Made by a program: the position numbers and the translations under genes. The notes beneath the pieces were generated by a model. That model saw only the letters and a list, made by a program, of their open reading frames with translations. It had not been told where the DNA came from and did no database searches. DNA of 64,000 bases from Asterias rubens. Taxonomy: Eukaryota. Position 1 is the stretch's first letter, and the number at the start of each line of letters is the position of its first letter. Positions 1 to 64,000 of the stretch are shown here, piece by piece. The stretch covers positions 992,001-1,056,000 of the forward strand of contig NC_047062.1 of the NCBI RefSeq assembly GCF_902459465.1. Reading direction: 5' to 3'.

Positions 1-32
1 TTGGATACCTACGTCATCATCTTTAATTGCAG

Positions 33-142
33 GCGGCTTCACTCTCCCAAAGATTCACGCGCGTGCCAACAGTTATCAAGCGTCTCAAATATCAAATGAC
101 ACGCGATAAAACAAAGCAGAGAAAAACTGGGCCAAACAACCC
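33..142 (+). CDS. Candidate internal coding exon of a gene entering from the left edge (AASLSQRFTRVPTVIKRLKYQMTRDKTKQRKTGPNNP)
   Basis: Acceptor ctttaattgcag at 32, donor CCC|GTGAGT at 143; only the phase-0 frame is open and it ends in phase 2. Confidence 0.45.
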
Positions 143-388
143 GTGAGTGGATTACGCTTGACGACAAAGACAATAAATATGAAAAAGGCGACTGAGCAGT
201 CAAGTTAATTAGAGGCTGGATCTTGAGATGGAGTAAAGGGAAGACTTTAAGAGCTTCTTTCTCATCAAGACATCTGGGTGAGAAAGCGAGAGGAAGAGGG
301 AGAGAGGAGGAGGAGAAGTTTAGTTGTTTTTGTTATGATAGAGCAGGCAGATATTTGCATATCTTAAGACATTGTGCAATGGCATTAA

Positions 389-755
389 AGGCACTGGACA
401 CTGATGGTAGTTGCTTAAAATAATAGTTGGCATAAAAACGTTACTTTGTAACGAGCAAGGGAGAGATATACGAGCAAAACTGTAACATTGAAAGAAACGG
501 GTCCCTCTGAAGTAACGTGGTTTTTGAGAAAAAGTAATTTACCATTAAAATAATAACACAATTCAGTTGAAGCCTTTAGGCGTCTGAAATCACACAAATT
601 TGTTTAACATAGGTGTTTTTTTCTCTCGTAATTCTCTTGCAACTTTCGATAACCAATTGAGTCCACATTTTCACAGGTTTGTTACTGTATGCATATTATG
701 TTTAGATACACCAAGTGATAATACTGGTCTTTGACAATTAACGTAGCCAGTGCCT
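389..755 (-). mobile_element. MITE family A (TTAA TSD, Kolobok-like ends)
   Basis: TTAA-AGGCACTGGACAC...GTGCCT-TTAA, internal sequence shared with other copies. Confidence 0.85.
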
Positions 756-1205
756 TTAAACATGCTCATGATTTCAAAACAATGCTACCATTTTACACGA
801 AAAATAATGAGCATTGAATGATCTCTCAATGTTCGCACAAGATCTCAACATACAGCAGTCTTGCAAACTTTTGCCAACATGCGAGTTTGCATTGTGCATT
901 TGTAGCTGTATTTGATGTATACTTCTACCCATTTATTGATCATTTTTTATTTTCTATTTTCTTAGCTATTTCTATTTTCTTAACTATAATTACATGAGGT
1001 TGTATTTGATGTATTATTTTACCCGTTTATTGTTAATTTTCGTAGCCTTTTAATATGAATAGTGTGAGCCCCGTTCTTTATTCAAATGAATAAACCATTA
1101 ATACAATAATATATATTAAAATATTAGTCACTTCATGATAAAAGAAATACCTGATATAAATATTGTAACTGTAATGAGATATAAGTTATATTATCAGATT
1201 AATAA

Positions 1206-1665
1206 GATATTTTGAAGAAGTGTAATGTGTTAAAAGTACATGATTTTGAAGGATTCGGAGACATCTTAGGTTTCAAGACGAGAACTTGGGAGTTTCAATT
1301 CAAAGATTTCGCAGACAATTTATCACCTCACGTTAACAACTAAGGACAGTCTTATGGTCTAGACTATGAATAATGGTTTTTCACATTTTAGAGGATTTGT
1401 TTCTTCATCACCAGGATATTTAGAAACAAGGACAACAAGTGTAGTTCTTGAACTCTGGCTTTGAAGTTGGAGCCTCCATGAATCTCACGGGTGTTACATC
1501 AGGTGATTTACAGATGTCTTATATTACCTAAAGACAGACAAGGGTATAGTTGGCACAGTTGTGTCTCCTTGGTGCACGGTGTAGGGGATGAAGCAGATAT
1601 GGGCCTCTTAAATTGATGTTACATCTCAAGGGTTTTGCAGGACTCTACAGTCACTTCTTGGGGAT
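1206..1665 (+). mobile_element. Decayed Tx1/L1-like ORF1 relic
   Basis: DILKKCNVLKVHDFEGFGDILGFKTRTWEFQF followed by broken Cys/His knuckle-like stretches with stops; resemblance judged by eye. Confidence 0.3.
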
Positions 1666-2800
1666 GATTTGTACACCACCCCCCCCCCCCCCCCAAAAAA
1701 AAAAAACACTTTAAAAGCATTCCTCCCTCATTCACCTATTGCAAAAAGAAAAAAAAAAGAAAAACTAAAAGATTTGTCGTTTTCGTACTGACGGACTAGT
1801 CCGTAGAGGTTATGGCAAACCATGAACGCAAATCCTATGGATCAATGGCCATAGTGCACACATAAACACACGATGACCGGTTTATACAGCCAGACCATAC
1901 GACGACGACTAAGGCCTTTATACATAACTTTCATGGCCCCAGCCCAACACCATGATGGTACATACATAATAGCACCATAACCTGCCTTTGGTGACAGGAA
2001 GCTGAAACCTTACCGTTAATGACGCGTATACATCTCAGCAGCGTACTTTGTCAACGTACTTAATAGTTTATATGATACCTACTCAGTGCGTACATTTACA
2101 CACTAATGGTTGTCATTTTGAGTTTCAAAGTCATTGATAATGGCATCTTTTGGTTTACGTAAAATCAATGTCCGAATAATGCAAGTATTATGAAGTTTGA
2201 ACGGTATGTCGGTGCATCACATTGTATGGATATTGATAATTAAATAATTAAGTCTGAATCACGAAAGGAAGGAAAATAAACAGCATGAACATTAACCCAA
2301 CGATGTACTTAGTTTTTGCCTACGATATGGTCAGGTATTGCGGATTATACATTTCCATCCCACTGTCATACATTGGGTGTTTGTAAATAAATTCGCAAAA
2401 CGAAAATAAAAAATAAAGTTAAACACATAATCAAGCTTCGTTAGTTTGTAACCTGTGATTATTTTCTATCAGAACAATATTGCTTGAAGAGCACGCAAAG
2501 CAAACAAATTACCCTGTGATAGAGTAACAATTTTCCCTAAACTGCTTTATATTCGCTAGGGGATTCATATACCATTAAAACATCGATAAAAACCAACGGC
2601 ATCGAATTAACCATTGTGTTTCTAGCGGGGTTTTTTTAGGGAGAAATTACTTGCATTTGAGGATTTTTCTTCAAATGAAGTGTCTCTTCACTGCTTCGGG
2701 CTTTCATAGCCTTCTTCGATGAATTTACATATAAATTCAAGCACGGGTGAATGACTTTTTATGTTAATAATAAACCTCTTGATTTCTCATTGTATTTCAG

Positions 2801-2834
2801 ACGTATCCCCCTCATTGCTGTAATCGACTTTTAA
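2801..2834 (+). CDS. Candidate terminal coding exon (P)RIPLIAVIDF-stop
   Basis: Strong acceptor (cctcttgatttctcattgtatttcag); phase 2 is compatible with exon 33-142. Confidence 0.4.
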
Positions 2835-2879
2835 TTCTCAAGACAGCTCCAGGCACGCATTATTTTCATTTTGTTTTAG

Positions 2880-3083
2880 TTCCATAAAATCGGGGCAAGT
2901 CTCAGCGAATGCGAAAGATGTCAGAAGAAACTCGATCCAGAAAAGGAAGATGCGGCTGAAGAATTCATACACAGAGAAATGAAGGGCAGACAACAGGCGA
3001 CTTTTAGGTTTTTGTTTTCTTCTTCAGAACATATTGTTAACACGATTTGCTCACGAACTAAATTGGCACAGACCTGTTTGTAC
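2880..3083 (+). CDS. Alternative candidate 0-0 exon (FHKIGASLSECERCQKKLDPEKEDAAEEFIHREMKGRQQATFRFLFSSSEHIVNTICSRTKLAQTCLY)
   Basis: Acceptor tttcattttgttttag, donor TAC|GTAAGT, 204 nt open; could instead be 3-prime UTR. Confidence 0.3.
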
Positions 3084-3208
3084 GTAAGTTTTGTACTTGT
3101 ACCGACCATTTTGAAAAGCTGTCGTAGAAAAATTGCACCAGCAGTGTACAACAAATAACAAATAAAAATCCCCTTCCTTTAAAATACAAGTTAAGTTATA
3201 GACTACAT

Positions 3209-3290
3209 TTAAAGGCACTTGACACTATTGGTTATTACTCAAAATAACTATTATCATCACAACTTACTAGGTAAAGAGCCTTATAAAAGT
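3209..3290 (-). mobile_element. MITE family A end fragment
   Basis: ttaaaggcacttgacactattggttattactcaaaata. Confidence 0.7.
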
Positions 3291-5799
3291 ATAGACTCTA
3301 AAGAGTAGATTCGCGACCACAATGTACTCGTTCGGCGCGACATTAGCCACGAATCTACACTTGCTCGTCAATTCTCCTTTACGTAATTTTAAGGCGATTG
3401 TTATAAGCAGTTGGCTACTATTTCAAAACATTTCCTCAAAGCACTTTGTATAACCATCTCAGCTCTCATATGCGTAATCTATTCCCTCCCATGCCCCATT
3501 TCTGAGAAGTAAAATAAACATCCTAATAAAAGAGGAATGGGGAGAATCAAATAAAATGAAACCTCTGTTTGTTGTTTGATGATTGCATAAACGACCTACA
3601 AAACGTAATTAAGAGTCCACAATACAAAACAACATCAAGAAGTTGTTTGTTTTGCGGTCATCAATTTAGTTCGCAGACCATTGACTAGAAAATGTTCAAC
3701 AAAAGCAGCACAATATGACAAACCTGTGATATCAAGTTTCTCATAATTATACGGGTAAGAACAAAAACGCAATGGCTGTATACTGCTGCAGCCCACGAAA
3801 TGACGTGGATATTCAACCCACGCCCGTCAATAAAGGCTAATAGAGTGTGACGTCATAGGTGAAAAGTTTTAATGGGTTGTCAGGAGCCAACAAACAACAG
3901 GTACGGCAAGAAATAGCTTGAACTACGAAAAAACGACTTCAAGACCAATGGTACTTGGTGAAGTTGAATAATACATCAAGGGCTCTGTTGTTTGCTATAA
4001 GTGTTATATTTGATGGCCTCTTAATAGTTACCAACGCAGGCCAAGCTTACAGAGGCGGGAGCCAGTCAAGGTCCGTTTGTCCAAGCAGACTGTACAAATA
4101 GAACACATCTCCTACTGAAGTTGGTTTTATTTTATTAACGTCATCTTTAATGAGAGTAAACTCCTTTATCAGCGCCCAGCATTGCTTTCCATGTAGGCCC
4201 TCATTAGTAAAAACATAAATTACATAATTATAACAACAGCAAAAATGTTTAAAAAGGAAACACCTTGTTCCCCTTGGATTTAGATGAGTGCCTGATAAGC
4301 AACGTATATGCTTACGACTCTATAGTCATGTCATTTTAACACGACCATTTGGGATTTTGGGATCAACTTACATAATCATTTCTCTGGTCCACCCCCAGAG
4401 ACCAACGGATTCTTTTCAGAGCCAACAATCCCTCAAAAGAGATTTACACATTGTTGTACCCGCAAGTATATTCATATTTATATTTTATCTTATTATCCAC
4501 ACCATGCAAAGCTTCTAGCACCATTTACTGGTCCACCCTGAACCGCGCTAGGAAAACAGCCCCGGTACGCTAATTTCAAAATGGTTCCAAAATGTTTCCA
4601 AATAGTCGACAAGTGTAGTCCGACCATCACTGACTAGACGACTCTCAGAGTAATGGTTGAGTTGGTCGAACTATGGTCAACGGTAGCTTTTATTGGCACG
4701 CCATTGGGCAGACTTGATAGATTACGTAACACTAATAATAACAAAAACTTAACAAACCAAAATAATAACAATAATATTGACCTCCCCCCTCTGTTTCCCA
4801 CCATTGATACTGTCCTTTGTGTTTCCATCTTCTTTTGGTCAAACCAGCCCCTTTCCAACACCTTTTGTCTCCCAATTCATTGTTTCTCCTGCTGTTTTCT
4901 GTATGCTCTAACTCCATTCATAAACTTCCATTTCCTGCCTATTTTGCACTTAGTTACCTGTTCATGTTTGTTGTGTTTGCAATAACAAAAGCTGTTACAC
5001 TGTATACAGGCCAAATATTCACAACCCATGCACTGATACTGTTTTGACGTCGAAAGAACACGAAAAAGGACAAAGAGCTTGACAAAAAACTTGTGGTTTT
5101 GTCATAGAGCATAAAATCGAAACCACCAAAAACCGTCAACTTACATTGAACATTTGACTGTCCCATTAATCAGCCGATGTATTTAACAGCGACACACATT
5201 TCGCACTATTCAGTTCTCAAAAAGTGTAATCATCTTGAACTCCCGTGTGACCTAAATAATTATGATTTATTTTTTAATAAACGTTAACGAACGAACTGAA
5301 AATCTAATAAGAGTAGGGCAAGAACGACTCCTCAAGTCTGCATTTGACACGTTTCCACACTAAAGCTCAACGCGTTCCAATAAACATTTGCAACTCGCGG
5401 AGAAAGTGTGGCTCAATTAATAAAAATCCCCTTTGATTTGCTACAATTCCTATAGTGCCATGTTATGCCAGGTGTGGAAACTAAGTGTTTGTTCTGTTTA
5501 GTTAGAGACAGATGTGTTCTTAAAACTGTTAAAATATAACAAGGAATGACAACCTCCGCTATAATATCAGCAGTAAATAGAGATGTTTAAAGAAGGAGAA
5601 AAAAAAATCAATTTAGAGAGAAGTCTTCTGACGTCTTCTTGAAGATGTGAGTTTATTCACTTTATAGCAGGTACTTATTTTTCCCGTGGATTTTAAAGAT
5701 CTAGTAATTACCTATTATATTTTTGTCTTAATTTTGTTTTCATGATTGCCTCGAGGGGGGATATAAGAGCCTGAACAAAGTTTCCCAGCTGGACCTTAT

Positions 5800-5813
5800 G
5801 TTTCCATGGCAAC
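5800..5813. promoter_or_regulatory. RFX X-box
   Basis: GTTTCCATGGCAAC matches the X-box consensus GTTNCCATGGNAAC exactly. Confidence 0.55.
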
Positions 5814-7139
5814 TGTCTACTTTCGACAGCTTCAAGTGAAAACGGTTATTATGACCAAACGTGTGTTTTGACTGACTCTTTTTTAAAGGCTGGCTAAGTC
5901 TTAAGCTGACAACACAAGGGTGATTATATAATTTTGAACCAAACTGTGCATTGTTATATTTGTGTATAACAACAACAACATTGTAAGAGTTATACATTTT
6001 GTAAAGATTAAAATTTTATATATCAATATTTCAGGTAAACAATGATATAGCTATAATTATTGCTGGATCAAAAACTGTTATTTATTTATTTAGTTTTTTT
6101 ACCATGAAAGGGTATAATAACAAATCAGCGTGACTATTTGATCAGTTTCCCCCATTCATCAGTCATAAGAAGGTTTATTTTGTGCATGGGGATGGAAAAA
6201 CATGTAGGGTGTAATTCTAGCAACAGAAACAGTTGAAGTAATGCATATTTTTTAGTTATAAATAACTATTTTGGTGCTTATACGCCATTTGTTGTGGAGA
6301 CATAAAAGAACGTAGCCTGTACTATTTTTTCCTACAAAATACTTCGTTTAGTATTACGGTAAAGATGGGCGTCAACGAGTCCAATTAAATTTGTTGGACC
6401 CACTTATTTTCCAAATGAAAATGAGTGGGTTATAAGAAGGCTTCTCTCTCTATCCCCATGCTAAAACATGTTAAAACATTGTAAAACGCCACAGTGTTTC
6501 ATGTCTCCCAAGTGCAGTTATGTAAACATCAAAAACCATGCGATGACGTCACATTAGCATTACAACGGTCAGAGTACTACAGCCGCATTCCCGGTAAAGT
6601 AAAGTTGGGCTTATGGCTTATCCTTAATTGGCACTCTATACCTAGGTTGTACAAGATCAGATTATTTATTTAAATTCTTTACTTAATTATTTCATACATT
6701 TAAAACAAAACAAAAATAATAATACATTTTGGCGTGTATACTAAAATTGCTTTTGTTTGTCGATGAGACTCCCCTCTGACGGGTAGCTTGCACACGCTAC
6801 AAGATAAAACATGGTAGGCCACGAGGAGAGTGAGTGCGGCTACGACTCTAGCTGATTAGTGGAATGGCTTCTGACTGACACGATACACAATAAGACCGTA
6901 ACCACAGGCCTAGTTAGCACTGGGTAAACCGCAGCACAAATCCGGATTTCTTAGATTGAAATCCCAATCAAGTAATTGAAGAAGAATGAACATTACAATT
7001 TCTGGCCCTAGTTATTGACATAACAACTCAGATGTGGATTTAGCTCTATACACACACAAGAATATTTTGTCTAGTTAAAACGTTGTTTTAAATTACAACT
7101 CAAAAGAGTAAATCTTGGATTTTGCACTTTTTGTGTATC

Positions 7140-7297
7140 AAGTATGTGTATACTCATTGCAAAGGTCGTTGGTTCACATCCCACCTGAGTAACTTGCCTG
7201 TGGATTTTGTCACAGAACTTGGGAAAGTAATGCTTTATACATATCGGTAAAAGGAAACACATCAGTTAATATTCGTTATCCCCGATTCAAAATTAAC
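7140..7297 (+). mobile_element. tRNA-derived SINE family 1 (also about 15108-15388 minus, 51640-51770, 54295-54479, fragment 22196-22232)
   Basis: B-box-like ggtcgt(t/g)ggttc(a/g)aatccc head and shared tail tatccccgat(g/t)caaa(t/a)ttaacat. Confidence 0.7.
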
Positions 7298-10117
7298 ATA
7301 ACACTATAAAGGTCCAAAGGGCATGCTCAAATATTGTACCAAATGCTTTCCTTTTATGGTTTTATACGCCGTGCTGGAACACCCTCGCAGATTTAAACTG
7401 GATCAATGTCCGTGCGGTCCATTTTCAAATTTCAGTTATTCTCCACAATCTCACCTTGTCAGGCGGAACTATGCAAGGCGTTATTATCTCTCATACAAAA
7501 AGAGATTCTACTGACAGTTTTTACTCATACACAATGTTAGGTTTTTACATTTATTGAAAGTCATAATAATGTCAACATCACATCATAAATCAATTTTTGT
7601 TCGTTTGGAAGAATCAAAACATCAGAACTTTCGTCATCCCGATCATTCTCTTTCCCCAATCTCCTTTTGAAATACCACATGTTACCCGGAAGGCATTGTC
7701 ATAAGACGTCCCCCCCCCTCAAACTAAGAAGATGACGAACGAGAATATGTCAACCCAAACACTCCAAGCCTCTGGTCCTTTGTCAAGTTCCCCGTCTCGT
7801 CAATATGAGAAGATCACACACTCGGGATTTGCATGCTTGGTTTAAAGAAAACATGACAGAAGTCGGAAACTCTTTTTTAATTTATCCCCAAGATTACCGC
7901 CATCAATTTTCCTGTGTGAATTCCTGTCGCAAATTTGCTAACCGCCTAGCCAATGACAGTTCGTACAATATGGATGTCTTTGCGCCCAGCAAAGCGGCTC
8001 ATACAATACCCTGATTAATTTTGCTTACCCCCTGCGCCCCCCTCCTTTTCAAGTTGTCCTCTTTTCGATTAATCTTGCTGATCCCTTTACATCTCTATTC
8101 CTCTCACAATTTCCTTCCTCTTTTTGCTTGTGAATCCAAGGGGTTGAGATTGCCATGCCAAAGAATCAATAAAAACAATATTGATGACTTCATTCCTAGT
8201 GGTGTAGTCCGTAAATCATATTTATTAATTTGTGTATAGCTTAGCTGTCAAGTTTTATGCTGTGTTCACATCACAGATGCTCTCACAGAAATCTATAGCT
8301 ACATATTATTTGTGTAAAATAGGATTGAGTTTTCCCTTAGTGATTCGGACACCTGTTCACTAACATAATCCCCCCACCCAGGACCCGAAATGAAATGTCT
8401 GTTCTTTCTTTATAGTGCACACCAATTATTTATTTTCCTGACGTTTAGTTCCTTGCAGAGTCTTTCTCGGAGGCTAGAAAGACAACAGTATAAACCTTAT
8501 ACCCATTTATGTTTGTATAGTGATGTCGATTTGCCTTCGAGAAACACTCTGCAGGGTCCAAACGACACGCCACAAACTACTTTTTTGTTTCTTTTATACC
8601 ACAGGTCCTATTGCTTGGTACTCAGTTTTTAACAGCTAATCCTTTTTTATGGTAATAATACATCATTGGTTTGGGGAAGAGTCTCTCCGATTCCAGTTTT
8701 AATTGTTTCATAATGTCCAGTTTTCGCGAAAACAACGAATTTTGTTTGATGTGTTATTTGGGATTATGTGCACGTTCATGTACGTGCCTTTAGGTTCAAC
8801 GAGACAACAAAAATAATCAATTGACATTTTTTGTAGTCTTCAGATATCATCTTGACTCTGACAGCATTTTCTGAGAGATATTTTCTTAAAAAAAAAAAAA
8901 TAATAATAATAATCTGTTTTCATAATTTAATAATAAAGTAATATGCTTCCTTATTACAAGAAAAACAATTTTTACTCGTTCGTGTGTTTTTCCAATTGAA
9001 TTACAGTAGATAAAACAAACGATTAAAACACACAGGAAATGGATGCAGGCATGTAGCGATATCCAAGAATTAGACGATAATATTACATGAGAATGACAGA
9101 AAACAAACATGACGATACCATGGTACCGTGTCAGTTCAATGACTTTTTCAAAAATAAGAGGGATGTACCTTTAACATCGGATCAAGTCGGGTCCATTACT
9201 TTCTTGTTTTTAAAGAACGCTTCACTTTGAAATCCTCCAGGCAAAAAGACACTGTACTTTATTCCACAAGACTGTAATATCATTTTTACAAGAAAGTGTG
9301 AAAATCCGTACCCACTCTCAAATGACTATGTATAGTATGTGATACTAATGCAGCAGCATGTATGCAGACTTTTCTCATGGGGGTCTAAGTGACAATTCAG
9401 AAGTTGCCCCAAACCCTTTGCTATAACACTACTGTCACTTGTGACCAAGCAAGCTTTTCTACTCAACACTACTCAAATTTTCATTTGGAAATTTTTGATA
9501 TTTTTTGCTATTTTTGATTCCTTTGCCTCATGATTTTAGAGTCTGAGGCATAGGAATATTCTTATTCTCTACGATGTGCCCCCAAAAGAGCCAGATTTCG
9601 ATTTCAGAGGTCCCAGGGCCTTGATGAGCTGAGATTACTCTAAGGCTATGCTCAATAGCTTAAGAAGCTGGATTTAAAAATTAAAGGACTCGGGCACACG
9701 TGTTTCTCTCTAACCAAAATTTATAGTTTTGTTTTAGTTTTTATTTTAAATAATAACAATGATAAACTATTCTTATAAAGCGCATATCGCCGTGATGTCC
9801 GTATGCGTTGTAAAATGTAAAAATTGAAAAATATTGATCTAGAAACATGGACTCAACATAAATATATGGGTGATCAAGATTTGATGGTTGAATTTGAAGA
9901 AAACAATCTCAATGGTTTGTCAAAATGCGTTTCCTGAGAGCAAAATATGTTGATGGATTTAGGGGAAACAAAATTAAAAACAATGTTTACCGTCCCTAAA
10001 ACTGACCTAACCCTAGTAGGGTTCGGTTTGTGGGCTCCTGTTGTTGTGTGTTCTGTTTTTCCCTTATTATTCTGAAGAATTATCCTAATGGGTCCAGGTA
10101 AAACATAGAATGCCTAC

Positions 10118-10480
10118 GTGGGGTTCATCGTTCCATTGTGCAAAGGACCCCACAAGGGCGCTCCTATAAACCACACACATACAAACAAAAACATCACACA
10201 ATTTAGCAAACGAACACCCCAACACCCAACAAGCAAACAATCAAACAAACAACAGTTCATACATTACACTCCTAGCTAATTATCAGACTGTAAATCTTAC
10301 ACAGTCTGTTAGAATAACTCCCATGTGGGTTCCTTCGTTCCATTGTGTTAAGGGACCCCAAAAGGGCACTCCCGTGAGCCATACCTCACACACAACACAA
10401 CATCCAAACAAACACTCAAACAAACAAACAAACATGTCATACATTACGCTCCCTATTAGGTCTGACTGTGTAACCTAAAC
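10118..10480. repeat. Two diverged ~205-bp tandem units with a conserved stem-loop core
   Basis: Cores gtggggttcatcgttccattgtgcaaaggaccccacaagggcgctcc and gtgggttccttcgttccattgtgttaagggaccccaaaagggcactcc. Confidence 0.8.
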
Positions 10481-10781
10481 ACTTTGACTGAAGTTACATC
10501 TCACAAAAGTCGACACCATCCCTTTATATAGAAAGAGCATTGCTTAAGGGAAGATAAGTCCTGGTTCTTCGGTTTATCCTCAAAATAATCCATCACTTAA
10601 AAAGAAACTCACTATAATTCCCCAATTGAACATAATCCTCTACTAACCCCCTGTTTGATACGATGACGTTTCATATTTTCTTTTCAATAATTGAAGTAAC
10701 ATATATTTTTATGATGGCATGCTAACACATATGGTCGGGGTGCAGGTGTCTTAATACTTCATCCCAGTTGAAAGCAATTAA

Positions 10782-11045
10782 AAATGGACCACTTGGCAAT
10801 TGTCAAATACCAGTATTTTCACTTGGTGTAACAAAACATATGCATAAATAATGGCAAATCTGTGAAAATTAACCAAGTTGGTATTCGAAGTTGCAAAAGA
10901 AAATTGACAGAAAAAGGGCCCTTGTTGCACTAGTGTGTGTCTAAGAAATTACCTCTGTCTCAAAAACTATTTTACTTCAGAGGGCGCCGTTTCTCAAAAT
11001 TTTTTAAACTATCAGATGCTCTCCATTGCTCGTTACGAATTATAA
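10782..11045 (+). mobile_element. MITE family A, degraded and internally deleted
   Basis: ggcaattgtcaaataccagtattttcacttggtg...ttacttcagagggcgccgtttctc. Confidence 0.75.
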
Positions 11046-11091
11046 GAAACGCTTGTATGAATTTATCGGACTTGACAGCAAAGGTTGTTTT

Positions 11092-11264
11092 TTATTGGAT
11101 ATCGGACATTCACAAATAGTTTTTACAGGGAACATCAATGTTGCTTTTGGATGTACAAGGTAGACATTGAACGTACAAATCTACGTGAATGTCCGATGTC
11201 CGATAACGAAAAAGCAACATTGATTTCGCTGTACAAACCTATGTGAATGTCCTAAATCCAATAA
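11092..11264. repeat. Foldback / MITE core with ~55-bp inverted arms
   Basis: ttattggatatcggacattcac...caatgttgcttt versus aaagcaacattg...gtgaatgtcctaaatccaataa. Confidence 0.8.
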
Positions 11265-11416
11265 CAAAACTAACGATACACTGTCATTCATCGGACAGCA
11301 ACAATTGGGGTTTTATACAGTCCAAATGGGACTCTGGAATTCAGTGCCGTTTTAATTTTGTATAATCAGTCCACGATTGAACTGAAAATTATATGCACAA
11401 AATAAATCAGAGATCA

Positions 11417-11595
11417 GGTTGGTTCAGGGGTTTCTCCTTGTCTTTCACCTCTGTGGACCCAGATTCGAATCCCACCCAAGACCAAAAAGCTTGTGTGTGG
11501 ATTTGGTTTTTAGTCCCCTTGTGATGGCGTGGGTCCCCCGTAAACGACTGGCAAGTTCGTCCCTTATCCCTAAACCACGCCCAATCCTTACACAT
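11417..11595 (+). mobile_element. tRNA-derived SINE family 2
   Basis: A-box-like tggttcaggggtt and B-box gattcgaatccc followed by a non-tRNA body. Confidence 0.6.
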
Positions 11596-12770
11596 CAATT
11601 AGTTTTATATTAGTAAGTATTTATAAAAAGTAAAAAAAAACAATTTGCTTGCGGCACAATAACAAGTATAATTTATTGCAAAATAAATATTGGGTCACCT
11701 CCCAACTCTCCTAGCCAACAAGTTAACATAGTGCCACCCGATCAGAAGCAAACACCTATTGGGTTATAGTTCTCAATCACTTCGTTCAATATAAGGATTA
11801 CATCAACAAGTCAGGTCGTTGCGAGTGTTTAATCACTGCCTGGGCCGTCTCTCTGAGATCGGGCCATTCCGACAGTGACGGACGATCTCTTTACCTCTTC
11901 ACTCGATCCTGCACCAATCCACGATAGCTTCAAGTGAATTATTTGCATTACGTTCATCATAGCTCTAGATAACACTTCAAGCTCCCTGGCTATTATTAAC
12001 CGGGGGTTTAAATGAAAAGCGAAAAATCAGGGGCGGACAATGGATAGAAAGCCGGGAAGACTAATGAGCTTGCACCTGGCCATGAATTAAAGGAACTTGC
12101 CGGCGGGATGTGTTGATGGTCCCACTTGTGGATATGCTCAGCAGGTGCCGTGCTTTCAGATACACTGTAGAGGGTTCTTAAGATGGGAACCGAGGGCCGA
12201 AAGACTTCAACTGACTCGTTTGAGAATGTCAGAGAGGGAAACTAAACGAAAGAGGGCTCGTTGTCGTTACAAAATAAAACTTCTGATTTGTCATTCTGAG
12301 TAGAACACGTTAAAACAATTACGAGTATAGATAGACTGCCGTATAACTAATAGAAACAGAACAAATTGAATTACGGCTGTGAAATACTCAGACAGAGGAT
12401 TGAAATGGTAAAGTCATTTCATGAGAGAACTGGTACACAGTAGATTGTCAGAGCAATTTCACAGAACATGATACCAAAAGACAAACATAATTCAGTCCTG
12501 TGACGTTTATCCGTACTTAGAAAAAGATAAAGCTGATTGTAAGTTACACTTTCTAATAAAAATACACGACGTTTTGTCCGTAATTACTTAACATAAGTTC
12601 ATCTATTGGAAAGACACTGAAAACACACAATGCACGATTATACAGACAATTCTGACATTGTCCTTTCATTTTCTTTTTGACAATCACATTGCAGTTTTAG
12701 TCAGTCAATAGGTTAGGGTATACAAGCCAAGGCTTCACCCAATCCCAAGTTTTGTGTTCGTGACACCAGG

Positions 12771-13040
12771 GCCGGATTGTATGGCCCTGCTTACCGCCGA
12801 ATTTTGAGCTTACGATCCGCGATTCCCCGCTTATACGTGCAAGCGCCAAGTTTCTGCGCTAGCCTTGTAATCGTAGAATGCATTAACGTAGAGTACGCAC
12901 GCGCAGAAGCCAGAATTCGCCGCTAAGTGGGTTACGCTTGGCGTAAGCACAGAATTCCCTACTTCCGTAAGCACCGATTCTGTGCTTATGGTAAGCACCG
13001 ATTCTGTGCTTACGGTAAGCATAGCCATGCAATTGGGCTC
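12771..13040. mobile_element. MITE family D (ggcccaatttcatggctctgcttaccg-type TIR); relatives at about 21259-21375 and 26095
   Basis: Imperfect TIRs ggccggattgtatggccctgcttaccg / cggtaagcatagccatgcaattgggct. Confidence 0.75.
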
Positions 13041-13552
13041 TGGTGGATTATAATGATATTCTTCGTCACATTATATTAACATATTGTTTACCCGCATCTT
13101 CACAGTACGTCTTCTGCAAACTGAGTACTGCTTGGGCAGATGGGGCAGATGGTACCCCCCCCCCCATTTTACATAAATAAACACTCTTTATGAGTTCAAG
13201 CGCCAAGTTTCTGCGCTAGCCTTGTAATCGTAGAATGCATTAACGTAGAGTACGCACGCGCAGAAGCCAGAATTCGCCGCTAAGTGGGTTACGCTTGGCG
13301 TAAGCACAGAATTCCCTACTTCCGTAAGCACCGATTCTGTGCTTATGGTAAGCACCGATTCTGTGCTTAAGGTAAGCATAGCCATGCAATTGGGCCCTGG
13401 TGGATTATAATGATATTCTTCGTCACATTATATTAACATATTGTTTACCCGCATCTTCACAGTACGTCTTCTGCAAACTGAGTACTGCTTGGGCAGATGG
13501 GGCAGATGGTACCCCCCCCCATATTACATAAATAAACACTCTTTATGAGTGT
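12839..13552. repeat. Near-identical tandem duplication, 357-bp unit x2
   Basis: Units differ at only a few bases; twin ORFs 12831-13028 and 13188-13385 are offset by 357. Confidence 0.95.
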
Positions 13553-14701
13553 AAATTGAGTGCTATGAGTATAACATTACAATATTTGTTAAAAGTGCAC
13601 CGATTTCTTACTTTTTCTTGCAGTAATATTCTGATTTTAAAACATCTTTCTCGAAGCAAGGGTACTTGCTAAGTTGACGATAAACCAGAAACACCAGGGT
13701 TAACTCCTACCATTCAACAATGAAATGTTCTGGGTTATTTAACGTACACTACAAATTATAGTATACACAAGACCTATAAACGGCTTTAAACAAACAAAAG
13801 TAAGTCTGAACAATGTTAGTACCACCATGCTCTCGGAACAGACCACAATTCAGTAATCATCAACCAATAAACAATTACTCAGTCAAAGAAAGAAAACAAA
13901 TCGTTCATTCGTTTTTTTCCGAAAAACATACAAACTGTCCAATTTGTTTTGTCACTTCATAAAAATCTGAAGACTCGATCTTTTCTGTTTGCCTGAGCTT
14001 ATTTCCAGATAGCCGTAATTGATAGCAAATCAATGGATCAATTTACACCTCTTGAGATCACAGCCCCACTCAATCAAAAGTAGGAAATGGCAGAAATGAA
14101 ATGTAGAGGACGCCAAGAGAAAGAAGACAATTTTCACTGTTGCTTCACTTGGAAAACTGAAGGACGTTGATGATGTGAACAAGTGTCTGAGCTTCGATTT
14201 CTTTTTGCCACCCGGACGAGAAACTTCCGCACACTGTTGACATTCAGACGTAGGAAGACGACTGAGTGAAAACCAAGGACACAGACCTAGTCTTAAAAGC
14301 ATGCCATTGTGACTAGAAATAAAATACAGGGATTATTAGAAGCTGAATCCTTGGACTTGTCTTGAAATATAGTTTTGGAGGAAAGGAGAGGTGACTTGCG
14401 TTGAAAATTAAATAAAAGGAAAGAAAAAAAAGAGATAAATAACAGGGAGGAATATTAGTTTCCATCGGAAAACTCATTGACTGTCAAATTTATGTTAGTG
14501 CTATTCTTCAAAAGATATATTAATGTCAAAGTCGAAAAATAGTACTTGAACACATCGTATTACAAAATATAAATTAACAACAAAAAGCTAACAGTGATTA
14601 ATGGCAAAAATCATTGAAACAAAGTATGATCCGTATTAACCCGTTCGACCAGATATGATTAATTTAATAGACTGTATGGATTTTAATAGGTTTACTTTTA
14701 A

Positions 14702-15064
14702 AGGCAGTGGACACTACTGGTAATTACTCAAAATAATTATCAGCATAAAACATCACTTGGTAACGAGTAATGGGGAGAGGTTGATAGTATAAAACATTGT
14801 GAGAAACGGCTTCCTCTGAAGTGATGTAGTTTTCGAGAAAGAAGTAATTTTCCACGAATTTGATTTCGAGACCTCAAGTTTAGAATCTGAGGTCTCGAAA
14901 TCAAGCATCTGAAAGCACACAACATCGTGTGACAAGGGTGTTTTTTCTTTCATTATTTTCTCGCAAATTCGATTACCAATTGAGCTCACATTTTCACAGG
15001 TTTTTTTTATGCATATGTTGAGATACAGCAAGTGAGAAGACTGGTCTTTGACAATTACCAATAG
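14702..15064 (-). mobile_element. MITE family A
   Basis: TTAA-AGGCAGTGGACACTACTGGTAATTACTC; internal palindrome gatttcgagacctca...tgaggtctcgaaatc. Confidence 0.9.
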
Positions 15065-15107
15065 CATGTTTTCATGGATAGGCGCTATATACATTTCCAT
15101 TATTATT

Positions 15108-15388
15108 AGATGTCAAATGAGCATCGGGGTTAAAGATTATTTTTAAAGTTACCCCTGCACAGGAGTGTGTAATTTATGTATGCTCAGTACTGTCCTGAGT
15201 CAAGTGAAAACAAATCCACAGGGATGTTACTCGGGTGGAATTCGACCGCTGACCATTGCCAATTCTAGAGCAGTGTCATACCAGCTAAACCTCCAAGACC
15301 GCAAGATTGACCGGTAGCTAGAGGCAGTTTGAATCCTGTTATTTTAGCAGCGGGTTCAACAACAGTGTAAAAGATGTTAAATTTGCAT
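15108..15388 (-). mobile_element. tRNA-derived SINE family 1
   Basis: Reverse complement of the same element; the gatgttaaatttgcat motif occurs at both ends. Confidence 0.7.
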
Positions 15389-15481
15389 TATGCTATTTAT
15401 GTTAATTTACTACAGATGTATGGTGTTTGCTGAAAAATATGGGTTAAGATTTAATTTATTCTTCCAACCAAAGATCCCTTT

Positions 15482-15762
15482 AAATGGAAGGTACACGTTT
15501 GGTAATTACTCAAAATAAATATTAACCTAAAAACTGACTTGGTAACGAGCATTGGAGAGCCGTTGATCGTATAACACATTGTGAGAAAGTAGCATAGATT
15601 TTGAGAAAGAGTTAATATCTCACAAAAATAATAAAAGACTTCTCTTTTATTCCTATCTGAAATCACACAATTTAGTCCAACAAGGGTGTTTTTTCTGTCA
15701 TCATTGGATAAACCAAGTGAGAAGACTGTTCTTTGACAAATACCAAACATGTACCTTCCCTT
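15482..15762 (-). mobile_element. MITE family A variant (GAAGGTACACGTTTGGTAATT ends)
   Basis: Related internal sequence, altered TIR, TTAA at both ends. Confidence 0.75.
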
Positions 15763-17255
15763 TAAATTATCTGGAACCAAAAGAGAAACATGCATTAACC
15801 TTTTTGTTCAGTACCATCTTCCTTGAAATCAGCTACTCTTGTTTATAGCGTTTCTTTACATACGAACTGTGAATTATGATTGGTATAATTTATCATGTAG
15901 CCAAAGTCCTAAGTCTAGTGTCTTACACACAAACTACACATGATAAATTGTCACCACTTCTCATAAAGCAAATGCTAAAATAGAAATATGGGAACATTAA
16001 AAACACAATAAACGATATAGCACTAGATTGAGAAACGACGCTTTATCGAGATGACTTTCTAAACCGGTGTATTCCTGGTAAAATACGGTTGTATTGGTAG
16101 CCTTGTGTCTTTATGTAAGCATAACTTCCAGCGCCAAAACTATAGGGGGACATTGTAGGGGGACACACAACAAGGGGCGCACCGTTTTCTTTTCTAGGGG
16201 AATATGTTTGGGCCACTAAAACTTTAATTTATGTTCGCATTTTTCCTCGGAGGTAAAAAACAAAAAAGAGTAAATTACATTTAGTAAAAAAAAACAAGAA
16301 CATTATTTATTAAAGCGTATAATAGTGCAATAATTAATTCCTGTGTTTGTTAAATCTGAACAGCTCGTTCCTCCCCACCCCCGCCAGCCCCCAACCCCTC
16401 CCTCCCCTCTAAGTTGCCACTAGGACTACCCTAATTTCTTCTTTTAAAATATCAAAAGCGTTGGCTATTTCAAGTTATTGATAGAAATACATGTTAAGTA
16501 TAAAAAGCATTTGCAACACGCGCAGACGATTAGCTTGTTTGAAGGTTGGTTCGAACTCTGTCCGGGCTAGCGTGGTTATTTTTAACTGAAATTATCAAAT
16601 TCTAGCTCACACGTCAATCGACCTACCAGAATGCATTTTTCGAGACCTCAATTATTAGAAACATTATTTAGGAGAAAGGCAAGTTTTATGCGTTGGTTAT
16701 AAGGCAAGCCAATACATTAAATCAACACAATGGAAAACCAGTGCTGTGGTCCAAACTATACGTAAACGCACCCCAAGTAACATTTTATCTCACGCCTACA
16801 TGCTCTCTGTTAATTCCAGTTATTTAACAATTGTGAACGCTCATCATGTAGACAACGAAGCATATGGTTATGTTTACAATAGCAGTACCCACTGTTACCA
16901 TGTAAAACAAAATCAGGTTTCTCAATCTAAATTCACAAAGACGAAACTTAATTACAATTTGATTGCCCCGTTCTTCTTTTATTAATGCCACCGTTAAATT
17001 TGCTTGAACAATGCTTTTTTGTTTGTCACTGTTGTTTTCCCACTCGTGGATCCTTTAGGAAGGGGAACAATTATGCCTATTGTTATGTTCTTGTGTGGTT
17101 TCTATTATTATGACCTTGTGGGGTTTCTTCCAACCACACAGATTTGGATAAATTAGCACTGTCATAATAAGCAGCGATGACGCGTGATGGGGGAGCCCAC
17201 CACGGATTTGTGACGGGTGAAACTTGTAATTTTCACAGTAGGGATAGAATCTTAA

Positions 17256-17627
17256 AGACACTGGACACTATTGGTAATTGTCAATGACCAGTCTTCTCAC
17301 TTGGTGTAACTCAACATTACATAAAATCAAACATGTGAAAATTTGAGCTCAATTGGTCTTCGAAGATACGAGATAATAATGAAAGAAAAAACACCCATGT
17401 CACACGAAGTTGCGTGCTTTCAGATTTATTTCGAGACTACAAAATCTAATTATGAGTTCTCGACAATTCGTGGAAAATTACATCTTTCTCGAACTACGTT
17501 TACGTTACGTTTACTAGAGGGAGCCGTTTCTCACAATGTTTTATTTTATCAACATCTCTCCATTACTCGTTACCAAGTAAGGTTTTATGTCAATAATTAT
17601 TTAAATTATCAATAGTGTCCACTTCCT
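17256..17627 (+). mobile_element. MITE family A, followed by a partial duplicate (17640-17730)
   Basis: TTAA-AGACACTGGACACTATTGGTAATTG...GTGTCCACTTCCT-TTAA. Confidence 0.9.
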
Positions 17628-20520
17628 TTAAGTCCTTTAATATTTGAGAGAGAAAATACCTCTTTCTCAAAAACTACATTACTTCAGAGGGAGTCGTGTC
17701 TCACAATGTTTTATACTGTCGGTGCCTTTAAAGGAATGGAATGGCCACGTTGGATGAAATACCACTTTTCAACCAAACAGCATCTGAATAGACACAGGTA
17801 ATGTACATTAAAAAAGAACAAATAAAACATCACAAATACTGAAAAAGGGCCCTTTGTAGCTATGCATAAGAGCAATATTAACAGAATTTGGAAAATGTGT
17901 ACAAGATCCCACAAATCTAATAAAAAGAAGACAGGAAAAAAAAGTAAAAGCAGAACACATAAAAAACCCTGATAACTGAAACACTAGCCCCGAGAAAAAA
18001 TCTAAAACGTTAATTGAAATCGGGGTAGATTTACAGGTATGCTACAACACGGTGAAAGGCAGTGGAGTCACCGTGGGCAGGGGGCTGGGGCTTCCCCTCT
18101 TAAAAGAACTACTTCAGCCTTCTACGTAATCCAACAAACAGTAGTTACTCTCACACTTTTGCTGAGCAAAATCTTGCGTGCTTATTCTCAGTTTCTCCAA
18201 TCAATTTCCCCCTCAATGTTTTCAATGCTTTAATTGAATCTTACCTAGGATAGTGGTAGACAATGACAAACATTGATAATAAATCATAAATGATTGCATT
18301 CCTACACAATAAATATTTGCATACAGTCAGCCTTCCCCTTTAATGAGCGAAGAGTAAGTAAATGCAGCCATCTGTACGAAATTGCAAATCCATCAAGAGA
18401 CATCAAGAGATACCCATGCATCAACATGAGGAAATATGACGTTGCGTCAGGTGAGATGGAGGTTGCAGTGTACCATGGAGGAGCACATGGTTACTCATGT
18501 ATGGGTATTGGGGGCTGATATCTTGAGGGAAGGGCGTCTCTTATGTACGGTCCAGAACAAAACTCAAAAATCTGTTATTGTTGTGTTTATAAAAGCGCAT
18601 ATCACAATCACAGAGCAATCTCTATGTGATTTGAGTTAAAAAAAAAAAAGAAGAGAATTCAAGTTACACAATAGAGACAAGAAACCAAAAATTAGCTGTT
18701 GCAAACAACTTACCAACCAAACGGACCGAGAGTATAAATGCAAAAAATAGTTAACGGCCTGCTACGGGGATCACCTCGGGAGTCAGAGTTTTTAACCATT
18801 GCACGAGTAAAAGCAGTCAATATTTGTTTTATAACACCCCAAACATTTCTAACTACTGTACTATTATTATTGAGTTACAGACCTGAATGCTACAATCCAC
18901 GGACGACGCGAATACAGATTGCAAACACTTTTACTGTGCTGCATGTAGTGTCGTGCAATCCGAAATGGTTACAGACTATTAATTTACCATCCTCGTACAC
19001 GCAACGGACGTCTGGGTACTGTACGGCGTGTGCTAGTCTTCGGACTAGCGCATGGCAAACCGATGCACTATCACACGGCCGTCGTCTAGCAAAACTAATA
19101 CATGTCATGTGACGCGCTCTAAACCAATGAGCAGGCAGAATACTTGCAAGGGGTGTTATAAACTTAAATACGTTCTCTGCCATAAAAAGAACCCTTCTTG
19201 TTGGTATTCTTCTTTACATTTTATTGTTTTGGATGTGTGCCGTTTCTATGAAGCATGGGAACTAATATGATTTTGAATTAAATTTTGAATTGAATAGACC
19301 TTTACCATGATGCCACTGTCTTGGTCACGTTCCATGTATCCAATAACAGTACGGGTGCTAACATTCATTGTATAAAAATGAACCAGACTATTATTTTCAT
19401 TCCGGCCTCGTTTTGGTTACATTGATCTGAATGAGAGGAAATTAAAATAGACGCACTTTAATAAAGGTTTATAGGAAGGAATGTCTTTCGTATCTTGAAT
19501 GTGTAAGATAAAAAATGTTTTAAAGTTATCGATTAATGAAAACAAAACAAATGACTACCTGAAGTTTTTCTTGAATGTAATTGGAACTGGTCTTTCTTGA
19601 TTTATAGTCTTCTGTTTCGGTTAAACATCATTGATGCGAGTCGATTACTAGACATTGAATGACATAGTTTATCAAGATCTAGGTCCGAAAGTCACCAGCG
19701 GTTATTTTTTCTTTTGTAATCCAACCTTGAAAACAACGATTAAGTTAATTAAGAAGATTAATAAATATACGCTCTTATTAAATTAATTGGCTTAATGGCA
19801 TGACAGCGAGTTCTTGCAAATAAGATTTTACCCTATTAAAAACGATTTGGCTTGACATTAAACAATTCAATTAATATTTTAAATTGTACACCGCTTTTCC
19901 CCAGTTTATCCTATACTCTAATTAAAACCATAATACATCAAGCTAATTTGCTAGACTAGGTGAACAAAAAAAACTGCAACTGTGACAAAAATTGCCGCTG
20001 TATAGAGAAATCAACTATTTTGTGTAGTAGGATGGCCAACTCGATCCCATCACTGACAATCTACTCCTCTCCTCCCATTGGTCACTTGTTGGGAAGGCCC
20101 TGCCTGTACAAGCGACCAATCAGACCGCTCCAAATTGTTGTCCATCACTGATTAGCTGCTTTCAGTTCTTCCCTCATGAATAAATTACTCAAAAGCCACA
20201 GCCGAAGAAGAAGAAAAAAACACAAGCCTCTGTAAACACTTGGGAGATAATGGAGCATGAAATTTCACTCGAAGGGAACATATGCAAATTCATGTAAAGA
20301 GGAAAAGCATAATGAAGGGAATGCCAGTAACGTTTATTGCTAAAACTCATCCTTGGTTAGATCTAATATCCTTTTTAGAGATCCCTTTCAATTAACCGTC
20401 ACTATGTCATGTTCGATGTTGAACGTGTGTGTGTGTGTGCAGGGGGGGGGGGGGGCTTGGGTAGGTGGACGTCAGAGAGATGAACAGCACGGTGGGTTGG
20501 GTAGGCGGACTCCTGGTGAG

Positions 20521-20646
20521 TATAAATGGCCCGAATGTCACAGCTCAAACTGGCAATAGACACAACTCAGATACCTGTGAGCTTGATCAGTTAGAGAATT
20601 CTACTCTGGAATTGAGAAGTGCGAAACACAGCAACGAATTGAACAG
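20521..20646 (+). promoter_or_regulatory. TATA box plus non-coding first exon
   Basis: TATAAA at 20521, G-rich/GC-box-like sequence upstream, CCAAT motifs near 20076-20120, donor CAG|GTAAGA at 20647, no ATG in the presumed exon. Confidence 0.5.
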
Positions 20647-21514
20647 GTAAGATTTTGCTTGCTTTTATTTATTGGTGGTGGATGGAAATGGTTTTTAGTC
20701 TATTGCAGTTCTATTCTGGCTTAAAATGGCGAAGGAAATGTTACACTTTGGTAATTTCTGTTATGCACCGTGTACCTTCTTTTCCTAAATTGAGATATAG
20801 CCTACCAGGTGGTAAACTCACATCCAGAATCATGCATTTGGAGTTCAATTATTAAATTTTTCCCAACGATTTTTTTTTGTGCTAACAACAAAATGTTGAC
20901 ACCTCAGAAAAAATAATGTTATAGGTCTATATCGGGTTTGAGAAGTAAGCCGAGGAATATGGACGATTCTCACTTTCATTAGGCAGTATTTCTGAACAGG
21001 GATTACCTTCTTTACTTATATTGACTAATGGTTTTAAACAATGTTGGCCAACAAAAAATAACCACGATTTATCAGTCAGACTAGTATTTGATCTTCTGAT
21101 TAGGTGGACGTTTTCAGCAGTATGCTTTTTACACCACTAGGAAACAACGAAACAATAACAATGTGATGTTGTCAATGTATGCCAGACGCACGCTGTATTT
21201 GGCACTCGATGTAATACATGATCTGTTTTAGAATGAGTGCATCCACTGCTATCGCACAGGCCCAATTTCATGATGCTGCTTACTGTGCAATTCTATGCTT
21301 ACGGCTCATAGAATGCATTTACAAGGCTCCGTAAGCGTAGAATTCTTTGCTAGAGAGAGCAATACAATTGGGTCATGTTCGCAACTTTACTCAACGCGGG
21401 AAGGTCTTGTCACATTGGTGATGCTTTCCAAGAAAACAGCAAATATGAGTCTAAGGTTATTGTTTCAGAGATTGTGTGATTTGAAGCGGTATGTTTTGTA
21501 AAGCGGTGTGTTTT

Positions 21515-21865
21515 AAGGCACTGGACACTATTGGTAATTACTCAAAATATTTGTTAGCATTACAACTTACTTGGTAATGGGCAATAGGGAGCTGTCGATT
21601 GTAGAAACAAAAATGTGAGAATGGCTACATTCGAAATAACGTAGTTGTTGAGAAAGAGATAATTTTTCACAAAATTAAATAAAACACTTTATCATTCATC
21701 TGAAAGCACAAAATCTTGTGCAACAATGGTGTTGTTTCTAACATTATTCTCATGCAACACGAAGACCAATTGAGAACACAATATTTTTCACAGATTTGTA
21801 ATTTTATGCTTATGTTTGGATACACCAAGTGACATTACTGGTCTTTGATAATTACCTAAGGTGCC
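21515..21865 (-). mobile_element. MITE family A, diverged
   Basis: ttaaggcactggacactattggtaattactcaaaa start; internal homology. Confidence 0.8.
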
Positions 21866-22320
21866 AAGCATGGCTCGATTCCACAAAGCAGTATTACCAT
21901 AGTGATTTGTATTGTGACATCACACATTACTCAACTACGATTGATTTGCAGTTACGATCAATCTTAGCTCTATGTGAAATCGTCCCCAGTGCTTTAAAGT
22001 CAGTGCTGTCGTAGTAATTCTGACGCTTATGTTATATAGGATATTATTTTGGTACTCAATGGTAGTGACAAGTTTATTAAAAAGTGTCTTTTCAATCCTG
22101 ACTATTATGTGTTATATCAAAGTACACGCTCGTCCAAAAACTCGCTGAATAAATAAATAACAAAATAACTACGAGTTGCAATACTAGGTTGATCTAATAG
22201 ATGTTAAATTTGCATCGGGGATAAATAATTTAATTTTGATAAATAATACTAGGTTGACAACAATTTACTGAAAAACTCTCCATTGTACCATTTCAAATAC
22301 CTTTTTACTATTCATTTTAA

Positions 22321-22643
22321 AGACGCTGGACACTATTGGTAATTGTCAAATACCAGTCTCCTCACTTGGTGTATGCATAAATATGCGAGATAAAAATAAA
22401 AGAAAAAACATCCTTGTCACACGAGGTTGTGCGCTTTCAGATGCTTGATTTCGAGACCTCAAAATCTAATTCTGAGGTCTGAGGTGAAAAAAATTACTTC
22501 TTTCTCGATATCTACGTTACTTCAGAGGAAGCCGTTTCTTACAATTATTTATATTATCAACAGCTCTCCATTACTCGTTACCAAGTAAGGTTTTATGCTA
22601 ATAATTATTTTAAGTAATTACCAACAGTGTCCAATGACTTTAT
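22321..22643 (+). mobile_element. MITE family A
   Basis: ttaaagacgctggacactattggtaattgtc...aattaccaacagtgtcca. Confidence 0.85.
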
Positions 22644-22834
22644 TGCCTCGTTGTTAATTTTGTTTATCAAAATTTATAAAAAAAAACATCGAGTTTGGTG
22701 CAACTTTAAGGTGTGCCTTTGCAAAGTCTGGTAATCAGTTCGCAAGTTCACAAGACACTTAAATCATTAACATTAGGCCAAGGCAAAACGAAAGGTATCA
22801 ACGTGTGGCTCGAATGAGAACAATATTTCTCTAG

Positions 22835-22872
22835 CGGGACGACTACAGAATGAAAATTTGATCACTACCTTG
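22835..22872 (+). CDS. Candidate coding exon (GRLQNENLITTL), phase 1 to 0
   Basis: Acceptor aatatttctctag, donor TTG|GTAAAT; phase fits exon 23596. Confidence 0.3.
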
Positions 22873-23595
22873 GTAAATATAACATAGTAATCTGGAAGTA
22901 GGTTCACACCCCGTTACCAGTGATGCTGATCTCCCTGGCACTGGAAAGCCACTGTGTACAAACTGCCTTTTACCAACTCACCCCAACTATAAAAGCAAAT
23001 TCAAAACATTATCAAACAAATAATATATAAATTGAGTAAAGCGTAAAGAAGAAACATATGAATACAGCGAACATGTTGTAGCAGACGCAGCTTTGTTTTG
23101 CAATCAATTTGTGGCCGTTCCTTTGTTCTGTACATCGTTTTCTTTAGCAATTGTGAAAAATTGTTGTGGAAGGGTGGAAGTCCACAAAGTTTTCCAAAAC
23201 ACTGCCTTATGTGGACTTCTTTTGTTTCCATGTCCACACTTCGTATACAATGCTTACCCGTTGTAGTGAATTATGCAGTGGTGAATAGGAAGTGACCGAG
23301 GAGGGGGTACTTAAAATATTCTTCAAATTTGTTTTAGGGTGTTTTTTAAAACGATTGGATATCGAAATCTAAATTATAATTTTTTAAATAAAATTAAGTT
23401 CTTTGATTTGGGAACATTGCAGCCTCTAGCACCCCTTTTTACTTCTAAAGAATTGTTAGTCCTTCTTCCATGGTCGAAGTTTCAATGTCCATCTAAAACC
23501 AATATTGTGCAGCCACTGGATAAAGCTTTCAAGACTGACATCGGTCGCTTAAATCTTGATTTATTTCCGGTTATGAAAACTGACCACACTACCAG

Positions 23596-23652
23596 AAGAT
23601 GTGTGAACGTACAAGGTATTCAATTGAAGAAAAGGAAACGCAATGTGTGTGG
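23596..23652 (+). CDS. Candidate coding exon (KMCERTRYSIEEKETQCVW), phase 0-0
   Basis: Branch-like CTGAC plus acceptor ctaccag, donor TGG|GTGAGA, 57 nt. Confidence 0.5.
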
Positions 23653-23739
23653 GTGAGATGAAAACTCACTTAATATATTGATTTCTTCGAATGTAACTGT
23701 CGTGTATCCTGATTACTATAATGTGCTTCAATCTTTTAG

Positions 23740-23970
23740 AAGCGAAGGCTAGAAAACCTTTCAGAATGGTTTTCAAAACCGGAAGAGTATTTCCTGAGTA
23801 AATATACATCCCGAACGTTCCAAATCTATCCGCTCAGTTACCCCACCTTTCAAAAGCTGACATTTATAAGGGGTTTGTCTGGTCTATTAACTCGCTACAA
23901 CATGTACCGCTATGAAGAGGATTTAATTGATTCATACGTGAGCAAACTTCGACGACTACACGGCATTTGA
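23740..23970 (+). CDS. Candidate coding exon (KRRLENLSEWFSKPEEYFLSKYTSRTFQIYPLSYPTFQKLTFIRGLSGLLTRYNMYRYEEDLIDSYVSKLRRLHGI-stop); may instead end at donor 23938
   Basis: Acceptor ttcaatcttttag after an 87-nt intron, in frame with the preceding exon, 76 open codons; absent from the ORF track. Confidence 0.55.
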   Translation, partial: KRRLENLSEWFSKPEEYFLSKYTSRTFQIYPLSYPTFQKLTFIRGLSGLLTRYNMYRYEEDLIDSYVSKLRRLHGI

Positions 23971-24926
23971 CACTTTTGATGTGTTTCTTTTTATCGTCTG
24001 ACTTAAGGCGGGAAGACTGATATTTACAGAGAGTCTATAATCGCTTCAGTATGGTAAATTATTCAAATCTGAAAAAGTTGCAATTTCGCTGGCGCCGAAG
24101 CCTCGTCATTAGCCGCCCCGAGGCTAATATGATTTATGAATTGTAACAGTTACGAGTGAACTACCATATTAATTGCATACCTAAAGTGATTTCTGAAGGT
24201 AAATGGACAAGGGAGTGTTCTCTTTTATGAGCAGTGATTTATTGCTGAAGTTCTCAAACAGCTTTGAGGGATCTTAATAGTGTTCTTATTGATTAATTCC
24301 TATTTCAACCAATCTAATTGCAGCTCGTCAATTTCTAACGTTCGGTTCCGCACTGAAACATTCATAACGTCTTCTTTTTCAAGTTGATGAGTGAAATAAT
24401 ATACAATGCATTTTTCAATAATATCTCCGTACGACAGCACAGATTTATTTCAATGCATGGTACATTAGGACTATTCTAACCCGATTTGACGGAAGAGCTC
24501 TTAGTGGACTGCGCTTAAGAGCACACGATAATCTCTACTGGAAATAAAATGATTATGACAAAAAAGTAATGCAGACAGAAGGTCATCATGTAAACCAGTT
24601 CAACTGTTATTATTAATCCCATTGTGGGAAGGGATCAAGGGTTCTGAGCGAGATCGTGAGGCTTCAGTCCCGCCCAAAGTCCACTCCCCCTCCTCCCCCG
24701 TTACGACAGGGGTTAAATGCAACCATAGCCTCAATTCTTTCTAATATCAAATAATTACATTTCAATGTCAAGGACAACTTCCAAATAAGAAATTGAGTTT
24801 CTCATTAGACATTACAGACACTGATCAGATAATAATAAATAAAATAGAAATTATTAATAATAATGAAAAGAAATTACAGGTGATTTCAGAACCATAACAT
24901 ATGTCAGTATTTTTTGTAGAGCTTAG

Positions 24927-25498
24927 CGGCCCTGTTTTGGTTAAACGATGTAAGTCATTTTTTTGAGATTTTGAGATAAAGCCATTTCCCAGTAAAGTGA
25001 GGGCGCTCTTTCCGATTCTGAAAATCTTATCGTCAACGGATGAGTGGTTCAGAAGATACAAACTGTATGTTGACCTGTACAACTCAAAGTTTGTGACTTT
25101 AATTCACAAAAAAGATGTATGTCACACTTACACTTATTTTACAAACTAAAAATATGGTAAAATGGTGTATCTCTCTGACATACACTATTTGAGCAAATTA
25201 ATCAACATCCCAAATGCTTTTTAGTATACCATTGTTATGCACCAGTTTGACGACATACGCTTTCCTGTGAGTGTGCATTATTTCGGTGAAATGATGTATC
25301 TTTGAATAAACTGTCACAGTTTCTTCAATAATGTTCAAAAACTTATAACAAAATATGGAAACTTATTTTCAATTATTACATTAGTGAAAAAAAATGACAA
25401 TCCAATATTCTGAAACAAAAAGGCAGTTATTTCAACTTTAAACATATTTTCTTCAAATTAGCTTTTTTGAGATACATCGTTTCACCAAAACAGGGCCG
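24927..25498. mobile_element. Non-autonomous DNA transposon with 4-bp TTAG TSD
   Basis: TIRs cggccctgttttggttaaacgatgta / tacatcgtttcaccaaaacagggccg, flanked by TTAG on both sides. Confidence 0.8.
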
Positions 25499-25906
25499 TT
25501 AGGTCCTGGCAGACCGTCAAGGATTATATGCTTTATTGTCTTTATTTGCAACTTAGCCCAAGTTGAGTAGAGGGACCATGATGGATTCTGAAATTAAACT
25601 ACTGCAGACGTCATTAATGGTAATTGTGTTTTAATTTACAAGTACACCGCAAGGGTGGAGCCAGATTGTGTGATTTGTCTCAGACATTTGGCTTTGTACC
25701 TGGCTACTAATGACTGCGACTAACTTCCCCCATCATATCCAATAGGCGTGACGACAGAAAACTATAGTGAGTTATTTTGGTAAAAAAAAAAAAGGAGGGA
25801 AAAATCATCTTTAATGGCATGAGGAACACTTTACCGAACCTAATGACCTACTGATTATACGATCATGCGGCCATGATCGTCTTTCTAGACAGAAACCCGA
25901 GTATGT

Positions 25907-26069
25907 CCCTTTTCGAAACCACGGCTTCGGCTCCAGACTCGGCTCAGGGTAGCTTGGCACCGCGGTTGTCTTGAAAACTGAGCGTGCTTTGTGTACGTGC
26001 TCATGGCTCCAGACGAGAGAATGGAGCCTGAAGCCGAATCCAAAGCTGAAGCCGTGGATTCGAAAAGGG
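25907..26069. mobile_element. Small foldback MITE
   Basis: cccttttcgaaaccacggcttcggctccagactcggct mirrored by agccgaatccaaagctgaagccgtggattcgaaaaggg. Confidence 0.75.
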
Positions 26070-28254
26070 CATTAGACTGGAAGAGAAAGAAGCTGGGCCC
26101 AATTGCATTACCCAATATGCTTACTCAATTTGTGCTTAGCAAGGATTAGCAGGATACCACTTAGAAGTGGTGCATGATGGCATTTTTCTTTCTTTCTGAT
26201 AACCTTATTCTGATAAGCATGATTTTTATTTGTGCTTTATAGCTCATCTTTGTGCTCACTCATGGTTCTCGTGGTTGTTGTGGGACACACAGCAGATGTC
26301 GTCCGTATGGTAGCGCTTCGTAAGACGCTTTATAAGAAACGGAAATCCTTGAAGCGTTTCGAACAACAACACTATACACAATCACTTATTGATATCCTGT
26401 ATATACAAAGGTTTATCTGAAAATAGACACACAAGTTCAACACCATTTTTGTTTCATAAATGTGTTTTGTATGATGCTTGATGAGGTCTTTTCAAACATC
26501 AACAGTTATTGTTCAGCCTGATGCCATTCAAAAGGTTGTTTTTATTTTGTTTTTAATTTTGACGAAATGTCTAAAAGTTGTTGCGTCCGACCTTGTGGTA
26601 TGTTACGGTTTATTCCGGATTATTTGTTCCAGAGGTACGTTCTTCAGAGAGAAAAACGAACTGATCACCCAGGGCTCACATAAAAACTAAGAAAACGTAT
26701 TCAATTATTAGGAGTGCTATTTAAGAATTTATTAAAACAATACAATACAGAACATACCGGGAAGCGATATTAACTATAGGATATTTAGAGTGAAAGTTGG
26801 ATTGCAGAAATCTAAATAGTTGCGGCACGTTTTCAGGACTTGTCACCCCAGCAATTAAAAGTTCTTCTCCAACTTTGACAATGCAGTTCACTGACTTGAA
26901 CAATAACACCTCTAATCGGAGACTTGGTACAGTTTATCTCTTCTTTTAAATATTTGTAATAGTCATTGAGCTAAACGAGTCATGGGATCAGTACACAACA
27001 TTAACATTTTAAGTTGACTAAAATTTAGGCTTTTCTGAAAACAAATCAACAAAACCTCAAAAAATTGATGAAGGAAAACTCCCCAAATCCTTCTAAAACT
27101 GGTCAATGTTTTTTAAATTATTACTCAGATTTCTTTTTTGAATAAGGGAAGCCTTCAAAGATGTTAAAAATGTCAATTGAAACCCGTTCATTTCCATAAA
27201 TAACTGTACATTTAAGTAATGTAAACTTCACTCAAATGAAAATGTATGTTAAACAATCAATAAATATCGGATATTCATTAATTTTCTTTTTCTTGGACAA
27301 AATCAATTAAATTACTCATCCATTGATCCTGTGATAGGATGAAAGAGATGTTTGAATTACAGGTGAAGGTTGGTCTAATGGCCAACAAATACAAGATTTG
27401 CAACCCAAATTATCCACGGTCATTCGTAACGATCTCAGACTGTTCATTTTGACGTCAAACTACGGCAAACTGTTTTGGCAATCAAAGCTATTTTTGTTCA
27501 TTATGCAGATAAATTAATTGAAATCTTCATGCTGTTTTTAAGTAAGGCAATCTTACAGGCTGTGTTTCAATTATGTTGAGTAAATGAAACCTAACTTTAA
27601 AGGCATGCAGTGGGGTAAGGAGCTGCAGCCCCGCCCAGAACCCCCCCCCCCACTACCGATTACCAACCAAAGAAAAAAAATCAAGTGTAAAATGAATGGT
27701 TCAATACAGTAAACAGCAGACCATCATCATGTCTTTGTCTACGCTCTCTACCCCCTTGAAAACGGGTTATTGGGTTGGTCGGGTTGTATAGGACTACGGT
27801 TCGAATCCCGCCAATGCACTATATTGTTTTCTGTCCTTAACTGAGTGCCTTGGTTTGCCCTTAGAATGTTTTTATTTATGTATTTATTTATTTATTTATT
27901 TTCTGTAACACCCCAAAAAATTACACTTGTACTTGTTTTATGCCCCTGAAGAAGGTCCACGATGGTCGGGCGTCGGAAATCTTGACGCGCGATCATAAAA
28001 AGACACGGTTTTTAGGCCTCAGTCTTAGGATTGCGCGCAAGAATTCTGTCGCGCGACCGTCGCGCGACCGACTATAAACCGGCCTTAAACACTCTCGGAC
28101 GACCCCAGACCATCTTTATAAAGTATAGGTTTTCCTTCTATGGAGTTTTTCTTGCATCCTTGTCTTTCTCCATATGGTACTTGGCTAGTACAGTGAAGTT
28201 TGCTTCACAACCAGACTAAATAAGATGAAATAAAAAGTGAAATGAAAATGCGTG

Positions 28255-28382
28255 GCTTCTGTCATGTCGCGCTGGATAACTTGAAGCTGCTAATGCATTG
28301 ATATACAGCTTCATCTCAGCTTCTGTCATGTCGCGCTGGATAACTTGAAGCTGCTAATGCAACGATATACAGCTTCATATCA
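28255..28382. repeat. 64-bp tandem duplication
   Basis: gcttctgtcatgtcgcgctggataacttgaagctgctaatgca... x2. Confidence 0.95.
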
Positions 28383-28964
28383 GCAAAGTACAATTAACCC
28401 CATTATGACCAAGTTACCTACACCAACCATGGGGTATCTTAATGGCAAATGACTTCATGGACCCACATTAATTTATAAATTGACCATTAATACTAGAACA
28501 TAAAATAACAATGCGGTATAATTATATTCATTGAACCCATTGGTGCGCAACTCTGATTACATGTTAGGCGTATGGTTTATTTTTCCAAAGTACGATCATC
28601 ACACACGCCTCTATACAGAAATTGGGTTTTCCAAGATCGGTAAAAAATTAAAAAATAACGTCCACAGGGATTGTTGACGCCATGGCGTAGTATCATACAC
28701 TTGAAAGACACAAATTAAATTGCCTTAAATTATGACTAACAAAATTGGTCGGTATGATTAAATGAACAAATAATATAATTTTTGATGGAAACAAATGAAT
28801 TGTTAAAACCTTTTGTGACAACACTAATCCATTGCCTTATTTCGTAACAGATGTGGTTGAAAAAGTCGACCACTAATGTTATTCATTCTAGTTGTTATTA
28901 TTTTTGGTTTAGCATATGAATAGAAGATTATGTTTCGGTACACTATATATAAGGTCCACATTAA

Positions 28965-29316
28965 AGACACTGGACACTATTGGTAATTGTCAAAGACCAG
29001 TCGTCTCACTTGGTGTATTTCAACATAAATGCGTAAAATAACAAACCTGTGAAATATTGAACTCAATTGGTCATCAGAGTTGCGAGATAATACTGGAAGA
29101 AAAAAACACTCTTGTCACACGAAGTTGTGTGCTCTCAGAAGCTTGATTTCGGGACCTCACATCTATTTCTGAGGTCTCGAAATCAAATTCGTGGAAAATT
29201 ACTTCTTTCTTTCGCACAATGTTTCATACTACCAACAGCTCCCCGTTGCTTGTTACCAAGTAAATTTTTATGCTAACAATTATTTTTGAGTAATTACCAA
29301 TTAGTGTCCACTTCCT
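28965..29316 (+). mobile_element. MITE family A
   Basis: Both TIRs and TTAA TSD. Confidence 0.9.
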
Positions 29317-30392
29317 TTAAATGGAATGATTGGCCTACGAAGTGCACATGCAACCAAATGCACAACATTAACCTTGCTTAAATATGCTTTGTTTGTACGA
29401 ATGAATAATTAAGTCCATTTATACCTGACGACATATTCAAATTTACACAACGGTTCATTTTTTACCTATGAATTGATTTTGTTTTCCATCAGAATAGACC
29501 CAAGAACATAACTCACTTGGGAATTTAGTTTGTTATTTACTTACAATTGCTTACTCGATACATTTTTAATCCAACCATCTGAATCGCCCCCAGTATGCGT
29601 CCACACATTAATTGTCTTTTATTCTTCCATGAGAGGAAGACTAGAGTCGAAGAAACAAAATGCACAGCATCAAACCTTCATGCATTGCTAATTGTACGCT
29701 AGGGTCGTAGTAGAATATGTCCCTCAAGCTCCACAAGACCTCCTCTGAGAATTCTGTCAACACTTCGCTTTCTTTCTATTAAACTTCATAGTATCAAAGC
29801 CACCGGTTGAGTCAAATTAATTGGCCAACTGCTTAGTTAGGGAGTTCAGACCAAACAACAGAGCGCCGTCTTTAACGAGACTTCACAATCAGTTCTTCGG
29901 GTATACCATATACAGTGAGAATTCGTTTAGACCTGCAGGCGTTTTGTTCATTACTAGATTGGGGTGCAAGGGTGCCTATTGGAATTAAAACATTGCCGCC
30001 ACGCATTTGACTTTGTCCTCAAGTTAATTTGAAGCTGCCTGTGGCTGCGACAGGTATACGGGTTAAACAAAAATAAGTGCCTTGTTTATTTCTCACAACA
30101 AACATGTTCTTCATTGAGTTTTTTGCTTGGTTGTGGTAGAATCCAGCCAAAACTATGAACAGCAATTGCTGTGAGAGTTTGATGGATTTATTAAATTTAA
30201 AATATAACAAGAAATACTGTATTGCATATTAGATTAAATGTACATGATAAATTGTTCATTGTTCCAATAAATTTGACATTCGATACTTTGATTTAGTATC
30301 CTTGCATTGTTTTCAATCACTCCAAAATGACAGCCCGCCACATTATAATCGCTCCTTTGACGAATAATCATTGTATGTGTTTCATATTTCAG

Positions 30393-30468
30393 GTATACAC
30401 CCAGCATCCTCCGTAAACTACAGTTATCTGCATCACCTGCGAAACACAGCCACCACATATTCACAAAG
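30393..30468 (+). other. Candidate 76-nt exon (coding or UTR)
   Basis: Acceptor gtttcatatttcag, donor AAG|GTAGGG; two frames open; upstream donor CAG|GTATAC at 30054. Confidence 0.4.
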
Positions 30469-31870
30469 GTAGGGTCATCCTCCGTTATCACCCCCCCCCC
30501 CCCACCACCACCAACCCGGATGGACGAAAACAGTATCAGTACTCGTGTCTTGTGACGGTTACTCTGCACTTGAAGACACATTTTGCTTATACTTCCAAAA
30601 AGTTCCAAGTGAACTTGACTTTGGCGATGATGCAGAAGCTCAGTGTTATATTTCTCTGTTTGTTGTCACTGTTAGTCTACTCTTAATATAACCAGATTCA
30701 TTAAATGGTGAACGTCGAAAGAAGAACATATTAAAATATTTTATGAGAAAATATAATAAGCTATTGCAAAAAGGACATCAGGTGATATTATAAAGTTATA
30801 AATGCGAGAGAAAAAAATTACATAGTTTTCGAATATTTAACAAGATAACATTTTACAAATTAAACTGACATACAGTCAGTAGACAGTGGGGTGAAGAGGT
30901 GCTTCCATTGAATAAACGGTTGCATTGATTTATTTATAATATTTGTTGACCTTTAGTTTTTGAAGCAAACACTCGTGATGACAAGCACATGCGTCTTAAT
31001 TTGGCGCTAGTGCCTGTGTGGCCTTCTCATTATTTATGCAGCTACATCTGGAGCAATCAAAGGAAATTATACATATCCAAACAGTTAGGGAACGAAAGGG
31101 TAGAAATAAAGACAACGAAAATGCTTTTGATCTAAAAGCCCATTGATTGTTAAGTGTAGACTGGTTTCAGTTGTCCTTGGACATAAATCCATCTGAAATA
31201 TTGTCAGAGAAAATAGTTGTTAAGACCCAACGTACCACCGTTGTTAATTCAATTGCCACAACCGAAATGAGCCCTATAAGAACAAAATCCCTCGCTGACT
31301 AATAACTTCTTTCCACTGGATCTTGATTGCCGTACTTGCTGTATTTCTTTCCAAGTAGGAAATTGTTTTTTCAAACTTAAAACAACTCCTCACTTTACAA
31401 ACATGCTGAAAAGCCATTACAGTAAAACAAAACATAAAGTTGACCGATGTAATACTTTTTATAAAAAACAGAGTTGACCTAGACACAATATTTGAAAGTC
31501 TCATTTTTGTGATTTTTCACAGTAGAGTATACAATGATAGAGACGCTGTGTTTATTACAATCTTGGGGATGTATTGTAATGAGTTTACTCTTCCAAAAAA
31601 TACCAAATAACTAACGCTCCCATTAGCGAACAAAAATAATCATTCTTGTTTAAAACAAATAATAATAATGAAGTTAATAAAAGTTAATATTTTTAATATA
31701 AAAGATACAAGGAATACACTACACGTCAAAATTGTCAAATTTCTGCAATGCAATTATGTACCTTTATGCCTACTGCGAATATGTTCCATTCGAAGTAGCT
31801 GTATAACCATCTGTTAAATCGAACCTGATCCTCGCTATATGTCCTAACAAAACAGTCTCATGACTTCCCG

Positions 31871-32462
31871 TCACGTCTCAAGAAATATCACAACAAGCTT
31901 GAATTGACTTTGACACAGCACTTGTTCATCATCATTGATTTTTAGTTTTGAACATTGTGAGTTAGCAAAGATTTGATTGAAAGAATCCTCAGCATTCCTC
32001 AATCCAACCATCGATTCAAATCCTTGGGTAAAGATCCAACAGTCTTCCAAGTCATGTCATGAATCTTTCATCTCTATCATCAAAGCGCCTGTTTTCTTAA
32101 ATATATCATTGATTGGCCTTTTATCTATCGATTTTTCTTCTCATTTTTGGTTTATACTCGAGTTTAAAAAGGCAAAGTGTGAGTAATTCAGACATACCAT
32201 TTAAGAATGAAATGACACTTAAGGACCTGAGTGAAGTCAAAGCGTAGCTTCTCAAGTGACTTATTGATTTAGTTGGCATAGAATAGCAAACAGTCCTACA
32301 GACGGTGTACGGAATCTTGTTATCTCCGATAAAAAGCGGTCTAGCAAGGTTTTTGTTCTCATAAACAAGGCAAAGCCCGTATAGACTACTCAAAAGGTGC
32401 GTCAAAAATTGCTTTATTAAACACTAGTTTCTGGCATCAAATTGCTTCAGGTATACGAAAAT
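31871..32462 (-). pseudogene. Decayed intronless ORF of unknown family (~195 codons, stops plus one frameshift)
   Basis: ORF 32121-32405 extends upstream past one stop and continues after a frameshift as EEKSIDKRPINDIFKKTGALMIEMKDS*HDLEDCWIFTQGFESMVGLRNAEDSFNQIFANSQCSKLKINDDEQVLCQSQFKLVVIFLET. Confidence 0.4.
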
Positions 32463-33325
32463 TCATTTGAATCATCCCTAATTTAGATTCATAAACCCAG
32501 GTGTTTGACTTAATTTTGGCATGGAATCTGTTTCAAACTGACCGAGAAGTCAAAATGTTTAACCAGTGTCTGACCCAGCCTGGCCCAGAAACGGGCCAGG
32601 TCACTTGAAACTTGGAATCCGGGTCAATTCTGACTCAGAAGGTTTTAGACTCCAACAACTTTACAGATTTTTTTCTTTCAATGTTGGCCTACACAAAGGA
32701 CCCTGTCGGGTCTCCCCCCCCCTCCCACCCCCAAAAGAAGGGTTGTTTCTTTGTTCAACTTGGACGCCCTATATGGACTTGCTTTTTTATTTGATTCGAT
32801 TTGATTTGAATTGGTTTATTTGAAAAGGGGGAGGGGAAAGAGCAGTAACAGGATCACACACAAGCCTATCTGAAAGGTTGTATGTGTGCGCACTACAAAA
32901 CGAATTATCTTTAGAAAAAAAAACTGATACATTTAGATTTTAGACACAAAGACCTCCAGCGAACTACGTGTTTCTATGTTTTCACAATAAATTATTTTGT
33001 TAGTAACCTTGTAACAGAGAATAGGCACTGAGGCTTTCTCATCCGGGTTAAAGCATAGTTTCTTATTATGATTTTAATAATCCGACTTCTTTTGTAAGAA
33101 GTGATTTTTTCGGGGTTTTTGTCTCGTGTTTTTGTTCGTTATTTGTTGCACTTGAATCAGATGATAACCGAAATGGCCGTATCAAATGTAGAATATTGTT
33201 TAACATCGCGTCTTTAAATGGTTCATGCCAGTGGTTAAAAACATAATTGTGAAAGTTCCACAATCAAGTGGGATCATACTTCTAACATCAAGGGTCTAAA
33301 GCAACCAATTGATTGATCACCTTAA

Positions 33326-33702
33326 AGGCACATGAACACTATTAGTAAAATACTCAAAATAAATGTTAGCATAGAAACTTACTTGGTAACTGGCAATGGA
33401 GAGATGTTGATAGAATGAATCATTATAAAAAACGGCTCCATCCAAAGTAACGTATTTGAGAGAGAGGTTCCGTTATTTCTCACTCAAATAATTTAAAAGA
33501 CTTCAGTCATGAAGCTTTTATAGGCATCGGAAAGCAATCACATTGTGCAACATGGTGTTTTTCTTTCATTTTTCTCTTGCAACTTCGATGATCAATTGAA
33601 CCCAAATTGTCACATAATTATTTGCTGCTTTATGCATGTTTATGTTTTGATACACAAAATGAGAAAACAGGTATTTGACAATTAACAAGGTGTACAGTTC
33701 CT
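33326..33702 (-). mobile_element. MITE family A, diverged
   Basis: TTAA at both ends, internal homology. Confidence 0.8.
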
Positions 33703-34969
33703 TTAAAAAATATAAAAAGTAAAATTATCAAATTGACTGATCTTGAATCGACCGTAGACGCAGGTCTGTCAACCAGAGGAGGGTAAAAAAACTCTAATGG
33801 ATTTGGATTTTTTATACTTTTTTTATATAATTACTTTAGGATTGACAGGTCAACATCGGTCCCAAGAAACATGGAAGCGGTCATGTCCTTGACTAAATTA
33901 AACATCATGTGCTTTGTGCATTGATGAACTGCGTTTTTAAAGGGAAGATGTGTCAGGAGGACTTGACAGTTCGCATGGTGGAGATACAATTTGTAAAGGT
34001 TTGCGGTAACACCATGTAATGAGTTGGGGGTTGAAAGATGTATCATTATTTGTAAGCTACTCAACACCAGTTTTGAAGACAAATTGAAAAATTGTAATTC
34101 CTTCAAAAGATCTTAAGCAAAATTTGTTCTTTACCGACGATAAGAGTCTTGAAATATTATAATAATTATCTGTTTTTATAGGAAGCATCAAAATAGCATA
34201 TTAAAAACCCATATTTTTACATAAATGAAAGCGTTTACACACAAATTCATTTGTCACTAAAATTCTCATTTTGAAAACAAACAACAAAAATCCAAACCCC
34301 AAAATACAACGTTGAGCTTTTTATCGAATCCAAAATGTGAATATTTTAAGAAATAAACTGAAGTATTCAATAGTAATTTTTAACATTTGTGTATTTAAAG
34401 CCTATTGAGAATCAATCTTTCCGATGGAAATACTAAGTAGGAAGTACTTTCACCTTGTACGACTACATGTTTCATACCTACTTACACCCTAATCCTCTTA
34501 GGCTAACAGGAAAAGTCCTTAAGTAGGATTTGGAACATTGCATGGTGGAAAAACGACATGGAAAGGTTTGCGGTAACACCATGTAAAGACTACTCGAAAT
34601 TAGTTGGGGTGGTTCTGAAAAAACCATTGGTTTCAGTATTCTATGACCGTCTTCTGGGGAAAGCTTAAAGGTCCTCTATATACGTTCATGGCCACTGACC
34701 TCTACTCTCAAACATCATCAACCATTTCAACAATATATGAGATGCAGTTTATTCTCTCATTGAGGGTATTGATATTGGTAAAAAAAACCTTAGATGATAA
34801 GATGTTAACTGTAGCGCCAAAGGAAGGAATACAAGATGTCTCACCATGATGTTAAGAAATACATAGTTTGGCGGAGTCTTGTTACAGTTGAAGTCACCGA
34901 CTAATACCACTCGACAAGTTACACTTTGAGTGTCGTTCGAACAGCCTTCTAATTGAATACACTAAAACC

Positions 34970-35113
34970 ATGGCCAGTAGTGTCACAACTGCAACAATTT
35001 CTAGTGATAATACATTATTTGAAGCTAAAAGAATTGGTCTCAAATCGATAAAGCGGATAACATCTCAAAATGTTCTGGTGCTTAATTCGGTACATGAATC
35101 ATTGACACATACT
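34970..35113 (+). CDS. Candidate first coding exon (MASSVTTATISSDNTLFEAKRIGLKSIKRITSQNVLVLNSVHESLTHT)
   Basis: Kozak-like aaaaccATGG, donor-like ACT|GTATGA, acceptor at 34887 upstream. Confidence 0.25.
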
Positions 35114-35670
35114 GTATGAGATTTGACTTATTACTCTAGGAATCTACAGACTGGGTTGGCCAACGTGACGTCAGTCCATTAACAATGTCAATAATTTGGA
35201 AGTAAACGAATCTTGTAACCACACACTTTGGGTAAATTTGTAAAGGATCCGTGAGCAAATTAACCCAGCTTCATTTCCTACATGAGTTAAGTGTCTTTCG
35301 GGGTCACTTATTTTATATCTTGGAGACTACCCAACCCCCACAGACTCACAAGTAAACATCTCTATCGGTACCTCTTGATTTACCACAAACCTCTGACTGC
35401 CACTGTTTAGCGTAGAGACATAGGTTTTGACAAAGCACTCCTTTTCAATTGCAGGAGTCAGGATATCAGACAAAACACTTCATTTCCCTTTAAAGGGTTG
35501 TATTGCAGGTATCTACGCGCTATGGTTAGCTCAATAATTCAATGATGCCACACAGTGTGTGCTGGTCATTCAAGGGCGTATAAAACGCTAAAGGATGTTG
35601 TGGGTTGTGGTGAAATCATATGTAAAAGGGTACATTATTTATTCCATTCGACTTGTAATTATGTGTGTAG

Positions 35671-35841
35671 GAACGTATTAAGCATGTAAATGCCAATTTG
35701 TATGCTTGGGGAAGTGAACCTTTTTGTTTCAAAAAGCAACGTCATCAAGCTGCGTTCATCTTCGATCATCTTGAAGGTGCACACAATGACCAGACTAGAC
35801 TTGATTCCACAAAACTCGCTCTGAACGTGACCACAGCGTGA
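35671..35841 (+). CDS. Candidate terminal exon (ERIKHVNANLYAWGSEPFCFKKQRHQAAFIFDHLEGAHNDQTRLDSTKLALNVTTA-stop)
   Basis: Acceptor tgtgtgtag, phase 0 compatible with 34970-35113; length is within chance range. Confidence 0.25.
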   Translation, partial: ERIKHVNANLYAWGSEPFCFKKQRHQAAFIFDHLEGAHNDQTRLDSTKLALNVTTA

Positions 35842-38052
35842 ACGGTATGAAGGGTGGCATAGACTTTGTTTGTACGGCAATTAAAGATACCTCCCTGAAA
35901 TCAGTGTTTTTAAACATTATCAGCAAAGGCCCATTTGACCGAAGCCCGACTCACTAGAACATTCAACAAGCGCTGCTGTTTCAATTTTGTTGTTATATAG
36001 ATTTAAACCTATTAGCCAACTTTACGTTATGAATAGTTGTATTATTCTACCAGTTCACATTCTAAGCGTGAATGCATTTGAAATTCATTCGCACACTTTA
36101 AAACAATCTTTGCCAAAGTGGTAAGCCTAAAGCAACATAAATTTATGTATTCGGGCTAAAAGCCTTCCGTGCATTGAATCTGACGAGCAACCAATTGCCT
36201 CAAACTATACATTTACATCGTTCATGAACGAACTGGGCAGGTTTTCATGGACGGCTGAAGGCCTGTAAAACACCTAATCGAGCAAGATGTTTTAACCAAA
36301 TTCAAAAATTGTCTGCAAACTTTCAATGGAATAAAATACCTCACATATTGGTTATGTATTTTGTTCGAATATTTTGTGTGACATTGTTAGAAACAGTAGC
36401 TATCTGTTTTTGTTTTGTGTGTTTGCCTTTCCAAAGTTTTCCAACCTCGGTTGATAAAAACTCAAGCTGTGACTTTGCGACAGAAAGGTCTAGACACGCA
36501 TATGAATTCTCCATGCCTTTTTTTTTTTTTTTTTTTTAAGGTTGCATCTCACACAAGGTTTGAACTTTCCTAACTATTATCATCAAGTTTGCATGTGAAC
36601 ATTTCGAATGGTGTCCCCTTGCAGACCGGGAGTTCGGCGGTAAAAGAATTAATTGCACTTTTCCACATCTCCGATGATGAATCCCCCTCGGAAATCGCGG
36701 CACTCGTCTTATTGGGACCACAGTCCAAATCAAGAATGAAATTCCTCCACTATTGTCTACAGTCTTCCTGTTAATTACTGCATTTCAGTTCCCCCATTCC
36801 TAATAAAATTCCCTTCCAAAGGTTTTGCATCCAAAAGGTCCGAACTTTGATTTGAAAGGTGACGACAACAACCTGGCTGAATATATTAGGTTAGCGCTGT
36901 GTTTGATGCTTCCAGTATTCCGGGTCTAGCTCTAGGGCCAACTCTCAATTCTCCCACAAACTAAGCAAAACTGGACAAATTAAAAGCCCAATGATGATTT
37001 CTGTTGGGAATCATGAAGAACGTATGTCTGTAACTTTGCTCCCGGCCGGCTGAAAATTGATGAAAAACATGGCTTAATTGGAGTTTTTGGCGGAGCATCG
37101 GTAGAGTGCTTAGAAGTCCCCTCTCTCTCTTAAGTCGGTTCTTGAGTGAATTTTAAACAGGGTGATTGAAGGTTTGAGAAGAGTGAGTTGATTGACATTT
37201 TGTTTTCGTGTGATATGTTTAACTTCACGAAATATTTGGCTTGTAAATTTTGTAGATGAACTTTAAGAGAGATTCAAATGTTGACTATATTTAGCTCGTT
37301 TTCAATTTATAATGAGATGTAGCTGGAAACTGAGTAGTTTTCTGGTTCAATAAATTGCATTTAATCAGTTGCATTTGGATGGTAAGTCTTTAGACTTATG
37401 GAAATAGCTTTCATGCCATGGTACCTATTTGGTTTTTGAATTAGTTTACGTCGTTCAAACCATCTAGTTCCCTCCTTACTGAATGTATAACACAATGGTG
37501 TTTATATGATTTGCCGTTTACCAGCCCTCCAAGTAATCACCAAGAAGAGAATCTATTCACAATCAAATGTTCTCATAATTTTCTTGAGAATCGTAAGACA
37601 TTGTTTGAAAAACTACTCTAAGCATGCACTGCAGTTGTTTGCCTTCAAGTTGCCTGTAAACGTTCTGTTTTGTGACAAGACCTTTGGATTCAATAAGCAA
37701 CCATGCAGTCAACCAAGTACATTTTCCCATTGTTTTTTACTGTAATTTTCACATCGTGACTGACAATCCGTGTTCAAAAGCAGATGACGACCAGGGCACA
37801 GTTTAGCTCACAGTTTGGAGACCAAACCAACCGGCTCTTTTCAGAGCTACAATTTTTTCCAAAAAAATAGATTGTTAGAAGGAGAGATCAGATGCAGATT
37901 ACAATAGAAGCATACCTCATATGTCCGCTGTGCAAAACCCTCGAAATGCAACTACAGAGGTTGTCGTATGCATGAGTTCCACTCTTACAAATTGTCACAG
38001 CATGCACACTGCTTTTTACAGATTCAGGATGGGGAGAAAGAAAATGACATAC

Positions 38053-38196
38053 TTTTGTAAAGTCTTGACTATTGTGGGTGATTGCCACCGTCAACCAGGG
38101 AAAACAATCTCCCTTGATGACCGACTTCATACCAGGCTCTAAATCATCCGGAAATGAAAGATCATTAATTGTCATACATCAGATGTGGGGCTTTCC
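38053..38196 (-). other. Candidate 144-nt exon with one in-frame TGA (GKPHI-UGA-CMTINDLSFPDDLEPGMKSVIKGDCFPWLTVAITHNSQDFTK)
   Basis: Strong acceptor ttttttccttcctctttag and donor AAA|GTATGT. Confidence 0.4.
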
Positions 38197-38309
38197 CTAA
38201 AGAGGAAGGAAAAAACCGACACTGGAAAGAAGACGCAAAACGATTTGCTTTTTGTATATTCACCTTCATTTTATTGCAAACCTCCGTAGAGGTTTCACTT
38301 TGCAATCGG

Positions 38310-38550
38310 GGGATAGATTGACGTGGTTGTGAACTACTTGACCGCTCCTACTGATGCATCCGTTTTAGCCCCTGTAATGCATGCATACTCGTTGACTGTC
38401 TCTTATAACAGATCCCCCTCAAGGAGTTTGCCCATCGAGACGAACCTCGACGATCCAAGGCAATCTCGGGCTCAATTGATGCAGTGTACTGCATCGGCTC
38501 GTTAATTGTCTTCGCAATGAGTTTATCTATCGAGTTCGGGTTCACCATTT
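38310..38550 (-). mobile_element. Possible LINE reverse-transcriptase relic
   Basis: GC-richer; frame with stops reads LLEGDLL*ETVNEYACITGAKT, loosely like the post-YADD Y...SG.KIN region of L1/Tx1 RTs. Confidence 0.2.
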
Positions 38551-39299
38551 TTATTATTTTCCTTAAACCGATTGAGTTATCTCAATCCCTGCCTCAATGG
38601 GGTTTGTTCAAAGTCTAATATTTTCTTCCGACGAATACCACATAAAGCAAAGAATGACCGACAATCAATAATCGTATAATATAATAAATACACACTTTAA
38701 TTTGATAAACGGGGCTTCATTATCAAAATATTCGCCATGAAGTAAGGAAAGATGATGTATAAACCGTCTTATAATAATTATTACAATCATCTATACGAAC
38801 GTGTTAAACTTGTTTGCATTTTAATAAATATTTGTGTGTAATATTACAAGACTAAATACCACTATAGTTGGTTTGCGGTAATTATGGGTATCTTCTTGCT
38901 GTGTAGATTATGTTCTTGCTTGATATTCTACTACAGTGGAATCGAATTTTCGGAAATGGGAAACTTCTCTACTACCGCAGATTATAATGGTCAAATAACA
39001 CAATCTATATAACCAGCAAGTAGATACACAAATGGTGTTACCGCAAACCATTATAAATTGATACCTCACCTCACCATGCAATGCCTCAAATCTAATACAT
39101 TCGGTAAGATACTAATTGAGTCATAATTTACTCATTTTACATGTTGACTTATCCTCGGTTCGAATCCGAAGCAAAATATGACGTCACGAACTATTTGTAC
39201 CCCGGTTCTATGCTTAGTATTTGGGGAGCTCGGGAGAACTCAATTTTGCTAAGGCACATTGGACCACATAGTTATTCGACAATAGAGATCCGTTCAGGC

Positions 39300-39476
39300 G
39301 CATTGTGTAGTAGGTTGACCTGGCGGCACTTTCGATTATTAAGATTAATAATATTTTGATCACTGTGTCGACCATTGTACTCCATTTATACAACATCTTT
39401 CCAACCATATGCATGGCAAACGGTTACAAACGGCTTTTTATTGACCAACTCGTCCGATCCAAGGCAACGTGTCCCT
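39300..39476. mobile_element. MITE family B, right end
   Basis: accaactcgtccgatccaaggcaacgtgtccctttaa. Confidence 0.8.
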
Positions 39477-41295
39477 TTAATGTTGCCAACCATTTCCGTC
39501 GATATGTCATTGAATACAAACTTGTTGTCTTCAAGACCAGATTAATATGTTGATTATTTTTACAAGGTTAATATGGAAACAATAGTTTGTGAATGATTAC
39601 CAGTTACACCACTCATGCTTATCAGAAACATTCGTTTTTGTCAGTAGCATCACAATGAAATAAAAAGACGACACTTATGCTTTTATTTCTAGGGCGAATG
39701 GAACACAAGTCACCCCAGCAAAAAGGCATTAACTTGTTAAGGTTGATGAATGGTTGTCATTGAATGTGTCACAATTTGGTTAAATTTGTAGTTTTCAATA
39801 AAAAAAGAGACAATCCCCATGTGAGTGTTCTGTTTGACCGTAAAGCAGGGTATCACCGTATAGGCAGGTGGGGCAGCTCAGTGACAAAACGGTTTCATGT
39901 CCTTTGCAAGCACGGTGGCCGCTGGTAATTTCCTTCGCATTTGCATATAAAAACCAGAAATAAAATTCTATTCGATTCGGACTGCTTTAAGACCATATAA
40001 AATGTTTTAAAGCAACAGCTATTGGGAATGACTATTCTGGAATAACTAGGAGCCTGCACAAGTTTTTACTCAATCTTTCATCGGATTCACACGAAAAAAA
40101 TAGTGCAAACAAATATTTCCACTGTTCTCAAACACGGTTGCGGACTCGCAAAATCACTTTTAATTGTTTTACTCATTCGTAAAACTATGACATTTCAGTC
40201 AAAACTATTTCAATTGATGCTTTGGCTATCTATACCATGTAAGAAAAGTACAAATTGCGAACATGTTGGTATACCCGGATGCTGAAATACTATAAGAAAA
40301 ATAATAACGGTATTGGGCGTGACGAGGTGCAAAAATCATTTATCAAATTAAACCGACCACCCTATATTCGAACTCATGTTCCGACACCCAATAGTATTTT
40401 CGTAACCATAAGGCTTTGTAAATCATCTGGGGGAGGGGGGGGGGTTCGGAACTTCGGGTAGTCACCCTAACAAACTACCCTGGCTTATTGACTGATTGTA
40501 AAAGCTCCAGATTATCGAACTCGACATCTATGACAAGCCTAAAAGCTCCCGTTGTTTTTCACCAACAAGTGATTTGTTGGTTACTCTTTGGAACAATAAT
40601 GATAGTAACATTTTCAAAATATAACAATACAGATTTAAATCGTTAAACCAACACACAATCAGTTTTTAGATACAGTTCTAGCAACTTATAAAGGACGACA
40701 CCCTGGACCGGAAAAAACCACCAAGATTTTTGATTAGATTTGTATTGATTTGTTTAAATTCTATTCGGGTAAAAACAAACAGCAAGACACGTGGCACAAT
40801 AGCCTAGATAAATTTTATTTGGCACAGTCGCCCACCTTTCCACGACGAATTGTTATACAGTGTGAAATGAAAATCTATTTTTCAGGGGACGTTTCTATAA
40901 TTACTGGTGAGTGGAAGAATTGTTTTTTCTCGATTGAGATGGTTATTTATCACAATCCCCTCTGGTCAGTATCTTCAGCTTTAACAGCCGGTATTCTTGC
41001 AATTTCCTCTGGACTGACAGGGGCATCAAGACGAACGACCATACATCATTCCCACATCCAACTATTCTCATAACTTATCTTCGTGTACAAAACGACGTCC
41101 ACTCTTTCCAGACTCTATATTATTCTGAATTGTAACAAGAATCTGCTTTCAATGTACCTCAGTTCAAAATGAGATTAAGACTTGGTTGAAATTACCTCAG
41201 GTAAATGTTGATTTTACCAATTTGAATGCACACTGTATTATTACAAGTGTTTGGTGGACTTGGGATCGCCAGTAGCGGAATCACCCATAAATTAA

Positions 41296-41633
41296 AGGCA
41301 CTGAACAACTTTAGTAATTGTCAAAGACCAGTATTCTCACTTGGTGCACATTTATATGCATAAAATAGCAAACCTGTGAAAATCTCAGTTGCAAGAGAAA
41401 GAAGAAACACACTTGTTGTACAAATTTGTGTGCTTTCAGATGCCTGAGAAGGGCTTCAGGCATGAAGTCTTTTAATATTTGAGTGAGATATTACCTCTTT
41501 CTCAAAAACTACGTAAATTCACAGGGAGCCATTTCTCAGTGTTATACCAACAGCTCCCCATTACTCGCTACCAAGTCAGTTTTTATGCTAACAAATAACT
41601 ATTTTAAGTAATTACCAAGAGCGTCAAATGCCT
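41296..41633 (+). mobile_element. MITE family A, diverged
   Basis: TTAA at both ends, internal homology. Confidence 0.8.
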
Positions 41634-42554
41634 TTAAAAATGATGAAAATCCGTGGATAAATAAACGCCTACGCGTTTAAATACAAAAATTTAAGGGTCT
41701 TTTGTGGAAATATAGAAGCTTTCCCCAGGGAGAAAATACGAAATCAACGGCATGGGATGCCGGCGGTTGTCGCGTTTTGTATTATAAGATTGCCCAACGG
41801 CAAGTTTGACTACAGAGTTGTCGCATACAGACACAAATCACACGAAGGAAATAGGTTGTTTTTTCTTGTTCTTATTAATTATTTGTTACAAATGTGCACA
41901 AGTTTGAAAAGAGATGAATGCAGAATTATTTATACTCCAGAAAAACGACTCGTTAGTGCCTTTATAAGAATGGACAAATAATACTCTTGTGTTATAACAA
42001 TGCGTTATCGGTTTTTAAAATGATTTGACCATAGTTGTAATCCTCCGGGTGTGTGATTCAACAGGATCTCCGACTTCCCATTTCACAATCCCACAACCAT
42101 CACCAGAAAGGTTGTTCACACCCACCTTTTTGGCTTCTGAAGTGTTCCTTTAGTGAACTCTCTAGTTGTCACCTTTTATGACGCGTCGATTTGGTGGTTA
42201 ATGTATACAAAAAATAACATTTCTGTTTGCCTCAGCTATGGTAGAATAGAGCAGCTGAACTTTCCAAAGAAATTCAGATCAATTAAATTAAATTCAAATA
42301 AAATCCACATTTATTTCCATATTGGTGAAAAAATGAGAATAATAAACAAATTGAGAACAATAATTGAAGTCAAAGACAGTCGAGAACTTGTCGAAAAAAA
42401 AGACATGAATAATGAAATGACAATAATTTAATGTAATGGATATAGAGCTACATGATCAATAAAACACGATGTCGTCATTTCTGCAACGTCCACACTGTCA
42501 ACAAGCAAATATTAATTATTAAGGAGATCGATTTTTAAATTGTTTGAACCGTTG

Positions 42555-42635
42555 AAAAAAGATGGCCACTGCAAGAAAAAGATGGCTGCAAGAAAAAAGA
42601 TGGCCACTACAAAATAACTGGCCACTGCAAGAACA
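42555..42635. repeat. Degenerate ~20-bp minisatellite
   Basis: aaaagatggccactgcaag-like unit about 4 times. Confidence 0.8.
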
Positions 42636-43639
42636 ACAAAATTGTCACTTCAAGAGAACTTCCCCTTGAAACCTTTTCTCAGCTGTTCCGAAAGCAAAGG
42701 CCAGAAGTATATTGGAAGTGAGTTTGACATTATTAGTCGCACCATCGACCCATTGCTGTCACCGGGAAATACGAAGCGTATCTTATTTATAGAGAATCCC
42801 TTGAACATTCAACATTAAACAAAACAAAAACGGACAAAGACATTAACCGGTTTTCTGTCGTTTTCACTAAAAAGGTAACCCCCAAATTTGATGAAAATGT
42901 CACAGGTTGTTTTGATGTTGTGTTTGTAGGAAACTAGAGGGTGGAAATTTAATCTTCAAAACCACACTGGTGTTCGTCTGTATTATTAACCTTCCAAAGA
43001 ACAAACAAAACAATACGTATATTGTCAATGATAAACCGCCGGTGTTTTTTTTAATCATCGATATTGCACAATAATTTAAGCGAGTGGCCCCATAGTTTCT
43101 GGGTTTAACCTAATCCAGATGCACTTTAGACGTGTCATCCATGATAATGTTTCACCAAAGCATTATATATTTAAGATCGATTTGCTTTTATAGGATCAAT
43201 CTCCATGAAGGACCGACTGTTGACTAAACCGAAATACACCGGGGTTTAGAGAGTGGACATAACGTCCAGTAAACCACATCGTATAGGAAATCCATCCTTT
43301 CTAAGGGTGAATTGAACAGTGTTCCATTAGTCCTTCAAATTGGGTTCTTTTTTTTAAGAAGTATGGGAACCATCACTCTCTAGTTTCCAATGAGGTTTCA
43401 GACAACCTGAAGCTTACCTCGAGGCACTATTGTTATGTTCTCCTGTCACCATGCTGTATTCCTGTCAATTTCGCCAGCTAATATTTCCCCGCGATTGAAT
43501 CGCTGTTATTAGATTGCGTTAAATAAGTGGCAGCAGGCCTTTGTTTGGTTTGTTACTGTACATTTTGGAAGGGCGATTTCTTTGATGGCAAGCAGTCGTG
43601 GTAATGGTTTGGGACACCTTCAATTTGATTGTCTGGCAC

Positions 43640-44090
43640 TGAGTGAATTTCCTCGTCTCTGATTGATTGTGGAAAGGCATGTTGAGAAGGAGTGTGTGCT
43701 GACATCAACTCAAAGGAGTATGGAAGCCACGCCCATCCCACTCCGACAATAGAAACATATGTCCCAATGTGTCCACAGAGTGGATATTTTGCATTCGGAC
43801 ATAAGAACAGTGCCAGAAATGTTTGACTTTGAGTTGTAGCTTAAAATACTATCGATGGTTAGGGAAATGTATAGTGTTGCTTATATCTGGCAACGATGCT
43901 GACATCAAACTCAAAGGAGTACGGAAGCCACGCCCCTACCACTCCGACCATAGAAAACATGGCATAATGAGTCTATATAGAGTGGATATTATGCACTCAG
44001 ACTTAAGGAAAGAGTTCCAAAACTGTTAGATTTGGTGGAACAGCTTAACATCCTATCGATGGTAGGGAAATATGCACTTAAATATCTATC
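43640..44090 (+). pseudogene. Decayed ankyrin-repeat-like relic
   Basis: Two imperfect direct units with 200-bp period (starts 43699 and 43899), about two 33-aa repeats each. Translations include EK..ADINSK and VLLISGNDADIKLK, resembling the ankyrin LL..GADVN.K motif. Confidence 0.45.
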
Positions 44091-46622
44091 AATGAGTCGA
44101 ACGAAACTTGATATCAAAAAGACAGTCGAAGAAACCCTAGGTAAACTGACATTTGATAACAACTAAAGCTATTTCCTCTGAGTTACATGCGTATGGTTTT
44201 TAGCATCGAGCGTTTAATAGTCAAACTGCACATAAAACTCATCTGAGTAAATATAACCTGATGATTTTGGTCTTATTTTCGTGACCCTACTGTCCCAGCT
44301 ACAAACCCACGCTAAAGTGACCACCGGTGTGTACAAAGTATGAGTTTCTGTCAGATTTTTCTTGTTGTATTGAAATTTGATATTTCCGAATCTTGTTCTT
44401 TGGAGAGTCAGAGTAATACGAGTATATTTTGAATTTCCCTAATGGCCAGATTCCTTTAGAAATACATAGACATTCCGAAGATGATATACTTATAAGTCTG
44501 ACTATAGGCGTCAAGTCGAGGATGTTCACGTCACGATTGGGAGTGTGTGTGCTCATAACAGACAATAGTCATTATACTTCAGACTTGAAATCGAGTCTAG
44601 CTTCTTGTTCGTAATCAACCAGAGTCTAGCAAGGGCTTTGCCACCTGTTGCCCTAATTGTCTTCAATAAAAAGCACACTTGAAATGTTTATATCACTCAA
44701 GTTTGAACGGTGCCAAAATCTTGACCACCAGTGTCTAAGAAATTACATTTAATTAAGTGCGTATCTGATGAGAGAGGACATGAGGTGTCAGATTTCTTAA
44801 GAAATGACTCTCTGTTAACATGTACTGGTGATTAAATTTCAAATCATTCTGTCCAGACATACTGTCATATATTGCTCCCATTGAAAGGGACATTCATATC
44901 AATTCAATTCAATATGATCAGAAGCGAAATATGAAACTTTACCAGAGACCGCCTCCATATTTCTGATATCTGAATTACTACCAGTGTAAAACTACATTGA
45001 AGCTGATGTCAAATGCATTAAATCTTCGGTGTTTATTTGTAATTCTAGAAAACTAAATAAACTTAATCGATTGGTGACTGGGCAATATTTCGATGATTAA
45101 AGGAATATAAAGGAATTGGTAAGAAAAAAAAACTCGTCTGAGATCACAGATTTACATAAAACGTACACGGTCTAATAATGATGATAGTAGAAAATATCCC
45201 ATGTCATATTTGATGAGAAATAAATAAAACTTGTATCCCGTTTGGAGTTTATTAGTTTAGAATTCGATGTCATGCAAAATGTGATAATCGTCTTTTTTTT
45301 CGCTGTTTTTCTTTTCTTGACCCAGATGACCGTTCAATTTCCAACTTTTATAACAGCTTACACTGCCAGCAAACTGCATTGTTCCTAAAAAAACAATTTT
45401 GTAATGTTGCTTTAATGTGGAAGTCTGTTGTAGTTTTTAGGACAAGGTCTTAAGATGGGCTTATTAGGTCGGGTTTATTAAATAACCTCCTTAAGGGATA
45501 CAACGTACACCAACAACCCCCTACTGGGAGAACATATGGGTTCGCATTTTACACGATCCTTATATTAGCTTACCTAGACAAGAACTCAAACAAACCCAAG
45601 CACAGCAGGCGATGTTATTTGACATATAGCTTGAATTCAATTTCATATTTCAAATCAGTTTTAATATCACTGGCTTGGTGTCTTAGAGTGATCATCTAAG
45701 ACATGTCAGTTTTTATTTCCTTCAAGTTAAGACTTAAGTGCATATACCGATCATATTGTGAGTTTACACTGAAGAAGTCTTGTCATTTTCAAGATCATTA
45801 AACAAAAATGACAACTTGCAATCATTCGATAATGTCATCTTAAAAATAAGTTGTTGAAAAATTGATAATCATTATGTTTATACATCTGCGGGTTGAAAAG
45901 ATGTCCTATTTCGAAAACCAATAATACCACGATCCAATCGACGGATCATTGTTGCATGCCTAAAGTGTGCTTCCCGATAAATATGAAAAAAACAAAGATA
46001 CGGTCTCATTAATATTTTTTAGGCCTTCCATTTTTCCTTTTTCTAACAGATTTTAGAGCACAAGAAAAGGGATACAGTGTACGTTTGTTGTGACCTGGGG
46101 GTCGTTGGCTTCCAATTTATTTTGGTTGACGGATAGCCCCTGAAATAAAAAGTCCTTTTTGCCAAGACGTTAATGCACATTTTTCAAGAGCGATGCTCGG
46201 ACGTTTGGAAAATTACATGGGTGTAGGGGTAATTTTATTTGGAAGGTGAATAACTCGACGGGCACGAGGACTCCCCATATCCTCTCAAATCCAATTTCCC
46301 CTTTACTGTAAAAAGCTGTGGGACTTTTAAGTATTATTTGTTCGTGTATAGTCAGCATTTTGCACTTTATGCCATTGGTGTTTATTTTGTGATGTGCAAC
46401 CCTAAGCCCTCATGCTGAAGCTGTAGAATCAAAGAATGATCTTTCTCAAGCTTACCACATCTCAGTGCACACGAATAATAACAGCCCAAAGGAACAAAAT
46501 TGTTCCATCCGTCCAATTCACCCAATGTGTCTGCTTGGATTCAAAGCTCGTTTCCTCTCCCAAAAAGGAAATTATATATGAACACTGTACTTGATTTCAC
46601 AAAGCACTGTGATTCATCTTAA

Positions 46623-46993
46623 AGACACTGGACACTATTGGTAATTGTCAAAGACCAGTCTTCTCACTTGGTGTATCTCAACATATGTACAAAATAACAA
46701 ACCTGTAGAAGGTCGTCAAAGTTGCAAGATAATAATGAAAGAAAAAAAAACCAGGCACGCTTTTCACACGAAGTTGTGTGCTTTCAGATGCTTGATTTTG
46801 GGACCTCAAAATCTAATTCTGAGGTCTCGAAATTAAATTCAAATATTTGAGTGGAAATTACTTCGCAAACTTCGTTACTTCAGAGGGAGCCGTTTCTCAC
46901 AATGTTTTACACTATGAACAGCTCTCCTTTGCTTGTTTTTAAGTTTTTATGCTAACAAATATTATGAGGAATTACCAAGAGTGTCTTGTGCCT
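46623..46993 (+). mobile_element. MITE family A
   Basis: Shares TTAA 46994-46997 with the next copy. Confidence 0.9.
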
Positions 46994-46997
46994 TTAA

Positions 46998-47371
46998 AGG
47001 CAGTGGACACTATTGGTAATTACTCAAAATAATTACAAGCATAAAACCTTACTTGGTATTGAGTAATGGGGAGAGGTTGATAGTACATTGTGAGAATTGG
47101 CTCCCTCTAAAGTGATGTAGTTTTCGAGAAAGAAGTGATTTTCCACGAATTTGATTTCGAGACCTCGGATTTAGAACTTGAGGTATCGAAATCAACCATC
47201 TAAACGCACACAACTTCGTGTGACAAGGGTGTTTTTTTCTTTCATTATTATCTCGCAAGTTCGATCACAAATTGAGCTCAAATTTTCACAGGTTTGTTAT
47301 TTTATGCATATGTTTAGATACACCAACTGTGAAGGCTATTCTTTGACAATTACCAATAGTGTCCACTGCCT
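46998..47371 (-). mobile_element. MITE family A
   Basis: Near-perfect TIRs AGGCAGTGGACACTATTGGTAATT, TTAA TSD. Confidence 0.92.
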
Positions 47372-47992
47372 TTAATATGAGTTGTCTGGTAATACTATAG
47401 TGATATGCATTGTGACATCACACTTTGCTTACATAGCATTTAAGATGGATTCACACTTAAGATCAATCTTAGCTCTTCGTGATGTCAAGATCTTGTTAAG
47501 AACATAATACATTTCCGTTGTTAGTTAAACACGCCAGCTTCTGAACTTCAAAATGTTCACCAACTTCAACTTCTTTAGTACAAAAAACCTCAAGGAACAC
47601 CGATTAAATGATGACGTCAAAGAATTTTCCCTTAATTTCATCCCCTAAAACAAAAAAAGCACTCAGAAGTATTTCTGGCATAGGAAAGGGAAATCCTCGT
47701 CATGCTACCATGACAATTACTCTCAAGAGAGATTTGTTTTTAGACTTCACAAAGATTATCTCTGTCAGTTGTTAGAGGGCAGAGAGTGTGCTGAAAGACA
47801 TTTTGCTATCTCCATAAGATATAAAAACATATTTCTATTGAATTAAACAATAACAGAGTGGTGTGGGTTGGTGGTGAAGTGCCCCAGTCTCAGGTTTCAT
47901 TAACGGCGGTGTGTTGGTGCGAACCCAGATGTGGTAGTTGTGACTGTGATTAGGATGTTTCACTTTCATAAAGCCTACATGTTGTTTTTGTA

Positions 47993-48165
47993 TAAGGCAC
48001 TGGACACCTTTGGTAATTGCCAAAGACAAGTTTTCTCACTTGGTGATAATTTTTACTCATTTGGTCATCGAAGTTCCAAGAAAAATAATGAAATAGCAAA
48101 CACCGTTGTTGCACAAATTGGTTAGCTTTCAGAATGCTCAAAAAAGGCTTCAGGCATGAAGCCTT
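47993..48165 (+). mobile_element. MITE family A, 5-prime half
   Basis: taaggcactggacacctttggtaattgccaaagac. Confidence 0.75.
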
Positions 48166-48229
48166 TTATTGATTATTAGTATACACATAATGAATGTTTA
48201 TGAGTGCAATGGTGCGAATATGTTCATGA

Positions 48230-48296
48230 GTTGAAAGATGGAATGTTCTATTCAACGAGGCGGAGCCGAGTTGAATGGAACATTCCAGCTTTCAAC
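48230..48296. repeat. 27-bp-arm hairpin (MITE core)
   Basis: gttgaaagatggaatgttctattcaac / gttgaatggaacattccagctttcaac, two mismatches. Confidence 0.8.
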
Positions 48297-48894
48297 GAAT
48301 ATTTCACTTCTTATCTCCTGGCACTATCCGTCCGTACAATCCGCCCATATTCCTCACTGTATACAAGAAAGCAAAGAAGTGCAGCATTGACTGCCTGGTT
48401 TAGACACAACATACCGATGGTTTGTTAGATGAACACATATAGGGCTCTGACCTTCTAATACCTTGCTGAGACTGTTTATTCTTCGTAACAATGAAACTAT
48501 TGCACTTATGGTTTCTATAATTTCCATTTACAGCTGTCGGAAAGTCTGCAATCTGTTTTGATACTGTGTTTGAGAAATAATTGAAACATAATGGTAATTC
48601 GCACATTTGAAATTAAGCGGATGCAACCGTGTATAGCCGTTGGTATCTGTTTCAAAAGCTGTGGATTCGCACACGAGTACGTGCAGTCACTGTGTGGACG
48701 TTCATTTATTCATTTGTTATCTACACTGAAGGAAAATCCTTATCCTTAACACTGTAAAAAAAACTGTGTGGACGTGTGTAATTCGACATCGTATTTCTAG
48801 TCCCTTGATTGTGGACCTATTTTGTTCTAAAATGCACATCTTCGCACACATTCTCAAAAATGACTCCTTTCTCTTCCTTTTCCCCTGCACTTAA

Positions 48895-49271
48895 AGGCAG
48901 TGGACACTATTGGTAATTACTCAAAATGATTATCATCATAAACTCTTAGTTAGTAACGAGTAATGGAGAGGGGTTGATGTTATGAAACATTGTGAGAAAC
49001 GGCTCCCTCTGAAGTGACATAGTTTTTGAGAAAGAAGTAATTTTCCACGAGTTTGATTTCGAGACCTCAGTTTAGAACTTGAGGTCTCGAAATCAAGCAT
49101 CTGAACGCACACAACTTCGTGTGACAATAGTGTTTTTTCTTTCATTATTATCTCGCAACTTCGACGACCGATTAGGCTCAAATTTTCACAGGTTTGTTAT
49201 ACTATGTATATGTTGAGATACACCAAGTGTGAAGACTAGCCTTTGACAATTACCAATAGTGTCCACTGTCT
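48895..49271 (-). mobile_element. MITE family A
   Basis: Both TIRs, TTAA TSD. Confidence 0.92.
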
Positions 49272-49383
49272 TTAAAAACTTCCCAAAGACTTTGTACACA
49301 AGTTTACTTGTGAGGCACGTCTTTTTGCGAGTCCTGTTGTTTTCATGTTTAGGGGTCATTTGTCTACAATAAGATAGGCTTAC

Positions 49384-49493
49384 CCAACATAAGCACAGTC
49401 GTGGAAACACATACGGTCCTATGGCGCCAATGCAAGACGGCCGACTTGACGATATCAAGTCGACCCATGGCATCATAGCTAAACGAGTCCTGA
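49384..49493 (-). other. Candidate 110-nt exon
   Basis: Acceptor ttacaattacag, donor TGG|GTAAGC, Kozak-like gccATGG (MGRLDIVKSAVLHWRHRTVCVSTTVLML). Confidence 0.3.
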
Positions 49494-49877
49494 CTGTAAT
49501 TGTAACATGATTCGGGGGTGTGGTACCCCAGAGGTTCAATGCACTAGGTTGCCACTGTAGTAGTCTAAGGATGACATAAACTATTCTCCAGTGGGATTCT
49601 TAAAGGTATTAGGAAGTAGCGGAAAGGGCATTGACAGCCGTGTAATTGCTCTTTTAGAAACAGGCGGGAAAAACTAAGATCGACTGTCATTCATGACGCA
49701 GTATTATATACGACTAAACTCTATGACCAAATCTTAAGCATTTATAACAATCTTTCCTGTAGTTTGTGTTTAAACACACGACCACAGGAAGTACAGATAG
49801 TACTCTGTCCACAATCACAGAGAAAGGATAGAGGGTGTTTCTTTGTTTTTCACTTGTGCGTAAGGTCCGGAGTTTAA

Positions 49878-50250
49878 AGGAACACGTTGCCTTGGATCGG
49901 TCGAGTTGGTATTTGAAAATCGTTCTGTAACCGTTTGTTGTAAAATGTGTATGGTTAGAAAGATATTGTAAATGTAGAATACAATGATCTACACAAATAT
50001 GCCTCGAAATTGCGTGGTTTTCTTTTTACCCTGTCGACTAACACGGTCGGCCAATTATGGGAGTCAAAATTTTGACTCCCATAAATGGCCGACCGTGATA
50101 AGTCGGGAAAACCGTGCAGTTTCGAGTGATACTTGTGTGGATCATTATACTCTACTTTTAAAACATCTTTCTAACCATATGCATTTCATAACAAACGGTT
50201 TCAAACGCTTTTTATAGACCAACTCGTCCGATCCAAGGCAACGTGTTTCT
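49878..50250. mobile_element. MITE family B (TTAA TSD)
   Basis: TIR AGGAACACGTTGCCTTGGATCGGNCGAGTTGGT at both ends. Confidence 0.9.
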
Positions 50251-53200
50251 TTAATAGCTTTGCACATAGACAAAAAAAGTGTATGGTACAGATGGCGCCC
50301 TGTCTTAATTACGCAGACACTCATTGTGCCGAAACGTTGTTGTATTCAACACACGATCCGACCAATTTGGATTAACTGCTGTACGTTGACAAAACTTCCG
50401 GCTTGGTTATCCCTTGCATAACACAAAAAAATGCTCCACTTCAAACAATGAAACAATGAAGAATTAAAAACAATACTATGTGGAATAAATACAAATCGTT
50501 CATTGTTCGGTGATGCAAGAACGGGTGAATGCCATTGGGCATTCATTTACAATAATTTGCATTACAGTACAGTACAGTCCAAATGCTGTTGTTGTTTTTA
50601 CACAAAGTATAGCTGCACAGAGAATTCTTCCTCGTTTTAAATTCTTTGGTAACAAAAACAAACCATGGGTAAAAAAACACTATGTAAATCCAAAGCAATT
50701 AGTTTTCCAAACACAAATGTTATATTTTCCTTTGGCCCCATTTTCAATTATGAGGCCTGCAAGTGGCGGGGCTGGAATTTATTTTTTTCCCTCGGATAAG
50801 AAGTGTGGCCTGTCGGCCAAGTACTGCGATTCGAGAGCAAAGTAGGCACTCAGTCAGCTGCCTAATCTCCTCAAATCCTTTCAGAAGTTAACCTGCCGCC
50901 ATCGTGTTGGTAAATTATTGCAGATCTTGTGTGGAATATCCTTTATTGTGAGCATGTGTTTTCCCTGCGACGCTTGGTCTATCAAATGCATATAGCCCAG
51001 ATATGTCGCAAATAAACATGTACCCAACAATTGTTACGGTTTGTAGTCTACATAAACGTCCTACTCCGAATTGATAATTTTGTTGCAAGTTATTGAACCT
51101 CGTAGCTCGTAAGGAACAAATACATCACTTATTAAAAACATTAAGAAACAGTTGTTCTGTTGTTCTAAGATTGTGCATATGCTACAACCATCTAGCACAG
51201 CTGAGAGTCATTGGTCTCTAAACCTACTTTCCCACCAGGGACCACAGAGCTAATTTGCAGGGTTGAATGTGTTTCTTTCTAAAAGATTAGACCGTCACAG
51301 ATCCATAATTTGCATATTGATCACATGTGCGTGTTGCAATTGCCTAAACATGATTTTTTGAAGCAAAATTGTACACTAAATTGACTAAAATTTAAATGTA
51401 GTATTAACTACTTCAGTCTTTGCCTTTGGTCTGTGCAACCGACACCTTTTATTGAATTATGTGTTCATATTATTTGTGGTAGTTTGTAAAGCAAAGTTGC
51501 ACACAATAATCTCGTGTTTCCGAGATGTTTTGCGTGGTTTAGGAGAAAAGGTGCAGTTGGTTACGTATTTCATGTCAATGTGGACTACTCTTCGGCCAGG
51601 AATGGCACATCATGTATATGATCTTCTAAGACTTATGCTCTAGCAATGCTCAGGTTTCGGGAGTGATTTGACTGGGCGAGAAGAACTCGGGAAAGTACCG
51701 AGTAGACAATGCTAAATACACATCGGTGTAAGTGTGAAACCAAAGTTCCATTTTTTATTCCCAATTCAAAAATAATAGATACTAAATGCACTTTATACCT
51801 TTTGGAAAAGTGCTAAATAAGTCAACAAAATTCACCAAAAGATGTCAATACTTTTCCCCTTTCAAAAAGGCAAAAGTGAAAATAAATCATGACTTTGAAA
51901 ATAACTGCTTCACTTAAACTCAAGGTCTACCAGCTACTTCTTTTTCATGAAAGATTACCTCCCAAATGGCGCTCCTCATATTGTCAATTACCATTCCAGG
52001 AAAAACATTACTGAGGAAATGCCTGAACTATATCAAAACGCCACTCTGTATAAGCATCATTTTCCAGTAATCTCTAAAGAGATATTTCCATCAAATAGTT
52101 TGCAACATCAATAAACCAATCAATCACAACATCCCTACTGCCTTTAAGCCACCCTAACCCAATGGAGTAATTACCCGTAAGGCCTGGTCTATTCCTTATT
52201 GATGTATATCAAAACATCATTCTATGGAGTATCAAAGTGCTTTACGGTCTTAATCACAGCGATAAAAATGATTAAGTCACAACTTCTGATGAATCGAGTT
52301 CAATAAAAAGACCAATGCCACTGATTACGACAAAGGCTGCTATCTACTTCGGATAAATGGAGACAGATTGGGGACATGGGAGGAGGAAAATGTTGTTCAC
52401 GTTCTGAAACTACCAGGGATTTCTTTTTGTCTATTATAAAAAGGCACAATCTATCTTGTATATTGTGTGTGGCTGCACCTGAGGGTGATTGCAGCTTTTG
52501 AGTCTAAGTTATTGAAGAAAAAATATATAATAATACAAATCAGGAAACTCCCTTTTCAATTAGATAGCAAGGAAGTCATTCACCTGGGAAATATGGGCAG
52601 CTGAATTGGATTGATGTGTCTTTGACATCTAATGCATATCAGATTCTGATTACTATACGAGGCAGGTGCTTCGTACTAACTAAATGGTGCATTTGCAAAT
52701 GTCAGACAAGCTCTGCATTTATACGTTGCTGACATCTCACATGATTTTCCGGTACAAATAAAAGCAACTCTCTGTTTCATTATTGTTTTTCTCTTGATTG
52801 GAGTTACACGACTCCGTCCATTTCACACTCAAAAACATCTCATAATTCACAAACAAAACAATCCAAAACTTATCTACAAATTAAAGGAATGATTAAAGAT
52901 TAGGTTTCCTAGAGATATACAAAACAAATTAGGGGAAGTCATTAATTAGGTATCCACAAATAATGCAGACTGAGTACATACAATTGAAACGAAAATTAAT
53001 AGTTAAATTCCATTTGATTGGCCTTATTAATTAGCACAGAGTATTATTTCTAGAGCAAACATACACAGATTCTGTTTTATTATTTCATAAAACCAAAGTA
53101 GCAGTGCACAGAAATGAATTTTAACTACGGTTCTTGGTTTTTAAGTATGAAAAATGTGCATTTATTTATTCGAATAAAGTTACAGACTAGGATATCAAAA

Positions 53201-53569
53201 TATATTCAACTCTGTCAGTGGAATATTTGCCGAAGGAGGCTCTGATTTGAGATTATTGAGACAGTACTCTGTCAAATCAGCAGAGATTGGATGAAGGGTG
53301 TCAAGGGTTGGGGCGGGTGTGGGTTGTGGTGTGGGTAGGGGTGGACAACATTCTTACACCTTATCGACATACTCTCAAGGCAGGCCAAGTGGTCCAATGT
53401 CCATTACTTCGTCACCTTGTATCCAAGTTACTTCGTAACAAAAATAGCAAAACTAGGTCACTTCATACTCGAGTCACTTCGTACTAACTAGGCCACTACC
53501 AAGGTAGATTCGTACCCAAATCATTTTGTACCTCATTATTGTCTGAATCTGCTGACTGATGTAGCTAGC

Positions 53570-53647
53570 CCACGCCGTTTGAACTGACCAAAGATTATTA
53601 ATTCGGCCATGAGTCTGGTGCTCTTAACCGCTCGGACACGGCACGCC
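53570..53647 (-). mobile_element. tRNA-derived SINE family 3 head (Leu/Ser-like)
   Basis: ggcgtgccgtgtccgagcggttaagagcaccagactca on the minus strand; remainder degenerate. Confidence 0.55.
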
Positions 53648-54294
53648 ACAATTCAACCAATCTGTTACATCAATAGTTCGTTTTTGTTTTGTTTTTACTA
53701 ATTAAATTGTACCGAAGACACTTACTATATGAATAGAAATTTACAGTTTGTTTTAAAAAATCTGTTTAATTTGTATGTCATTCTATTCAGAAAATGAAAA
53801 CAACCTTGGGAGAGTGCAGTTATCTTGTTTGGAAGAAAAAGAAGAAAAAAATTCTTAAATAAAAGGGAGTGTTTGCTAATTTTGATTAATCTTTCAGATG
53901 GTGCTTATTCGGGAACTTTAAAACGGCATGTGGAATTAAAGTTGAACTTTGCTGTCTTGCTAGTTACCTTGAAAAGAAAAGACCCCAATTTAGACTATCC
54001 ACTCGAACGAACAATGTTGTTATTGATATTTCAATTACTTAAAGATCAATGATTCCCGATTAGTTTTTATGCCAATCCGTGCTGCAAGCGTCTGTTTGAA
54101 ATGTAGCCAAATGCAATATTAGTAAGCATACGATTCAACTTAAAAAGTAAAAAGGTGCAATTACCGGAGTTCATGGGTATTTTCGCAGATTGTCCTTAAT
54201 TTTTTTTTAGGTACAGTAACAAGCAATGGCAGACATGTTGAAAACAATTGAACATTGCTTGTTATGTACTTTTTCAACGGACACAGCTAAATCT

Positions 54295-54479
54295 TTTAGA
54301 CACTGCTCTAGAATTGTAAGGGTCGTGGGTTCAAATCCCAACCGAGTAGTATGCATGTGATATTTTTTCACAGGACTCGCAAAAGTAAGCCTACTGAGAA
54401 ACAGTGCTAACACACATCGGTATATGGGTAAAAACAAAATTAATATATTATTCGTTATCCCCGATGCAAATTTAACATA
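54295..54479 (+). mobile_element. tRNA-derived SINE family 1
   Basis: gggtcgtgggttcaaatcccaaccgagta...tatccccgatgcaaatttaacat. Confidence 0.75.
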
Positions 54480-55389
54480 CATTATAGCTAAATCTTTCGT
54501 ATGATATACTCCGAGTGTGAGCCAAACTCGTGTTCATGTCTGTGTCATCAAAGGCACAATTCGCCTACATTATTTCCTAAATCTTCCATAAACTTTCACT
54601 GATGTGGTTGGTGGAAAAAAACGTAATGACGGGAATCTTTATTGATCAATCTCCCGTTTCTCATCTTGTGGAAACTCACATCAGCATTAAAGCCATAATC
54701 ACAGTTTGGTTTTGGTCAAATGAAAGGTTGATAAATAGTTTCCCTTTCTGGAATCAACAACTAGCCCCCCCCCCCCCATGCCTGCACTAATAAGGAAAGC
54801 CAGATACATGTCCCCATCATTATTGACGGACAATATCTTGCCGACTTTACAACATTTACATATTTTTAAAATCGACAACTCTTCATCAAAAACGTTCATA
54901 GGTATGGTGCTTCGGTTAATTTCTACCTCCATGGGTTAATGAAGACACAATCATACTGCACTTAGCCATGAGCACTATCTGAAAGCGATCCCCCCTTTAT
55001 TGGAGTACTGAATCAATCGAGATGTGCATTTTTATTAGCAATTCAAAGATTGAAGTACCCATTTGAACTCGGCAGTGGTCAGTAGTGCTCCACGTTCTGC
55101 CACCAGGAGCCGCAGAGCCGCCTCGTTCTCAGATCCAAACGACCTCTTCTTAATACATCGTCCCCGCCCTTCCCACTCTGAGTGATTGGCCACTGAAGGC
55201 ATTGATGGAATGATGGAACAAGGTTTGGGTCAACTTCGTATACTCTTGCTGCGGTAGATGAACCATTTAGATCCAACGAGGACATTAACTCATGATTCCC
55301 TCATATTATGAGGTTCAAATTGTCAATTATGCTAAAGGTCGCCATCATCACGGTGACCCGTCTGAATGGCTTCCGTTTCGTCGTGAAAA

Positions 55390-55655
55390 ATTACCCCCTC
55401 TGAAGTTTTTGAAAAGGAGGTAATTTCTCACTTAAATATTTAAATATGAGAAAGACTTCAGGCCTGAAGCCTTCCTCTGACATCTGAAAGCACACAGATT
55501 TGTGCAACAAGGGTATTTTTTCTTTCATTATTTCCTTGCGATTTCGATGACCAATTGAGCCAAAATGTTCACAGGTTTTTTAATTTGTACATATCTTGGG
55601 ATACACCAACTGAGAATATTGGTCTTTGATAATCACCAAAGGATGTCCAGTGCCT
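55390..55655 (-). mobile_element. MITE family A, truncated
   Basis: Ends ggatgtccagtgcct-ttaa; internal homology. Confidence 0.8.
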
Positions 55656-56170
55656 TTAAAACCCACAACTGTACTGAAATGTGTTGCACGTTCTTTCCGT
55701 GTGGCGTGTAACAATGAAAGACACGTATTACATCAGGGTGTTTTTGATAAGATGAGTTTTGTGATGAGATCGCGAGGGATTCGTATCTTCCTGTTTCTAA
55801 CGGACGATGTCGACCCTTTCAAAATGAAACCAATTCTAGCGTAGTTCCTACTCAGGAAATGAGACAAGAGGTTTCAGGTTGGTCTTCTTTTTGTCATGCT
55901 CCAATAAATAGCTGTGAACCACTTGTTTGGCGTAGTATTAACAGTGCATGGTTGTTCATTGACTAGCGACTTATATGATGGTATTGTTGATAACCACTTT
56001 TTCATGGGTACCAAGTACCATCATGCAATTCGACTATTTCAGGCGCAATATGAAACCAATTGAGTGTGTAAAAGTTAATTAACCACATCCAATTTGAATT
56101 GACCATTTGAAATGACAAGTCTATCCTACCCAATAATACAATCAACAATATGAGGCAAAATCCCTCGTCC

Positions 56171-56178
56171 TATAAAAG
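56171..56178 (+). promoter_or_regulatory. Candidate TATA box for the EH-like gene
   Basis: TATAAAAG about 0.9 kb upstream of the CDS, with donor-like GAAG|GTAATT near 56361; link to the gene is inference. Confidence 0.3.
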
Positions 56179-57085
56179 GCAGTTTGTTAATGAATAACTC
56201 CCGTATTAAACAAAAATAAGGCAATGATAATAATTATCCAATTATAAAACATCACAGTATAAGGTGATTTGAACGAGTTCTTCAATTGACTGTCGCCTAA
56301 AAACAGGCCCCGTTAAACATAACTCCTTGGGCAAATGTTTACCTCGAATGTCACTTTGAAGGTAATTTAATCAGTGGTTTGGAAGTTCAGGATATTTGAC
56401 AATTTCAAGAGGTATCTTCATTGTTTCTTGTTAATAATGAAACTGTCAATCAAAAGGAAGCTGCAAACAATGTCATGAATAAACGTAACTCTTTATACGT
56501 GCTGCTCATTCTCAATATCAACAGCATAGTGTTATAACAACATGAAGGGGACTGGCATTGACATAAACAAAATCAAAGTTCTTAATTTGATATGTACATA
56601 ACAACAATTATTGAAACTTTTTTAGTTGTTGAAGCAACATTGTCGTTTTCTGGATTAATGGTATCATAAGTGGCCCTTTTCTCTTATTTTTGAATTGGTG
56701 ATTTATTTCGCAGTTGTCTGTGCTACTTTATGGTTCCCAAACGAAGGCTAATCCAATACAAGCAATCAACGTCACTGGAGAAATGGTTATACGCAATGTG
56801 TATGTTTGGACTGTTTTTCTTACGGGATTTTATGCATTGCATATATTTGGTTTGCGGTATCACCATGAGTGTATCTGCTTGCCAGGTATATTAGAGTTTG
56901 TTCTTTAGAGAACTGTCTTTCTATATATTTTACTACTGCGGAGTCAAATTTTCGGAATTCGGGAGACTTCTCAGTTCTGGAAAGAAATGTCCTGCTTTAT
57001 TACTCTGGACGAAAGGTAGAAAATCTGCTGGGACTACTACTGTTTTTCTCATTGGTGTATTTTCTTCTCTCGTGTTTGTATACAG

Positions 57086-57397
57086 ATGAGGACAGCACTG
57101 GTAACGTTTTTAGCCATGCTTCTGGTTGGCGACCTGATAGTCTCAGCATTACCCATCGACAATGAACAAGACAGTGACCCCATCTTCGATCACCTCTACA
57201 CCCGAAACATAGTCGAACGCAGGAGCCGAAAAGACCTCACCAAATGCATCTCTGAGTGTGTATCCTGCGCTAAGTATGCCGGACTCTACGCTGATAAATG
57301 CGTACGAGGCTGCAGTAGTAAAACAAGCGGGAAAGGGATCATCAATAAGACGGAGTTCGACGCGTGGAGTGCATGCGAGCAGTTCTTACACCGTTGA
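57086..57397 (+). CDS. Eclosion-hormone-like neuropeptide precursor (103 aa, single coding exon)
   Basis: Hydrophobic signal peptide (MRTALVTFLAMLLVGDLIVSA), acidic spacer, basic cluster ERRSRK, then a mature region with C-x3-C-x2-C-x10-C-x3-C-x20-C-EQFL. This matches the eclosion hormone pattern C-x3-C-x2-C...C-x3-C...C. The ATG directly follows a strong acceptor (tttcttctctcgtgtttgtatacag). GC-richer than flanks. Confidence 0.8.
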   Translation: MRTALVTFLAMLLVGDLIVSALPIDNEQDSDPIFDHLYTRNIVERRSRKDLTKCISECVSCAKYAGLYADKCVRGCSSKTSGKGIINKTEFDAWSACEQFLHR

Positions 57398-59030
57398 GTC
57401 TTAAGTTACTATTACGTTTCTTTGTTTTTCGTTCTCTCCTTTGTTATGAACTCTTTCGACCATAAACATTGACCTTTTTGCTTTTACTTGAACTGGAAGA
57501 CACAATTAAAAACCCCGATCCTCATCAGTTAAAGTCTTTGAGATTACTGAAGTAAGCAGAGAGTAGGTACCAAGTTATAGGAATACATGGGTTTGAGATG
57601 GTACCGACCCCTTGGTTGTTCACCCATCCAAGGAAAGGTATGAAATCGGTTTTGAAGAATGCTTGTTCTGAAACATGATTTTGCTTTAAAAAAAAAGTTA
57701 TCCAAATTGAAAGGGATTGCAGTTTGAAATTAAGAAATACTTTATGTAACAGAACCACAAAGGCTGACCAGTTGCCGAAGTGTTGTCCACAAACGTTATA
57801 CAAGTTAGAGTGATGGAATTTAAGTAGGAAACAATCATCAGTTCTACGATGCGCACCATGAAAGGCCGGGTTTCAGTGATAGGCTAATGGACAACCATTC
57901 AATATGACATCTTTAATCAACCCCAACAATATTAAGTACGAAATTCTCTGAACCAATAGAAGTGATATGAACCATTTCTCTGTATGAAGATTGCAGAACA
58001 AAAAACTTCCAGTACATTGGGAAATGAATTTACCGACTTTAGAACTAACATTTAAGCTTTGGGTAAACAATTTCGTTAAAATAATGAGCTATAAAAATAC
58101 TTCTTTTGGACTGCGAGGATTGGTAACTTCTGATTACATTTCAAAACAATGGTCTTTATTCAAATGAGCGTGCCAACAAAATACACGTAATATTGTATAT
58201 AGTTATAACGACATTCCTTAGCAGTATGTATCTTAATCAATGACTTTACATCAATTGCCCTTAATTATCAAATTATGCATTTCGATTTCCTGTTGTCTGT
58301 CAACTACAAGTTGTTACAGCTCTCCTCGGTAAATTGCCCGAATTGGATCGTATTTCCAGACTGTCAGAACTCAGATAGTAAGGCAGTTGGACATTTTCAC
58401 TGTGCTAAAGTGCTTTTTAATTAAAAGTTTAATGTCCATCTCAATTTAGACTTGAATAATGAGTTTGTATGAACAACATCTTTAAATTCGGAACACAGTT
58501 GTGGCAGACGCGTCTTCTGCTGAAAACCCCATTACATACCTTTTTGATAAAGGTACTTGCTTACATACAGTCTTTGGTTATTTGTTGCGTGTGTGGTTAA
58601 CACAAAAGTTTTGCTAAAGGAGGAACACAAACTCAATCTGACATTAAAACCATCCAACGTAGTGATTGATAATTGTCCGTAAGGATGTCTCTTCATAAGG
58701 TACTTGTTTGTGCAATGTATTCTGACTCTGTTAATATACCAGCTACAGATTATGTGTTGTATATATTGAACACTATTGACAGTCAAAAGGATTTGTAGAA
58801 CAAAGTTTAAATATAATTTGTTTGACTGGCACAACATCACAATTTACCAATGTGAAGTGTATGATATGGGAGTGCAAAGCAAATCTATATTGTATCAAAT
58901 GATAAAGCATGCAAGAAATCCATCACTTTAATAGGTCATTTGATCATTCCCTCATCAAACTTGTACCTATTCACAGAGTTTCGCCTAAACAGAACAATAA
59001 GCCATAGGCCCGAGTTCTTCGAAATAATAG

Positions 59031-59091
59031 TAAATGTCCTTTGAACTGTACAATATTGAGTAAATGACCTTTGAACTGTACAATATTGAGT
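59031..59091. repeat. 30-bp tandem duplication
   Basis: taaatg(t/a)cctttgaactgtacaatattgag x2. Confidence 0.95.
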
Positions 59092-59964
59092 CAACGGCCA
59101 AATGTAAATAGCACTCGGGCCAAAATCTTCAACAATTTCGAAATATCTCCACTTTGAATTGTCATCATTTGGAAATAAAACTTGTCTTGATTTTGTAGTC
59201 ATTACGTAACTCATGAATTCTTATGGCTCAAGTTAGTGTAGGCAATAATCACTATTATAAACCGTTGTAAATGTAAACTGGTTTGTTGATTTTGCCTTCC
59301 TCTGCAAACCAACTCAAATGCCTGAACTTAAAGATAAGCAAACCAATAAACGAATACAATTAAATCGAACATATACAGACGGACGATTTGTTTTGGCGAC
59401 AAGAGTGTTTTAATCTTGTGTTCGTGTAATACGAAAGTTAAAAAATAAATTTATATATATCATTATTTTGTAACAGTAGTTCTGTTAATTAAGGGATTCT
59501 AAAAAACGAAAAAAACCTATCACTGTAACCTACCTGTATAGAAAGAAATGGTGAAGAATTTTCAACTTAGGAAATCCACTAGAGCTGCTTAAACCGAAAG
59601 CCCTGCACCATGGCTGTTTTCATGACATTGCTTTACTAATTTTTCAAAATCTACAGCACCTCAGCAAGTAATATTTTCAGGGAAGCTTTCTACTATCATC
59701 TTCAAACTGTGTAAGTTTAATGTAAATCTGCGGACATTGTGTTTTTTTGTCTTATAAAAGGAACATAGATCCTTAAACAAAAAAAATCAGCATCCCTCAT
59801 TTTTGTCTTTATTGCAATATCGAGTCCGGAACTAACGATCCTTTAGTACCAGTGGGTCGCTATGGAACCTATTATGGAGTCTAAGATATTTCTGTTGTAA
59901 TGACATTGATACAATCAAAGCAAGCATCTGTTTGTGGTTTTCTTGTGCAAGTTTTTCCCCTTAA

Positions 59965-60342
59965 AGGCAGTGGACACTATTGGTAATTGTAAAAGACTAG
60001 CCTTCACAGTTGGTGTATCTCAACAAGTGCATACAATAACAAACCTGTGAAAATTTGAACTCAATCGGTCATCGAACTTGTTAGATAATAATGAAAACAA
60101 AAACACCCTTGTCACACGAAGTTGTGTGCGTTTAGATGGTTCATTTCGAGACCTCAAGTTCTAAATCTGAGGTCTCGAAATCAAATTCGTAGAAAATCAC
60201 CTCTTTCTCAAAAACTGTGGCAATTCAGAGGGAGCCGTTTCTCGCAATGTTTTATAATATCAACCTCTCCCTATTACTCTTAACCAAGAAAGGTTTTATG
60301 GCAATAATTATTTTGAGTAATTACCAAAAGTGTCCACTGCCT
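59965..60342 (+). mobile_element. MITE family A
   Basis: Both TIRs, TTAA TSD. Confidence 0.92.
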
Positions 60343-60482
60343 TTAAAGAGCAAACGCTTATATTGCAACCTGAAACGCGTCAAGTTTTAAGCAATGGTGC
60401 AGAACGAATGACATTATCAAGAAGCATTCTTAGAACACGATGAGATTTCACGAGAAGATCAGACATATTACTTTATTTTTAA

Positions 60483-60857
60483 GGGACTGGAAACTATTGG
60501 TAGTTAATCCAAAAATTATGCTAGCATAAAAAATTACTTGGTAACGAGCAACGGAGAGCTGTTGATAGTATAAAGCATTGTGAGAAACTGCTCCCTCTGA
60601 AGTAACATAGATTTTGAGAAAGATGTAACTTCTAACTCAAATAAAAAAAGACTTCAGGCCTCGAGGCTTTTTGTTATGCATCTGAAAGCATTTTACAAAT
60701 TTATGTGGCAAGGGTGTTTTTTTTCTTGTTTTGTTACTCTCTTGCAACTTCGATGACCAATTGAGTCAACATTTTTACAGATTTGCTAATTTATGCATGT
60801 TGGGATACATCGAGTGATGATAATGGCCTGTAACAACTACCAATGTGTCCAGTACCT
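60483..60857 (-). mobile_element. MITE family A, diverged
   Basis: TTAA at both ends, internal homology. Confidence 0.85.
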
Positions 60858-61674
60858 TTAATTCAAAAATTTGCACATTTTTAAGTCCCACAATATTTTG
60901 AAGGCATTTATTCAGGGGGTAGTGATTTTTTCGTAAAGCAACTGTAACATGACTTTGGCAGTGGGTGTATTTTGAATGATCAATCTCGATCCAGAGTAGT
61001 TCAGTGAGAGAGCCTTGTGGGGCACGACGGAATGTTGTTGTGATGAATTATTTCATTAAAGCAACCTTCTTATGTCTACACAAATAAAGAGGTGTTTATT
61101 GTTCACTAACCACACAGCAAACATCGCTAGAAATATGTTCCTCGTTGAATGACGGACGACAGGAAAACAACAAAATAATATCCTCCAAGGCTTTTCGCAA
61201 GCAGGATGGACTTGTTTAGAAGTCCCACTGTCCCACCCTAAGGGGGTATTGGCAAAATTGATTCATAGTAAATAACAGATTTCCACCATGTCCAACAAGT
61301 CCAAATTCACGGTACAAAAAAAAAGGCACTTTCTGGCGTTTTAATCAAGAATATGCAGTTTCAATCTCTGCGTCTCACCCATGAGTATTACAGCCATAAA
61401 GGTAACAAGGAGGGGGGGGGGGGATGAATATGCACGTAGGCTTGAAGTAGCGTTCGGTGCCAAGTGGGGGCGTTGAAGTGTTTGTGACATGACAAAAGAG
61501 AAAAGGATATCAACCCATATGCACCAAACTACGGCAGTCACTGTGAGTCAGGGATATCAACTCATATGCACCGTTAGCTGTGTCAAACGACGACAACCAA
61601 TGAGACAGTGGTGAGGGGGAAGCGTTGGAGATGGAAAGCAACAATCTCTTGACTATACCCTCATATTGCGTTAA

Positions 61675-62115
61675 AGGGTTTGGGTACTTTTTGTAGGACA
61701 CATATACAAAATGTCCACAGACTTGCAGTAAACTTACTGGTTGAAAGCTTCCCTTGAATCAACAGTGCTGTAGTTTATTAGAAAATAGTAAAACTATGTC
61801 ATTATTGACAAAAAAGGGAAACTGCCAATATGATATAAATTTAGATAGCTCAGTATAGATAGCTCAGTTGGCATAGCACCGGCACGTTAATCCGGAGGTC
61901 GTTGGTTCGAATTCCACTCTGTCTTTCTTCAACCCCGAAAATAGTTTTCGTCTCATTAGGATACGCATATTATTTTGACTAATTTCTTACAAACTACAGC
62001 TGCTCAGCAAGAAATGTTTTAAGGGAAGCTTTCTACCATCATTATCTTCAAACCGTGGATTAATGTGAATTTGTGGACATTGTGCTTTGTGTCCTACAAA
62101 AAGTACCCAAAGCCT
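61675..62115. mobile_element. MITE family C (TTAA-type) containing a SINE
   Basis: TIRs agggtttgggtactttttgtaggacaca / tgtgtcctacaaaaagtacccaaagcct; related right half at about 59620-59775. Confidence 0.8.
61856..61925 (+). mobile_element. tRNA-derived SINE family 4 head (Asn-like GTT loop)
   Basis: tagctcagttggcatagcaccggcacgttaatccggaggtcgttggttcgaattccact; A and B boxes present, acceptor stem not restorable. Confidence 0.65.
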
Positions 62116-62119
62116 GTAA

Positions 62120-62482
62120 AGACACTGGACACTATTAGTAATTGTCAAAGACCAGTCTTCTCACTTGGTGTATCTCAACATATGCATAAATTAACAAACC
62201 TGTGAAAATTTGAGCTCAATTGGTCGTCGAAGTTAATAATGAAAGGAAAAAATACCCTTGTCACACGAAGTTGTGTGCTTTCAGATGCTTGATTTCGAGA
62301 CCTCACATTCTATCTGAGGTCTCGAAATCAAATTCATAGAAAATTACTTCTTTCTCGAAAACTACGTCACTTTAGAGGGAGCCGTTTCTAAAAATGTTTT
62401 ATACCTCTCCACATTACTCGTTACCAAGTAAGGTTTTATACTAATCAATATTTTGAGTAATTACCAATAGTTTCCACTGCTT
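62120..62482 (+). mobile_element. MITE family A
   Basis: Both TIRs; left TSD reads GTAA and is shared with the family C element. Confidence 0.9.
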
Positions 62483-62833
62483 TTAAGATCTCCCGCGCTT
62501 ACTGGATCAGTAATTCACCTACGTCATCACAATGACCGGTAGACACCGCAGGGATTTCATTTCAATGGACTTAATAAACGTCCAATAATAAATTTTCTGT
62601 CACTTTTTTTTTTTACAGGCTCTTAAAATAAAATATTTTCCCCAATTGATTTCCAATCAAAAATACTCGATTCCCAATGGGAAGTTTACAATTTAAATTC
62701 CAATCTCTTCGAAATTGATCGATTTTTAAGTCCTCCCTGCAATAGGCAATGGATCATCATTTATCAAGAGCAGTAAAATGGTTCAAAGGAAATAATTTTC
62801 TCGGATTTACCTCAAGCTGAAATGTATCCTTAG

Positions 62834-63007
62834 GTCTGAAATTGGAATCAAGTGACGGTCCTAAGCAGTTCACTCCTCTGCAAGCAATTCACATCAATGT
62901 TGAGCACCAGAATATGCAGTGGTTACTGAGTTCTCCTCCGGGTGTTTATAGTGTCCTCTTTGGGGCCGGGACTTCACAAATAATCCGCTACGCGGCTCAG
63001 CTTTATG
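62834..63007 (+). CDS. Internal coding exon of an unidentified gene (GLKLESSDGPKQFTPLQAIHINVEHQNMQWLLSSPPGVYSVLFGAGTSQIIRYAAQLYG), phase 1-1
   Basis: Acceptor tgtatccttag, donor ATG|GTAAGA, 174 nt; the other two frames stop within a few codons. Confidence 0.6.
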
Positions 63008-63163
63008 GTAAGAATTCACTCTAGCCAGCTCTCTATATGATTTTTGATTGATTTTTGTTTTTAGTGTAAACCAAGAAAAATATTTTTTATGACTTTAAAA
63101 AATGTATGAGTTGTGCAAATAAAAAAACTTCTTAAAAGGGGAAGGTGAGTTTGAGATCTTTAA

Positions 63164-63848
63164 AGACACTGGACACTATTGGTAATTGTCAAAGACCAGT
63201 CCTCTCATTTGGTGTATATCTCAACATATGCATAAAATAACAAACCTCTGTGAAAATTTGACCTCCAATTGTCGTCGAGGTTGCGAGATAATAATGAAAG
63301 AAAAACACCCTTGTAACACGAAATTGTGTGCTTTCGGATGCTTGATTTTGAGACCCCAAAATCTAATTCTGAGGTCTCGAATCAAATTCGTGGAAAATCA
63401 CTTTCTTTTCTCGAGAACTACGTTACTTCAAAGGGAGCCGCTTATCACAATGTTTTTTACTATAGGTTTTCTCGTTCAGATTCGGCAAATAAGCAGTCAA
63501 TTTCATTTTCGTGCGTTCGGATTAAAGCTGTTTTGCCGCTCCAGTTGTTACTGCGTTTCAAATTCAGATTTCGGTCATTCAATTTCGTTTTGAGTCGAGT
63601 CACATTCCTTTAGCACTCTGTTCAATTTAGCCTCAAGAATTTGAATGCTGCTTTGATGAATTGTAAAATTCAATGACTTTCAATTCGATTTCGCCGAAAT
63701 AAAAATTGAATAGCTTGGAGGTAAAATTGGCTGCTCATTTTCCGAAATTGACAGAGAAAACGTATATCAACAGCTCTCCATTGCTTGTTACCAAGTAGTT
63801 TTTAATGCTAATAATTATTTTAAATAATTACCAAGTTTCCACTGACTT
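63164..63848 (+). mobile_element. MITE family A interrupted by a nested element
   Basis: Consensus breaks near 63462 and resumes near 63765. Confidence 0.88.
63463..63764. mobile_element. Nested TA-flanked MITE (Tc1/mariner-like TSD)
   Basis: ~40-bp imperfect TIRs (taggttttctcgttcagattcggcaaataagcagtcaattt / aaattggctgctcattttccgaaattgacagagaaaacgta), TA duplicated. Confidence 0.8.
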
Positions 63849-64000
63849 TAAAGGCGTTTGGTATCTGAGCCATACGTGTAGCGTCGTTAAAACCAGTTAA
63901 AAACATATTTGAAAATACTTCACAGTAAATGCTTTGTTTGCGTGAAAAACATTTTGATAAGATTTTATAGTGAGAATTTGTCCGAACACAAATATTATGA

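Follow-up and report, generated by a model that had tools for sequence, protein, structure and literature searches.

An open reading frame (ORF) of the starfish Asterias rubens raises the question of whether an animal that does not moult, unlike the arthropods in which eclosion hormone (EH) occurs, encodes a hormone of the EH type, and what the kinship of such a product with arthropod EH is based on. The ORF lies in a 64-kb stretch of DNA which was analysed as a whole and which we call the window. In a preliminary description, made from the letters of this DNA, the ORF was read as the gene of an EH-like neuropeptide, belonging to a signalling system that would serve something other than ecdysis.

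Identity and layout of the precursor

The protein encoded by the ORF was found to be identical, at 103 of 103 residues, to the Arnp11 precursor (GenBank KT601734; Fig. S32, PMC4772807). The gene at 57086-57397 is the already published Arnp11, also named Arub EH1 (ArEH1 below), and the comparison with echinoderm neuropeptides proposed in the preliminary description ended in this exact identity. The parts of the precursor are as follows.

57086..57397, + strand: coding sequence of prepro-Arnp11 (ArEH1), 103 aa and then a TGA stop, identical to Fig. S32 of PMC4772807
57086..57148, + strand: signal peptide, residues 1-21, a hydrophobic N-terminus with the length of 21 residues given in PMC4772807
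57149..57217, + strand: acidic spacer, residues 22-44, with 6 D/E and including the conserved IFD motif
57218..57232, + strand: basic cluster R45-R46-S47-R48-K49 (RRSRK), with 2 possible prohormone convertase sites
57233..57394, + strand: six-cysteine peptide, residues 50-103 (54 aa), predicted to form a three-helix bundle
57344..57352, + strand: N-glycosylation sequon N87-K88-T89 in the C5-C6 loop, read from the sequence

The coordinates of signal, spacer and cleavage site agree with those of Arnp11, and words of the published 5'UTR and 3'UTR occur in the window. Semmens et al. 2016 (Open Biol, PMC4772807) described Arnp11 as a protein of 103 residues with a signal peptide of 21, six acidic residues in positions 22-44 and a dibasic site at 45/46, proposed to be cleaved to yield a 57-residue six-cysteine peptide; the product of this cDNA, which was assembled from contig 1082355, was ranked among neuropeptide precursors. 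Arnp11 was then renamed Arub EH1, an 'eclosion hormone-like precursor' of type 1, by Zandawala et al. 2017 (PMC5627052), together with Arnp15a/b (Arub EH2a/b) and sea urchin Spnp11/15 (Spur EH1/2), so the preliminary description was correct in stating that EH-like precursors had already been reported in echinoderms. Guanylyl cyclases resembling the EH receptor were also reported in echinoderms (PMC5627052, PMC6660194). De Oliveira et al. 2019 (PMC6660194) then reported EH-like ligands for cnidarians, acoels, hemichordates and lophotrochozoans as well. Both such ligands and receptor-type guanylyl cyclases of non-moulting phyla are thus published, and the existence of an EH-type system in non-moulters is, like the gene itself, already known. 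In the searchable literature, we found no peptide, disulfide map, glycan, receptor, phenotype or later functional work for Arnp11/ArEH1. The result is consequently a rediscovery of a published gene, and its value lies in confirmation and in an improved gene model.

The cysteines of ArEH1 stand at residues 54, 58, 61, 72, 76 and 97, which gives a spacing of 3, 2, 10, 3 and 20. Cleavage after RR46 would release a peptide of 57 aa, cleavage after RK49 one of 54 aa. The protein ends with CEQFLHR, i.e. 6 residues beyond C6, and ArEH1 contains no YGGF. An AF2 model of the domain (residues 47-103) had a pLDDT of 82 and helices at 2-19, 23-35 and 42-56. The ORF, signal peptide, RRSRK cluster, peptide of ~54 aa, cysteine spacing and NKT sequon named in the preliminary description were all present at 57086-57397 (+). 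The EQFL that it had placed at the C-terminus is there too, only not in terminal position, as it is followed by HR.

Gene structure and transcripts

Arnp11 covers ~39 kb (20456 to ~59500) and consists of three exons, one of them coding.

20456..20646, + strand: exon 1, non-coding 5'UTR, to which cDNA words map; a gtaag donor follows, and a TATAAA lies inside at 20521-20526
30393..30468, + strand: exon 2, non-coding 5'UTR of 76 nt, with cag acceptor, gtagg donor and a cDNA word at 30408-30431
57086..59500 (3' end approximate), + strand: exon 3, with the entire coding sequence and a ~2.1-kb 3'UTR, documented by RNA contigs and AATAAA signals

Both introns (9.7 and 26.6 kb) are situated within the 5'UTR, which places the 5' exons 36.6 and 26.6 kb upstream of the coding sequence, and the acceptor of exon 3 (...tatacag) immediately precedes the ATG at 57086. 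Logan contigs from four runs, belonging to four studies, align from 57084 to past 58800 and then continue for another 496-715 nt. Together with the positions of the AATAAA signals (59345-59350 and 59444-59449), this indicates a 3'UTR of ~2 kb. The alignment starts at 57084, two bases too early, owing to the fact that exon 2 and the intron each end in AG. In all four contigs, CTGCGAAACACAGCCACCACATATTCACAA stands upstream of the junction and corresponds to the last bases (30 nt) of exon 2, which marks an exon 2-exon 3 splice, and the intron stretch 55800-56800 was not covered by Arnp11 contigs in the four runs. From the joined exon 2 sequence and the uncovered intron, it follows that these contigs represent independent spliced RNA. 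Their upstream parts measure 140-189 nt, which exceeds exon 2, so they should extend into an upstream exon, as judged from their lengths. Transcription of the ORF, on which the preliminary description had made its reading depend, is borne out by these spliced contigs from four studies, which cover it. Arnp11 is transcribed and spliced, and its product is conserved (see below). The published Arnp11 contig is 808 nt long, and the 3'UTR found here is ~1.9 kb longer. What we add to the known gene is the three-exon structure over ~39 kb, the longer 3'UTR and the linkage to Arnp15a.

Several further observations concern the surroundings of the exons. A (GT)n run and a G16 tract are located directly upstream of the cDNA start (20425-20530 region), and a C-rich tract follows exon 2 at 30487-30510. 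Judged from lengths, RNA contigs of three runs would start at ~20534-20583. The main transcription start may lie downstream of the published cDNA start, with the TATAAA at 20521-20526 being inside the published 5'UTR. In the 3'UTR, contigs of two runs (X2 and X9) join 57625 to 57935 and skip 309 nt (57626-57934) with non-canonical AT..TA ends; the published cDNA contig terminates near this gap. The 309-bp gap looks like an insertion/deletion polymorphism or an assembly-graph bubble, not like an intron. Just 5' of the coding exon, the intron carries a short high-copy repeat (56846-56998) outside the Arnp11 transcript. In each of the four runs, many unrelated RNA contigs match the repeat over stretches of 35-45 nt (95-99%), and their summed depth goes up to ~14,800; a comparison of the repeat with a phage database gave nothing informative. 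A database protein of 148 aa (P0004, from ENA, on a 1914-nt contig) is not a longer isoform but this same precursor, with the TGA read as Trp and the frame continued into the 3'UTR, an artefact of annotation under another genetic code.

Orthologues and paralogues

Orthologues of the EH1 type from other echinoderms were detected with 92% (P0002), 59% (P0007) and 56% (P0003) identity to ArEH1. All six cysteines are aligned in P0007, P0003, EH2a and EH2b; the called P0002 protein diverges before C6 and therefore shows five. The N-terminal extension called in P0002 resembles a translated upstream intron, a hint that the acceptor is placed as in Arnp11. The RR of the cleavage cluster is retained in P0002 and P0007, and P0003 has NRSR at this place. 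As for the C5-C6 loop, it comprises 20 residues in ArEH1 and P0007, 20 also in P0002, where the sequence stops just short of C6, and 15 in P0003; in the EH2 type it mostly has 17-20 residues, with 10 in EH2b. The NKT sequon, singled out as a notable feature in the preliminary description, did not hold up as such: it is kept in the 92%-identical P0002 only and is missing from P0007 and P0003. Confined to so narrow a lineage, it is a poor basis for a functional claim. The long C5-C6 loop is a feature of the starfish EH1 lineage which is real yet variable in the family, and the sequon is a recent and narrow addition.

Arnp15a/EH2a (C1 ~2,546.6 kb; L002:1387-1716, +) shares a contig of 33.8 Mb with ArEH1 (C1, 1.05 Mb) and lies 1.5 Mb downstream of it, and its entry carries the name Asterias rubens Arnp15a in NCBI/UniRef. 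Its Met codon lies on a separate upstream exon. Arnp15b/EH2b (C18 ~2,218.8 kb; L004:1294-1626, +) has a single-exon coding sequence and is the sole starfish family member with an insect-like C5-C6 loop of 10 residues. The EH2-type proteins (Arnp15a, Arnp15b and Spnp15) have the precursor plan of ArEH1 and the same six aligned cysteines. Their mature domains are mostly 25-38% identical to that of ArEH1 (EH2b 13%), and most of them share W-x-x-C6-x-x-L with it. They differ in the C3-C4 loop (11-13 residues as compared with 10 in ArEH1) and in the C5-C6 loop, which ranges from 10 to 20 residues; EH2a ends in G-RRR, an amidation signal.

An exhaustive search with a profile of EH1 and EH2 against 1.84 billion representatives returned 8 matches. 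Seven belonged to the six-cysteine EH1/EH2 type of echinoderms, and the eighth was a protein of 798 aa, aligned only over a short repeated stretch. No arthropod, mollusc or sea urchin Spnp11 sequence was reached in this search at E <= 1e-3, and a word-index search with the family alignment yielded no further relatives.

Does the ORF represent a gene, and is its product a signal?

ORFs of at least 100 aa are common in the 64-kb window (n=12). One of 103 aa is not rare there, so content, conservation and transcripts have to make the case for a gene. The commonness of such ORFs is what would speak for a chance ORF or a pseudogene at 57086-57397. We consider this practically negligible, since it is refuted by the published cDNA and the spliced contigs from four independent studies; moreover, the reading frame is conserved and the six cysteines are invariant across orthologues and paralogues, apart from P0002 with its five. 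The published cDNA, the spliced RNA contigs and the orthologues at 92, 59 and 56% identity together make the ORF a gene. Another reading, by which ArEH1 would be a cysteine-rich defence or toxin-like peptide with no signalling role, draws on a sub-threshold match of the orthologue P0003 to Pfam Toxin_17 (ergtoxin, E 0.0049), on Kappa-KTx 2.9 in a PDB sequence search (E 0.37) and on a spider lycotoxin cluster that ranked fifth by language-model features. These toxin matches, however, are without significance, cover part of the scaffold only and are not common to the family. The ArEH1 precursor has the build of a prohormone, with an acidic spacer, a dibasic site and one C-terminal peptide, the describing paper (PMC4772807) places Arnp11 with neuropeptide precursors, and expression of the sea urchin paralogue tracks the development of the nervous system. 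A toxin or defence peptide is accordingly very improbable here, if slightly less so than a chance ORF.

Relation to arthropod eclosion hormone

For comparison with arthropods, we used 68 database entries of insect EH, all with PF04736 and from Lepidoptera and aphids only, which were retrieved with a 62-aa Manduca EH probe of approximate sequence. Like arthropod EH, ArEH1 is predicted to be a small secreted helical peptide. The two have the same cysteine order, C-x3-C-x2-C ... C-x3-C ... C, and both show C-x-x-C-x-K-[MY] as a motif and, close to the C-terminus, F-L. Every one of the 68 insect EHs had a cysteine spacing of 3, 2, 12, 3 and 10, so that the two variable loops of 10 and 20 residues in ArEH1 stand against 12 and 10 in 68/68 insect sequences. 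In the preliminary description, the C5-C6 loop was put at about double the insect length, which these figures (20 versus 10 residues) confirm. Between signal peptide and hormone, insect EH is not known to carry either an acidic spacer or a dibasic site. In Manduca EH, the disulfides join C1-C5, C2-C4 and C3-C6.

Beyond the cysteines, little was found that would tie the two groups together. The preliminary description had pointed to the Pfam eclosion hormone family, and PF04736 was matched by none of nine echinoderm family members at E <= 10; searches with the ORF, its mature part, two paralogues and five relatives gave sub-threshold matches to DUF4787, Toxin_17, Gly_radical and Opiods_neuropep only. 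In a six-frame scan of the whole assembly (417.6 Mb in 150 pieces), PF04736 produced noise of 15-20 bits, and none of the three ArEH loci was listed among its matches. Alignment of the echinoderm alignment to 63 insect EH domains by hhalign (P 0.016, probability 2.8%) covered only C1-C5. Single insect EHs scored 13-22 (mean 17.7) against the echinoderm profile, with a probability of 5.7% in one example, and cysteine-fixed shuffles matched or beat the insect EH score in 80 of 300 cases. With HMMER, the insect EHs reached a mean of 9.7 and a maximum of 14.7 bits against the echinoderm profile, with a cysteine-fixed shuffle p of 0.014-0.10. In both comparisons, insect EHs outscored the shuffles by a narrow margin only.

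Structural comparison, likewise suggested in the preliminary description, did not lead to EH either, which was absent from the best 30 Swiss-Prot matches of the ArEH1 domain model in Foldseek. A PDB sequence search and Foldseek against the PDB found no solved EH structure and nothing specific, and shape searches in the ESM Atlas gave nothing specific. A language-model search with the whole precursor had PF04736 Eclosion clusters as nearest neighbours (score 0.78), which we take as a lead only; the Atlas feature search with the mature domain alone gave nothing specific.

In the published CLANS analysis (PMC5627052), the echinoderm precursors grouped with arthropod EH and nearer to EH than to ITP, and the same authors noted little sequence conservation outside the cysteines between echinoderm EH-like precursors and arthropod EH. 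What ties ArEH1 to insect EH is mainly the shared pattern of six cysteines, next to the clustering by BLAST and the receptor phylogeny reported in the literature. The EH-like label of the preliminary description stands as the name used in the literature; its other part, similarity to arthropod EH beyond the cysteine scaffold, was not shown to be significant in these tests.

A weak likeness to the N-terminal domain of opioid precursors

The N-domain of vertebrate opioid precursors (PENK, PDYN and PNOC) has the cysteine order and spacing C-x3-C-x2-C ... C-x3-C ... C that is also seen in ArEH1. This raises the alternative that the echinoderm EH-like six-cysteine domain is related to the opioid N-domain, instead of or alongside arthropod EH. 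Three of the nine family members, all of the EH2 type, matched Pfam PF01160 with E-values of 8.8e-4 to 2.4e-3 (ArEH2a 18.4 bits), the best one over profile positions 2-45 of 47. These matches, at 18-20 bits, are nevertheless below the cut-off of 23.5 bits, and noise in the genome-wide six-frame scan also went up to 20 bits; the ArEH loci were not listed in the PF01160 scan of the genome, and ArEH1 itself has no PF01160 match. In Foldseek against Swiss-Prot, the ArEH1 domain had residues 21-69 of Xenopus proenkephalin at rank 1 (probability 0.57, TM 0.57), hamster PENK at rank 14 and bovine PENK at rank 23 (TM 0.71, rmsd 2.3), the remaining matches being generic helical bundles, and the full-length ArEH1 model again had Xenopus proenkephalin with the highest probability (0.75), although the E-values of all Foldseek matches were above 1. 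By hhalign, the N-domains of chicken PENK (P 2.1e-4, probability 46%, 44 columns) and Xenopus PNOC (P 1.5e-4, probability 52%) aligned to the echinoderm profile with scores that cysteine-fixed shuffles reached in 3 of 300 (PENK) and 8 of 300 (PNOC) cases; both sequences were taken from the machine-read text of Fig. S1 of PMC2865548 and may contain OCR errors. All six cysteines and W-x-x-C6-x-x-[F/L]-L, a motif missing in insect EH, were included in the PENK and PNOC alignments. HMMER, on the other hand, gave 9.9 bits for PENK and 11.2 bits for PNOC, values that do not stand out from those of insect EH (mean 9.7, maximum 14.7); the shuffle p was likewise similar, at ~0.03 for the opioid N-domains as compared with 0.014-0.10 for insect EH. 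None of the similarity scores of the opioid N-domain reached a curated cut-off or significance.

The architecture of the genes and proteins also speaks against this alternative. In vertebrates, the six-cysteine domain heads a long polyprotein with YGGF cores, whereas in the starfish it is the entire product: the starfish proteins stop 6-10 residues past C6 and lack opioid cores (YGGF). In the opioid genes of vertebrates, an intron after C3 splits the domain, while the ArEH1 domain is contained within one exon. In fairness, the echinoderm domain bears a weak similarity to both insect EH and the opioid N-domain, of about the same degree in either case, and one scaffold is present in all three. 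Taking both sides together, we regard a relation to the opioid N-domain, in place of or beside that to arthropod EH, as quite unlikely, and homology of the echinoderm three-helix domain to the N-terminal cysteine domain of proenkephalin, prodynorphin and pronociceptin as unlikely too, if a shade less so; both are far more probable than a toxin or a chance ORF. No paper linking EH-like peptides to the opioid N-domain was found in the openly searchable literature, i.e. that accessible without subscription journals.

A proposed model of ArEH1 action and its implications

Our main reading, to which we assign a probability of roughly 0.85, takes the ORF as the only coding exon of Arnp11/Arub EH1, encoding the precursor of a secreted six-cysteine neuropeptide or hormone, with EH-type signalling taken from the literature. 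According to this reading, the signal peptide would direct the ArEH1 precursor into the secretory pathway, where three disulfides might hold its C-terminal domain as a three-helix bundle. A prohormone convertase would presumably cut at RR46 or RK49 and yield a peptide of 54-57 residues, to be secreted as a neuropeptide or hormone. These steps are suggested by the anatomy of the precursor. As for the following ones, the literature on related systems points to a membrane guanylyl cyclase of the EH-receptor clade as the putative receptor, and the signal might then be cGMP, in a role unrelated to moulting. This part, which the preliminary description also put forward, is an inference in the published papers as much as here.

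The likeness to opioid precursors bears on the last part of this model. Were the kinship with the opioid domain real, the EH label would not be safe, and neither would the guanylyl cyclase receptor that is deduced from it. The EH-type family, said to have been lost in vertebrates, would then persist as the leading domain of opioid precursors, and arthropod EH, echinoderm EH-like peptides and the opioid N-domain would form one ancient bilaterian family. If upheld, this would provide opioid precursors with an invertebrate antecedent and call into question the receptor predictions that are derived from the EH label.
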